DNA of 63,199 nt, filler included, from Sphacelaria rigidula (GCA_964200075.2; 6 parts of 6 records of this genome joined end to end with filler, not necessarily neighbours in it); one strand, 5' to 3'; numbered from the whole stretch's first letter, positions 1 to 63,199 are shown. Notes: generated by a model not told the origin, from the sequence alone. Made by a program: numbers and translations.

Positions 1-290
1 TAGTCCGGGCAGATTTGGCGAGGCGTGAGCTCATGTTGCTACTTTGGCTACAGGCTGTCGCTACCGTGCGCTCGTGTATCGTACAAACATGTGTGTGAGC
101 GTTGCCGTCATCCGAGTCATCGGGACAGGGCGGACAAGGAGCAGAAGCAAATCTCGCAATCCCCGCCAGAATTTTCGGTTTTTGTCAGTGTTTGTTGATC
201 AACTTCTTCCAACAATTCGTACAAAAAAATCACATTAATCACAAAAAGGAATCACAAAAAAAAGTCGAAAATTGTTATGACAATTATTTT
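1..290 (+). repeat. Dispersed non-coding repeat family A (partial copy, MITE-like)
   Basis: Aligns by eye with 43630-43870 (+) and 58510-58765 (-), e.g. shared ATGTTGCTACTTTGGCTACAGGCT..CGCTACCGTGCGCTCGTGT and CAAGGAGCAGAAGCAAAT. Confidence 0.85.
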
Positions 291-304
291 CTCTCGACGC
301 ACCC

Positions 305-620
305 TTGGAGACCCTTAAGGATTTCTACTGTCAAGGTGGTGAAACTGAAGCTACGCTTGCCCAAGGGCACATGTCCTTGTCGGGCGTAGGGCGTTTCGTG
401 CGCCTCGGAAATTGCGGCTGCAGAGCCGTCGATGGTGGCGCTCCCGCGCCGGAGGTGTCCCGCCCATGGGGGGTCGCGGCGTGTGTCACATCGATCAGGA
501 GACCATGTTCCCGGTGGTCTTGGTTAGTCGGTCGGGGGCATCCCTATGTTGCCCCGCGGGGGCGACGGTGTCTATCTGGTAGTCCCCTTCTGTCCCGGCC
601 GCTTGAAAAGCACCGCGAGT
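305..620 (-). mobile_element. Decayed 3' fragment of a CRE/SLACS-like non-LTR retrotransposon (restriction-like endonuclease region)
   Basis: Minus strand reads LLIDVTHA-(frameshift)-DPPWAGHLRRGSATIDGSAAAISEAH..YARQGHVPLGKRSFSFTTLTVE, an RLE-type D..E/K..Y region; homologous to 7800-7995 (+). Confidence 0.7.
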
Positions 621-889
621 GCGTGAAAAAACCAGCGGCTGGTGGAGTTGGTTTACCTGGGTTAATTCGTTGTAATTTTTCGTTGAAGGGACGTTTTCGC
701 GGGATGTCTTTCTTTCGACTGCTGTTTGTTCTAGTTGCTACTGTACCCCATGTCCGCGCAGGTTCTGTCAACTACAACAAGAATGGCGGTAGAGTGGAAG
801 GGTGACGAGAAATAGGAAGGAGAGGGGGTAAACCACCTTCCTAGAAAGTTGAGATCAACTTTACATGATGCCGTTCATCTAGTTGCATA

Positions 890-1150
890 ACTTGATTGGT
901 TGATGGGTTTATTGTTGCACATTCATTGATTCCCGGCTGATCCAGCCGTGGTCACGAGATAGACGTACCCGAGGCGCGCAAACGGAAACAATCGCTATTA
1001 TAGAGGGAATTGGAGGGAGGCTGAAGACAAAAAAAGTGAAGATACGACTAATAGTAGGAAAAGCTGCAGTGATACGGAGGAGGGGGCTTGTGAGCAACAA
1101 TTGGCTATGAATGAAGTGCGCTAACAGCACACGTGCGAAAGAACAGAGCA
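890..1150 (-). repeat. Non-LTR retroelement 3' UTR/tail remnant
   Basis: On the minus strand: pyrimidine-rich stretch, then GTGACCACGG (946-955), AATGTG and an ATCA-type tail, the same layout as other LINE ends in the window. Confidence 0.45.
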
Positions 1151-2780
1151 AGTTCGGCGCGAGTTCCAGATGGTTGCCGTCAGAAGAAGCAAGTCAGGTT
1201 TTGCACGAATAGATGTTTCCCATCAATGGTTTGGGTGGGTATCAATTCCCAACTCTCGTACAACGTGATAAGGTTCATTTTGAGAGAGCTGTTCTGAGCA
1301 AACTGGAAGATATCTGACAAATGTCCGAGCTCCTATCTGACCTGATTCTGGCATCTTCGGCGTCTGGGAGTAAAACAGGGGTGCCCTGTATTAGCGACAA
1401 ACTGTTCACACAATGGTTCGGTGAAAGTTGTTCATGTTGGATCTTGCATATGCACATGCAGGTAAGAACTCATCTCCACGAATCTCAATGTGCGCACGTA
1501 CACCGCCCTGACAAGCGCTGTTGCCATGTCTCGTTCTTCTATACCTGTTTTTATCTTATGTTTGGTCGATTTTCTAGGCGTACGTGTGTATGTACACACA
1601 TGCACACATATGTCGCACTGATATATTGATACGCATATGTGTGCTCTAATTCATGTCCACAAATCTAAAATAGCTTTACTGAACGTTGTGTGCGTACGTG
1701 GATCAAGCAAATGGTGCTTCATACGGACAAGCCGCCCCCTGGCGGGTCGCCACCTAGCTCGGAGGCGAGGGGGACCGCCGCAGCGATGATACCACCGGTG
1801 GCGGCTCAGAGAGAGAGAGGATGACTTGAAGCGGCGTGATCGCTACCGGTGAGACGACACATGTTCACTTCTAGGCAATGGCTGCGGGGTCTGAAGGTAC
1901 CAGGAGCTGTCGGGGTGTTTTCTGGGACGGTTGCTACCAGCACGGTACCGAAGCTGCCACCGGCGTTACTCGCAGACTTGCAAACTTCGGCCGCGTTGTC
2001 GAGAGTGCCGCTAGCAAACAAGTCGGCAACGGGCGCGACAGCATAGTGACGTCAAAGGTTGCACCGGGAGCGTCGGCGGAGGAGCACACAAACATGCCGA
2101 GGTCAACGATAGAGATATTGGGAGCAGCACTGACCCTGCACGCGATAATGGAGGAGAGAACGCAGGCGTCGGACAGGAGAGGAGAGGCTGCGGAGTCGGC
2201 GCAAGGTACGGAAGGGTCCTAGCTATCGACTGGACCTACGGTGATGGTGCCGAGGGCGACAACACCCGCACTGCCGACTTCCGCGGCGCCGGCGATGGGG
2301 AAGACGGCAGTCGGGGGTGCGACATCATGAGGGAAGGTGACCGTGCTATCGCGGTTTGAGGCGGTGGTGTTGTCGGAGGAACGACCGGGGGATGCATCCT
2401 GGCCGGTAAGGGTTCACAAGACGGTGGAGCCGGAAGCAGTCATGGGGGCAGCGGGTGTGAAGTGGGTGATTTCCGAGGGTGGGCCAGCCACCCTGCAGAA
2501 GGCTACGCGGGAGGAGACCATGTCGACCCCGGGTAGGGTGTCAGGTGTACTAGCGGGCGGAGACGACTGGAACCTGGCACCCCGCAGGGCGAATGGGCAG
2601 TCGCTCCTACGGTATCCCAACATCGACGCCCCACCAGCAGCGCCGGCAGCGCCAGCCGGGGGTGGGGGTCGGAAGCCTCGGCTACCGAGGATGTGAGAGT
2701 GACACACGACAAAGGGCTCCCGACGCTGGTCCTACTTGGGGCTCTATGCGCCCTTTGCCCAACGGAAGTTGGGCGAGGAG

Positions 2781-3607
2781 TTAGGAACGTGGAGTTGCCA
2801 TGCGTGCATGCTTTACACAGTGACGCACACTCAACACTTTTCGTTCTTCAGCGCCAAGTCCGCAACGTTGCCCTAGCGTAAAGGCGGACCGAGGCATGAC
2901 CGACGGCGGACACTGGATTATATCGTACAGCAAGACCCGAGCCGCCACAAGAGGGTCGACACCCTTGGGAATATACGCGCGGATAACAGTCAAGAGTTTG
3001 GATAGGACCACTTCGTCGTACGGGACTAAGATAGCCTCGTCATAGCGAAACCTTGTGATGAGAGTTTGGAGATCGTGGTTGACATGATCAAATGTGTTTG
3101 GTGTTGGGTTGAGAGAGATGGTTATTCGGTCTCCACGCAGTAGAGAAGGAACATTCCGAGGAAAATTGGGCAAGCAGTTTTGTAAGATGGCCGCGTGCGC
3201 AATGTGGGTGTGGTTCAAATTTCAAGACAGAATGCAGCGCAAGTGATGTGTGATGACGTCAGAAAGATACGTTTGTACAGCACGGTCACGCAAGTAGTTA
3301 CAGACACCTTTACAAATAATTGCAGGGCATGCCTGTCGACGACTGTAGGCGCATCGACAGGTAGCATTAGGAACTCACTCTTGTGCTCGCCCCCTTCCAC
3401 CCAAGAGCGTGGGGGTGTGGCTTGAATTGAACATGCTGACAAGGAGACTGAGACGGTGTCGGGAAAGTTTTCTTCCACCAGCCTTATTCGCGTTGTTAAC
3501 AAACTTGCTGCTGTGAAATCTTCGCTACTATACAATCCACCCTCGTGGGTAGCCACCACAAACGTAACCATACCATTCGAATGCGTCGCATCGGGACATG
3601 CCGTCAC
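2781..3607 (-). pseudogene. Two overlapping ORFs (130 + 145 aa) of unknown function, possibly one frameshifted retroelement ORF1-like gene
   Basis: ORFs 3215..3607 and 2781..3218 overlap by 4 nt and have globular-looking composition; followed by a Pro/Ala/Thr-rich degenerate stretch to ~1800. No motif recognised. Confidence 0.25.
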
Positions 3608-3709
3608 TAGCTATTTCGGTCCGTCACTACCATAGAGTAGCGCGACGCAGGTGATTCCCTTTGGTGAGGAGAAGGTATAATTGTAGGAGGGGGGGGGCGC
3701 GGGAGGGGG

Positions 3710-3780
3710 GGGGGGGGTACTTGTCGGTTGCCTTAGTCGTTTGGTCATTGACCACGGGTCCCTTTCGAGACGGAGCACCG
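3710..3780 (+). repeat. ~70-bp direct repeat, copy 1 (copy 2 at ~4868-4942)
   Basis: GGGGTACTTGTCGGTTGCCTTAGTCGTTTGGTCATTGACCACGGGTCCCTTTCGAGACGGAGCAC vs GGGGCGTACTCATCTGTTGCTTTCCTTAGTCGTTTTGCCATTGACCACGCATCCCTTTCGGGACGGAGCAC. Confidence 0.8.
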
Positions 3781-3789
3781 TTCCTTCTC

Positions 3790-4850
3790 CTAATAGAGAC
3801 ACCTCCAACATTTAGGTGTTCATTTCGTTCCTCCCATACATTATACAAAAACCGTTTACATACCTTATCCCCGTCGGGTTTCGCCGTCTGTGGCCACCAT
3901 CTATCTGATAGTATAGCCATCGTTTTCTCTCTACTGTCTAATGATCAAACGATTTCATGCCACCTTCGACAACTATCCGCATTTTACCCCTCTTGCACGT
4001 TCCGTTCCTCCTTATATAGTTCACATTCTGTAACTAGATGAGTTCTACTCTCTATTGCTTTTGCCTCAGGGGCAATTCTGTGCATTTACTGCCCCCTCTT
4101 GTCGACTACTAGTATATCTCTTTCTTTTTCCTGGCAGGTCCAGGTCCCCCACCCGAAATCACAGTTTCGCCTCGTCCATTGGGCCATACAGATATGTTTT
4201 CATCGCTATCCCCTTTCTCAACCGCCCGTATATCTTCAGGTGTTCTTCCTCGTGCGTTTTGCATCTGAGCGTTTCTGTTTCCCTTATTTCTGTCATGTCT
4301 CTTACTTTTGTCTTGTACCTCCCGCCTTCATCTATGAACAGTATTCCGTCTCGGTTTCCTCCTATCTTCTTCCATGCTTTCTCGACTTCTCTATCCCACC
4401 TTATTCCGCCCTGCCCTTTCGCCATTTTCTTCCATACAGCCATATCAACCATAGCTGGCAATCTCTTTATCTGCATGTTCTTTACGCTATATTGACATAT
4501 CAATTCTTTCGTATCTGTTTGTTTCAAGTGGGTACGTTCCCAACTCTGCTCTTAATCCTGTATTTCTCGTCGTTTTTGAGCATCCACGTACTTTTTTAGC
4601 TGCTGCCATCGGTACTGTTTCCAACTTTTACACCAGCTTTGCGTTCCCCTCCCCTACTTCTCCTGCACATTCCAGCTTCGGTACAAAACGTTCATCACGA
4701 TACATATCCTGATCCTAGTATCTAGGTGCGAGTCTCTGAGGATCACGCCCATCTTGCCTATCCTTGTCTTACCCTTTCCAATCACTTTATTTATGTCTGC
4801 ATCCGAAGAACAGCTTTTTGAGATCTCTACGCGAAGGTATGCACACTGTT
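3790..4850 (-). mobile_element. Decayed LINE reverse transcriptase C-terminal/3' fragment
   Basis: Minus ORFs give SCSSDADINKVIGKGKTRIGKMGVILRDSHLDTRIRICIVMNVL and KRLPAMVDMAVWKK..IRWDREVEKAWK..EHLKIYGRL..MKTYLYGPMDEAKL, typical of the post-RT thumb/C-terminal region of non-LTR elements; several frameshifts. Confidence 0.75.
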
Positions 4851-5849
4851 TTACTGGTCTACGGGGGTGGGGGGCGTACTCATCTGTTGCTTTCCTTAGT
4901 CGTTTTGCCATTGACCACGCATCCCTTTCGGGACGGAGCACGGGGGTGTACCTATGATCATGCATACCGTAGTCATCAGACCATTGGCCTCGCATCCCTA
5001 CAAAGCCGGGACGGAGCACGTCGGCTTTTCGTCGGACCAGGCTCGCAATCAATCACCAAGCGCGGAGCGCCGTGGTCTGTTCGGTGATTCGCATGACCGG
5101 TGATCTGCATCCTGCTAAGATTGTTCGGCCCGAAGCCTACTCATTATGTTGCATTAGGATGACAGCCGACAATGAGTTCCTTCATTTTCTGGTATCAACA
5201 CTTCCAGACACAGCAACGGCTCATGCACTGCCTCATGGGTGTCTCACCATTTAAACGCTACGTTACACAATCATCCCCTTTGCGCGGAGTTGAGGTTCTC
5301 CCACGCCGCACAACATGATTTAGCTCGACTACCATCATGGTTACCGCAGGGAAAAACGTAATCGCACAAAACAAAATCGGTAACTTGGTTGCCTGGCTCA
5401 CGCAGTGAGTGGCGTGTTTTACAGCGTCGTCGCCAACCGACGCCAATCGCATATGGGGGGGGGGAGGGAAATAAGACGTGATAGGATCCCAGCGATGTTT
5501 TTTCTCAACGGTTGTCGGGGACGTGTCCCCCGAGCCCAACATGTTTCTTACGAATTTTCTGTTGTAAACAATGTTTGATTTGAGGGCGGATCGCTCAACA
5601 TTGATTGCCGGTTTTAAACAACGATTCATGATGACTATGGCGGTAAAACGTGGCCTGTAGCACTCAGTGGCACAGTTCTTCTTGCACTGCGCAGACGGCC
5701 TCGTCTACGAGACCAGCAGGCACCGGTCGCCTGAAGCGGACACACCAGTTGAGCTGTTACGCGCGTTCACGTTAAACCACGTGGTGCCGGTAATATATTG
5801 TCGACAGACTAAACATCTTCCGGAAATACCGTGTTAGCGCCATGAATTA

Positions 5850-8200
5850 GAGATCTCAGCGTTGTGCTTTCTTCACTCATGGCGTGCACATGTCACCCTG
5901 CGGAACGCGCTTGGTCGACAGCGGACGACGAGTCACCGGTCCGCTACAACAAGTTGGTTGTCACCTGCCGCAACAACGGCGGCAACTCAAGTACGAGCAT
6001 TTCTTGTGGAATATCTCGCGTCCGCAAATGAGAACACATACCGCGAAGAACGCGAGAAGTTCGGGGAGGAGGATGAGGCAGAAGCAGCAGCAGCGACGAT
6101 AGCAGAGGAGGCAAGCATGGGGTTACTCTAGGAACGGGGATGCCTCTGTCCACGACCCCGCCACCTTTATCGCAGTTATCAAGCGGTGGACTGCGCTCTC
6201 TGCGGCCAGCAACGATGGGCTGCTCTTCTCACACCTTCATTGGGCAACCTCACCGCGCAAGGTGAGAAGTACCGCGCGCCCTTTGTTGGATCCACAATGC
6301 TACGAGCTGTGGCGATAGGGGCGGTCAGGCAGTACAGATCAACACAGCCGGAAGATCTTGTGTGACCTTCGTGTCCTGTTCGAAGCGCTAGGGGTAGAAT
6401 TACTGACGTATTTCGACGACCTACTCTTGGCCGATCACGATCTGACGGACGACACCTTAAAGCCCATTTCGTCATCTTTGAAGTGCCGGCTTGCGTAGGA
6501 ATAAAAAATCAGAAACGCCCAAACGCAGGTAGTACCGCCGCGGAACCATGTCTGTACAGAATAGGACATACCACCGACGGTGGCGGTGGGCCTGAGTGTG
6601 GCGGATGAGGAAAGGACCGCGGCGGGTGCACATCGATAGTGTCGAACGACCTTAACACAGTGAGAGTCCTTTATGAGGACAGGCCAGGCGACCTGACCCA
6701 CCCACTGGCACGAATGCCCGACAGAGAGGCGAGTATGCTGACCGCTACGAAGTCAAGGACCTCCGAGAACTGCTTCTCGAAGCGTGTGACGGACACCTAT
6801 CTATCGGAGCTGACCCGCACGCGGGCCGACGATAGAAGTCAATGGATGTTAGAGAACATCATGAAACTCCTGCGAACCGGGGAACACCAAACCTTCGCTG
6901 ACGCCGGCAACTCCTCGGAACGCGTTCAACTCCTCCCCCACCAACGGCTTACGGTCGTCACACCTGCCTGTTCCGGCGGTTCCGGAGGACCCCACCTCGT
7001 CTGAGCCTTGAGCCGGCACAGGCTCGTGGCTATGACGAGTTTTTGTGTTACGCTAGCGCTGATCATTGGCCAACCCTCCCCCATAGCCGAATGGTGGGTT
7101 CTTCGAGGAGTAGCCTCCGGGCATCGGCCAAGTACGGCGAGGTCAGCGCTGAACAACAAGCTGGTGTACCGCTTCTAGGGCTGATCACATGGGCAGACGG
7201 GAGACGGAAAGCGGACGAAACCCTACCAGCACCAAACGTACACGACGCGGGGCCGGGTACTGAATACCGCCGCCTGTAGGTAATACGGGAAGCCTTGTGT
7301 GCAAGGCCAACTTTGTGGCCATGCTACTACAGTGTGGCGTCCCACCTCGGACTTTGTCGACTACCCGCCCTGGACGATCCGTTCGGTGGGATCAAAACGG
7401 CCGTTGGGGCAACCGTTCGATACCGTCGCATGTCGGCGGACGGGGCGCTGGCGGCCCATAGAGAGCAACCACACGACGCCGTCAGAACAATCCCGCTATC
7501 GGAATTCATGATCATCGAGCGAGGGCTCGCCGGTATGGGGCCTCACCTGGCCACAACATGTCCATCATGTGGCGCAACGGACGCCACCACTCACCACGCG
7601 TGCATCTATCTATGGCGGAGAGGGGTCCTCGGTGAACCAACACCACTACCCGCTGGCTTTTCCAAGAGACTGGAAGTGAAAACGATGACTGCTATACAAA
7701 CGGGGACGCCTTCAAGGAAGATAGAAACTACCAGATGTACATCGTCATCCCAGTGAGGCACTTTGGGGACCCTCCATCCGCCACGACCGAGAAAATGGCA
7801 TCCTGATCGATGAGACGCGAGTCGATCCCCAGTCGGCGGGATATATTCGGCGCGGAAGCGCTACCATCGACGGCTCTGCACCTGCAACTTCCCAAGCCCG
7901 CTAAAGCGTGCATTACGTCCATCAAGGTCATGTGTCTTTCGATCGGCATAACATCAAATAGGCCACCCTGACGGTGAAAAACCTTACGTGTCTCGGACAT
8001 GACGAGGGGAGAGGCTACTCGACGAGGTAGCTACCAGCGTGGTAAGGCCCAAGAGACAGAGGGGCTACCCCAGCTAGGTGTTCTTGTCCAACGTATCAAG
8101 CAAGCGATGTTGGTCACCACGCAGGTCTCCACCCCAAGACAGATGCAATGCTGCCATTTGATGTCGAAGGAGGCAAAATGCTGCTGGGAATAGCCCTACG
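5850..8200 (+). mobile_element. Heavily decayed, internally deleted CRE/SLACS-like non-LTR retrotransposon (RT start, CCHC zinc finger, RLE endonuclease)
   Basis: ~6240-6350 reads GNLTAQGEKYRAPFVGSTMLRAVAIGAVRQYR (RT domain 1-2-like); ORF 7295..7756 has TTCPSCGATDATTHHAC; ~7800-7995 reads ILIDETRVDPQSAGYIRRGSATIDGSAPATSQAR*SVHYVHQGHVSFD with stops. Confidence 0.7.
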
Positions 8201-8509
8201 TAACCCTTGGGTGTAGGGTTGGAGCCTATCCGCGACATGAAGTTTGCGATTAGTTTGTCCGATGTGATCATTCACGCATGTCAATTCTGAGTCTACGTCA
8301 GAAGGCGAATGATGTATGGACAAAACAAGACGTGAATCAGCGGCCAATACAATGATACGTGAAAGTTGGCTTGCACTGCGGTGCGAATGAGACGTTGAGT
8401 TTTCGCGATATTTTGTGTACTAATTTACTGCACGTATAAGTTGTGCTTGATTCCTATGGAATCCCGAGCTCAAACTCAATAGCAATGGTGTCTAGGAGAC
8501 TCGGAGAAA

Positions 8510-9042
8510 CAGGGGATCCTGAAAAATGGAAACAAATTCTGTTCATGGGAACGAAAAAAAAGAAATGGTGTTCAGAACTGTGCGGAAAGGTGCATGCCTT
8601 ACGCTGACGTAAAAGAAGGAAATATCCCCAACATTCAACAGTCCGAGAGGTTCGAAACAAGCGTTGTGACTCTCGCTACATGCTGACAAGTTCTTCCGGA
8701 AACCGTTATCAAACGTTCATCAAATTGTACATGAAATATATCCAGAGGGTTCAGAGTAATTGTTGAGTGTTGTGGTATTTCAGCAACAACAGTATATTGT
8801 GACCTTTTGGCCCAGAGGGAGGAAAGTTCAGGGCCCAAGCATGACACGCTCCAGGTCGGAGACAAACGGTCCGCATTTCATTTTCAACATGGTACCACTA
8901 CCTCTGGGCGCCGTTCTTCAACCTTATTGGGACCTCTTCAGTCTCCTCGGTGCATTAGAGGGGTATCAATTCGCATGAATTCCGTGCACTATTTTTTTCC
9001 GTTTCCATGAAAACAAATCGTTCTCATTATCAGGATTCCCTG
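8510..9042. mobile_element. hAT-like MITE with long imperfect terminal inverted repeats
   Basis: Left end CAGGGGATCCTGAAAAATGGAAACAAATTCTGTTCATGGGAACGAAAAAAAAG matches the reverse complement of the right end (CAGGGAATCCTGATAATGAGAACGATTTGTTTTCATGGAAACGGAAAAAAATAG). CAGGG termini; no clean TSD. Confidence 0.6.
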
Positions 9043-9309
9043 TTGGGAGCACGATGGTAGTATTATATCCATGTCATGGCGCGATCGCGTGCGCAATCAC
9101 GAGTGCCGCCGTCAACGGCAGAACGTGAAACACGAACCACATAAACCACCACCCTTCACCGATAAGTATACCACATTGTGGATGCTGTGAGAGAAGAAAT
9201 GACCAATCAGAGCCGCGCGTGGCGAAGGTCATGCAGTCTCGTGACATACACACATACGTACATTATATAATTAGCTGTTAATAGTAATATTACTACACCT
9301 TGGTTCGCA

Positions 9310-9800
9310 GTGGCCCTTGTGTCGGGCAGGACGAAAGTCGTCCACCAAAGAGCACCACATTCGGGGCGGTTGGCTGTACAAGGCCTATGGGAGGCTGGCC
9401 AACCTCTCGAATGCTGAGAGGGGTGCCCCCAGGAGAAACTGTGTGCACAAGGGACTGTCCCACGCAAGGGACAACCAAGGATCTGGATCGTCTACGCTGT
9501 GTATGGAGATCAAAGAGTCGCATGATTGGGTCACTGCCGCCACGAACGTTGATGGTGGTACCCCGGGGTGGCGAAGGGGGCAGAGGAGTTCGAGGAGGTG
9601 TGACGACGCGAAGACCTCCGCCAATCCGGGCTGCACCACAAGCGATTAAAGGCTATCGCGTTGAAAGCCACCAATACGAGAACCACAACATAACAAAAGC
9701 AACAGCGCGCGAGATCCGAGATGGAAATAGTCGACGACAGTAACCCGCTGTATACCCGGCTAGGGATGCGTGGGGGAGATGGGAGTGACACGGAAACGGC
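9310..9800 (+). mobile_element. 3' fragment of an RTE-type LINE ORF
   Basis: Reads VGQDESRPPKSTTFGAV and DWVTAATNVDG-(fs)-YPGVAKGAEEF, parallel to the end of the RTE at 56960-57300 (RQPDGPLPKRLAFG..WLSAAK..HAGVLQGAERF). Confidence 0.6.
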
Positions 9801-10451
9801 AATAACCTTGTTATATCTTATCGGTTGTCACCTTCTTCCCTTGGCTTGCAGCCTTTACGAGGTCTACTGCAGCTATGTTCTTGTACATGTTCTGCTTTAT
9901 CCTTAAGTTTTACCACTTCTTTATTCTCTTACCACCCGCTCTCTTCCTGCTCTTTCTCCTCTTTCCGTCGCTAGTCCTTTTTATTTGATTTATTTTGGGT
10001 CGGTTTTAATGCTATGCGAGTGAAAGTTCATGTCCAAATACTATGGTTCCCTAATCTGGCACCTGACCCGCAATTGGTTTCCAAATACTTTGTTCTGTTT
10101 TATTTTGATTGTGCTCCGTATGACCTCCCTTCGTGAAGCCATGCGACAGGAGATCGTTTCTGAATTACCTCGGCGTTTTTATCATTTTCTAATCTACTTT
10201 ATTCCCTTCCCTTTCCTTCCCTTCTCCTTCCTCTCTCTTCGTTGCTCTTGTTTTTGTTTCTTTTTTGTTCCTAGCTGCTGGCTTACTATACATTGCGTTT
10301 TTTTGTAGGACAATGACCTAGAAAAAGTATACCGTCTCGTTTTGTGCCCAAGAAAGGTACGAAACATGGCCAGAAACGCGAAAACAGCAAAACACGCACA
10401 TCACTATCGTTTTCCATCCGAAAGTTTCACGCACATCACTCGGGGGGGGGG

Positions 10452-10551
10452 NNNNNNNNNNNNNNNNNNNNNNNNNNNNNNNNNNNNNNNNNNNNTTAAT
10501 TAATTAANNNNNNNNNNNNNNNNNNNNNNNNNNNNNNNNNNNNNNNNNNNN
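10452..10551. other. Artificial contig linker N44-TTAATTAATTAA-N44
   Basis: Identical 100-bp spacer recurs five times; the 12-mer has stops in all six frames. Confidence 0.97.
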
Positions 10552-11149
10552 GAGGCGGTGGGACAGGCGAAGAAAGAAGCAGGTATGCCGACGTCAACGT
10601 GTTGACCCGGGAGCGGATCTGACGCATGTGTATCGCGAGTCAGAGGCGCAGGTGCTGGAAGATTCCCAGAAGGCGGCGTGGGTGTAGCGCGAACTGGTGA
10701 ACGCGATGGGCGCGTTGGGCGCACAAGGGGCGCGGGCGGTGTTGGTACAACACTAAGCACACGGCCAGTTGTTGGAGGCATGGTGCGGGCCGTTGGGGCA
10801 CAAGGTGGCGGCGCCGACGTATTGCTACGCGCGGCCGGCGATGGTGGTGGCATTACAGCCCACGAAGAATTGGCACGAGCTGCCGACCGAGAGCGCGTGT
10901 TGTCGGAGATGAGGTGAACAGTTGGTGGTGGCGGCGCCGAGATGTTCGCGCGAGGGCCGAGAGTGCGAAAGTCGTAAAAATCAGCAGCTGTGTGCGCTAA
11001 GCCATGCAAGACTGTATCAGGGGGAAGAGGGCGGGGGCCACCCATGTGCAGACCTGTTTCGGGGCATTGCAGGTCGAGCGCGTAGATGGGCGTAGAAAAA
11101 CGCCGGGAAGGGTAGACGGCTGGTTCGTCAGGTTTAGTCAAGCGGCAAG

Positions 11150-12133
11150 CGGGACTGAAATCTACCGCTGTAGGAGGTAGGGGTAATCGCGAAAGAAGGT
11201 CAGCATTGCCGTTGGTCTTGCCCGAACGGTGTCTAACAGTGTACTGGTAGGCAGTCAAGAACTCCAGCCACCGTTGTACGCGGGGGTTATGTTCTCCAAC
11301 CTTGGCGAGTTGTTCAAGAGCTCCGTGATCTGTGTAGATGTGGAAAAGCACGTGGAACAAGTACTGTCGAAGCCTTTTAATAGCCCCAGTTATGACTTCG
11401 CGTTCGAGTTCGAGTGGACTCCAGTTTGCCTCGTTTGGGAGGGTTGCGCGGCTGATGTACAAAAAAGGTCGAACAGAGCCATCCAGTTGAGGCTAATTCA
11501 AAACGGCGCCGAACCCATTTGTGCTAGCATCGGTGTGTAGTTGGAAAAGACGCGAGCCGTCTTACACCGCATCCTAATCCGGAAAACAAAGAACCGGTTT
11601 TTCGGTCAGTGTTTTGAGCAGTTCGCGAACGGTGGCTTCCATGTCTTTAGTGAAGACAAACGAGACGTTTTTCTTCAATAAATCTGTGATGGGCCGGATC
11701 CACTTGGACAAATTGGGCAAAAATTTGCGATAATATGAAAGTTCACCCAACAGCGAGCGAAGCTACGAAATATTGGTGGGCATGGGCAGATCACTCATAG
11801 CTTTGGCCTTGTTCTTGTCTGGGTGCAATCCAGCAGGAGAGATAGAGTGACCCAAGAAATCCAATTCAGTGGCTCCGAGTCGAGCTTTGGATGGAGGCAC
11901 TTTCAAGTCGTGTGTACGCAAGCAGGAGAGAAATTCCCGTAGAGTGCGAACATGCACCTTGGGGGAGGCATCAAAAGCGATAGCATCGTCTAGATACATG
12001 ATAACATGCTCGAGACCGTCAGTAACGCGTTGCATGAGGTGTTGAAAGCAGCCAGGTGCGGTGGCAGCGCCTTGTGGCATACGAAGCCATTCAAAAAGCC
12101 CTGAAGATGTACAGCATGCTGTCAAGGGAACTG
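11150..12133 (-). pseudogene. pol: Gypsy pol: RT C-terminal half and RNase H
   Basis: VPLTACCTSSGLFEWLRMPQGAATAPGCFQ..VIMYLDD..LDFLGH; YISRATLPNEANWSPLELE..IYTDHGALEQL..RVQRWLEFL..NGNADLLSRLP. Confidence 0.92.
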
Positions 12134-13457
12134 CACACGTGGACAAATAGCACCGTGTAGGACGAGCTGCACAGGGTTCTCCACAGTCTTTGTGAAAACC
12201 CCTGCGCAGCATTTGCAAACCCTAGTACCTGTAGTAGCATTTTGCATAGCGTTTTCGTCGAAACCCTGCAAGCAACCCTGTGGAGAGGCCTTCCCAATTT
12301 CGAAAATTCCAAATTATTTTGGTATAAAATCTGTAATTTTGTTTTTGGAATAGTTTCTCCTGCTGTCCGAGATAAATTCTTTTTTGCCCGACAAATCAGG
12401 TAAAAAGGAATTTATCTCGGACAGCAGGAGAAGCTATTCAAAACAGGTCCTTTTTTCGCCCATTTCATTTGGGCAAAAAAAGGATATATTTCGAACAGCA
12501 GAAGAACCTATTCAAAATAGATCCTTTTTTCGCCCATTTGGATTGGGAAAAAAAAGGATCTATTTCGAACAGCTTATTCTGCTGCGCAAATCCCATGCAC
12601 ACTGGCAGAGTTGGAATTAGAACAGCAGAAGAAGCTCAAAATAAATCTTCACTTTGCCCTCCAATTTCATTCGGAAATTGGGGGGAAAAAGATTTATTGC
12701 AAGCAGTGTCAGTTGTGCATATCCTGCATACGGCACCGTTACCAGCGTTTGGGATTATATACGCAACAAAAGTTGTTGCGAGCAATTCATCCTGTACCCC
12801 CAAAGGATGAATATTTTTCAACAGCTTTCGCTGAGTAGAGATCCCACACATTGGTCACGTGTGTATGTCCACACCTGTGCTTACAGCACAATTTGGGCGT
12901 GATAGGGTGCTGGTGGAACGGTCTATACCTCGCATATCAGTCCATGTTACTTTTGAAAACCCCGTGGTGCGCAGTCTACCAAAATCACTCAACCGAGTAT
13001 GCTTTTTTTAGAGAGGTTTTTGCTTGATAGTTAATAGAAGCACAAAATATGTTCTGTGGCACAGCAAGCTAGGTAGCTCAATGTGCACTCTAACACACTC
13101 CATATCACGAAGTCGTGGATCCGAGTCCCACTGCTACAAGTTCGTGACCGTTTTTTTCTGCCAGTACCATGCCCATGCTGTAGGGAGTATATTGTATGTG
13201 CGCTGCAAAGGCTGTACAGCATGTTATCAGCGATGAATTCTGCACGAAGTGACGAAACCCTGTGAAGCGCCCTGTGTGGCACAAAGGAATACCCTACAGT
13301 CGAATCCCCGCGAGAAATCCTGCGCAGTTTTCCTGAACCCTGTGAAGCGTCCCGTGGGGCGCAAAAACAAACTACAGCCAGATCCCCGCGAGAAACACTG
13401 CACAGTTTCCCTGAACCCTGTAGACGTGCCCCACAGGGTGCTATTTGTCCACGTTTG
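12134..13457. mobile_element. Non-autonomous CACTA/EnSpm(CMC)-like DNA transposon inserted in the Gypsy RT
   Basis: TIRs CACACGTGGACAAATAGCACCGTG / revcomp CAAACGTGGACAAATAGCACCCTG; 2-bp TG duplication; removal restores RT IHPDT-VPLT; subterminal ~80-bp tandem repeats at 13258-13425. Confidence 0.82.
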
Positions 13458-15258
13458 TGTATCGGGGTGAATTGCATTTTGGAAAAATCCAGATGCCAGA
13501 TCGAAAGTGCTGAATATTTTCCCTTCGCCGAGAGAGTCGAAGACTTCGTCGATGCGAGGTATGGGGAGTTTCCTCACGACAGTGACGCGGTTCAGCCGTT
13601 TGTAGTTCACGGTGATGCGGATGGTGCCATCTTTTTTGGGAACGACCACGAGGGGTGAGGCCCATGGCGAAGACGAGTGTTGAATCAGACCAGCTCCTAA
13701 GTATGCATCTAAAATAGCATCGACTTTTTTTTGTGAGGAGGGGGTTCGTTCGATACGATCGAGATGGGATCGGCGAAACGCCAGGTTGCAGGGTTATCTC
13801 GAATGGCAATGTTTAACAATGCCCGAGATCCGTCTTGGATCGGGAAAACCTGTCCTGGTATTCCAGGAGAACATCTTGTAGCTCTTGGATGACGGCAGGC
13901 TCCCAGCCCCGACCATGTAGGTCAAAATGGATATCACGCAAATGAGGTGGAAGTTGATGCCAGATTTGCAAGAAATGTTCCCTAGACTCGACCGATAAGC
14001 GTTGAAGCACTTCATCAGGAGGTTCAGCAGGGGGTCTGTCGGGTTCCACCGCAGAAATCTGAGTCGGGGATGAGCCGGAGAGAGTGAAGTATGGCTCATC
14101 GACGCAGCGGACAAAACCATCAGCCGGCGGCGTGAGATCAGGCGCCGGAGGGTCGGCTACACAGTCCAGAGGAATGTGCATAAGAGGAGCCGCGGCGATG
14201 CCCAAGACATCGCCAGGTTCCAAGTTAGCATGGCCTGTGAGAGGCAGGAGTTGTTCGCCGTCCGAGACAAAATGCTCAGTGCCAGCGGGCGCACCGACTT
14301 TAGGCAGTGATTCCGCAAGGTGGTGGCCGGTGAGGGCAGGCATACCGTTGCGGTAGACAAGCAAAACTTCCAAGAGTTGAGGCTCGTCGGAAAGGGTGAC
14401 GCCAGAACTGCCATTATACCGAAGATGGTAAACCGCTCCAGTAGCGTGCTCATTCTTTTTGTAGGCTAAGGCACCATTGAGGGTACCAAAGTATTCTAGT
14501 TGGAGTTCTCCACAAGGCGCCGACTGAGGCGAAAATGGTTGGAGGGTGCGGTACGTACGTTGGTCCAACCGCATGTAGCTGTCTCTGCCACGAAGGAGAG
14601 CATGATGCATTGTGCTATCAGGGACGATGTAAGCCCCGACTGCGAGGCTAGCCGAACGTGTGTCATTGTGAAAAAATTGTACACTAAGACGAACAGATTT
14701 ACGTGGCGTCAAGGCTGTTTTGGAGTCGCCGAAACCGCCCCAAACGCGAGGATGGGTGATGATTTCGCAGACATCGGAAGCAGCGCTCGTCTGCTTCATA
14801 TGATTCCACATGGATTCGTTTATGAATGTCTGTGGACTACCGCTGTCTAACAACGAGACGCACTTGGCGCGCGCGGTGGCGTAAGGGCCGCAGTGTAATG
14901 CTACGCGGGTAGTGAAGGTGGCAGGATCAACGGACACCTTGCCACCAACAAGATCAGGGCCATGTTCAGATAACGTGAATTGGTCAGGATCAATTGGACT
15001 GACCGTGAAAACGGATGGCGGGTGATCCGCGGGGGGTTCGAAGGTATCGGTAGACAGCGCGGGGGTCTGATCTGATCGTGAAGGGTAGCGTGAATCAAGA
15101 TTTTGATCAATCTCGTAAATGACTGGCTCGGAAGTACAAGGGTCAGCTAATAGAGATCGCTGCGAAGTGCGACAAGGGTCATCGGTGGAGGATGCGGTAC
15201 CGTCTGAAAGGTCCGATTTGGATTCCTCTTGGATGCCTGGCAATGTAATCGAGCACAA
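13458..15258 (-). pseudogene. pol: Gypsy pol: aspartic protease, PR-RT domain and RT N-terminal half
   Basis: ORF 13813..15258 has CVSLLDSGSPQTFI and ALLRGRD; then PFEITLQPGVSPIPSRSYRTNP and VVPKKDGTIRITVNYKRLN..PIPRIDEVFDSLGEGKIFSTFDLASGFFQ via frameshifts. Confidence 0.9.
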
Positions 15259-15959
15259 AGTCGCCGCTTTTTGGGGAGGATGAGGTCGGAATTTTCCTCT
15301 GACGGGAGGGGGGCGTCAATGCTCGCGCTTCCTTGGGGGCATGACGACGAGGCTTTCTCTCGTGCCATGACAAATGACTGGGAACTTCCAAGACTTCTTG
15401 GGAAACTGCAACTGCGTCCAGTTGAGGTGATGTTGTCAACATTCGGGCATGCTCGGCCGAAACTTGTGGACTGTCCGCTGGCAAGCTCGGTACAAAGGGT
15501 ACTGCTAAATGTGAAAGGGGACGAGTGTTGTCCGCTGTATGTCGGGGTAGTTTCGCAGCAGAAGAGTGGCGCGAAAAACGACTACGATCAGACCGGGTGG
15601 GAGTCGAAGGGTTTGAAGCGGTCAGTTTCGAACCATCGACACCAGAACCAGGTGAAGGAAGTCTGCTACAACCGGTGCGTGCGGCCGTTGAGGAAAGCCT
15701 GTGCCTCAAGAGTCCGCGGTCGGTCTTCCCACACCTCAAATTTAGCTGGGTTGTGAGTCAACACAACGGTTACGCTGCGTAGATGAAGATAAAGACGGGG
15801 GTCGAGAAGAGCGGCCGTCATGAGATCTCCTGAATAGTGATGGGTGAAAACGTTTTGTCACCCGAGCGGTGGTGTGTGTTGGATGAGTCTTCGATTCTGC
15901 TATCGGCGGCGCCGAAGACTTCACGCCGTCGTCGGCGTGTCATGGGTCGTTGCGATCCG

Positions 15960-18900
15960 TCATGAAAGATCCAGTGTTTCTGGCATTGGGATTTGAGTTG
16001 TTGTTAGTCGGCCCTGTTTGCTGGTGATGACCATGCGAAGACTGAGAAGGGCGGAAAGAACTATCTCTGTTTCGAGTTCCTGAGACGGTGTTGGTGGTGT
16101 GGCGGCGGTCGTGACTTGAGCGAGAGTCGCTATGATTGTGTAAAGGTTGGCGATGGTGGCGAGAAGGTGGACAATACTCGCGTATGCGTTTTTGTCATCG
16201 GCGCCACGCCTGCCTGTTGCTCTGAAGTTCAGGGTCCATGAGCGAAAACGTATTGATGCAAGGTTCAGGGCAATCACGCATACTGTGGCTAGTACCATTG
16301 CAATTAATGCATGTGTTAGCATGGCGACGAAAAGCATCCCTGCGAGTCGAAGGCGAAAGCAAGGGGGTCCACAAATGTGGGTCGTCGGTGATGAAAGCAG
16401 TCGTGGAAACGACATGAACGTCATCAAAAGTGTCTGCCGAAAAAGGCCAAGAATCGAAGCTTGCACGGAACGGGTCTCTTTTGCTACGAACAGACATAAT
16501 CGATCCACCGACAGAGTTTGGTGTCCAAGTATTACTGGACAAAGTCTGAGTGCGTCCACGAGGCCCGGAGGTACTCGTTGATGCGGCACGCAAGGTCTGC
16601 GAAGACCCAGACGAATGGCAGGCGTCAAAGTATGTTCCTGATCTACAAACGCATCCCACATCGCGTCTACGGAGGCGTTAGGCACCTCTTTGTGCGTCAA
16701 AGCGCCCGGAAACAAAGACGGCATCAGCGTCGGAAATTGCTGAGCGATACTATTGCGAACGTATGTTTGACACATAGCATCACTAGGGCCATTCTGTCGC
16801 CCGGTACCAGTCACACTCGACACCAAAAGCTTGAATTCGCGGAGGTAGTCAGCAAAGGGCACGTCTGCTGCCACGGCGAAGGAACTGAGACGCTTGATGG
16901 CGCCTGCCTGATCAGTCTTATCAAAATAGCTTATGAAACGCCTTTCCAAATTGCTGAATAATAACGGCGCTGGTTGTCCGCTGGCACAATCTTGATTCAT
17001 GGCGGCGAAGGAGTCGAGAATCTGAGTCAAAGAGGCAACGACGTCAGGGGAGCGACGGCGGATTGAGCGGTGCAAAGCCTCATGCAGCGGTGTTTGCCAC
17101 CCATCAACCCAGTCAGAGTCTTCGAAACGTTGTCGACCAGTTGCATCGGCCAATTCAAGGATGATGCGCATCGTTCGAGTCATTGAGGAAATGAGAGCTG
17201 ACGTAGACTGACCAGAGTCTTCATTGTCTGCAGCAGGCATGATTTTGATATGCCAGAGTTTCTTTACATCCATTCGTAAGTACTCTCGCCTTATGACAGC
17301 GACACGAGAAGCTTTTCTACGAGTATCGGAAGCCATTTTATCCGCGGCAGCTTGGTGTTTGGCTGCGGCGGCGGCAGCTAGTGAACGAGCCGAGTTGGAA
17401 GACAATGGGCGAGCCGAGTTGTCACTATCACTATCCGTGAGACCTAAAAGGCAAGCAGACGCAGCTGCTAAAGGAGGCGTTACTTGCCCGACGGCCGGTG
17501 AGGGCCGCATGGATCGCATCGAAGCGTACTGCCGGGGTCTGGTCGTAGACGAGCCGGATGACTGGTGGCCAGAACGTTTATGGGTGCCCCGGGTCGACCA
17601 TCGAGCCCTGATGTTGGTGCGGTGGGTTCCCTGTCCACGGCGTGGTGCGGCCCCGGTAGAGTCGTCGTCAGAGTCGTCATCACCACGATGGTGGCGAGAG
17701 GGGTGCGACGTGATCCAAGCCCCATCATCGTCGGGCGGCAGTGTGTTGCGAGCTGTCCGCATGGCGGCAAAGAGGGCGGCGACGGCGGTCTCAAAAGCAA
17801 GACGACCGTCCCCGGCATCAATGGTCAAGTAGAGCACGATTCGTTCGACGGTAAGAGCGCCTGGGTCGTTTCGCGGCAGCTGTCCACCTTGTTGAAGGAA
17901 GGGGAAGATCACACTATAAACTGGCAGAGTGAGCGAGCGCCAAGCCTGCTCAGAGGCGCGACGAACGTTGTTGCGGTTTTATTTCCCAGAAAGTTGGCTT
18001 AGCGTCCAACCAAGCCAACCACGTTCGCTGCCCTGAAGGCGCAGCCCGGGTGTGACGGCAGGGGGCGCTGAAGCCCGAGGGACCTGCAGTGGTGCAGGCG
18101 GGGTGAGCGTAGGCGAAGCCGCAGAAGCCGCGGCAGCAGCGTGTAAGCGCGCGGGCTGGCGGGCTGCCGTAGAGCTGGAAATGGCGGCAGCGGGTGCGGG
18201 CTCCTTCGGCGTTGTCCTGAGAAGCGGCAGGTGTTGCTCCTGTTCAAGGGAACGTAAGGCCGTCGCTACAGTCTCTGTTTCGGTCGCGCATTGACGCAAG
18301 CGATGCTCGTCGCGTCGAATGGGGTTGCGCATTTCGTCAAATGGGGTCGCGCATTTCGTCGAACGCAGCAAGGCGTTCGGAGAGAGTGCGTTGGGCCGCC
18401 CGCTGGCGGCTGGTTGCCGAATCGACGGCCCGACGTTGGCGCGTCAATCTCGTCGTGAGGTCGTCCTGGGGAAGGCGATGGCCAGCGTCATCCGCCGTTT
18501 GGCGGGGTGAGGGTGGCAGAGGGCGCGTGGTCGGGTGCAGGGTGCGGTATTCCACGAGAATCTGCTCCTGATCGAAGCGGGGCCCATGCAACCAGAGTCG
18601 GGGAAGAAGGCCTGGCAGGCAATGCTCGACGCCCAACAGGGGGCGGTCGTCCGTGAAAGCATCTGGTGCAGGCGCCGGAGCGGGATTCGTGGCAGGAGTA
18701 CCCTGCGGCGAAGGGTCCGATTCCGCCGGAGCGACCGTGACAGGGGTGTTCTCCTGATCCGTCGTGGCGGGAGCCGCAGTTGTCGCCGCGCGGGAGGCGA
18801 AAGGTGTGACACGAGTGCTCTCTGCATCCGTATCAATGTCTGCAGCCGCAGTAGGTGTAGGGGCTGCGATGGGCGCGGTAGTCGAAGGTGCCGGGGCGTC

Positions 18901-20193
18901 AGCCATGATGGAAGTAGATCGCAGGTATCGACGGAGATCTGCGATTTGTTGTTCCACCGCACGCACAGTGGCAGCATCAGGGTAGGGCGGAAGGGCACGG
19001 TTGGTGCTGTGCCGGTCTCGCAAAGATGCCGGAATGTCAATGAACGCGTCATCGATGGGCAATCGTGAATTTTCATGGGGCCGATCGACAGATTTAGGGC
19101 GAGAGGATTCCGTGGTCGATGACAATCCCGATAGCAATGCACGTACATCATGAACATAGGTGGTATGGTCACCACGGGGGACAGTGGCATCACCATCCAT
19201 ATCCAAATCAAAGGGAACGTCTGAGGTTGATCGTTCGTCAGCATGGGCTGTAGCTGCTGGTACAGAATCGTGATGATTCGCATTACTGTCAAAGTGAACA
19301 TGATCTGCTGAGGACGTTGAATGTTGAACGGCTGAGTGAAACGCGGCCGCAAGCGCTTGTGAAAGGGCAGTTGTTGCCGGACCGTCAGAAACGACAGCCG
19401 GTGATGAACGAAGCAAGTGCTCAAGAGCCGTCACTAGAGGGAAGGGCCCTTTGGAAGGTTGTTCGAAGCGGCCAAGACACGAGGAGGATGTTCGGCGCGA
19501 GGGCTGGTGAACATAAGTGCCCTCACGATACAGGTCGTGTCGGCGCGGGCGCTGTAAGGCGTCGGAACCCTCGTCACCGCGAGCGTGGGGTGAGTCAATA
19601 ACCGCGGTAGATGCCAGAAGCGGTTTGCGTTTCACAACAGTGGCAACGCGTGGCGACTCGTCAGACATGTGGGAACCCCGAGACGGAGCACGTTGCACAA
19701 CAGAGCGAGCGCGTAGCGACTTGTCGATCTTGTAGGAACTCCGAGACGGTGGGCATTTCACAACAGAGCGAGCGCGCAGCGACTGGCCGATAGTGTCGAG
19801 AGTCTTGGGCAGTGAACGATCCGCGACAGAGCGAGCGCGCAGCGACTCGTCGATAATGTCGGGAGTCTTGAACGGTGTACGTTTCGCAACAGAGCGAGCG
19901 CGGAGCGACTCGTCGATCGTGTTGGAAGTCTTGGACAAATGGCGGTCGTGGTCACCAGTAGCGGCCAAGTCTTGAGAGGTGTAGTCGCCAGAGTTGAGGG
20001 ACGAAGCTCTGTCAGACTTCACTTCTTCGTGTACAGGGGAAGTAAGAGTGAAGGGTTTTGAAGGAATTGATGAAAGCAAACGCTGACGGCGTGAAGGTTT
20101 GTAAGTAGGCGGGGCCGAGGAGAGAATTATTTCCTGCGGTTGCGCCAAGTTAAACTGAAGAGGTAGAAATGGACGCCAGCCACCAGAGCACAA
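15960..20193 (-). pseudogene. gag: Very long Gag-like ORF (interrupted) with capsid-like core and CCHC knuckle
   Basis: ORFs 18337..20193, 17979..18371, 15960..17912 and 16195..16659 join via a 22-bp duplication, one TAA and one frameshift. Knuckle CINCNGTSHSMRDC; core (WVDGW, FADYLREFKLLVS) homologous to 28911..30755. Confidence 0.8.
19590..19925 (-). repeat. 63-bp (21-aa) coding tandem repeat, ~5.5 units
   Basis: IDESLRARSVAKRTPFKTPDI / IDESLRARSVADRSLPKTLDT / IGQSLRARSVVKCPPSRSSYK / IDKSLRARSVVQRAPSRGSHM / SDESPRVATVVKRKPLLASTA. Confidence 0.9.
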
Positions 20194-21002
20194 GAGTTCT
20201 GGTATAATACATACCCTGCATTCTATTGTCCAGGGTATGGTATAATAAAAGCAGGTAATGTAGACTCGGCAGGAGATTGTAAGTACCGAAACAAATTAAG
20301 CAGTAAAGACTACATAATTTTATAAACGGAGTTACACCAAACTAGAGTAGACTGCTGTAACAATAACAATCAGCGTAATCTCGGCAATTCCGAGTACCGA
20401 AAAGGCAGACAGCAGAGTAAAAAGGTGGAAATTATTAAACGCCGAAAAGGGAGGAACTGCGGCGGAAATAAGATATCTGTAGAGGTGACTGTGTGGGGGG
20501 GGAGTAGGGGGGGCGAACTGAAGGTTATCACAGGTGTAAATAATCGCAAAGGAACAAACTTACAGATGAACCCAACAACAGTTGTCGCACGGGAGGTTTG
20601 GTGCAAGAGCAAAACCTAACAATGAGGCGGCTGTGAAGGAAGACAGACACCCCGGCAGATGTCCGGCGGGCGCACTGGGCACGTCAAATATGACAGGAAT
20701 ACTTAATGGCCAGGCACACGCTGGACAAGGGTAATTCAGTGGTGCAAGCAGAACACTGCACACAGGAGGTGCAGAAGAACACAACCAAAGAGCACGAAGG
20801 TAGACACCAATACTAGTGTAGGACACGTTGCCAAAAGGGAGGCGATGTGCAAATATCTGTGATGTGGAGGTCGTGAGTCCTCTCAGAACCATGTTAGGAC
20901 CGAGATCGTTTTGTTTGAGCGTGAACCGAGAAGTGTGTACTATATTGTCGATAGCATTTGATCGATTCTGGTTTTCATGCGAGGGGGTCAAATTTGGTGC
21001 CC

Positions 21003-21102
21003 NNNNNNNNNNNNNNNNNNNNNNNNNNNNNNNNNNNNNNNNNNNNTTAATTAATTAANNNNNNNNNNNNNNNNNNNNNNNNNNNNNNNNNNNNNNNNNN
21101 NN
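21003..21102. other. Artificial contig linker
   Basis: N44-TTAATTAATTAA-N44. Confidence 0.97.
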
Positions 21103-21557
21103 AAAGAAAAAAAAAAAAAACAAAAAACAAGGAAAACAGGTGACCATGCAAGGTAGGAAGAAGGAGAAACAGGAAAAAAAAAAAAAAAAAAAGCTAAGAA
21201 AAACAAGGAAAAGAGAACACAAAAGCTGCATACAGGAACAGGCATATACGCGGCAACGGTTCACTACAGAACACAGACATACGCGGCTACTGGGTACCGC
21301 CGAGGGAAACGTGGGCAACCGGTCTACACAGCGGAAACGAGACCACGAGAGGACAAGGGGAAGCAGGGGGGAGTTCTAAAAAAACACGACGAGACCAGGG
21401 GGACCACGATTGGCGGTCAGGAAAAACACAGACAACCGATTCACGACGTTACCTGAGAAAACGACACCAACTACAAGACAAGGAAAAACAAGAAAAAAAC
21501 AGGGGGGGTTTCAAAGAACACGAATAAAATCGGAAGGAACGCAATCCGCTATTAAGA

Positions 21558-23480
21558 TTATTCCATGTCCCACGCCGTGTCAGGGTTGCGTAAGACAGCT
21601 GTGTCGATGTTCCCTTTGTCGTGTCGTTGTAGGCACCAAGATCCTCGGTGAGCGGTCGGCATCTCGGTGTAGTAATCGTCCTGGAGATGGATCTTGAGAC
21701 GATCCGGATCATCTAGGAAGCGGATGTAGTAGGAATCGTCCGCCTCAGGATCTATTAAACGAATCTTCCCCAGCCACCACCGCGAATCCATAGCCCTGTA
21801 CAAAACATATGCACCTTTCGGCAAACGTGTCTTCGAAAAAGAGCGCAGGTATTGCGAACGCGAAATGAGACTATAGCCCAAAATGACAAATCGTGCCGAG
21901 TGTTCTCGGGCCAGTTCACGAGCTTCTGCGCCTTTTCGCATAGACCTATATCGTTTGTTCAACGGGCGGTGTTGGGCGACATCTCTGACCCAATATAAAA
22001 GTATCTCTCTTCAAAAATGACGCAAATACTCCTGCCTTTCCCACGTGACACGCATGAGACATTTCCAGTGAGTCTGATACATAACCGCAATTTTACCGCC
22101 TCGACCTCGGACTAATTGATGGCCCGAGATACGATCTACCACTACACGTTCAAGAGGACCGTCAGCGTCTTTAACCGTCATGTGATACGGTGGGGTTTTC
22201 GTCGCATACCTCGTTAGCACATACTGACTGAGACCCATAGGCAATTGCTTGGGCATATCAGTAGTGTCGTTAGGGGGCAGACACGGTTTGCACCGAAGCA
22301 TCGAGGCCCGGTTTTTGGGTTTGACGCCAGATTCATCCGTGGGGAAATCCAAATCCAAAAGCTTCTCACCTACTGGCCTATCGTCAGGTGCGGTATCACA
22401 GGGCCCAATTGCCAAAATCTTCCAAGGATCAGTCCAATTCAAGCGAAGCTTCGACTTCAACACCTTATCCGACGACGACTTAGCGGAGCTTGCACCTTGG
22501 GTTACAGTTCGCACATCGTTATACACCCATGCCCATTCACCTACTTTTCACACCGGACGGTTGTTCACTGCATCATCTAACACGCTGTTTGCCTTAGCTA
22601 CCTCTGCTGCGTTGATCAAGTTCTGCTCCCGTACCACCTCATATGCAAGACGAAGACGATTACTAACAGACATATGATACTCCACAATATCCCGATCCAA
22701 ACTCTGATGGCCACCAGGGGGTTTCCTGTCGAACACTGTCAATGGCAACCTGGGCATACGACCAATATGAACTTCATTGGGAGCCAAGCCTGTGGCAGCA
22801 TTGACGGAGTTGTTGTAGTTCATTTGGACAAGGGGTAAGTGCAGGTCCCAGTCCGTTTGTCACTGTGGCAAGCACTTGCGCCATCGTGTAATTATCTCGT
22901 TCGGTCCCACCGTTAGTGGACGGATGGTATAAATTAGTAAAAATACGATGGGCACCCAGGAGATTACTGATCGCGGCAAAAACTTTGCCGGCAAAATGTG
23001 GGCCGTTATCGGATAACAAACGTTTGGGGACACCCCACTGAGAGATGTATGTGTACACGAGGACGTTGGCAGTCCCTTCTGCACTGTAGTTGGCCCCCGA
23101 AACAGCATTCATCACAGCATGTCGACTGAACTGATCCGTAAACAACAAAATTTACTTGTTACCACTATCAGTGAGGGGCAGGGGGCCAAAGTAGTCCCAT
23201 GAAACTATTTCACCAGGCCCATTGGGGAGGGGCATAGAGATTACCGGCCATCTAATTGTTTGACGCGAAGGTTTGCGTCCTTGGCAAAGAAGACACCGCC
23301 TTACCCACCAACGCACACATTAGTTCATACAAATCCACCAAACAAAACGCTGAAGCATCTGAGAGGTCCTAGCGACGCCCAGATGTGTGGATGCTTGTGA
23401 GTGGCATTCATGGAGAACCCATGGACGCAGAAGCATCGGAACATAAATACGTACGGGGGCATTACCCAACAAACGGGCGT
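21558..23480 (-). pseudogene. pol: Integrase (HHCC, DDE core, GPY/F-like motif) with C-terminal chromodomain and Tudor-like domain
   Basis: HECHSQASTHLG..RCLLCQGRK; LFTDQFSR..WGVPKRLLSDNGPHF..YHPSTNGGTER; YNNSVNAATGLAPNE; KLRLNWTDPWKI; VVDRISGHQ..MYQTHWKCLMRVTWERQEYL; GAYVLYRAMDSRWWLGKI..SYYIRFLDD. Confidence 0.88.
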
Positions 23481-24381
23481 GACTACTTGTAGGTTTCCCT
23501 CCAGGAGGTTTCGTGGGGGGCTGGTGAACTAAAACAACAACGCCATCATCATCCGTATAAAGCATCCCTTTACGCGATAATTCAGTAACTTCATCCTGTG
23601 TGGGGGCTCGGTGGGACCCTACTGGCAAAAGAAACTCAGTTTCTGGAAAGGGGGAGGGGCATCCTTTGGATAGATCATGTATAGCTGCTCTACAAGCAGG
23701 TTCAGCTTGCTGTTCCCGAGCCCAATCGGCGTGAGAAAAGAGAGTCAGTTCCTTAAATACATTGTCGGAGGGGTTGTCTGAAACGCAGGGGATCGAATCG
23801 CTGTGGGATGGACACGACGCGTTATTTGGATCAAGGTCAGAAGGGGTGGTCAGTGTATTCTCAAACGGAACGTTCACCTCTATTCCTACGTTGTGGAGGG
23901 TGTCGGATGGTGTGGTACCGGAGGTGGTACCATCACGGGGTGGAGGAGGCACACTCGAGGTCTCGACTGTGGTGGGCAGAGGTGGTTTGGAAGGTGTCGA
24001 TTTTCTGGGGGCTTTGCGCCGTGGAGGTAGCGGGGGCGCAAGGAGGCTATCGGGGACTGGAATGGGGTTGAGGATCGGGAGGTCTGGGCCGGCTGCTGCC
24101 AGGGCGGCAGCGGTTTCCGCGGCCCGGCGTCCTCGGGTCCGGCTCAAGATGAGGTCTCGGACTTGAACCGGGAGGACGCAGTCGGTAGGAACCGGCTCTA
24201 CAGTGCAAACCATCCGATGACCAGACGCACAAAATTGATTATACCCGCCGATAGTTGCACGAATTTCACCCCTACCTGAACACAACGATCGTGGGGCCAA
24301 ACTGCCCAATACAGAAGCGTGAGCCGAAGGTGTCAGCTTATTTTCAACAAGTGACGAGTTGTGGTTTAGTGAGAGTGGATT

Positions 24382-27225
24382 TTAGAGTCCGCGATGACCA
24401 TTTGTGCTTTTGAAATATACAATGTCTTCGGTGGGGTCTGTGATGCGACTCAAGGCGGAATTGTCGATGGGTTGGGCTGGCAGGGGCAAGCGTGACAGGA
24501 AGTCGGCGTTTGCGTTTTGGGGACCTGTGCGGTACTTCAACGTGAAGCTGTAGGAAGACAGGATTTCAAACCAGCGTTGAACCCGGGCGTTGTGTTCCGC
24601 CATTTTGGTGAGGTTTTCCAAAGACTTATGGTCGGTATAAATCACAAACGGGAGGTCATACAAATATTGCCGGAGTCGGCGCACTCCCCAAACAATTGCA
24701 CCTGCTTCTCGTTCCATAACGAACCAGTTCTGTTCGTTTGGGTAGGTAGTTCGGCTCAGATATACAATGGGGCGAACTCCAGCATCGTCTTGTTCCTGTT
24801 TCAGTGTGCAGCCAAACCCAATTTTCGACGAATCCGTGTGCAGTCGGAACGGACGGGAGCCATTTTCAGCAGCTGACCAGTCTGGAAAAACCAGAATTGG
24901 TGGCTTTGACAATGTGTCGAGCTGCTCTCGTACAATTTTTTCCATTGCCGACGTGAACACGAATTTCACCCCCTTCTTGAGGAGGGTGGTGAGAGGTTTT
25001 AGAGTTTGGGCTAAATTTAGCAGATATTGACGGTAGTAACTCAAACCACCTAGTAAAGAGCGCAGTTGAGAGACATCGCGTGGCATGGGCATCTCTCTAA
25101 GTGCGGCAACTTCGTCGAGGTTGGGGCTACGACCTTCAGGGCTGATACAATGGCCTAGGAACTCGATGCGCGTGGCTCCAATGCGGGATTTAGATGGGGC
25201 AAGCTTCAAATTATTTTGTTCAAAACGAGCAAAGAAGGACGCCAAATGTTTGACGTGTTCAGCAGATGTACTGCCGTGAACCACCGCATCGTCGAGGTAC
25301 ATGCGGCATTCGAACAGTCCATCAATGACGCGAAACATCACGCATTGAAACGCTCCTAGGGCGCCGGCGGCACCTTGTGGGGTGACCAGCCACTCCTATA
25401 GACCTGACGGGGTGCAAAACGCCGTCAGCTCGATAGAGTGCGGATCCATCACCAGTTGGTGGTAACCGGATTGCATGTCGAAGTTCGAAAAAACTTTGCC
25501 CCCGCCGAGGGAGTCAATGACTTCATCTATCCGGGGAAGAGGTAGACGTGCGATTTTGGTGACTGCGTTTATTCGTTGATAATTGACGGTCAGTCGGATC
25601 TTACCATTCTTCTTCCGGACGACTACCAAAGGCGAGGGCCACGGAGACGTTGAGTGCCGTATTAACCCGGCGGACAACTACTCGTCAAGAATTACTTGAA
25701 TCTTACCCGCTAGAAGAGGGTTTGTACGGTACGGACGCATGGCGATAGGTGTCGTACCATCAGGAATGTTGATTTTGAACGGTATAGTGTTGCAGCGGCC
25801 TGAACCTGTTGACGATTTGAAAAACCGTTTAGAGCATCGTATCAAGATGGAGCGCAACCGATCAATCACCGTGGGTGCTCAACCCTCACCAGAAAAATCA
25901 AACGCAATGTGTCTCAAATGGGAGGGAATTTCATCCCATAGTCGTTGAAAACTAACACGTTGCTCTGGCGAGAATGTATCTAGTAAGGCGGTCGAAGGGT
26001 TTGTGCCAGGCGTATCAGTCGATTCGTCTACAACCATGGGGTCAGTCTTGTCGAACGAAGTGGAACCGTTTGTCTCTGAGCTGTCTGATGATGTTTGCGG
26101 TGGCACCTTCAGACATACATTCGACAAGGCTGCCCGTGGGAGGGGCGCTTGAGCAAAACCCAACAACGGACCAGGGAGGACATCGAGACATGCAGAGGAT
26201 GTGAGGGGAATGGATTGCCGACCCTCATGGACAAATACATCGGTCTCATCAAAGGGGGGAATACTGTCTAGGGTTTGGTTGGGATTGGTCAAGTCGATCG
26301 AGTACTGTCCAGTGAGGACGGAGGATCCGTTCCGTCTCACAAGATTCACATGGCTGCGTTGAGGTTCACGGGACAGAAAGACGACGTGGTCTCCAACATA
26401 ATACAGTCGAAAAGCATCACCTGTTTGTGTTGGGTCATCGACATAGGCCTGAGCTCCTGGATCAGCGTCGTGATGTCCCAATTTCAATTTGCCTGTCAGT
26501 GGTCGGTTCAAAACAGGTGAGTTTGTCGTGTATGTATGTGTGGAAAAACGTAGCCAGCTTTCACGTCCCAAGAGAACATCAACCGACATGGAACCATGGG
26601 GCACAATTAGTGCCCACAAAGCTAATCGTGCAGTGGGACTCGTGTCATCGAAGAATGACACACTGAGTCGTACTGATTGATTAACCGTAAGGGGCGTGGA
26701 GGCACCAAATCCGCCAAAAACACGAGGCGGAACAGTAGAAAGGCAATGTTTGTCTGCTGCTCCAGCGTCCATCATGTGTTGCCAGCAGCTGGCTGTGATG
26801 AAAGTTTGTGGCGAGCCAGCTTCGGGCAGGGCAACGGCCATCAAAGAGCGTGTTGCATGCACTCCACTATGCATACCTATTCGGGTTCTGAAGGAGGTGT
26901 CATCCATGAGTGCAGTTCCACTTACCAAGTCCGGTCCGTATTCCGACAAGTGATCTGCAGCCACATCGCTCTTGTGTTGTTGGGCAATAGTACTAAAATA
27001 GATTCGAGATTGATCCTCCGGAACGAATGTGTTCTCCGAAGGGCCGCCGTGGCACGGGGGGTTTTGCAGGGCGTGTGGTGCAGTAGACGAAAGTTGGATT
27101 TCGTACACAGTCAGGGATGGACGACGCCTAGGAAAGGAAATGGATGTGGATGTTTGCAATATTTTTTTGAAGCTATGAGAAACAGGGGAGAAACAGTCCT
27201 GATTGTACTGCAATGTTGACGGCAC
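24382..27225 (-). pseudogene. pol: Gypsy pol: protease (catalytic motif decayed), RT and RNase H
   Basis: VALPEAGSPQTFI (vs LLDSGS in the sister element), DVLLGRE; SPLVVVRKKNGKIRLTVNYQRIN, FDMQSGYHQ, MYLDD, LHTDSSKIGFG, YTDHKSL, NADFLSR; in-frame stops at ~25678 and ~25396. Confidence 0.92.
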
Positions 27226-28337
27226 AGCCGGGTTTAGTCGGCACCATGAGACATAAATGCAGGGCGTAGCGAGTTTACTGTCCCCACAGTTGTCAACGCT
27301 ACTTTATTTTTCAACATAGATTCCGACGGGTCGGCAGGAAGCGGTGCTGATCTGTTCGGGATCTGGGAAACACCGACCTGTTCTACGACAAGGCCTTCAT
27401 CCGCTGTGCCCGGCACCCGGGCACCTTCTTGGTGGGCGGATGCAGCGGCAACTACAGGTTTATTTACAGTGTCATCCGGAAGAGCCTTCTCCTGATGTCG
27501 CGTATAGCGCACTGTAGAGACGGCTGTTCCAGGGGCTTTTGGGAAGTTGGCAAGGGCAGTCCGTTCGTGGCTACACGAGTGGCGCTTGGTCGGCACTGTC
27601 GCTTGGGGTTCCTTCCCACCCCGCTGAGCTACGGAAAGCAAGGGTTCGGCACTGGCGCGCGTAGTGCACGAAAAATTACGCTCACCAAATAAAAGGGGAC
27701 CGGGCACATGCGGAATTTCGCACGCATGTGTTACCGTGTTCGACTGGACTCCTGAGTCCTTCTCGGGGCTGGGGAGTCTCTGTAAACGTTTCATCCTACG
27801 ATGAACGGTCGTAGGGGTAACAGCTACCGTATCAGAAGATGTTCCTGCTTCTAAGGCGGTAGGCGCTATGCTACACGACTGCCGATTCCGCGGGGCGATC
27901 GGATCCAATTGGCGCTGATTACTACCACTCGGAAGTACAAGTGGGTGATCAGATCCAGTATGGAAACACTGGGGTTGGTCATTGCGCATTTGGGAGTCAT
28001 GCAATGTCGCACGGGACTGTGCTGCCATGGAACCCGTCATAACAGAACGGTCAACGCTAGCGTACCCACACCACAAGCGAGAACCCACGCTGGCCGACGA
28101 GGATTTTGTTAAGTGGTGATGGTGCACTGGCTGAGTGAAAGAAAATGTATTGCCGCGGTTTGTTGTTGAAGGTTGGTGGGGCCCGACTGTGGACCTGTGG
28201 TCGACAATGGGGTTTGAAGAAAAAGTGTTATTAAAATGTAAAGAGGGTGACGGCGAAGTGTTACAAGCGGTCACACACGTAGAGGTACCCCGTCGGTGAT
28301 TTGGAAACGCGGGGTGTGGTGCGTTTCCCAAACACCG

Positions 28338-31127
28338 TCAGGTTGTACGTTTGGCATCGGTAGAGTCGTGGGTGCCATTCTGGCGGGCTGTGTTCGGGGC
28401 AGTAGATGTGTTTGTGGGGGGGCTAGGAGTATTTGGGTGTTGAGTCTGGTTTGGCGGTTGAAAAGCGCCAGAATGGGCGGGGGGTACGTGGGAGGGGGCC
28501 GCGTTAGCGGGCTGAGCGTGAAAATAGGGATGTTGGTAATGAGGGGGGGCGCGAATTTCACCCTTATAGTGGAGATTGCCGCGCCGGGGGCGTTGGTATG
28601 AATTGCGGGCGCCGCTGAGTTGAGGGCGACGGTAAGACCGCATACGTGCTTGCCAAGTTGGCCAAAAGTGCGCAAACTGGGGCTCGGAGAACCTGGGGTT
28701 TAGTACCCCAAATGCGTTTGTGAACGGGGCTTCGCAGTGGCGCATCGAGTGCGTTGGAACTTGACCATCTGCGGAGTACCCCGTCTGAGAATTGAATCAA
28801 GTGCCACAGTTCAGGCAGTGCTCTTTGCAGCGCCGGATTACATCTGATCGAAGGTTAGGGTCTCCGTTACTGGCCCAGAGGGGGGGGGTCTGTTGTGTTC
28901 ATCGAAGTGCTTACCTGAAACACTTCCGGCCAAATTTCCGCCGCGAAGGGCCAGCTTGGAAAACGATTGTTGAATGCGTCTGGGGTGTGTGCGAACATGA
29001 CCTCCCCAGTAGAGGCCATGGACGCAGGAATCCATGGGCGTTGGTTTGTTTTAGAAGGTGGTGGTTGGGAGTGAGACGCAGGGGGGCGGCAACTGGGTGA
29101 GGCAAAAGGGTGGTGGAAGCATTGTGGCTGTGCCGTACAGAGGGGCCGTTGTGAATGGCGGAGGAGCCACTCTGTTTTGCATCCGTCACATCTAATGCCG
29201 GAGTGCGGTTGGACCGGAGTTCATCTAAATGCGTCCACATAGCGTTCAAGGTTGAAAACGAGACCGGTGAAGTAGCTGCGGTACCGACAAAAACGGTCGG
29301 CATGAGGCTAAGGTATTGGCGTCCCATATTGGAACGGAAACGACTCATCACCACTTCTTGTGATGGAACAGGTTCGCTGCCACCGTTTACCGTAACCGAA
29401 ATCAAAGTGCGAAATTCCTTGAGGTAGTGGTCAAAAGGGGTGTCGACGGGTACTTTAAACGATAGTAGGCGTTCGAGTGACTCGCCTTCGTGGGTGGTGT
29501 CCAGGGATGAACTGATGAGTCTGAGAAGGAGGGTAAAAGCGGCGTAACCGCCATTACCGAGGGTGAGGGAGCGTGCGGCTTGTGCGAAGTGGTGATCGAG
29601 CATGTTGGACAATTTAGATGCCTCGGGAGAGCTGAAATCGATGGCATCCTCCAAAGCCTTTTGTAAGCGTCGAAGCCAGCCATCTACCCAATTACTGGTC
29701 CCAAGGTCGACGAATGTATCGTCGTAGTGTGAGAGGATATCAGTAACTATAGTAGTGAGGGATTGTCGTAACTGGCTGCAGGAAAGGCTTACATCAGATC
29801 CCGCCGGAAAGGGTAGTGAAGGCTTGACTTTGATCTGAGAGTGACGCTGTTTGGTGACAGTGGATGATAGCGGAAGGAAATCGCTCAAAGTGGGGGGCGC
29901 CGGACGTGAAGCGGCCGCACTCGTGTCATTATGAGACCCGTCAGTGCTGTCCGGCTCACTATCGAATGAAGGGCGACGATGACGGCGAGGTCGTGACTGC
30001 TGCGAAATGTGAGATTTACCACTATCCTTGAGACGGTTTTTCCCTTTCCCTTGAACAGTCCAACTGCCGCCACTGTCCGTTGAATTGTGCCCTACGTGAC
30101 CTGTGTGAAGGTGACTAGTGGCAGTAGGGTGTGAACGGTCCATACCATCAGCAGGGCCGTGTACTGCCATGCGTACCTGCTCAATTTCCGTGAACAGCCC
30201 GATGAGGGGCCCGACGCACTCATGCCGTAGCGCGAGGCTAATTTCGAAACGAGGGTTTGAACGTATGCATTGAACGACGCCTGCCAACGTTACGGTCTCG
30301 GTGTGTTTCGGAAACCAATTGAGGATCTTCATCGAACTGTCAGTGACGGGAACAGTGAGGCGCTGTGCCTGACACGCGTAGGTAAGGAGGGTGTCAGGGT
30401 CGTGGACAAAATCGTAGAGGGGAATAGCTGCTAAAGTTTCTACACCAGAAAGATGAAGACCGTCGGAACGAGTAGCCTTAGGAACCAGCGTTGGGTGAGT
30501 GGGTTTAGTGTAGAGTGACTTGTTCGCTGTGAAGGCAAATGTAGGGGGCGTTTTGCCGCGGTGAACTTTGGGGGGCACACCAAACGTGGTTGAAACGCCG
30601 GGTGCGATCGTCTCAAGTGGCATGGGAGGTAGTCCCGTGGCTAGAGGGGCGACATTCGGAGTGGCATTGGAAAGTGCAGGTGAACCAGTGGATGAGTGAT
30701 CAGAATCGGAATCAAGGTCGATGGGATCACGGGTGAGCAGACGTAACTGTTTCATCTGCTCGTCCAGTGAAGATTGAATGACGGAAATGCGATAGGTGGA
30801 TTGTTCCGCCGTCGCATTGTGCTGTTGTAAAGCTTATTCATATTGGGCTTTAGCCGCCTGCAAAGTCTTGGCGGTTTCCCGGAGGAGGCGGGCTTCTTTG
30901 TTCTGCCCCTCCGCCAAGGCTTTGCGTTTGGGTTCGACCTCACGACGGACGCGCTGGATTTCTTGAGCGTGCTCGAAAGCTTCACGGTTCTTACGTTCTA
31001 CTTGCGCTTGTACGGTCTGGGCCAACAAGTTGTCCCAGTACGCGGCTTGTTCCCCGCGGGAAACTTTATCCCACGCATGGGCTGAAATAGCAGCGGGACG
31101 GCTATGTTTGAACTGGGCCTTGAACAC
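28338..31127 (-). pseudogene. gag: Gag-like ORF (interrupted)
   Basis: ORFs 30834..31127 (coiled-coil-like), 28911..30755 (WVDGW, FDHYLKEFRTLIS) and a knuckle CLNC..HSMRHC at 28734-28817 homologous to the contig 2 Gag. Confidence 0.78.
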
Positions 31128-31136
31128 GGGATCTTA

Positions 31137-31552
31137 CAAATTGGGGATGGATCTTTTATTGGGGATGAGAAACCCGGAGACTTAAAATCTTCGTATCCAC
31201 ACCAAATCTTCGAAATATGGTTCCATTTCTTCACTTGCTGGTAGCTACCGACAACCACTACACGCCATAGTAATTTGGATTTCGATCACTGAAATGTTGG
31301 GGTCCTAGGTGAAAAACCAATTTCGGAACCATTTTGGCGTCCGTTTGGACACCCGAAATTCCCCAAAATTTCTTTTTCACCTAGGACCCCAACATTTCGG
31401 TGATCGAAATCCTAATTTTTATGGCGTGTAGCAGTTGTCAATAGCTATCAGTGGGTGGAGAAGTGGAACCATATTTCGAAGATTTGGTGTGGATACGAAA
31501 ATTTTAATTCTCCGGGTTTCTCATCCCCAATAAAAGATCCATCCCCAATTTG
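31137..31552. mobile_element. 416-bp foldback MITE (near-perfect palindrome), preceded by TA
   Basis: CAAATTGGGGATGGATCTTTTATTGGGGATGAGAAACCCGGAGA is the exact reverse complement of the contig's last bases; arms pair for ~180 bp; interrupts the 5' part of gag. Confidence 0.9.
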
Positions 31553-31652
31553 NNNNNNNNNNNNNNNNNNNNNNNNNNNNNNNNNNNNNNNNNNNNTTAA
31601 TTAATTAANNNNNNNNNNNNNNNNNNNNNNNNNNNNNNNNNNNNNNNNNNNN
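31553..31652. other. Artificial contig linker
   Basis: N44-TTAATTAATTAA-N44. Confidence 0.97.
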
Positions 31653-32146
31653 ACGTCTGTGACCACGGGTTCGCGAGATCGGACTAATGTGCGGAAATAA
31701 TAATAATAAAAATAAATGTGACAGCACGCTAAAACAGACACGATTAGCCTTCCAACGGGCTAGGGGTACCCCGAGTAAATTTCAAAATCGGGAATGTTCT
31801 GATATGTCCTCTGGTGTAGCTCCTAAGTTTACGAACCCATCCATGAGAGAGATCTGGACACAAACGTGCAACCCCCACCATACCATGACTCCGCACTTGA
31901 GCAACACGAACGAGGCGCACAATCGAATAAAGGTCGCCGGATCGGTCAAAAGTAAAGTGTTGAAAACTCTGAACAACTCGAGCCGGTGTTTCACAAACTT
32001 TCCTATCATCCATAGGTATAGTATAGCCCAATTCCATCTTGCTGACCCACAATTAACAACGGGGCTAACGGGGCCGCGGCGGCGACGGCAGGGGTCGTAC
32101 GCCGAACCCCGTGTTATTATTCATCATATTGCACTTGTATTAGATT

Positions 32147-32591
32147 TTTTTCCCCGAGATTTACCTCAAAGTCTACGCTGGGCTGCGGGCTGCAGCACAC
32201 GAGATAATACTACGGTGTAACGCGTTGAACTTGAAGCAGTGTCTCTTGGGATTTCCCTGATGTAAAAAAAAACTGTTTTTGTGATTTTTTACGTGGCGTT
32301 TTACGTTACATGTTCACGAAAACAAGCAGAGTTTTCGTCACATTTGGAAAGTCAAACGCTATGTTAGGGTTCATCCGAAGGACCACACGTTACATCAAGT
32401 TACGTTACATTTGTCTCATCCAAAAAATCAAACCTCACGTAGCGTTAAATGACCCAAAGTTACTTTTTTTTCGAATATGCCACGTAAAACGTCACGTGTA
32501 ACGTGTATATCCCTGCTTTTTTCCGAGATTAAACTCATAGTCTACGCTGGGCTGCGGGCTGCAGCACACAAGATAATACTACGTTGTGACC
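32147..32591 (+). repeat. ~75-bp direct repeat pair (32147-32221 and 32517-32591)
   Basis: CCGAGATT.A.CTCA.AGTCTACGCTGGGCTGCGGGCTGCAGCACAC.AGATAATACTACG.TGT present twice. Confidence 0.85.
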
Positions 32592-33207
32592 GTGCTGTAT
32601 ACCCCGGAACGGCGGTGCGCGCGTTTGGTTGTTCTCGCGGTCTCAAGACTTTCTGTAGATTTGGTTTGGATTAGTTTCAAGGTAACAGTGAAGTAAACTT
32701 CATATTGATCCTCTCCAAGAGAAGTCTAACTGCTGGGGAAGAGTACGAGCCCGCCACATGAAAACTTCAAATATTAGCTTGAAGCTGGCGTCTTCGTCAC
32801 GAAGACAGATTTCCATTTTTGAGGTGATGAAGCTTTTTTACAAGTGCTTTCATGTACACGAGTGCTTCTGCAGCATAGAACCATTTCTTAATTACTTCAC
32901 TGTTACGGGAATGGACAAGAAAAGAAAATAGGAATAATGCTCTCAGTATATGTTTTTGGCCGTGCAGCGGTACGATGATGGCCGGGCCAAACAGCACTTT
33001 TGCACAAGATTCCAAATAAAGCTTGTCGGGGGTGCAACCCAAGGCCCCCACCGTGAACTCCCCTCGACGTCTCTCAACATATCACCATAAACTGCAAGAC
33101 CTCAACTTCCCAACCAAAAGTTGCTCGTTTCCAACACTCCCCGAAATCTGCAGAAGAGCAAGGCAAGACAAGACAACAGAATCAAAACACAAAAAACAAA
33201 AACGCAC

Positions 33208-34334
33208 CTCTGATTGATCAGCTTGTACGTGTCGATAAGATTCACGCTCAGCTTGAACGCCAGTCGTTCACTGGCCGCCCTCGCCACAAAATCCGTGGTA
33301 CCGCCACTGCCGCCGCCTCTCCCGGAACCCCCCGGGACTTCCCCATGCCCACCCGTCGCCGCATCCATATCCGACACCGCTGCATCCCCATCGCTCACGT
33401 CTCCCAAACCTGCACCTGCCACCGACGCAGCCGACTGTCCACAGACCCTACTGACAGCCGGGTCTTCCCCAGTACCAGCCCCATCTATTCGCTCGTTGTC
33501 ATACCCGCAATGTCCATCGTACACCGAATCGGTGTCCATGATATCAGCTCCGCTGCTCCCACCGCAGGCCGCTGCTACTTGTACGTCCACGATTCCCGCG
33601 GGGCCAGGCCCAGAACCAGCGCCGCCTCCAACGCCACGGCTGCGCGTACGCAAGCTCGAATTCTCCCGATTGGAAAGGTCCGATCCTCTGCCGTCATCCT
33701 CTTTCAGTTCCTCGTGCCGTCGCCCCTGCTCTGCCACAAACTTCCCTGCGTCATCACGTCGGCTACTCCTCGTCGGCGCCTTACCCTTACTACTACTGGT
33801 GTTGTTATTACTAGCACTAACCTCCTCCCCCGCCTCCCGCCGCCGATCAGCAACACCTCCACGCACTGGAGAACAACAGTACCTGCTGCCACTAGTTCCT
33901 ATTGTTCCCCCCGCCGCCGCCGCTGATCGTCCCCTTACCCTACTGCGCTCTGCCGACACCGCCGACCGCCCTCTAACCCTGCTGCGCTCTCGTGGCGCCG
34001 GCCGTTCCGTCTCGTGATCCGCCACAACGCCCCAGTTACTGCTGTTCATGACCACCTCCGACCCTTCCGCTCCGCTAGCCGTCGTGGGGCCCCACACCTC
34101 CGCTCCCGCCATGCCTCGTCCACGAGCGCGGTTGGGCCAACACCCACTTGCTGCGTTTCCTGTACTGCCGTCGGCGCCTCCGGCGGTACTGCTCGCACCG
34201 ACAGCCCCCCTGTTGGTTCTACTGCAGCCCCGCCCGCTGCTACCGTCTCTTCCGCGCACGCCCACTACCGAGTTCGAAGCGCCCACCCCCCATTGGCTTG
34301 CATCCGGCGAGCGCTGGTCGAGGTCTGCCGCCAT
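33208..34334 (-). CDS. DYRK1: First coding exon of a DYRK1/minibrain-family dual-specificity protein kinase (kinase domain outside the contig)
   Basis: ATG at 34334 preceded by an in-frame TAG; long Gly/Ser-rich N-terminus ending in RLAFKLSVNLIDTYKLINQR, matching the DYRK1 pre-kinase motif (KLSVDLIKTYKHINE); donor AG|GTGCGT at 33208/33207 (phase 2); candidate upstream acceptor TTGACAG at 34487. Confidence 0.8.
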
Positions 34335-35419
34335 GCGACGACGCTATGAAGCGCGCTGTAGTAGCAACAAGGCCCACAACCGAAATGAGGGCTCCGCCAC
34401 AGCAGCACCGACAACGATAGTGGTTCCGATTTTGTTGCGTTGTCTTGTTTTGATTGACTCGATTTGTTTCGTCTGCGCTTTCGTCCCTGTCAAGGAGAGC
34501 GTGGCAAGAAGCAGATGACGCACATGTGAGAGGGGGCACCCAGCGGTTTTAGATGTTGGGTGTTGTCCTTGATTCTTCCACTAAAACCTCGAACAGCAGC
34601 ATGTTGGGGATGGCAACCACCGCAGAAGGGTTGCGGTGAACACGAAGAACTTGCTTCAAGTTTCCAATTTCCAAAACTGGGCGCGTACAGTGCAGTAGAC
34701 GCGCTGTGATCTTGGGACAAAATTGCAACATGTGATTTAATATTTTGAAACGCACATGAGGTACTCGGTATTTTTCTCCTCCAAGGATCGCCTCGCCGAT
34801 TACAGTCATGGTCGTGCTACTGTATTTCCCACACGAAAACGTTACAATAGCGAGCCTTGCCAAACGTAACAAATGCTATATGTTTCGTCAATTCGTGCCG
34901 TACGGCAACGCCACGACAAAGGGAACGGAAAGAGACAGGCCAACCGGCACATCCAGGCTCTGTTGAAAACACAGAATACTTCCATAGTGTGCATGATGAA
35001 AGTAGTAGAAGATTGACGACAAGCGGAATGTTTTCTGCTACTCCTCTTCAGTCACTAGACTGCGGAGCCCGATACTCCCGCAGACCCACTCTGCAAAGGC
35101 CTGGCGAATACCAAGTAATTCCGTTCAACCACTACCCTGCTCGCCATCGCGGGGGTACGATCGAGCAAGTCAGGAGAGCCTCTCGCCCCAAGTTTTCCAA
35201 TGCAACACCCCCAGAGCCTCGATATTCGAGACATCGGTTCAACGTTTCAACTATCGCAATTTGCAGTCTGGAATCGGTGCTTATGCACAGATTATTATAC
35301 CACGCACCTCTTCTTCAGCAAAGTACTGTGTAACTCGAAAATATAGGAGTGCACGTTTGGGTACAAAACGCTCGTGTCGGAGGAATACTCATGTGGGCAG
35401 ACCCTCTCGTTCAAGTTAA

Positions 35420-35535
35420 CCCTTAGACCGCGAGGTTAGTCTTTCTGGATCATGCATACTCTTTNNNNNNNNNNTACTCTTTTCCACTTGAAGTTGATGC
35501 CGATTCAACAGAAGACTAACCTCGCGGTCTAAAGG
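35420..35535. mobile_element. piggyBac-like element (both ends present, interior lost in a 10-N gap)
   Basis: TTAA|CCCTTAGACCGCGAGGTTAGTCTT...AAGACTAACCTCGCGGTCTAAAGG|TTAA: ~24-bp TIR with one mismatch and TTAA TSD. Confidence 0.85.
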
Positions 35536-38500
35536 TTAACCGTACTACAGACATTACCGTTCCGTTCAAGATACTCTCAAAAACATTTCCGCGAACGACT
35601 GAAGATGTTGCCATGGTACTGTAGATCTTAGTACTTACTCAATGCACACTCACGAAGACAAAAAAGTCGAGATTCGTTTTGGAAAACTCAACATGAGGCG
35701 GAGGAACCAGCAATGGGCGATAAAATCTACAAAATAAAAAACGTGCTGCCAACTGTGTCTAAGCAACAGGAGCGGAGAGCACACGGGCTGTACATGTCGC
35801 AGCTACTGTTGTACGTGTTGCCGAGAGACAGTCGAAAGCCACGAGCGCTCTATCGCAGTGGCTTTTGAGGGAGCGTACAGGACAAGAGAGCAAGAAACGA
35901 CTCGCCAGATAGACTACAAAACCCTCCTGCATGCCACAAACAAATCCCGTTGCTTCCCCGTACACGGTACCGTAGCGTTCGTTCAGCATGTACGGTACCG
36001 CCGAACCCTGGGTTGGGCATCAACCGGAGTGCGGGTAAATAATCAAATATTCTGCAGTAATTGAGATTTCAGAAGCCTTTGTCTTGGAAGTTACGGTTTT
36101 CATCACCGTGATTCGGAAGAGGCGTGTCAACCTTTAGATCTCCGCACGTCCTCTCGCAATACACGCCTCTTCAGTTGGTAACATAAGGCAGCAAATGTCG
36201 CGAGACGCATCCTCATTTGCCTGGTGTGAGAATCCGAAGGCGGTTCGCATCCCCGCAAAATTATCCGCGGCAACTTTACCGGTGCACTTCTCGCATCATG
36301 CGTGCAAGTGCTGCGGGATCATGATACAACGTGTCACGCAGGATTTACGCAGCCACATGAGTCTAGCGTACATTACTGTACACCGAATGCACTCGGCACT
36401 GCAGAATTGCTGCCACCCACCGACTACAATAGAACGAAAACTAGTTTCTGTGTACGCTTCCTGGTATTGAACGTATCCCGTACAATGCAGCGCTCTGCAT
36501 ATGCGCACCGCAGGCCAAGGGTGCGGGAACACAGTAAAAAAAAACTTCATGTCCTGTCTTGGTTTCGATGGTCCGCAACAAAAACTTCCACGGGAGCAAG
36601 GCTTGCCAAGTATGTGTTGGCATGAGAGTAAATGTTTGATTTGTGTGCTCTTCCCCTGCATTGTATTTCAAGCAGGGACAGCGCCTCCCGCTTCGGCCCG
36701 TCTGCAGAAAGCCCGGTGACTTTTAGGTGAGAATGAACGCTTCGTACTCTGTGCCGTTACACCCACTGATGGACTTGGCGATGCCGGCATATCCACAAGG
36801 CATTTTCCGAACTCAGAACCTTCGGGAGATGAAAAACAATATATATATTATCTAAGATGGGGGTAAAAACATGTCACGAGTATGTCCCACCGACATGCTC
36901 GCACCTCACTTTCAGAGCCTCACGCATTTCGAACAGGATTTACCGGGCCAAAGCGGTTGTGATATGCGATGCACCGTCAAAAAATAAAGTACATGCGCAC
37001 ATACATGCTATACCCCTGAGCGACAGACGACACCCAGCAGAACGAGTGGTGTGAATACGGAGACGAAGGACACCGCGAAACTCAGGCACCCTCTGTCCAA
37101 ATTTGGACGTATGGGAGAAGAGAGCGCTCAGAGAAGAACGCAGCATCAAAGAGTAAACGAAAGTATATGGCTGCATGCCCTTGGGAAAGGGCGCGACTCC
37201 TCCGCGAAAATCGACCTCGTCACGTCGCTCGTTTATACTCAATGACAACAGTTGCTCTAATTAGTATGTTTCAGGGGAATACGACATTTAGGAAAACCAT
37301 CCCATGTTCAACAGCAGTTCTTTCCGCATGTAGAAGAGGCGAAAACACTCCAGGTCTCGTGGGAGAATGGGCCTTCGTGGGGAAACGGGCCGTTCCTACA
37401 ACACGAGCGGGGCGTTTTCCCATCTACCGCTAAGCGGCCCTCATTTTAATGTGCTCAAAGAACCGTCGGCAATCAAGTCAGAGGATAAAACGATTGAATA
37501 CAAGATATATTGTCGTATACTGTATGAAGAGTGCGACTGTAAAAGCACCTCTGGATATTTTTGGTGATGGATGTGACCTGACCCTCCCTCGCCATTGATG
37601 GACCAGCTTGAACGCGGAAAACGAACGACAAAACGGAGACCCCGAAAGGCAGAAGAAGCATGAACAATCTGCATACCGCACGAGGGTTATGCCCGCATGA
37701 AAACGTGCAAGGTAGCAACACGTAGTCGCCCGGGTCTTCAAGTGAGGTCACCGAACTCGGCAATCACCGCTCTTTTTTCAACCGCCATATATTCGTACAC
37801 TAGTAGTGGTGCTGTAGTGCGCCCACGACATATATGTCCCTCTCTCGTAGAGTCATCGATATGCATTGTTCCACACCAAGTCGACGACTCGCCAAGAACT
37901 TCACGTTTCGCATTTTCGCTTGATTGAAGGGGTAGCAGTCATCGATTTGCGGGCTGATGTGTGTGCTGCTGTGCCCTTCTGACGGTGTTCATGAACGTTT
38001 CCTTTGGAATCGTGGGAGCGGTAGAAAGGCTCTACGGCGCCCCGTTGGCATGCATGTTGTGCATTTCTTGTTAGAGGCCTGAGGTCCCGTTATTCTCGAC
38101 TTTTCAACCTTCTTGAGGTGAAGATGAGTTTGTGTGCAGTGTGTGTAAAAACGAAGTTTGCAGGTGCACAAATATACATGGGGTCATTTCCTTCATCCTT
38201 CGAAATGATCGAACGGGTTTTTATTCCGCTGGAGTACATCCGTCAAGCGTACTGCACATGAGCAGGGTGAGCAAACGAAAGCGCGCGGCGAGTGCTGAGC
38301 AGCAACAAAGCGTACCATAATTCTCCATAACAACTAGCAAGCCGGCATATCAGTCGGCGATAACGCTGTACGATGCAATACTGGGCACTCTCGACGCGGA
38401 TGTACTTGCGGGACCCGCCGAAGAAGCCCCTCAAAGAGTTGATTGAGCTCACTGAAGCAACGAGACAGAGAAGAAAGAGGTGATTGCACGAAAATTGTTT

Positions 38501-39848
38501 GGGTTGTCTATTTTCAAGTAATTTCGGCTGTATTTTCTTCTTTTCATTTTTCGCGACACAAAAATAAGTGCACACATTTTTGTCTGCCTGTTAGTGTGGG
38601 AGCCTCCATCTTTTTTTTTCCATCCCGCCCATGATGCCTGCTGTTGAAAGAAACACGCCTAAATTGACCAACGTCATGGAGCAGGCACAACCCGATCGCG
38701 TGTTTCTGTACACTACATTACAACAAACCACGGGTATGCACAACGTATTACTGACTGTACAGTAGACCTTGGTTCAACTCACACACAGGGACAGCACTTG
38801 CTGTTGTACTGCCTTACTGTACTGTAGTATACTATACTGCAGCCGGTGTGAGTCACCTCTGGATGCCCAGGCATATAAAAACTACATCGTATGAAACGCG
38901 GTCTATATGGAGACTTCGAAAGGGTGCAAAACAACCGAAATGAAACGAAACCTAACCTGGTTCGAACCCCTGTATCTGGTGCACCGGCACTTCACAAAGA
39001 GTGATCCTTGCGTCCGCCGCCTTCCCAACGTATGCCTTTCGCCAGAAATCTCTTGCCCAGCTGCTGTCTCGGCCGCTTTGCGCTGTCGGCGTCGACCTCT
39101 CCAAATTCAATGCTAGTCAATTTTTGACTTTTTGATGAGTTGGTTGTCGTTTGCCGTGCCAACAACTCTTTTTGAAAAACTGCAAACCGTCACACTATGC
39201 TGTCCCGTAGAGAGGGCTGTTCTTCAATTCAAGCGCAAAATCCCGCTTCCGTCGACCAAAAACCAGCTCCTTTTGTCCACCTCGCAATATCGAGAATACA
39301 GCTGCTATCGGTGACGACTTGAAACACACTCTATCCCGTCCGTGCCGCGTGTTTCATTCATCTAGTGCTTCATTTTGCAATCGTGCAGTGTATTGGGCGA
39401 GAGTAGAAACGCCTCTACATTTTTCTTCAAATTCATACTCCCCTCTTTTTATCATGTGGGTAGTGTTGCGATAGAGTATGACCAAAAGCCCAAGTATGAA
39501 GCCATTGTTTCGGAATAGAATGACGTCAGAAGGCTACTTGTATATGTACTTGTACTTGTATCCCTGTACACACCGCGCTTGGCCGTGACCTTTAGCGTTA
39601 GGTGGGGGGTACAGAGGGACTTCGCAGGCCAGTAGATGTGACCCCGACTTTATATCCATCTCACAGAAGAGGGTAACTGATCCGTAGATGTTGAATCATC
39701 CTACCGCTGGACGGAAAGGGTTGCGAAGGCCTCGACCAAACAACACGATCCTACCCTACGATCAAAGATCAGATGTGTATCTCCGTGCGTTGTGGTCTTC
39801 ACCGTCAAGTGTATACTCGAACGGGCTCCGCCATGTATTCTCGCACGT

Positions 39849-39874
39849 CTACTACTACTACTACTACTACTACT
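39849..39874 (+). repeat. (CTA)n microsatellite, probable retroposon 3' tail
   Basis: CTACTACTA... about 8 units. Confidence 0.75.
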
Positions 39875-40311
39875 GCCGTGCTTGGCTGTACTATGTGTTT
39901 TGTCTGTGTGATCAACGACCTTCCGCGCCCCCACGCATCCTCAGACTCAGTGTATTTCTCGTCGTGCGTGCAGACTGTACATGCATTCACTGGCATTTGT
40001 AAGGCATCGACACCGGGAGGTTATCTCAGACTAAGCAAGTTCCCAAAACGGCTACAACAGAGGACTGTCGACGGTGTTGTTCTCCACTACTCACTGAGTT
40101 GTCCGTTGTCTACGGTCTTTATTGAAAAATTAGTAGGCGTATTGGTGCAGTATGTGCTTCTTCGAGCGATTCGTACTACTCGTGCAACGCGTTCGCGCAC
40201 GGGAAGCTGTGGGCCAAGAGGAGAAGGCGATGACTACTCTTGTTCTCTTTTTTTTTCATCACGCCGTTCAGTGGGCATGACGAGTGGACATCATATATCT
40301 ATGCTGTGGTC

Positions 40312-40350
40312 CAAAGGGTATGACTCTAGCTGCTAGAGTCATACCCTTTG
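40312..40350. mobile_element. 39-bp perfect palindrome with 8-bp TSD (P/hAT-like ends-only relic)
   Basis: CTGTGGTC|CAAAGGGTATGACTCTAGC-T-GCTAGAGTCATACCCTTTG|CTGTGGTC. Confidence 0.85.
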
Positions 40351-41339
40351 CTGTGGTCCATGAACACGAATAAAAAATTATTGAACAAGGGCGACCATTA
40401 ATTTGGATCGGAATCATCATCATCATCGTCATCATCATCGTCATGAGAGCCCGCGAGGAGGGAAACGGAGCGCAAAGCCTTTGGCTGAAAGCCGAGGCCT
40501 GAGCTCTGCGGGAGTTTTCTAGTCGAAACCCTCACCAGTCGTCAGTATATTTTACATCCGCTGTCGCTCCCCAACGTCGGTTGCATTTCGTTAACGTCTT
40601 CCATGTTCCACCGGTCGACCTTTTCCCCCAGCTACTGGTAATTATCTCGAACACGATATTACCACCACCCTCTCGTCTAAATAGTACCCGCACTCCCGAC
40701 CGTCTTTTCGACTCCCCCCACCGTCTGTTGAACATATTATTCCTGCGGAGTTGATCACTTCTTCTGCAGAAACCCTGTCCTGTACTCGTAGTGTTCTGTT
40801 GATAGTACAACACAACGCCTTATAGTAAGTTACAGTCGCTATAATGATGTCGGGCAGATGAAGCAGGCTGCTTCCAGATGAAGAGCGTGTTCGTTATCTG
40901 CGTAGTTTGTCGAGGGTTTCCAATAGCATGTCGAAGATACAAAATGCCCCTATTCATTCCCGTGAAAGCAGGTCCACACAATACGAAGTACAGTGTTTGT
41001 ATGCATCATTTATTTGTTTTTTTCGTTACACAGTTAGCCCATTCCCGTGCTCAGGAAGAGTTCGCGGTCTCAAGGGATCAAACCATCTCTTCTCCGGTCC
41101 ACGCCTTGCTCTTTGGTCTCCTAGGTCACTTGGGTAGGCGGTAAACACACGATTTGTACCGATGGCCATTGCTTCTCGGGTGGTGGCGATGATGGTGGCG
41201 CAAATACAGGGCCCACCACATGTGTTACAGACAGGAGTGTTATTCGGGGTATCGTGCATGATGACAGAGTTGTCGAGGCTAGTTTACCGGCGGTGGGCTA
41301 CAAACGTTTATCAAGGACACAATTTTACAAGTATCGCTA

Positions 41340-41600
41340 CCCCTGACCCTAACACCAACCCAACGCATACCGAGAACCCTCGGGCAAGGGCGGTACATAC
41401 GTTCCCTAGGCAAAGGGCGGCCTTGGTAGACCCCAAATCGGCGCCTGTGGAGCCGATTTCAACGAAAACGCATTCTGCGCACGCGAGGAGCACACGAGAC
41501 GGTCAGCCCCACAAAAATTCCGATTCTCGTTGTTCACACTCAAATCAAGCAATATCAACCATGAACAGTTTAGCACAACGCCGGTAAACTCTACTGGAGT
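41340..41600 (+). repeat. Dispersed repeat family B, copy 1
   Basis: Diverged match to 44580-44850 (GCATACC.AGAACCCTCGGGCAA, GTCAGCCCCAC, TCAAATCAA, ACTCTACTG). Confidence 0.7.
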
Positions 41601-42101
41601 TGTCTGCCATGTTCACGAGTCCATCACATGCGCCCCTTCCGTAGGGTAGCCCGTCCGTTATTAACGGTGGGGGTATTCTGAATTTAGAAAGTTCCCATAC
41701 TGTACGCAGTACATTTTTTTACCGTGTATTCTGTTGTCCAGGGTATGGAAAGTTCCAGTTTCCATCGTTTGTTCAAATTCCACCTGGGAATATGGGCAAT
41801 CGGTACAGGGTAATTTCATGCTGAACGGTTCGGGCACACGTCCTGTATATTCAATATCCCACACACGTTGCTATGCTATTGTTAGGGCGTGTCTCAAACC
41901 CACTGTTATGGCAACGAGTCCCGATTTTTACAAATATGAGGATTTCAGCCCATCTACAGGCGATTTTCTCCCGTGGATTGATTTTTCGGACCCCAGTCCA
42001 ATGGACAATGTTTTTCGGCTAGCTATGAGCAAACCAGACCATTTCTCCGATTCTATGGACATTGAATTTTGGTCCATCATATTTCTGCCCAACTCGGGAC
42101 A

Positions 42102-42201
42102 NNNNNNNNNNNNNNNNNNNNNNNNNNNNNNNNNNNNNNNNNNNNTTAATTAATTAANNNNNNNNNNNNNNNNNNNNNNNNNNNNNNNNNNNNNNNNNNN
42201 N
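42102..42201. other. Artificial contig linker
   Basis: N44-TTAATTAATTAA-N44. Confidence 0.97.
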
Positions 42202-42735
42202 AGAAAATATGGGCCCAAACTTATGAGCAGATGGGCACCTTCCCCTCGTTAGACGATTCATACGATATGCGGATCACGGCCCAACTGGTCTGTGTTGATG
42301 AGATATTGCTTTTAGAGCTTAAATCCGTTCTTAGGCTGGCCCAGCTCGTACATTTTTTCCCGAAAAACTCGCGTTTGATATTTTTTCATCCGTTGTTTTT
42401 TTACTCCGAAAAAAAGCGAAGAAAAATGAAAGACGTCTGAATGAAAAATCCCTTGAAAAAACGACCTCAAGTAGTGACCTAACCGGCCATTTTTGGTGAT
42501 TTCGCCGACCATTTTCTCCTCGAGAATGAGGTTCAAACCCCCTCTGAATTTTTGAAAATTCTGCCGAAAGAGCTCGAAAAATAAAGGCCATGTCGGGTAG
42601 TTTTGTCGAGCCTTTGGGAAAGTCGCCAAGGACAGGAGGTAATTTTTTATGAAGAAAAAATCCCAACTCCACATCTGGAAAGCGTTTCCAGCAACAAATT
42701 TACTCTTCCGAACACGAACGGGTTCACTTCACTTG

Positions 42736-43031
42736 TAACAATATTTTCGTGAGATTGAGAGTAGAGGATACGATTGAGAGTGAAAAGCGGTCGATCAGTG
42801 AATGAATCGTTTCAGTTCCGAAATGCCCCTCCACGAGGTCCGATATGCTTTCTGCAGTAGCTTGCCACTGAGGCCCTTGATATCCCTGAGTAGGATATCA
42901 ACGTGTAGCTGTAAGCACACGCCCAGTGATGGGGGGGAAAAAGCACACACGGAATGAAAAATTGACCAAGTTAACGCGAATTTGATCCAAGCCACTCTCA
43001 ATCAGCGCTCAATCTCACGAACACTTTGTTA
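42736..43031. mobile_element. Possible old MITE with imperfect inverted ends
   Basis: TAACAATATTTTCGTGAGATTGAG..GATTGAGAGTG vs revcomp of right end TAACAAAGTGTTCGTGAGATTGAGCGCTGATTGAGAGTG. Confidence 0.5.
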
Positions 43032-43339
43032 TTATCCTATATATTTACCCTCATATTTCACGTCCAGAGATTGACAAAACTGTGGAATCGTTTTTGTCAC
43101 GCCTGACGGAGGCTCGCTTCTGTAAGCTCTTCACAGGTGTTTCGAGGCTGTGATGGCTGTCGGTAGTCGTTGCCGTGAGGGGGTCAAACACCAGGGGATA
43201 TTATCAAGAAATAATGAAAAATTGGCAAGGGTCAGGCATGAGAACTGCATGTGTCGGAGAAACAGATTCTTGTTTTCCGCCATCAACACTCCAGTATACC
43301 CCTGAGGAGTACAACGCACGTACACATGATATTTGGGGG

Positions 43340-43955
43340 GCTGAACGGGGGTATATCTAAAAATGATTTCAGGGCATGTGGCTCCAAGATTGAAAATTCG
43401 AGTTTTTTAGGGGGGGAGAGGGGGGACATACCTAGCCTGCTGTCCCCTAGTTAATAGCCAAGGCGTTGGCGGATACGGTCAGCCGCCGTGTACAGAGATT
43501 CTTGGCATGGAGATCGATGAGATGGTGGACACGCCGACGCTCCGGGCTCATCATTACCATGATTACACTTATTTATGGGATGGTCATGTTCCGTGTCGTG
43601 TGCCTCGACTACCTGTCAGTACCACCGTAGCCCTGGCAAGTTTGGCGAGGCGCGAGATGATGTTGCTACTTTGGCTACAGGCTATCGCTACCGTGCGCTC
43701 GTGTGGGTACTATATGTGTGTGGGCGTGAACGGCATCCGAGGTCGTCGGGACAGAGCGGGCAAGGAGCAGAAGCAAATATACGAACCTCGCGAAGTCCAG
43801 CAGACTTTTCGATTTTCGTCAGTGTATCTCGATGAATTCAAAAAAAATATTTCACAAAAAAGATGAAGAATCATGACATTTTTCGAAGAATTTGCCCTCG
43901 GGAGGAGGGGGGGCTCTGTGTCCGAAAATGTTCTCCCCACAGACCCCTGGGCTGA
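43340..43955 (+). repeat. Dispersed repeat family A, long copy
   Basis: Collinear with revcomp of 58440-59030 over ~600 bp and with 1-290. Confidence 0.85.
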
Positions 43956-44579
43956 ACAAGAGATCTCCAGTCTGGCCAAGAGTCAACGTGGCCATAGATC
44001 GCGGTGAAGCGCGCGGGAATCCTCTCGAAGAAAACAGCAAGACTATCTGGGGAGGCACGATCCGCCAGGCCCCCATTCAGGACCATGTTGTGCGCCGAAG
44101 CACCAAAATAGGCGATCTTTGAATGTGGTCAAAACCATGTTAAGCGCAACCTCGACCCAAAATCCGTCCCGTTTATTTCCATTGCCGACCGTCGAAAGTT
44201 TCGACGGAAGGCTGTCACAACTTGGCTGTATGTTATCCGATTGGAGGAAATCGACACAGAATCGAGTAGTTATCCCCATGCGCGAGGGTGACATACTGAA
44301 TAATCAAGTAATGGGCCGGAGTGCATCGACTAAATACAGTATTCCATCGTCGCTCGCTCGGGTCATGACTACAAGAAAAAAAAAAAACGTTGTCGACCAG
44401 GATTTTTTTTCTGACGATCCGAATTTCAAGGGCACTGTCGTGCGTACTAGTCCACCCGCTGAGGTCACCCAACCTGCAACACATGACTGTCCACAGTGGC
44501 CGTGGAAGACACGAAACATAAGGTGGGCTTGTCGCAGTTCGCCTCCAAATTATCCATACGTTGTGACACACTCGTGAAA

Positions 44580-44850
44580 TAACGCTGACCCCAACTCCGA
44601 CCCAGGGCATACCAAGAACCCTCGGGCAAAACGGGGTTTGCAAGGAGTGCCCCATGCGAATCGTGCGTTGGCTGATCTCAAAACGGCGCCAAAACTTTGG
44701 CGCCGATCTTGACAAAAACACGTTTGCGCGCGCCAGGAAACACTCTGCACTGTCAGCCCCACTGAAGATCCGAATATCGGTCTTCACTTTCAAATCAAAT
44801 AATGTCAATCATGTCTAATTTGGAGGCGCAGTGGGACACACTCTACTGTA
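44580..44850 (+). repeat. Dispersed repeat family B, copy 2
   Basis: Diverged match to 41340-41600. Confidence 0.7.
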
Positions 44851-47048
44851 AAAATCAGCTCGACATCAGGAGGACGCACGCGGCACGTGTGTAGATTTTG
44901 GGCGACGGAGCCACTGGCTTTTGAGGGTCAACACATTCTGACCGATTCACACAGGTGAATCCAATAATTACTGACTCCAGCAAATAATAAAATCTCGGGG
45001 ACTACACCATATATGCGCATCAATATCTATATCTAACGTTACGCGACATACATAAGGTGAATAAAGATATTAGATGCCACACATGCACACGTTCTGTACT
45101 ACAGCTTTATTTTGGAAAGTTATGAAGAAAACATCCACGACGCGAATAAGTACACAACAGTCAGTAAAAGTACAATGGGTTCATAGCCAAAAAACGATAC
45201 CGACAATTTCCAAGTTCGTCCTCACTGCACGTACGCGGAACTCTTCCCAGGTAGGACTCAAAACGACAAAAGCACGCACGGGGAACTTCCGAAACAAAAA
45301 CGGAAATAAAAAAAACAAAAAACTGAACGAGAAGAAGATAAAAAAAAAATCATCCTTCTTGTCCACTGCAACAAGACGGACAAAAAATAACCGAGGGAAT
45401 CGACAAGTCCTATCCGCGAAAAACCGTCCAGATACGCGGAACAGGCTTGTTTCGTTGCTTTCCTTCACAGAGCTCGATTCCTTCCACACACACACATTCC
45501 TCCCTAGCAAAAAAAAATCACATCCCACACCTCGACTAAAAAACAAACAAACGCGCTGGATGCGTGCCTATCACGCGTGTTACATCTGCCATCGGGTAAA
45601 AATAACTTGGAGCGGCGCAACTCTCGGCCATCACATTATACATGTAAACCCAAACGTGCCAGCAAATAACGGAGACAGCAGCACACTTTGGACATCGAAT
45701 CCGCTCCGTTCCGCCTTCCAAGTCCCAAAAAATCGTCGTCTCCGCTGATGACGAAGCATAATCCCACTTTCTGGACACTCTGCGTCGCTCGCCTTCGGAT
45801 GAGCACCCCCATTATTGTAAAACTGAAAATATGGGAATTATCCGCGAGAGAGCCTCCTACACCCCACCGCGCAACTATATCAAAACGCTCTTTCCCCTGT
45901 CCGTTGGGTGCGACGTATCTCATTCGTCAACGCATGCCATCTCACTCATTCGAACCACGTTCTTGAAACCGATGACGGGCGTATGACGGCGCTAAGAAGA
46001 ACCCAGGACCAAGAAGCAAGGGTATATCATTGCACGCAGACGACCAACAAAAAACATCGAACATTTGGGCACTCAAAGGCAGCGGACAAAAAAAAACGTG
46101 GGCAGTATTGTCACCCCGTGTCCACATATAAGGGCATTTCCCAAATGCACGTAGTGATACAAACAACACTGATCACGCAGGGAGCCGGACTCTGCAAAAA
46201 TGGCAGCACATAGGGAAGGGGGGAGTGGGGGTCGAGTCTTCGCCCATAAGTAACAACCGTCTGGTTTTAGACAGACAAACAAAGATACGGTATTTACTAA
46301 CCAAAAATGGCAAAACATATCAGCAGGCACGAAGGTATGCGCTCGTAGCGAAAACTCTAGAATATCAAAACAAAAAATATTGAGACCGATTGATGATCTT
46401 CGTGAGTCCACGCGCGAGAGGGCAGACTTCAACGTTCTACGGACTACGGCGAACTACTCCCCTCTTGTCTAGTGTCGGGTGCGTATTCCAACCTTAGCGC
46501 CTAAAAAGAATGGCCCGTCGGCTGCCGCCGCCGCCACGGCCACATGTGTTCCAACCCCTTCTGCCTCTGTATTTTGGGCCACGATACAAACCCCACGAAA
46601 TATAACCCTGAACAATAGTCCGTGAACCCTCATACCTCATGAGGCGAGCCGGACCGGACCGGGCCGGACCATCCACGCTTCCCAGTTATCCCTCCACCTG
46701 ATTCCCCCAACACACTGCGTGCCGTAGGTGCTTCATTGACATCAGCTCAGTAATCTCGGCAACCAGATACAGTTACAGACTGCTGCGGTCTGTACCAAGG
46801 CTAATTCATCTCTGCAAACCCCACACCCCCCGGTTCGCTTCAGTATTTTTCCGGTTCCGTCAGATCAACTCCGTCCGCCTGAGCAGTTTCCCTCTTAAAT
46901 GCCACGTACGGGTACCCTCTTTTCCTCAATATTCTTCTGTCGGCTTTCACAGCCAAAGTATCGGATACAACAGCAACGAGCTCCACAATGTCGCCCTGCC
47001 AGACCACCTGCTTCATCCCGCCTACCGCAACGGTTCCACCTCCTGATA

Positions 47049-48029
47049 TCATTCATCGCCCACTGGGATCCCGTTCGATTCGTCGTCAGCCAACACGCCT
47101 CTGCGTACCTCGTTCGCGGTATCGTCGCCTGTATCATTTTGCGGGCCAGGACGCACTACCGCAGCAGCAGCAGCAGCAGAGTCACCCTCAATGCTCACTT
47201 TAGCAGCCTCCTCGATCGTTCCGTTCTTGAGCGATTCCGGTTGCTTGATTTCCTCCGTCGGTGGATCCGGACTCGCGACTGAACTCGTGATTTCTGTGGC
47301 GCCGCCAAACGCTCCCGTAATTTCTCGTCCGTCCATCGTGAGACCTTGTGGAGATTCGCCGCGGACGCCAGAAACATCGGCACCAGCAGCATGACCCTGC
47401 CTCATCATAGCCCCTTCCCGCTTCTCCTCTTCACTCTCGGCTCTCTTGCTCTCATCATCATCCTCCTCGCTTTCCTCCTTGCCTTCCGGCGTCACAACCA
47501 TCACCTCCACCGTCTCCTTTTTTTCTTCGTCCAGTCCGCCAGCGACCGAAGAACCCTCCTCTCCCGTCACGCTCAGGCCACCCCCCACAGCACGAAATAT
47601 CACGCCGCTGCCGGCCGCACTGATGATACTACCATTCCCCAGGGTAGCTGCGGTCGACGACGCACCAGCGTCAATATCAGACGCGGCGCCGGAGCCCGCC
47701 TCGGAAGACCCGCCGAGCACGAATTCGCGCGGCACAACGGTAAAACTCGGAGCGGATACCGGCTGCACGACAATAGCCCCTTGGGGTTCTTCTGGGCCAA
47801 TGACAACGCTTCGAGATCGCCCCAAAACCCCCGGCGCCGCCGTCGCCACTCCCCCGTCTCCAGCCCCGGGCCCCACCGTGGCTCCCGCTGCCCCGGCCGC
47901 TCCCGCAATTGCACCGCCTGCCGCTGCGTCCGCGCCTGGCCGTGGAGCCACCATGGAACCCACGTAATCCAAGTCGTTCTGTTGGCGGTACGACGCTGGC
48001 AGGCTTGGTCCTCCCATCATCTGCCGGAC
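47049..48029 (-). CDS. RING-H2 E3 ubiquitin ligase, last exon (disordered Gly/Ala/Glu-rich tail)
   Basis: Acceptor GCGCAG|GTC at 48030/48029, phase 0, consistent with the preceding donor; open to TGA at 47049. Confidence 0.72.
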   Translation of the reverse strand, partial: VRQMMGGPSLPASYRQQNDLDYVGSMVAPRPGADAAAGGAIAGAAGAAGATVGPGAGDGGVATAAPGVLGRSRSVVIGPEEPQGAIVVQPVSAPSFTVVPREFVLGGSSEAGSGAASDIDAGASSTAATLGNGSIISAAGSGVIFRAVGGGLSVTGEEGSSVAGGLDEEKKETVEVMVVTPEGKEESEEDDDESKRAESEEEKREGAMMRQGHAAGADVSGVRGESPQGLTMDGREITGAFGGATEITSSVASPDPPTEEIKQPESLKNGTIEEAAKVSIEGDSAAAAAAVVRPGPQNDTGDDTANEVRRGVLADDESNGIPVGDE

Positions 48030-49183
48030 CTGCGCGCACGCGTAAGTTCGTATGTGGGTGTGTCGATGAGTGCGGGGGGAGAGGGGTGCGGGGGCGTGAT
48101 CATTTGTTGTTCACCTTAGTCATTTGGTGGGTGGGTAAGGGAAGGGGGGCGTAGGGAAGTTGGCGTGTGAGAAAGTAAAAACGAACGTGTTTGAAATACA
48201 AAGCATGAATGAAACATCATCGTGAAAAGGAGACATGACGGGCCGAAGCAGCAAGAAGTTTGTCGCACCATGTAGCTGGGTAGCATAGGGTGTTGCGCGC
48301 GCAGTTGCAAGATTGGCTGCGCTATTGCTGCTGCAAAAGCGAATTGTAAGAAAGCAGTGACAGTGGAGAACGACTGTCATGGGTACACAAAATTCGACTT
48401 GACGGTCGACGAGGGAAAGGGACTGCTAAACCCCTCTCGCGATAAAAAACAAAGACAAGCACCGCAGAAGGAAGGCCGGGTACTAGAAACAAATAAAAAA
48501 CAGAAAGCTTCTGTGTTGACCTTCCTCCCGTGTGACCCCGGCTGGTGTGCCCACATATACCGAAAGGTGTAGACCGGCGTCCAGAATAGATGGGACGACA
48601 ACACACACAGTCACTACTTTGCGCGTGGGCATGCATGCACAGGGCAACAGCAATCACTCAGTATATTCAACTACACTCGCCACCTCGGCACTCAACGCAG
48701 CGCCAGCCAAAAACGGTCACCGGCGTGAGTGAGCTTCACGCTGAGAGCTACTCTTGCAGAAAGACAACTAACCCCGGCGCAAACTCCGATTCCACACACT
48801 AAAGCAACATGGGCAAGATGGTGGGAGACACAAACGAAAACACACAAAGAAAGTCAAAACTGGCGCGCACTATAATTCAACCCATAAATCACTACGTTTG
48901 TACCGTTGGAGTGAAGCATGGCACCCCAACTATCCACAGTTTTGGTGAAGTTTCCCAGGGGCAAGCTATTGGTCAAGCCACATCGAAGTTTTGACAACAT
49001 ATCACGAATACTTCATCTTACCGTTATGAGACGTAATTGTGCCATAATATGAAAATTTCCCGTCTCTCTATCGCCATGTATTGCAGCATTCGTGAAAACC
49101 GGGCATTCAGAGCACCCCCTCTGCCGCCCAGATCAGCCCCTCCCCCCCCCCCGCTATATTTCAAGGTCTCATGCGTGTCATAC

Positions 49184-49375
49184 CTCGTCGCTGGTGTATG
49201 TGCGCCGGCTACTAGCAAAGTGGTGCGGTGTTGGGTCTTGGATGGTGACGAGATGAATGCCCAAGCGATCCGAGGCTGACCTGAACACCCGATCCCACAG
49301 GCTCTTCTTTGGCTCCACTTTCGCCTTGCAATAGGCGCACACAGCTTTTGTCTCCAGCCATGGGTCGATGCATTC
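49184..49375 (-). CDS. RING-H2 E3 ubiquitin ligase, exon with second half of the RING
   Basis: TTTTATCAG|GAA acceptor; ECIDPWLETKAVCAYCKAKV; donor GAG|GTATGA; 192 nt, phase 0. Confidence 0.85.
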
Positions 49376-50107
49376 CTGATAAAATAAAAGCAGCAGGCAC
49401 ATGGTAAAAGCACGTGACAGGTCAAGGCGAAGAAGGGGTGGCGATATACTGGCTTTTGTTTGCCCTCATATATCCGTCACATGCAGAAGCTTTTCGGTAG
49501 GCAACGATCTCACACGGGATCTTCACTGCAATAAAATGGAAAATGACGCTCGTATGCGTGAAGGCAAACCGTACAGAAATCAAAGTCATTGGTCATATGT
49601 AACGGTGAACAAGTTGTGATTTCGGCCACGTGGCTGACAACCATACCGCCACGGATATGCGACACCGTCAGCTCGTAAGACGCGTGTACCTAGCACAGCT
49701 ATTTGACAGCACACCACTTCCGACCGCAACACGATCGATTTCGCGGATAGTCTGTACTACAGCGCATCTGTCTCATCCAACGGTCAACTTCGTCAAAATG
49801 CTTCGAGGCTTCCGTCTCCCAATACTCTCGCAAACATCCTGTATTACCTTTTAGGTTAGCGGCACTTCGATCCTGCTCAGCATCGAACTTACTGCGTACA
49901 CACTCGAGTATGACACGGACCCGAGAAAAAAACACACTGGAATATGACACAAGCCGGAACACAACAACCGAAGGACCATGGTACACACATTGCGCATCGT
50001 TTTCACCTAGGCTGGCATCATCCACCTCGTGACCGCGGGCCTGAACAAAAATGCGGACGTCAGCCGACCAACCAACGAATTGACGAACACGCAAACAAAA
50101 CACGCAC

Positions 50108-50533
50108 CTTGTGAAACTTGTGTCGGCAGCCAGGAATGATCCGAATCACATCCCCCGCTTCATAGTCGATCAGGCAGATGGCACACATATCCTCCGTACT
50201 ATCCCTATCTTGCACTTTGCCCAATGCATCAAGAGCACCACCACTCGCCCCCCCATCCACCCCAGCAGAGACCGAGCCTCCCTCCTGTCCCGGCAGCGCT
50301 GTGCCCGAGCTCGCATCCAGAACGTCCCCTCCCTGCTGTTGCTGTTGCGCTTGCGCGTCTTCCTGCTGCGGTTTTCGAGCTGCGGCGGCCGTCGCTCCCT
50401 TAGATCCTTTAGACACGGGTAGTTTGTATTTCGTTTGCGGCAGGCGTTCGATGCTCTGCTTGGAGAGGCCCTCTTCCTGCGAGTATCGCAGCCTTCCGCT
50501 TATATCGTTGCGGAGCAGGCAGAGGTCCATCAC
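50108..50533 (-). CDS. RING-H2 (C3H2C3, ATL/RNF-like) E3 ubiquitin ligase, exon with first half of the RING; upstream exons not identified
   Basis: GTGCAG|GTG acceptor; GLSKQSIERLPQTKY (GLD-like motif) and CAICLIDYEAGDVIRIIPGCRHKFHK; donor AAG|GTGCGT; splicing gives the complete RING-H2. Confidence 0.88.
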
Positions 50534-52280
50534 CTGCACACGCGGTGGCCAGCGTTGACTGTTAGCCGAGGTTCGCTTTTTCGCGCTTTTTGTTTTGTAT
50601 GGATTTATGGAGAGATATATCCCACATGTCACTTGGGTGTCGCGAAAACGTGACCTGTCCTGTGCTCCTTTGAGAGACAGACGAGACTGACAGGAGGACT
50701 TCAACTTGATACCATCAACAGCACCATCATACATTGTATGAACCGCAGTCATCAGCTTATCGCTCACGCTGTACCGTGATATCATCGACCCTCTCCGCCA
50801 CGAGACTCATGTTTGGACCCTTGTGCATCCCACCGCTTTCGTACTTACCTAAATACATTTTATGCTGCTCGAGAGCTTTACTTCTTTTTTTTTCTCACGT
50901 CTTGGTCTACTACGTCATTCTGTTCGCCTTTTTTTTCTGTTCCTTCGTTTTCTTGAAGGAGTGTTTCAGTATTGCTTTTCTTGGGTACGTCTATCATGCG
51001 ACCACGGCTGGACTCATGGGTGGGCTGTTGAAGTGCGACAAATGATCAATCAACCAGAGAGCGATTTTTCTCTCAAGGAGCGGGGGGTGCTTATCCATTT
51101 TCTCCTGTGACTACTGCCTGCTGACCACGAAACAACGGGGATCTTTACTATGAGAGAGTGAGTAGCACTGCTGGACGTACTCCACGATCAAAACCCAGAA
51201 AGGTTCAGCTTGATCTAACAAGACTACAGCAGGTAGCTTCGTAGTCAAATGATCAAGGATGGGGGACGTTGCATTTTCTTCCATCATATTCGGAGGGGAG
51301 GGAGGGGGGGACCTTGCCAAAATCAATGTATTCACGACAAGGCATTCTACGTGGATTCGCGTATGTGGAGAAAAGCCTCTTAGTACTGCAGGGCAGGTTG
51401 TAGCTTGACTCAAAAATGCACGTCACATGCGTCAGAGCGGGCAGTGTGGTGGTCCAACAGAGGGTCGCGTACGCCTAATGAGGCCAAAATGATGATACGG
51501 ACTCGTGCGTATATCATACCAGACCATCGCAGGCTGAACCACGACTGACAGACAAAAAAATACAACACCATATTACTACAAGTACAGTATTGCGCGGGCT
51601 ATATGTTGGTACAGCTCAGTGCAGCTACACTAAGCACTACTCACGGCATACCTGCATGGGAGCATGTGATTGACCGAATCGTGGCTGATTTGACAACAGA
51701 CTGTGTTCACAGTGAATGCATACTAGAGCCCTCGACGAGAGGACCAAACTCACCACACTACTAGAGCTACGGCAACGGCACACCGGAAACGAACGCAGCC
51801 ATTGCAGACAGCGCACTTGTGGCAATGTTCACGGGTGCACGCGCACGGCGCGCTATGATCCCACCCCAGCAGTCGCAACAACAAAAAACAACAGCACACC
51901 GCAACGGTTGCAGCGGCACGAAAAAACAGAAGTGATATGGATCCGCGCACAATCTGCCCCATATAACTCTCGCGTTTCCCCCCACAATTTGAAAAAGCAA
52001 AGTGGTGAGAAGCCTCAGTGGTGTAGCCATCACATCCTCACGCTGGGTCAAGGAACCCCAACACTTCGTTCAAAACCGCCATTTTTTCGGAATATATATT
52101 TTAAGACGACCAACCGGAAAAAAAAAAAAATCAACGAACTGATTACTCCCCGAAAAACGTTAAAAGCTTGTGCGTGCTACGCAGCGAGACATAGACGGCA
52201 ACTCTTCCACTCACGAATAAGTCGTGGGTATCCACGGTTACATGAAAACGCCGCCGCGCCCAGATGGTGTAATGTGTAAT

Positions 52281-52357
52281 GACATAAGTGACTCAATTAT
52301 TAGGGCGGAAAGAAGGCGGGTTCGATTCCTGCCAGATGCATGCCGATGTTTTTTTTT
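52281..52357 (+). other. tRNA-derived (SINE-like) Pol III remnant
   Basis: B-box/T-arm GGCGGGTTCGATTCCTGCC at 52315-52333, weak A-box-like sequence upstream, T9 run downstream; no full cloverleaf. Confidence 0.35.
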
Positions 52358-52650
52358 CCTGCAGAGTATCTGATTTCCACCGTTGAAAGCGGGAGGACGT
52401 GATCAGCAAAGACACTTTGCTTGACGAAAGTCGACGCGGTGCGGAAATGATGATGGTCATGATCCAATCGATCCACGAGATCAAAACGCAAAGCGTATGC
52501 AGTATCGGAAGAGAAAAGGATTGATCCCTTGACACTACGTCCCTCGGAGGAAAAGTAAGGGGTTAAAAGTGCACGGTTAGGACGAATCACCAAATCCACG
52601 ATTTCTTCGGCCTGATTGCCCAAAAGGGAGAAAAAAGATGACCGCTGGTC

Positions 52651-52750
52651 NNNNNNNNNNNNNNNNNNNNNNNNNNNNNNNNNNNNNNNNNNNNTTAATT
52701 AATTAANNNNNNNNNNNNNNNNNNNNNNNNNNNNNNNNNNNNNNNNNNNN
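52651..52750. other. Artificial contig linker
   Basis: N44-TTAATTAATTAA-N44. Confidence 0.97.
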
Positions 52751-53559
52751 GGAAGATGGCTTCGCTCGGTCGCAAGTGTTCAGCGTCTTCCCTGCAAAAG
52801 AGAAATGCCACTTCAACCTCATTTTTTGTACGAACCCTATTTTCTAGGATCCACTGTTATATCACGGTTTCACCTTTCCCAACTGTTTTTTTCTACTATA
52901 CCCCAAACCGGGCCGGATAACTACCTCATTGTGTGTACTCGTAGTGGGCTGTGACGTGCGTGTGTGCGTGATGCCGCCGCCGCCCGGGGCGGCCTTGAGC
53001 AGAAGACTACTGGAAGGTCGAGCCATGATACAGACACCAAATCACAACGTGCATACACATACATGGGATACCAGAAAGACTCCTCGAGATGTTCGTGTAC
53101 GACACGTCTGCCGAAAACAACCCAAGGAGCCTTTCCTTTCTCATAGTTAAGTCCCTTGCTTGACAACGCGTCGCGCAGGCTTCTTGCCAAACAGCAAGAT
53201 GGGAAAAACCCGTCTTCCGCACGAATCCACCACTAAATGTTTATAATGCGGCCAAGGGTATGCAAAAAATAAATCTCGACCCTCACCCCATCTTTTCATT
53301 TTTTCCGCTCCACAGGGTTCCCTTCCTCCTGGCCTGCCCCTTGCTGGGGTGAGCGGAGGATCGCCAGTGATCTTAGACCACACACAAAGACCACCAAACC
53401 AACGACGGCGGAGCAGGGAAATGCAGGGGACAGGAGCCCCAGCACCATGTAGACGCGGACTCTGAGTTTAGGGCGATAGGAGATACAGGGATCGTGAAAG
53501 ACAGTGTAGCTCATATCGCATTGAATGTTTCGCACACCACCCCTTTCCCCCGACTGCCC

Positions 53560-56500
53560 ATACTGGGATGGGCAGAAGTCTGCCTATGATCTTAGACCAC
53601 CACCCAAAGACCACCCAACGACGGCGGAGACACGAGCCCGAGCCTCGTATCGACTGGGAGACTAAGTTGGGAAGATAAGAGGCACCACGATCGCTAGAGT
53701 GGCGTGTGCTTCGTTTCGGAACAACTTCATCAGCAGCATGCAGCTAAACGCTAAAGCACTGGCCTGGACACCGGGGTTATGCAGCAGCGGAGAGCGCAGT
53801 GGGAACAGCCTAGACGGGAATGGAGGGGTTACACATCGCGTGGGTACGCACACCAGGAGTGAGGGAGGAGTAGAGTCGGGCAGAGCAGGAGAGTTGCACC
53901 TGCCTGTGATACAAGACGAGCACCGGGCTAGCGTAAGCCAGCGAGTCCACGATGCGATCAAAATAAAACAAATAAAAAAGAGCACAAAAAAAAGGAGGAG
54001 GGGCCGGGCAAGGCGAAGGCTTGCTAGGGTAAGCAGTACGAGTAGCCCGGATGAGGCAGCGGACTCAACTTGTAAAGGCAGCCACTTACAATGTCAGAAC
54101 TCTAGCTGTGAAAGGGGCCAACGGACGGGGGCGAGACTACAGCGTCTTGTATGAGGCTGCGAGACTAAACATCTCGGTGGTAGGACTACAGGAGACAAGG
54201 AGGGTGGGGCGAAGAGACTGTACAGCAGCAGGGTTCAGAGTGTTTTGCTATGGGAGCGAGTCAGGTGGGCAACATGGTGTGGGAATAGCCGTGAAAGAGT
54301 CGATTTTCAACAACGCTACCTATACCACTGAGTACGTTGACCAGCGCCTCATGGCAATAAGATTCGAAATATTGGGACAGAGTTGAGCGATCAATTTCGT
54401 ACCTGCGTATGCATCAACTGAAGTCGCCAAGAACGAAACAAAACAAGCGTTCTGGGATGGACTTGACGACATTGTACAGCGAATCCCGTCGAAGGAATGT
54501 GTGTATGTGTTGATGGATGCCAACGCGCGGACGGGGGATAAAGTAGGAGAGGGCTTAGAGAACGGAGGGGTCTTAGCCGCCTCTGGACGTGATGAGAACG
54601 ATAGCGGCAGGCTATTACTAGCTTTCGCAACCGACAACAAACTAGCCATCACGAACACCTTCTTCAGCACGCGCAAAGACGGAATCTCGCACACATACAA
54701 CAGTGCTGCGGGAATCGCACGAGCGACTTCAAGCGCATGGACTACATACTCACCCGGCAGGCACACCGAGGTAGAGTGCGCAACGTAGTCGTACACCCCC
54801 AACCGGCACCCCCGACCAAAGCTGACTCAGACGACAACATGGTGGTGGCCATTGTCGACGTCGGTGGCCGCCTTGCCCACCACCGCCTAGTACGAACAAA
54901 TTCAAGGCAGCGGCAATTCAGTAGACAGCAGCTGCAGACCGAAATGAAACGGTGGCACGTGATCGAGAGGTTCCTGTATAACCTCGGCGAGCACAAATAC
55001 CAGCCAGCGACCACCGCACCGGCGGCCGCGGAGGAATGTACCGAAGCTATCCTCGAAGCAGCGCAGACAGTACTTCCGGAAGAGGCAAGGATACCACGTA
55101 TGCCGAAATAGTGTAAAAATCCCGACACGAGAGCAACAGCGGAGGCAGCGATCGCCAAACGACGGGAGGCACGCCGACTGATGAAGGATAACCGGACTTG
55201 AGCAACGTAGAAAGCACTCCGAGCCGCGTGTATGAGCGTACGTACAGCTATAGACGACGGCATCCATGCACATCTGGAGAGGTATGTGGCGAGGCTAGAA
55301 GCGATATACAAGGATCACGACATGAGAGGCCTGTACAAACACCTTGAGAGATCGATGGATCTTGGCAGGCACTCCGGGGGGTAGTAGTTCATCAAGAACC
55401 AGAACGGCATTCTACTAAGGAAAACAATTGCCATCCTTACACGGTGTGAGAGGTTCTTCCGCACCCTGCTCAAGACCAAATCGCCCACGCTGAACTCAGC
55501 CATCATCGAGGAGGTGAAGCAGCGACCGGAAGCTTCAACCACCGGTGATTCGTGACCACTTGGGGCAGGACCAATACTGGAGGAAACCAGACGAGCAGTG
55601 CGGGGGATGAACAACTGGAAAGCGCCAAGACCCGACACCCTCCCTGTAGAACTACTCAAGATCGACGGTCGAGCCGAGCCCGTCGTTATCGAACGCTTCC
55701 ATGTCATCCTCGCCAACCTGTGGGACGGAGGTGAGGTCCCGCAGGATTGAAAAGACGCTACCATCAAAGTGCTATAAGAAATCAGATCGCTAGGACTGTA
55801 ATAACTGCCGGGGAATCTCACTGGTGTCACACGCAGGGAAAATGCTGTTGAAGATAGTGGCCAACCGCCTCAGCGACTACTGCGAAGCACACGGGATACT
55901 GCCGGAGGAACAGTGCGGCTTCCGACCTGATCAATACACCGTCGACATGTTGTTCGTAGTGCGCCGACTCCAGGAACTGGGATGACGACGCAGAATATCA
56001 ATACACATGTGCTTCGTCGACCTCCAAAAGGCCTATGATTCGGTAGATCGAGAGCTTCTATGGCAGGTGCTTGCCCGAGCTAGGATTCTGGATGAGATGA
56101 TAGCCGTTATCCACCAATTCCACGATGCCATGCAGGCCCGCGTACTCACGGACGACGGGGAGCTCTCGGAGTGGTTCGAGATCACCCAGGGACTGCGGCA
56201 AGGGTATGTGTTGTCTCCGCTGCTGTTAAATATCTTTTTCGCTGCGGCGCTCGAGATAGTTCCCGAGCGATTCAGCGAGGAATACATCATCGTCAAGGAC
56301 AAGGTATACCTCGACGGGGAGACGGTGAGGGAGACGGAGACACCTCCGGAACGCGTACGAAGAGCGATGTGGGGAATGCTGTATGTCGATGACGCGGCCG
56401 TCGTCTCGAGATCCCCTGACGGCCTGGCGAGGATGATGAGCGTTTTAGTACGCGTGTTCGGAACCTTCGGACTGACGGTGTCGGAGAAGAAGACAGAGAC

Positions 56501-57899
56501 TCTACTGATGGGAGCACCGACAAAAACGCCGCAGAAGGAGGATCGACCAACACCATCCCCATCACCGCCAGTTACGCACAAACCACAAAGTTCCGATTCT
56601 TCGGTGGGCTCGTCACCGAAGATGGCGAGCTCACACAAGAGATAAACCGGAGCAGAGGCACGTGGGCGTGCATCAGAAATTTTTCCCGGCCCGAGAGCTG
56701 TTTGACCGACCGAAAGCACCGTGGGAACTCAAGTTCCGACTGCTGAAGGCAGAGGTGATGGAGGCCCTACTGTATGGATGCATGACGTGGGCCCGCGCAG
56801 CGAGCACTACCGGTTGCTAAGGTCGGTACACTACCGGCTCCTTCTGCGGGTTACTGGGTACCGCCGAGTGCGTGGCACACACCGACAGTTGTTTTACACC
56901 CAGGCGCTCAAGAAGACCGGATGCCAAAGTGCTGAAGCCATCATCCAGCGACGGTAACTGCTGTTCGAGGGAGCCCTGGCTAGACAACCGGACGGACCAC
57001 TCCCGAAGCGACTGGCATTCGGAACACTCGGGGGAGGGGGATCCAGGACCAGTGTGCCCGGAGCAAAACTGGCTGCAAAGCCTGCGGGACAATTTTCAAG
57101 CTTTCGGAGCCACGAGCGGCTCTACGGACGAGAACCGACAGACATTCGAAGCTGAAAGTGCCGCCTGGCTTTCAGCAGCAAAGAGGGAAGGGGGGATACC
57201 ACGGCACGCAGGGGTGCTTCAGGGAGCGGAGAGGTTCATGACCTCTTCGCACAAGATCAAGGAAGAGGCCAGCCGACAACGTGCGATTAAAGGGGAGATT
57301 TGAGAAGAGGAGGGAGGATATGGAAGAATGCGTAACCAGCTTGTCTCGAACTGAAAATGGCGGAAGTGGCAGGACCCCCATCATCTCCCCTTATATTATT
57401 TTTGTACTAACTGCTGACTCCAGCGCACCCTTCCCCCCGAGGTGATGTGTGTTGTTATGTGGTGCTCTTCCGTTTATGCCTAGTATATTCGTACGCATAA
57501 CTGTCCCTCTAGAGGCACAAAGTTGGAACCCTGCAACTCGTATCGCTTTGGCTGGTAATCGGGGCTGTCGAGTTTGACTCCCGTCCTGTTTGGCCTCGCG
57601 TGTTGAGTGGGCCAATGGGCCCTGCCTCCAGTAGCCCGAATGGTCGCATACGACATCGGAGAGGGCTAGCAGTAGTCTTTTTTCTTTCCCCTCTTTTCTT
57701 TTTTGAGTATTTTCATTGTTTTTGTTTTATTTTTATTTTGTGTCGCGTCTGTGTGAATTTTTTCTTGGTCCGATTTATCTTTATGATTTTTCTTTGAAAC
57801 TAGCTTGGGGTAGTTAGCCTGTGACCACGGAAGGCGTCCGCATTAGATGGCAAGTACAGAGTACTGCGCAGATATCGGAACGGTCTTTTGAATGTGAAG

Positions 57900-57934
<35 letters not shown>
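53560..57934 (+). mobile_element. Near full-length decayed RTE-clade LINE (APE endonuclease + RT, 3' UTR, (CAA)n tail)
   Basis: ATYNVRTL..VVGLQETR..HGVGIAV, MDANARTG, DYILTRQ, SDDNMV (APE); FVDLQKAYDSVDR, GLRQGYVLSPLLLNIF, LYVDD, FGLTVSEKKTE (RT); many stops/frameshifts; ends in CAA repeats 57899-57933. The 5' boundary is approximate. Confidence 0.9.
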
Positions 57935-57935
<1 letters not shown>

Positions 57936-58439
57936 CCAGGGTGGTGGCCAGGGGTGTGGGTGGGGGGCTGGGGGGTCTATACTCAATCGTGTGTATCAAT
58001 CTAGTTCCGCGCTCATTCCTATACTTGACGAGTTGATTTGATCTTAGACCGTGGGAGGAAAATGACTACAACTGAGTACGGGTACGTCAGCCAAGAGAGG
58101 TTACTAGGACTGAGTGTGAGTGACCCAAGTCACTAGCTGGGGCAGGTCACTTGATCTTACTACAGTTTACACCTGGTTGGTGAAGCAGTTACAGGTTCAA
58201 ATGAGTGCGTACAGCTGCTGTGGCAATGAGCTACGGCGAAAGCGAGCTTTGAGCTGTATCACCTCTGTAATTTGAAACTTGTACGATCGAAAAGACGGCG
58301 ATCGAGATTTCTTCTCTGTTTTCCGGCTACTCCCCTCTGTTTCCCGGCTAGACTCTCAATCTGGGGAAAACTCTGGTTGTATACTCAGTTTTCTCGTAAA
58401 ATCTACAGATGATATCACGTTTTTACGGTTCTCAACCAA

Positions 58440-59030
58440 GGGTCGGTCAAGATATATTTTCGGACACGGATCTTCCCCCCCCTCCCGGAGGGCAATGTCT
58501 CGAAAATTGCCATGATTGTTTTTGTTGTTGTTGATATTGTTGAAAAAAATGATCATAAAACACTGACAGAAATCGAAAAGTCTGGCGAGCTTCGCGACGT
58601 TTGTGTATTTGCTTCTGCTCCTTGCCCGCCCTGTCTGTCCCGATGGCCTCGGATGCTGGCAACGCTCACACACATCTATGTACAATACACGAGCGCACGG
58701 TAGCGATAACCTGTGGCCAAAGTAGCAACATTATTCCACGCCTCGCCAGATTTGTCCGGACTAGTGGTAAGTAGTCGAGGCAACCGACACGTAGCATGAT
58801 CCCGTAAATGTAATCATGGTAGGTGATGGGCTTAGAGGGGTGGTGTGTCCATCATCTCAGCGGTCTCCATACCAAGGATCTCTGTACACGGTAGCTGACC
58901 GCATTCGCCGACGCCTCGGCAATAAACTAGGGGATAGCAAGCTGAGTGTCCCCCCCTCCCCCCCCCCTCCAAAAACTTGAATTTTCGACCTTGGGGCCTA
59001 CGTGTCCCGAAATCTGTTTTTGACAGACCC
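58440..59030 (-). mobile_element. Dispersed repeat family A, inverted copy with imperfect inverted ends (MITE-like)
   Basis: Revcomp matches 43340-43955; ends GGGTCGGTCAAGATATATTTTCGGACACG vs revcomp GGGTCTGTCAAAAACAGATTTCGGGACACG. Confidence 0.75.
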
Positions 59031-59182
59031 TTGCTTTGACCACCAGGGTACATCATCTGGGTCACGCGGTAACTTTTAAAGTAATTTTGGTTGAGAAGCT
59101 CACACTCAGTCAAATTCCTGACACTCCGTCTGGCATTTTTCTCAAGTTATTGGTAGTAGCAGCAGCAGTAGTAGTTGCTGTA

Positions 59183-59433
59183 TGTGACGGTAGCCAGTGG
59201 AAGCACTGTTGGATCACTGCTGTTGAGGGACTCCCCAGTCTCACTGGCCTCAGTTTCAGTTGTCAGCCTTTACAGTATTCCATTAGTCAGGAGTGCCCTT
59301 CCAGGGCACCAGCTAGACCTGCAGATACTATATTCGTGTCCCCGGTCATTATCCAGAACCCTCCAGAATCTCCGTGCCCTCAGTCATTATCCATATCATC
59401 ACTGCCAACTCAACGTACGGCATTTTTGTCGCA
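59183..59433 (-). repeat. 3' LTR (251 bp)
   Basis: Direct repeat of 62742-62994; short G-run (PPT-like) immediately inside on the minus strand. Confidence 0.92.
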
Positions 59434-59464
59434 GCACCCCCAAAGCGCGTTGAGCGAAAATCGA

Positions 59465-60638
59465 TCAACAAGCGTGAAACATAGAAAACGCCAAAACGAT
59501 GAGTAAGCCACCACTGGATACCAAACTCACTCGATGAGCAGCAACGGCACGAGTCACGCGCAATTTACGCAACTCCTTCATACGAAATTCCGGAGCGGCC
59601 TCAAAAATATCCTTGAAAGGCTCCCACGTACGCCCCTCAACTTCGAAACCAACCCAGTCGACCAACATTATTAATGAACAACCATCTGCTCCTGCCACTC
59701 GGACAATAACAGCCATCTACAATTGCCCCTAGTTGAAAGCATGCTGGAACACGTCCTTAACGTCAGCCGCGACATTAAGCTGCGAGTCTGCAAAAAAACG
59801 CAAACGAGCTGCATGGGTGGTCTGAACACGACCTGAAACAATGTTCTTAATCTCAAAGACGTGCGGGTGGTGAGCACGAACCACTCTCCATGGACCAGTC
59901 CAAGTCGCCAGCCATCAACTTGGGCGTAACACCCGGACGACGCACGCGGGCATACAAGACATAGCCGCCTACCTCAAAATTCGGCAATTCCAGCCCCAAC
60001 GAGGACCCCTCACGTCTACACGCACGTTCAGAGGCAACACGTTCCTGCCCTTGAACGTGGAAACGTTCTTGCGAGTCCAAGACTCCTTGCAATGCACTCT
60101 TAATTTGAACCTCGTCCAAAACATCACACTGACAATCAGGACGAGGATGAAGCAGCGCCACGGCATGAGCCACCAGATCCTTTGCTGCCGCCCATGCCTG
60201 CAGCCTGCCCTCCGTCCACGATGCAGCCTTCTTCGGAAACGCCATATCCGGACGGGACCACCCCGTCTGCAATTTCCGTAACACCAACCCGAGCGCCAAA
60301 AGAGCCACCATGCACAACGCCAACCAACTCGACTTCACTGGATCGTACCGCCGCGGCTTCGTCTTCGCCGCGGACGCCCCACGTTTTAGCTGAACACGCA
60401 TGGGCTCCACGCGCGCAGGGGGGTCACTCCGCAGCGCACGACGGAACGCGTTGACGCGGCAATGCCATATGCCGCGCAGGCGCTCCATTTTTGAGACGCT
60501 GAGGCCTTTCGCCCCAGCTTCCGCCACGCTCTCCTCCAGCGCGACCTTCCAAGCGGGCTCTTCTTCCGCCCGGTCCATGAACATATCCGGGCCGCGCTCT
60601 ACTAAGCGTTCCACCGCCGCATCCCGCTCCTCGGTCAC
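59465..60638 (-). pseudogene. pol: Fused pol remnant (RT start / RT end / integrase tail) and chromodomain
   Basis: PPARVEPMRVQLKRGA..KPRRYDP..AFPKK | WTEGRLQAWAAAKDLVAHAVALLHPRPD | LPNFEVGGYVLYARVRRPGVTPKLMA; then MLVDWVGFEVEGRTWEPFKDIFEAAP. Confidence 0.8.
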
Positions 60639-60678
60639 CTACCTACTCCAGTCTCCTGAAAAGCATCCACCGACATGC

Positions 60679-61191
60679 TCACGCGACGACTGCCAAAAAG
60701 GCGGCCGTCTCTACGTGCGGACCAGGCGGAGATAGCCGCGTATTGATGGAGTCCTTCAACCGCTCATACGGATCGACTCCTAGATCCTGTAGCGTCGGCA
60801 GCCCCAGAAGAACAACGCCATCCGACCCTGGCATAATCGCAAACGAGATCGGAGGCAACGGCGCCAGCCCCCAAGCAGTCTTGAAGGCTAGCTGCAACGG
60901 AACAATACGCTCCGTGACTGAAACATACTGACCTGAAGCGGTGACTGCCTGCCGCGCCCCGAGCGGAAACGAGATGCGCAGCGGCACATCCGGGAGTTGA
61001 CGCTCCAGCATCTCCACCATCTGCACCGGCAGACTAGTGAAATGAGCGCCAGAATCCGATACAGAACGAACCACAATGGCTCCACACTGCCGTTGATTCG
61101 GAAGACGTATCTCCGCCGGAATGTATCTGTCGACAAGCTCTACGGGAACTGCTTCCGCTGACCTATGCGCTGCTATTGCACTTGGCGCCAC
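60679..61191 (-). pseudogene. pol: Retroviral-type aspartic protease
   Basis: VRSVSDSGAHFTSL..FAIMPGSDGVVLLGLPTLQDLGVD. Confidence 0.8.
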
Positions 61192-62250
61192 GGCTGCGTA
61201 AGCTGCGCAGGCGAAGACGCCCCGGCAGGTTCAAACGGCGCCGCCGGCGGGTACGCCCCCCAGCCAGCAAACCAAGAATTTGGCGACCCTCCGACCAGCG
61301 CGTCAACAGGCGTCGCGCCTGGCGCTGCTGCCGGTGTCGCCGCCGGCGCCACCACCGGCGTCGGCGCAGTGTTCGACTCTGTAAAAGTCAGGGCCACCTG
61401 TACCGCCCGCTGCGGAGCAGCAGCACCTACGGCGGCGCCGGACCCAGAGTCCTGCCCATGCTGACGCCGCTGCTCCTGCTGCTGCTGATTCTGCTGCTGC
61501 TGCGGCTGCTGCTGAGGACTCGCCTGTGACCCTCCATCGCCGGAGGATCCGCCGCCGCCACCACGATTACCTCGTATTTTGCCCCTGTGCTGACGATGCT
61601 GATGGCACGTAGCACTAGACTGCCCAGACTCTTCACCGGAAGACGTTGGGCAATCGCGCGCGTGATGGCCGACCTGGCCACAGCGGTGGCAAGCAATACT
61701 CGCTGCGCGACCAGCCGATTTCGAGCCAAGGTTGCGCAAAGATTTCGGCGAAGAGGTGGACGACTGGCCGAACACCTCTATTTTCCGCCACTCCTTGGCC
61801 TCGGCCACGACGGTGCTCATCACCAGGTACGGGTTGCCCTTCCAATCTGATTGGTGCTGCAGCTTGACAAGCACGGCTTCCTTGAAATGTTCCGGTGCTA
61901 ACCCCTCCACCAAAGCCTTAGTGATTACTGCTGCCGGGCCGGGAATGAACTCACCATCGGGGGAACGATGTATTAGTTTTACGTTTGGATTTTCCGTGAA
62001 GTACTTCTCCAAATTAGCAAATATGGGCTCCACACGCTCCAACATCGTTATCCCCCAAGAATCCATTGCGACAGCTTTCGCCACGGCCGCGGGTGCTTGG
62101 GTCAGATCTACGTCGGCGCCTGCCGCATGCCCTTCATGCCTTTATGATCGCCGCAACCAATTGCGGCGAGGTGATGGTGCTCTCATTATGTTCCAAACGA
62201 GCGAACACTCTCTGTACATGAGTCGGTACTTGTTGAGCTATGGCCACCAC
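61173..62250 (-). pseudogene. gag: Gag with CCHC zinc knuckle and poly-Gln linker
   Basis: ORF 61173..62084: ALVEGLAPEHFKEAV, CHRCGQVGHHARDC; the 5' extent is approximate. Confidence 0.8.
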
Positions 62251-62741
62251 CTGATGCCGCACGGCACCCTCTGCATTAGCGTGCTCCACACGCCTCTTGT
62301 ACTCTAATTATTTTGTATAAAAAGTGCGAGATGCACTCCCCGAGTACCTGTCCCCGTATTGGGGAGGTCGCGATTCTTCCCGCTTGACCACGGGTGTCAC
62401 TGTGGACGTACCTCGTGAGCCGGGAGCCATAGCTGTAGCTGTAACCGGCTACCGGCGAACCTCTGCAGGCTAGCGGCCCTTCGCGAATTGCACTTTCCTT
62501 GCTTCGTCGCCGCACCACACAGTCGTAGGAGCCTCCAAACTCCCGCTGCACGCAGCTTCAGCAAGTCTCCAGTCTGGATCAATCGCAGGCCAGCCGCTGT
62601 TCTGCAGCCGCCTCCACTGGAACCCCTCCACGCGTCCGTGGGTTATCAGGTTTCCACAGCTACCAAACTCCTTCCGCTGAATTCCTTTCAGCAGATTTCT
62701 AGCACTAACACCAGCACTAGCACTAGCACTAATATCGATAT

Positions 62742-62994
62742 TGTGACGGCAGCCAGTGGAAGCACTGTTGGATCACTGCTGTTGAGGGACTCCCCAGTCT
62801 CACTGGCCTCAGTTTCAGTTGTCAGCCTTTACAATATTCCATTAGTCAGGAGTGCCCTTCCAGGACACCAGCTAGACCTTCAGATACCATATCCGTGTCC
62901 CCGGTCATTATCCAGAACCCTCCAGAATCTCCGTGCCCTCAGTCATTATCCATATCATCACTACCAACTCAACGTACGGCGTATTTTCGTCACA
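62742..62994 (-). repeat. 5' LTR (253 bp)
   Basis: TGTGACG...CGTCACA inverted termini; direct repeat of 59183-59433. Confidence 0.92.
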
Positions 62995-63199
62995 TGTACT
63001 AGTGTGCTCTGCAGGTGAGACGTGCTGCGTGTAGCTATATTGGTGAAATAATTGGGTGTGGCTATGCTGTTGATATCTATGCAAAGGTGTAGGTTTGTTT
63101 CTGTTTTACTTTTTTCAGCTCTCCTCTGAATCATGCTACGGTGAGGGTTGCACATTCAACAGCCGAGTCATCCTACGATAGGGGGGGGGGGTATTTTGG

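Follow-up and report, generated by a model that had tools for sequence, protein, structure and literature searches.

Nowhere is it clearer that a mobile element can select its landing site through host chromatin than in fusions of an integrase with a chromatin reader, and nearly all those known to us have one chromodomain. In the retroelement MAGGY, the chromodomain directs integration to H3K9me chromatin (PMC3350952). Classical, group I chromodomains have three cage aromatics (Y24, W45 and Y48 in HP1 numbering), whereas group II retroelement chromodomains are defined by a middle aromatic that is kept and a first and third that are absent; with this same reduced cage they localise to heterochromatin, and the available part of the source reports them so far from plant elements only (PMC3350952). 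For brown algae, the available text of a 2025 paper on Ectocarpus transposons describes four Gypsy lineages, three of which have a C-terminal chromodomain and are unrelated to chromoviruses or Chronos. One of these three always carries NADAR (for example Gypsy-12_Ec32), and the fourth, Gypsy-10_Ec32, ends in a C-terminal Tudor domain and is called the first transposable element reported with one (PMC12477816). The chromatin that such elements meet has, according to the available portion of a further source, H3K36me3 over expressed gene bodies and H3K79me2 plus H4K20me3 associated with repression, with DNA methylation and H3K27 methylation absent (PMC13076208).

The locus studied here lies in a window of 63,199 nucleotides, filler included, by which we mean the whole stretch of DNA analysed. 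In its minus-strand segment 22160..21558, the integrase frame of a decayed Ty3/gypsy element runs on. The larger interval 22547..21558 on this strand reads as 329 codons in one frame, interrupted by a single TGA and closed by a TAA (Table 1), and its 329-residue read-through, P0001, has the TGA as residue 179, written X. The original prediction had taken this frame for the end of a Gypsy integrase in which a chromodomain is followed by a Tudor-like domain. The peptides are exactly as it quoted them. On the minus strand, the GPY/F-like stretch precedes the chromodomain-like block, which starts at about 22154, and the TGA is followed by a stretch of basic helix, then by the LPKGAY...RGSWCLQRH block and lastly by the stop.

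Table 1. Features of the element in the window. Residues are numbered along the read-through P0001.
Feature	Coordinates	Strand	Evidence
Decayed Ty3/gypsy pol region (RT, RNase H, integrase, C-terminal module)	21558..27108	-	Pfam on ORF pieces; tblastn
GPY/F-like stretch, end of the integrase proper, residues 1-50	22398..22547	-	Block conserved among 44 aligned relatives
CxxC motif ahead of the chromodomain, conserved, residues 86-89	22281..22292	-	44-sequence alignment
Predicted chromodomain, residues 132-189, with the private TGA inside	21981..22154	-	AlphaFold, VIA-align, MPP8 profile match
In-frame TGA, private to the window copy	22011..22013	-	Alignment column, BLASTP segments, run contigs
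Basic helical linker, residues 190-236, running on into the barrel domain	21840..21980	-	AlphaFold helices, conservation
Predicted Tudor-like five-strand barrel, residues 237-310	21618..21839	-	AlphaFold, profile, Foldseek, VIA-align, pN/pS
Short, poorly conserved C-terminal tail and stop TAA (21560..21558)	21558..21617	-	Translation, alignment

Pfam found RVT_1, RT_RNaseH (E 8.8e-33), Integrase_H2C2 (27.7 bits against a cut-off of 25.5) and rve (E 1.5e-6; 28.8 bits, under the 32.6 cut-off on the broken window copy) upstream, in ORF pieces between 25677 and 22777. Because these domains belong to the same element, 22547..21558 is the 3′ end of the pol of a Ty3/gypsy element. Among PDB sequences the family profile matches the Ty3 Gag-Pol structure (E 7.4e-8), and in intact relatives the Ty3/gypsy domains (H2C2, rve, RT and RNase H) are all present. 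The window copy itself is dead, with additional in-frame stops at 25879, 25678, 25396, 24382, 23320 and 22548. Its pol has at least seven in-frame stops and at least two frame changes (around 23150 and 22800), and its integrase core is split across three frames. A tblastn search with the intact polyproteins of two metagenome loci, L001 and L002, nevertheless spans 27108..21579 of the window. Self-comparison of the window gave no LTR pair for the element, and L001 has none within its contig, so that 21558..27108 is not LTR-delimited. The window copy also has a weak Pfam match to BRWD_AD (E 0.053).

DNA of relatives came from three metagenome loci. L001 holds an intact 1636-aa pol ORF that ends with the module, L002 a single 2386-aa ORF, open at its 3′ end, that runs through it, and L003 a 608-aa ORF that likewise runs through; the full-length polyproteins P0236, P0237 and P0238 (1670-2170 aa) end in it as well. 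The intact copies for which a search had been suggested at the outset are therefore at hand, as polyproteins of 1636-2386 aa that run through or end with the module. On their N-terminal side, L001 and L002 carry NADAR (Pfam E 1.8e-52 and 1.9e-45), as does P0238. The window copy itself yielded no NADAR: Pfam is blank on its upstream ORFs, its upstream part is decayed, and tblastn of the L001 and L002 polyproteins matches the window only downstream of NADAR. The element looks like the NADAR and chromodomain Gypsy lineage. The named relatives are from Sphacelaria rigidula, Nemacystus decipiens and Pylaiella littoralis, and one run bears the label 'algae metagenome'. Since these named relatives are brown algae, the brown-algal host that had been guessed is well supported.

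The sequence behind the TGA is genuinely coding, and the TGA is private to the window copy. A search of 1.84 billion representatives with the 150 amino acids that follow the TGA yields, far in excess of chance, 226 matching proteins at E<=1e-3, of which 72 reach <=1e-10 and 4 reach <=1e-30, and these matches sit at the C-terminus of the target protein wherever the target is long enough. Two close relatives (71-74% identical), one of them a protein of Sphacelaria rigidula, cross the TGA column with an arginine and share the end point of the window copy; a 324-aa Sphacelaria protein has 85 matches in the protein library. We aligned 44 sequences, chosen for coverage, with relatives 26-74% identical to the window copy. 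In each of the 43 others the TGA column is occupied by an amino acid (33 R, 7 S, 3 H), and the order of integrase end, CxxC, chromodomain, helix and barrel is kept in 44/44 of these coverage-selected sequences. Among 261 fetched homologues, a single BLASTP segment crosses residues 169-190 in 135, while near these residues only three segments end and six begin, a pattern that gives no hint of a conserved stop at the site. Relatives terminate a median of 9 residues past the last aligned residue.

The same conclusion can be drawn at the DNA level. Contigs of four public runs (two studies) contain hundreds of related pieces along the window stretch. At plus-strand position 22013, the depth with another letter is 23521/23609 in run X1, 13086/13086 in X2, 8423/8488 in X3 and 43521/43521 in X4, and this other letter makes an arginine codon in those copies. 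Both the continuation of the frame past the TGA and the guess that the stop had arisen from an arginine codon (CGA>TGA) are thus borne out. The downstream 150 amino acids of the window copy have no Pfam family match, and an ESM Atlas look-up of this tail returned only scores of 0.80 to bacterial clusters and gave no lead.

Selection was measured between the intact loci. Nei-Gojobori dN/dS is saturated at synonymous sites for most pairs, leaving dS mostly undefined between intact loci, and we used uncorrected pN/pS with a bootstrap; given the decay of the window copy, its pairs with relatives did not enter the bootstrap. For the three pairs of intact loci, pN/pS was 0.33, 0.40 and 0.41 over barrel codons 241-312, 0.33-0.42 over linker plus barrel and 0.12-0.35 over the chromodomain, ratios that overstate omega because pS is saturated. 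In all regions tested, 0 of 2000 bootstraps per pair reached 1. The segment downstream of the TGA is under purifying selection, and the ratios for the barrel bear out the original prediction, which had proposed this comparison for the Tudor part.

We ran AlphaFold2 on the read-through P0001, with X at the break, together with the 44-sequence alignment. Residues 1-130 are modelled poorly, with low confidence for the GPY/F-like stretch, and residues from about 130 to 320 reach 10-residue block means of 76-96, mostly about 90. Within this confident part, a three-stranded sheet (strands 137-147, 153-161 and 167-171) carries a C-terminal helical cap at 172-187, with pLDDT about 84-93. A VIA-align comparison with 48,161 representative chains superposes the region on the chromodomains of Chp1 (Z 7.0, rmsd 1.6 Å, 52/55 residues) and HP1 (rmsd 1.9 Å, 51/53 residues), and its rows also include Polycomb, CHD1, Rhino and cpSRP43. 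It was through VIA-align that the chromodomain rows of the full-length model became visible; in Foldseek this model has no match at E<=1e-3, and a chromodomain, that of cpSRP43, first appears at rank 46. In VIA-align, no Z of 8 or more was obtained for the chromodomain or the barrel. At the sequence level, the family profile matches the MPP8 chromodomain among PDB sequences (E 0.0024), and Pfam Chromo (PF00385) matches 9 of the 44 relatives at E<=0.01, the curated cut-off being passed, as shown, by P0188 only (26.2 against 25.1 bits); there is no Pfam Chromo match on the window copy itself. On the strength of the model, we assign residues 132-189 a chromodomain fold.

The cage of this predicted chromodomain is reduced. 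Judged by the MPP8 alignment and by column counts, the middle site is W161 (W in 41 of 44), whereas the first site holds I17, L12, V11 and F3 and the third L26, I13, A2 and F1, each out of 44. One of the three aromatics of the classical cage (Y24, W45, Y48) is therefore kept, and as read from the alignment the pattern equals that of group II, the class to which the block had been likened for want of the first and third cage aromatics.

Upstream of the chromodomain, the CxxC region has a model confidence under 50, so that no structural statement on it is possible. We considered a zinc site made of the CxxC and a C...H after the barrel; with the CxxC side at pLDDT <50 there is support neither way. 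Downstream, the linker is strongly basic and is predicted to form helices at 198-215 and 230-236 (pLDDT about 90), and Y200, R214, Y225 and F237 are nearly invariant in the 44-sequence alignment. A separate AlphaFold2 run on the window's own 150-residue tail with a 66-sequence alignment (pLDDT 88.4, pTM 0.78) gave N-terminal helices, a short strand and helix, and then five strands (68-72, 78-86, 93-98, 104-108 and 125-130 in tail numbering) with pLDDT above 90. The model joins the linker helices and the barrel into a single unit, with high confidence.

Three kinds of comparison relate this barrel to Tudor domains. In a search of PDB sequences, the family profile aligns gaplessly over 40 residues with the PHF19 Tudor (E 0.006-0.009; a longer family profile weakens this value to 0.2) and reaches PHF1 at 1.8. 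Foldseek rows 1-22 among the matches listed are all PHF19 or PHF1 Tudors (probability 1.00, TM to target 0.60-0.66, rmsd 1.9-2.5 Å, 29-33% identity), followed lower among the matches listed by the Tudors of MTF2, PHF20, BAHCC1 and TDRD3; no E-value reaches 1e-3 for the tail model. VIA-align of the barrel gives PHF19 (Z 5.4, rmsd 2.0, 55/57 residues) and Tudor or chromo-barrel rows at Z 4.5-5.6, among them Spindlin, Agenet, RDM15, LBR, UHRF1 and SAWADEE, and its top row for the barrel with its flanks is the SH3-like TraI translocation signal domain (Z 6.5, 76 aligned), although small folds and barrels often reach Z values of this size. Pfam found no Tudor family in the 44 relatives and Agenet in one of them (E 0.0096). 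Because the single scores are modest, what makes the case for a Tudor domain is that sequence profile, Foldseek and VIA-align agree. Together they point to residues 237-310 being a Tudor-type barrel, closest to PHF19, PHF1 and MTF2 among the matches listed, which is the fold that had been proposed for the second block and that the suggested check on an AlphaFold model returned. The barrel also stands at the C-terminus of two proteins without integrase, P0029 and P0038. Among the representatives searched, no solved chain in the matches listed spans both domains, which is weak evidence.

This second block had been described as having a partial aromatic cage, and the alignment of 66 sequences agrees. 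The PHF1 cage consists of Trp41, Tyr47, Phe65 and Phe71, with Asp67; W41A, Y47A and F65A abolish peptide binding, and MTF2, which is without the fourth aromatic, binds weakly, as given in the available part of PMC7492083. In the family here, as read from the gapless PHF19 alignment and from column counts, the site of PHF1 W41 (PHF19 Trp50) holds A29, G10, S9 and D5 of 66, and that of PHF1 Phe71 (PHF19 Tyr80) is P in 54/66. The Y47 site is W in 58/65, the F65 site is F in 55/66 and the D67 site is D in 56/66. Two of the four cage aromatics are thus kept. In tail numbering, Y71 and W78 are aromatics that neighbour the barrel cage sites. The window copy has an L in place of a family-wide W (56/65).

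Taken together, the tandem module is coded, conserved and under purifying selection, and it folds as a chromodomain followed by a Tudor domain. What it does is suggested by analogy. We give a probability of about 0.6 to the reading that a high-copy brown-algal Ty3/gypsy family has an integrase ending in a tandem of chromodomain and Tudor domain, which would tether it to chromatin and bias its insertion. In working relatives, the integrase would run past the chromodomain and through the basic helical linker into the Tudor-type barrel. The tandem may then anchor the integration complex on some feature of the host's chromatin, and this tethering would bias the insertion sites of new copies, much as chromoviral chromodomains do. 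A function as an insertion-targeting module is plausible on these grounds, and a chromatin-tethering module that biases integration appears to be the best-supported reading. With both cages incomplete (one of three and two of four aromatics), histone reading by the chromodomain and by the barrel is inferred, and canonical binding of a trimethyl-lysine ligand is unlikely. Possible ligands would be nucleosomal DNA, a chromatin protein, or a tail that is unmodified or in a lower methylation state, and the two weak readers perhaps work together.

Other readings have to be weighed against this one. That the TGA is the true end of the integrase, with the downstream 150 codons untranslated or neutral, would fit its presence in the window copy and a downstream part that Pfam leaves blank, but it is refuted by the relatives that read through, the segments that cross the site, the sense codon in the contigs of all four runs, pN/pS values well below 1 and a tail that folds with a pLDDT of 88; we give it next to no chance. 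The extension could instead serve integrase assembly or stability, for example intasome oligomerisation, with no role in target-site choice. C-terminal domains of retroelement integrases are SH3-like and take part in intasome assembly, which fits such a role, as does the confident modelling of linker and barrel as one unit. It sits less well with a barrel whose sequence affinity is to PCL-type Tudors rather than to integrase domains, and the occurrence of the barrel at the end of P0029 and P0038 points to an autonomous function; we consider a purely structural role improbable.

A closer competitor keeps the fold and changes the ligand. According to it, the barrel is an SH3/Tudor-fold adaptor for DNA, a nucleosome surface or a host factor rather than a reader of histone marks, and the chromodomain is a degenerate scaffold. 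The nearest sequence and structure matches of the barrel among those listed are methyl-lysine-reading Tudor domains, and the W, F and D kept at cage positions rank among its best conserved columns, which speaks for a reader. An adaptor, by contrast, would account for the loss of two of the four cage aromatics, including one whose loss abolishes PHF1 binding, for the strongly basic linker, for the non-histone TraI domain as the best VIA-align row for the barrel with its flanks, and for retroviral integrase C-terminal domains at lower rank among the Foldseek matches listed; the title of a 2026 paper adds that DNA binding overrides the methyl selectivity of the PHF20L1 Tudor. We regard the adaptor as possible but doubtful. 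A bolder version of the tethering reading makes the chromodomain, basic helix and barrel a bipartite reader of a combinatorial chromatin state specific to brown algae, with a Tudor cassette that is itself mobile, because it also ends the non-integrase proteins P0029 and P0038. This version we think unlikely as it stands; if true, target choice through two different reader folds would be a first among retroelement integrases.

A conserved tandem of two readers in a high-copy brown-algal family would offer a natural system for studying combinatorial reading together with insertion, in a host lineage whose chromatin marks are unlike those found in animals, plants and fungi. With its ligand identified, the module could serve as a compact probe of brown-algal chromatin states. 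It also suggests that an element lineage apparently annotated 'chromodomain' may hold a second, overlooked domain.

Among the described systems, the closest are the Ectocarpus Gypsy lineages, compared here by description only. Like the family studied here, the Gypsy-12_Ec32 lineage is a brown-algal Ty3/gypsy with a chromodomain on the integrase C-terminus; the available text describes a 'putative C-terminal chromodomain' and no Tudor-like barrel behind it (PMC12477816). Gypsy-10_Ec32 shares a Tudor-type domain that ends a brown-algal Gypsy integrase, but it forms a lineage apart from the three with chromodomains, whereas here both domains are on one integrase (PMC12477816). Neither a Tudor-type barrel behind a chromodomain nor both domains on one integrase is mentioned in the available text of that paper, and a full-text literature search returned no other paper describing a Tudor domain on a retrotransposon integrase. 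The original prediction knew of no described integrase with this combination. As far as checked, the tandem on one integrase is indeed undescribed; the claim is narrowed because brown-algal Gypsy integrases with a chromodomain and with a Tudor domain, each singly, were published in 2025 (PMC12477816).

Comparison of the individual domains leads outside this group. Group II chromoviruses (plant Tekay, Galadriel and Reina) share the integrase C-terminal chromodomain, the middle cage Trp as the only cage aromatic and a presumed targeting role (PMC3350952). As described in the available text, they are plant elements only. Chromoviruses are not known to have a second reader domain, unlike the tandem here. 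ECR-1, a centromeric element of Ectocarpus, keeps all three chromodomain aromatics, unlike the present family, according to the part of PMC11541908 available. The Tudor domains of PHF1, PHF19 and MTF2 (PDB 6wau, 6wat, 4bd3, 4hcz and 5xfr) resemble our barrel in their five strands and gapless 40-residue alignment, with an identity of 26-33% and an rmsd of about 2 Å over 45-55 residues, and the PHF19-type Tudor has the G, DGL, LGKI and F-x-D motifs in common with it. The barrel differs from them in keeping two of the four cage aromatics, in its extra N-terminal helices and in a conserved WCLQxH strand. Finally, PHF1, PHF19 and MTF2 are PRC2 accessory proteins, whereas the barrel described here is part of a retroelement integrase.

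The Tudor-like barrel that ends the integrase of the decayed Gypsy copy (the window copy) is also the C-terminal domain of library proteins without an integrase, namely P0029 (828 aa), P0154, P0038 (612 aa) and P0085 (626 aa). In P0029 and P0038, the N-terminal parts are coiled-coil and Arg/Ser-rich, share 23% identity and have no Pfam match; in P0085, an unrelated N-terminal part is followed by a chromodomain and the barrel. The barrels of these integrase-free proteins are 51–61% identical to those of L001 and L002, the metagenome relatives with intact polyproteins, nearer than the window copy. Because the same barrel ends proteins lacking an integrase and is this close to L001 and L002, its distribution suggests that another gene, or else a non-autonomous element, captured the element's 3' end.

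A CxxC motif and a W-C-L-Q-x-H strand, which flank the reader module, are both conserved (C 58/66, H 52/64). It is conceivable from these residues that the two would share a zinc site; the CxxC region has a pLDDT below 50 in the AlphaFold model.

Features in and around the Gypsy elements of the window
Feature	Position	Strand	Remarks
CxxC, before chromodomain	22281-22292	minus	conserved
W-C-L-Q-x-H strand, after barrel	21627-21641	minus	conserved
Second, related Gypsy pol fragment	10659-15063	minus	protein-level match to L001/L002 polyproteins
63-bp tandem repeat, five to six copies	19627-20000		within minus-strand ORF 18337..20295
Direct repeat, ~250 bases	59183-59433 and 62742-62994		copies 96% identical, 3559 bases apart
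Long ORF	15960-17978	minus	672 codons; no Pfam match
Long ORF	28911-30833	minus	640 codons; no Pfam match

In the window copy, C-to-T-type decay is in excess on both strands: compared with other copies from four runs over window 21500-22600, its most frequent differences are T in place of their C (17–18 places) and A in place of their G (13 places), among ~74 places listed.

Pairs of 44-N runs, with 12 bases between them, lie at window 10452-10551, 21003-21102, 31553-31652, 42102-42201 and 52651-52750, a period of ~10,550 bases; a single 10-N run occupies 35465-35474. Given this regular spacing, the pairs look like masking or scaffolding rather than biology, and they coincide with the 100-letter filler between the joined parts. 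One of these pairs sits ~450 bases beyond the stop codon, on the downstream side of the element, and may conceal some of the element's 3' end.

The second pol fragment, which ends close to the N runs at 10452-10551, is 38–58% identical at the protein level to the L001 and L002 polyproteins and covers the end of the NADAR ORF, RT and RNase H; neither an integrase nor a reader module was found with this fragment. Read along the minus strand, each of the two long ORFs directly precedes a Gypsy pol region, and for this reason they may be gag-like ORFs of the two elements. Comparison by eye revealed motifs common to both.

The two copies of the direct repeat could be the LTRs of an element that is small or non-autonomous. 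The ORF containing the 63-bp tandem repeat spans 652 codons and has no Pfam match. L001 likewise carries tandem repeats, 78-bp units at L001 886-1272, upstream of its NADAR ORF.
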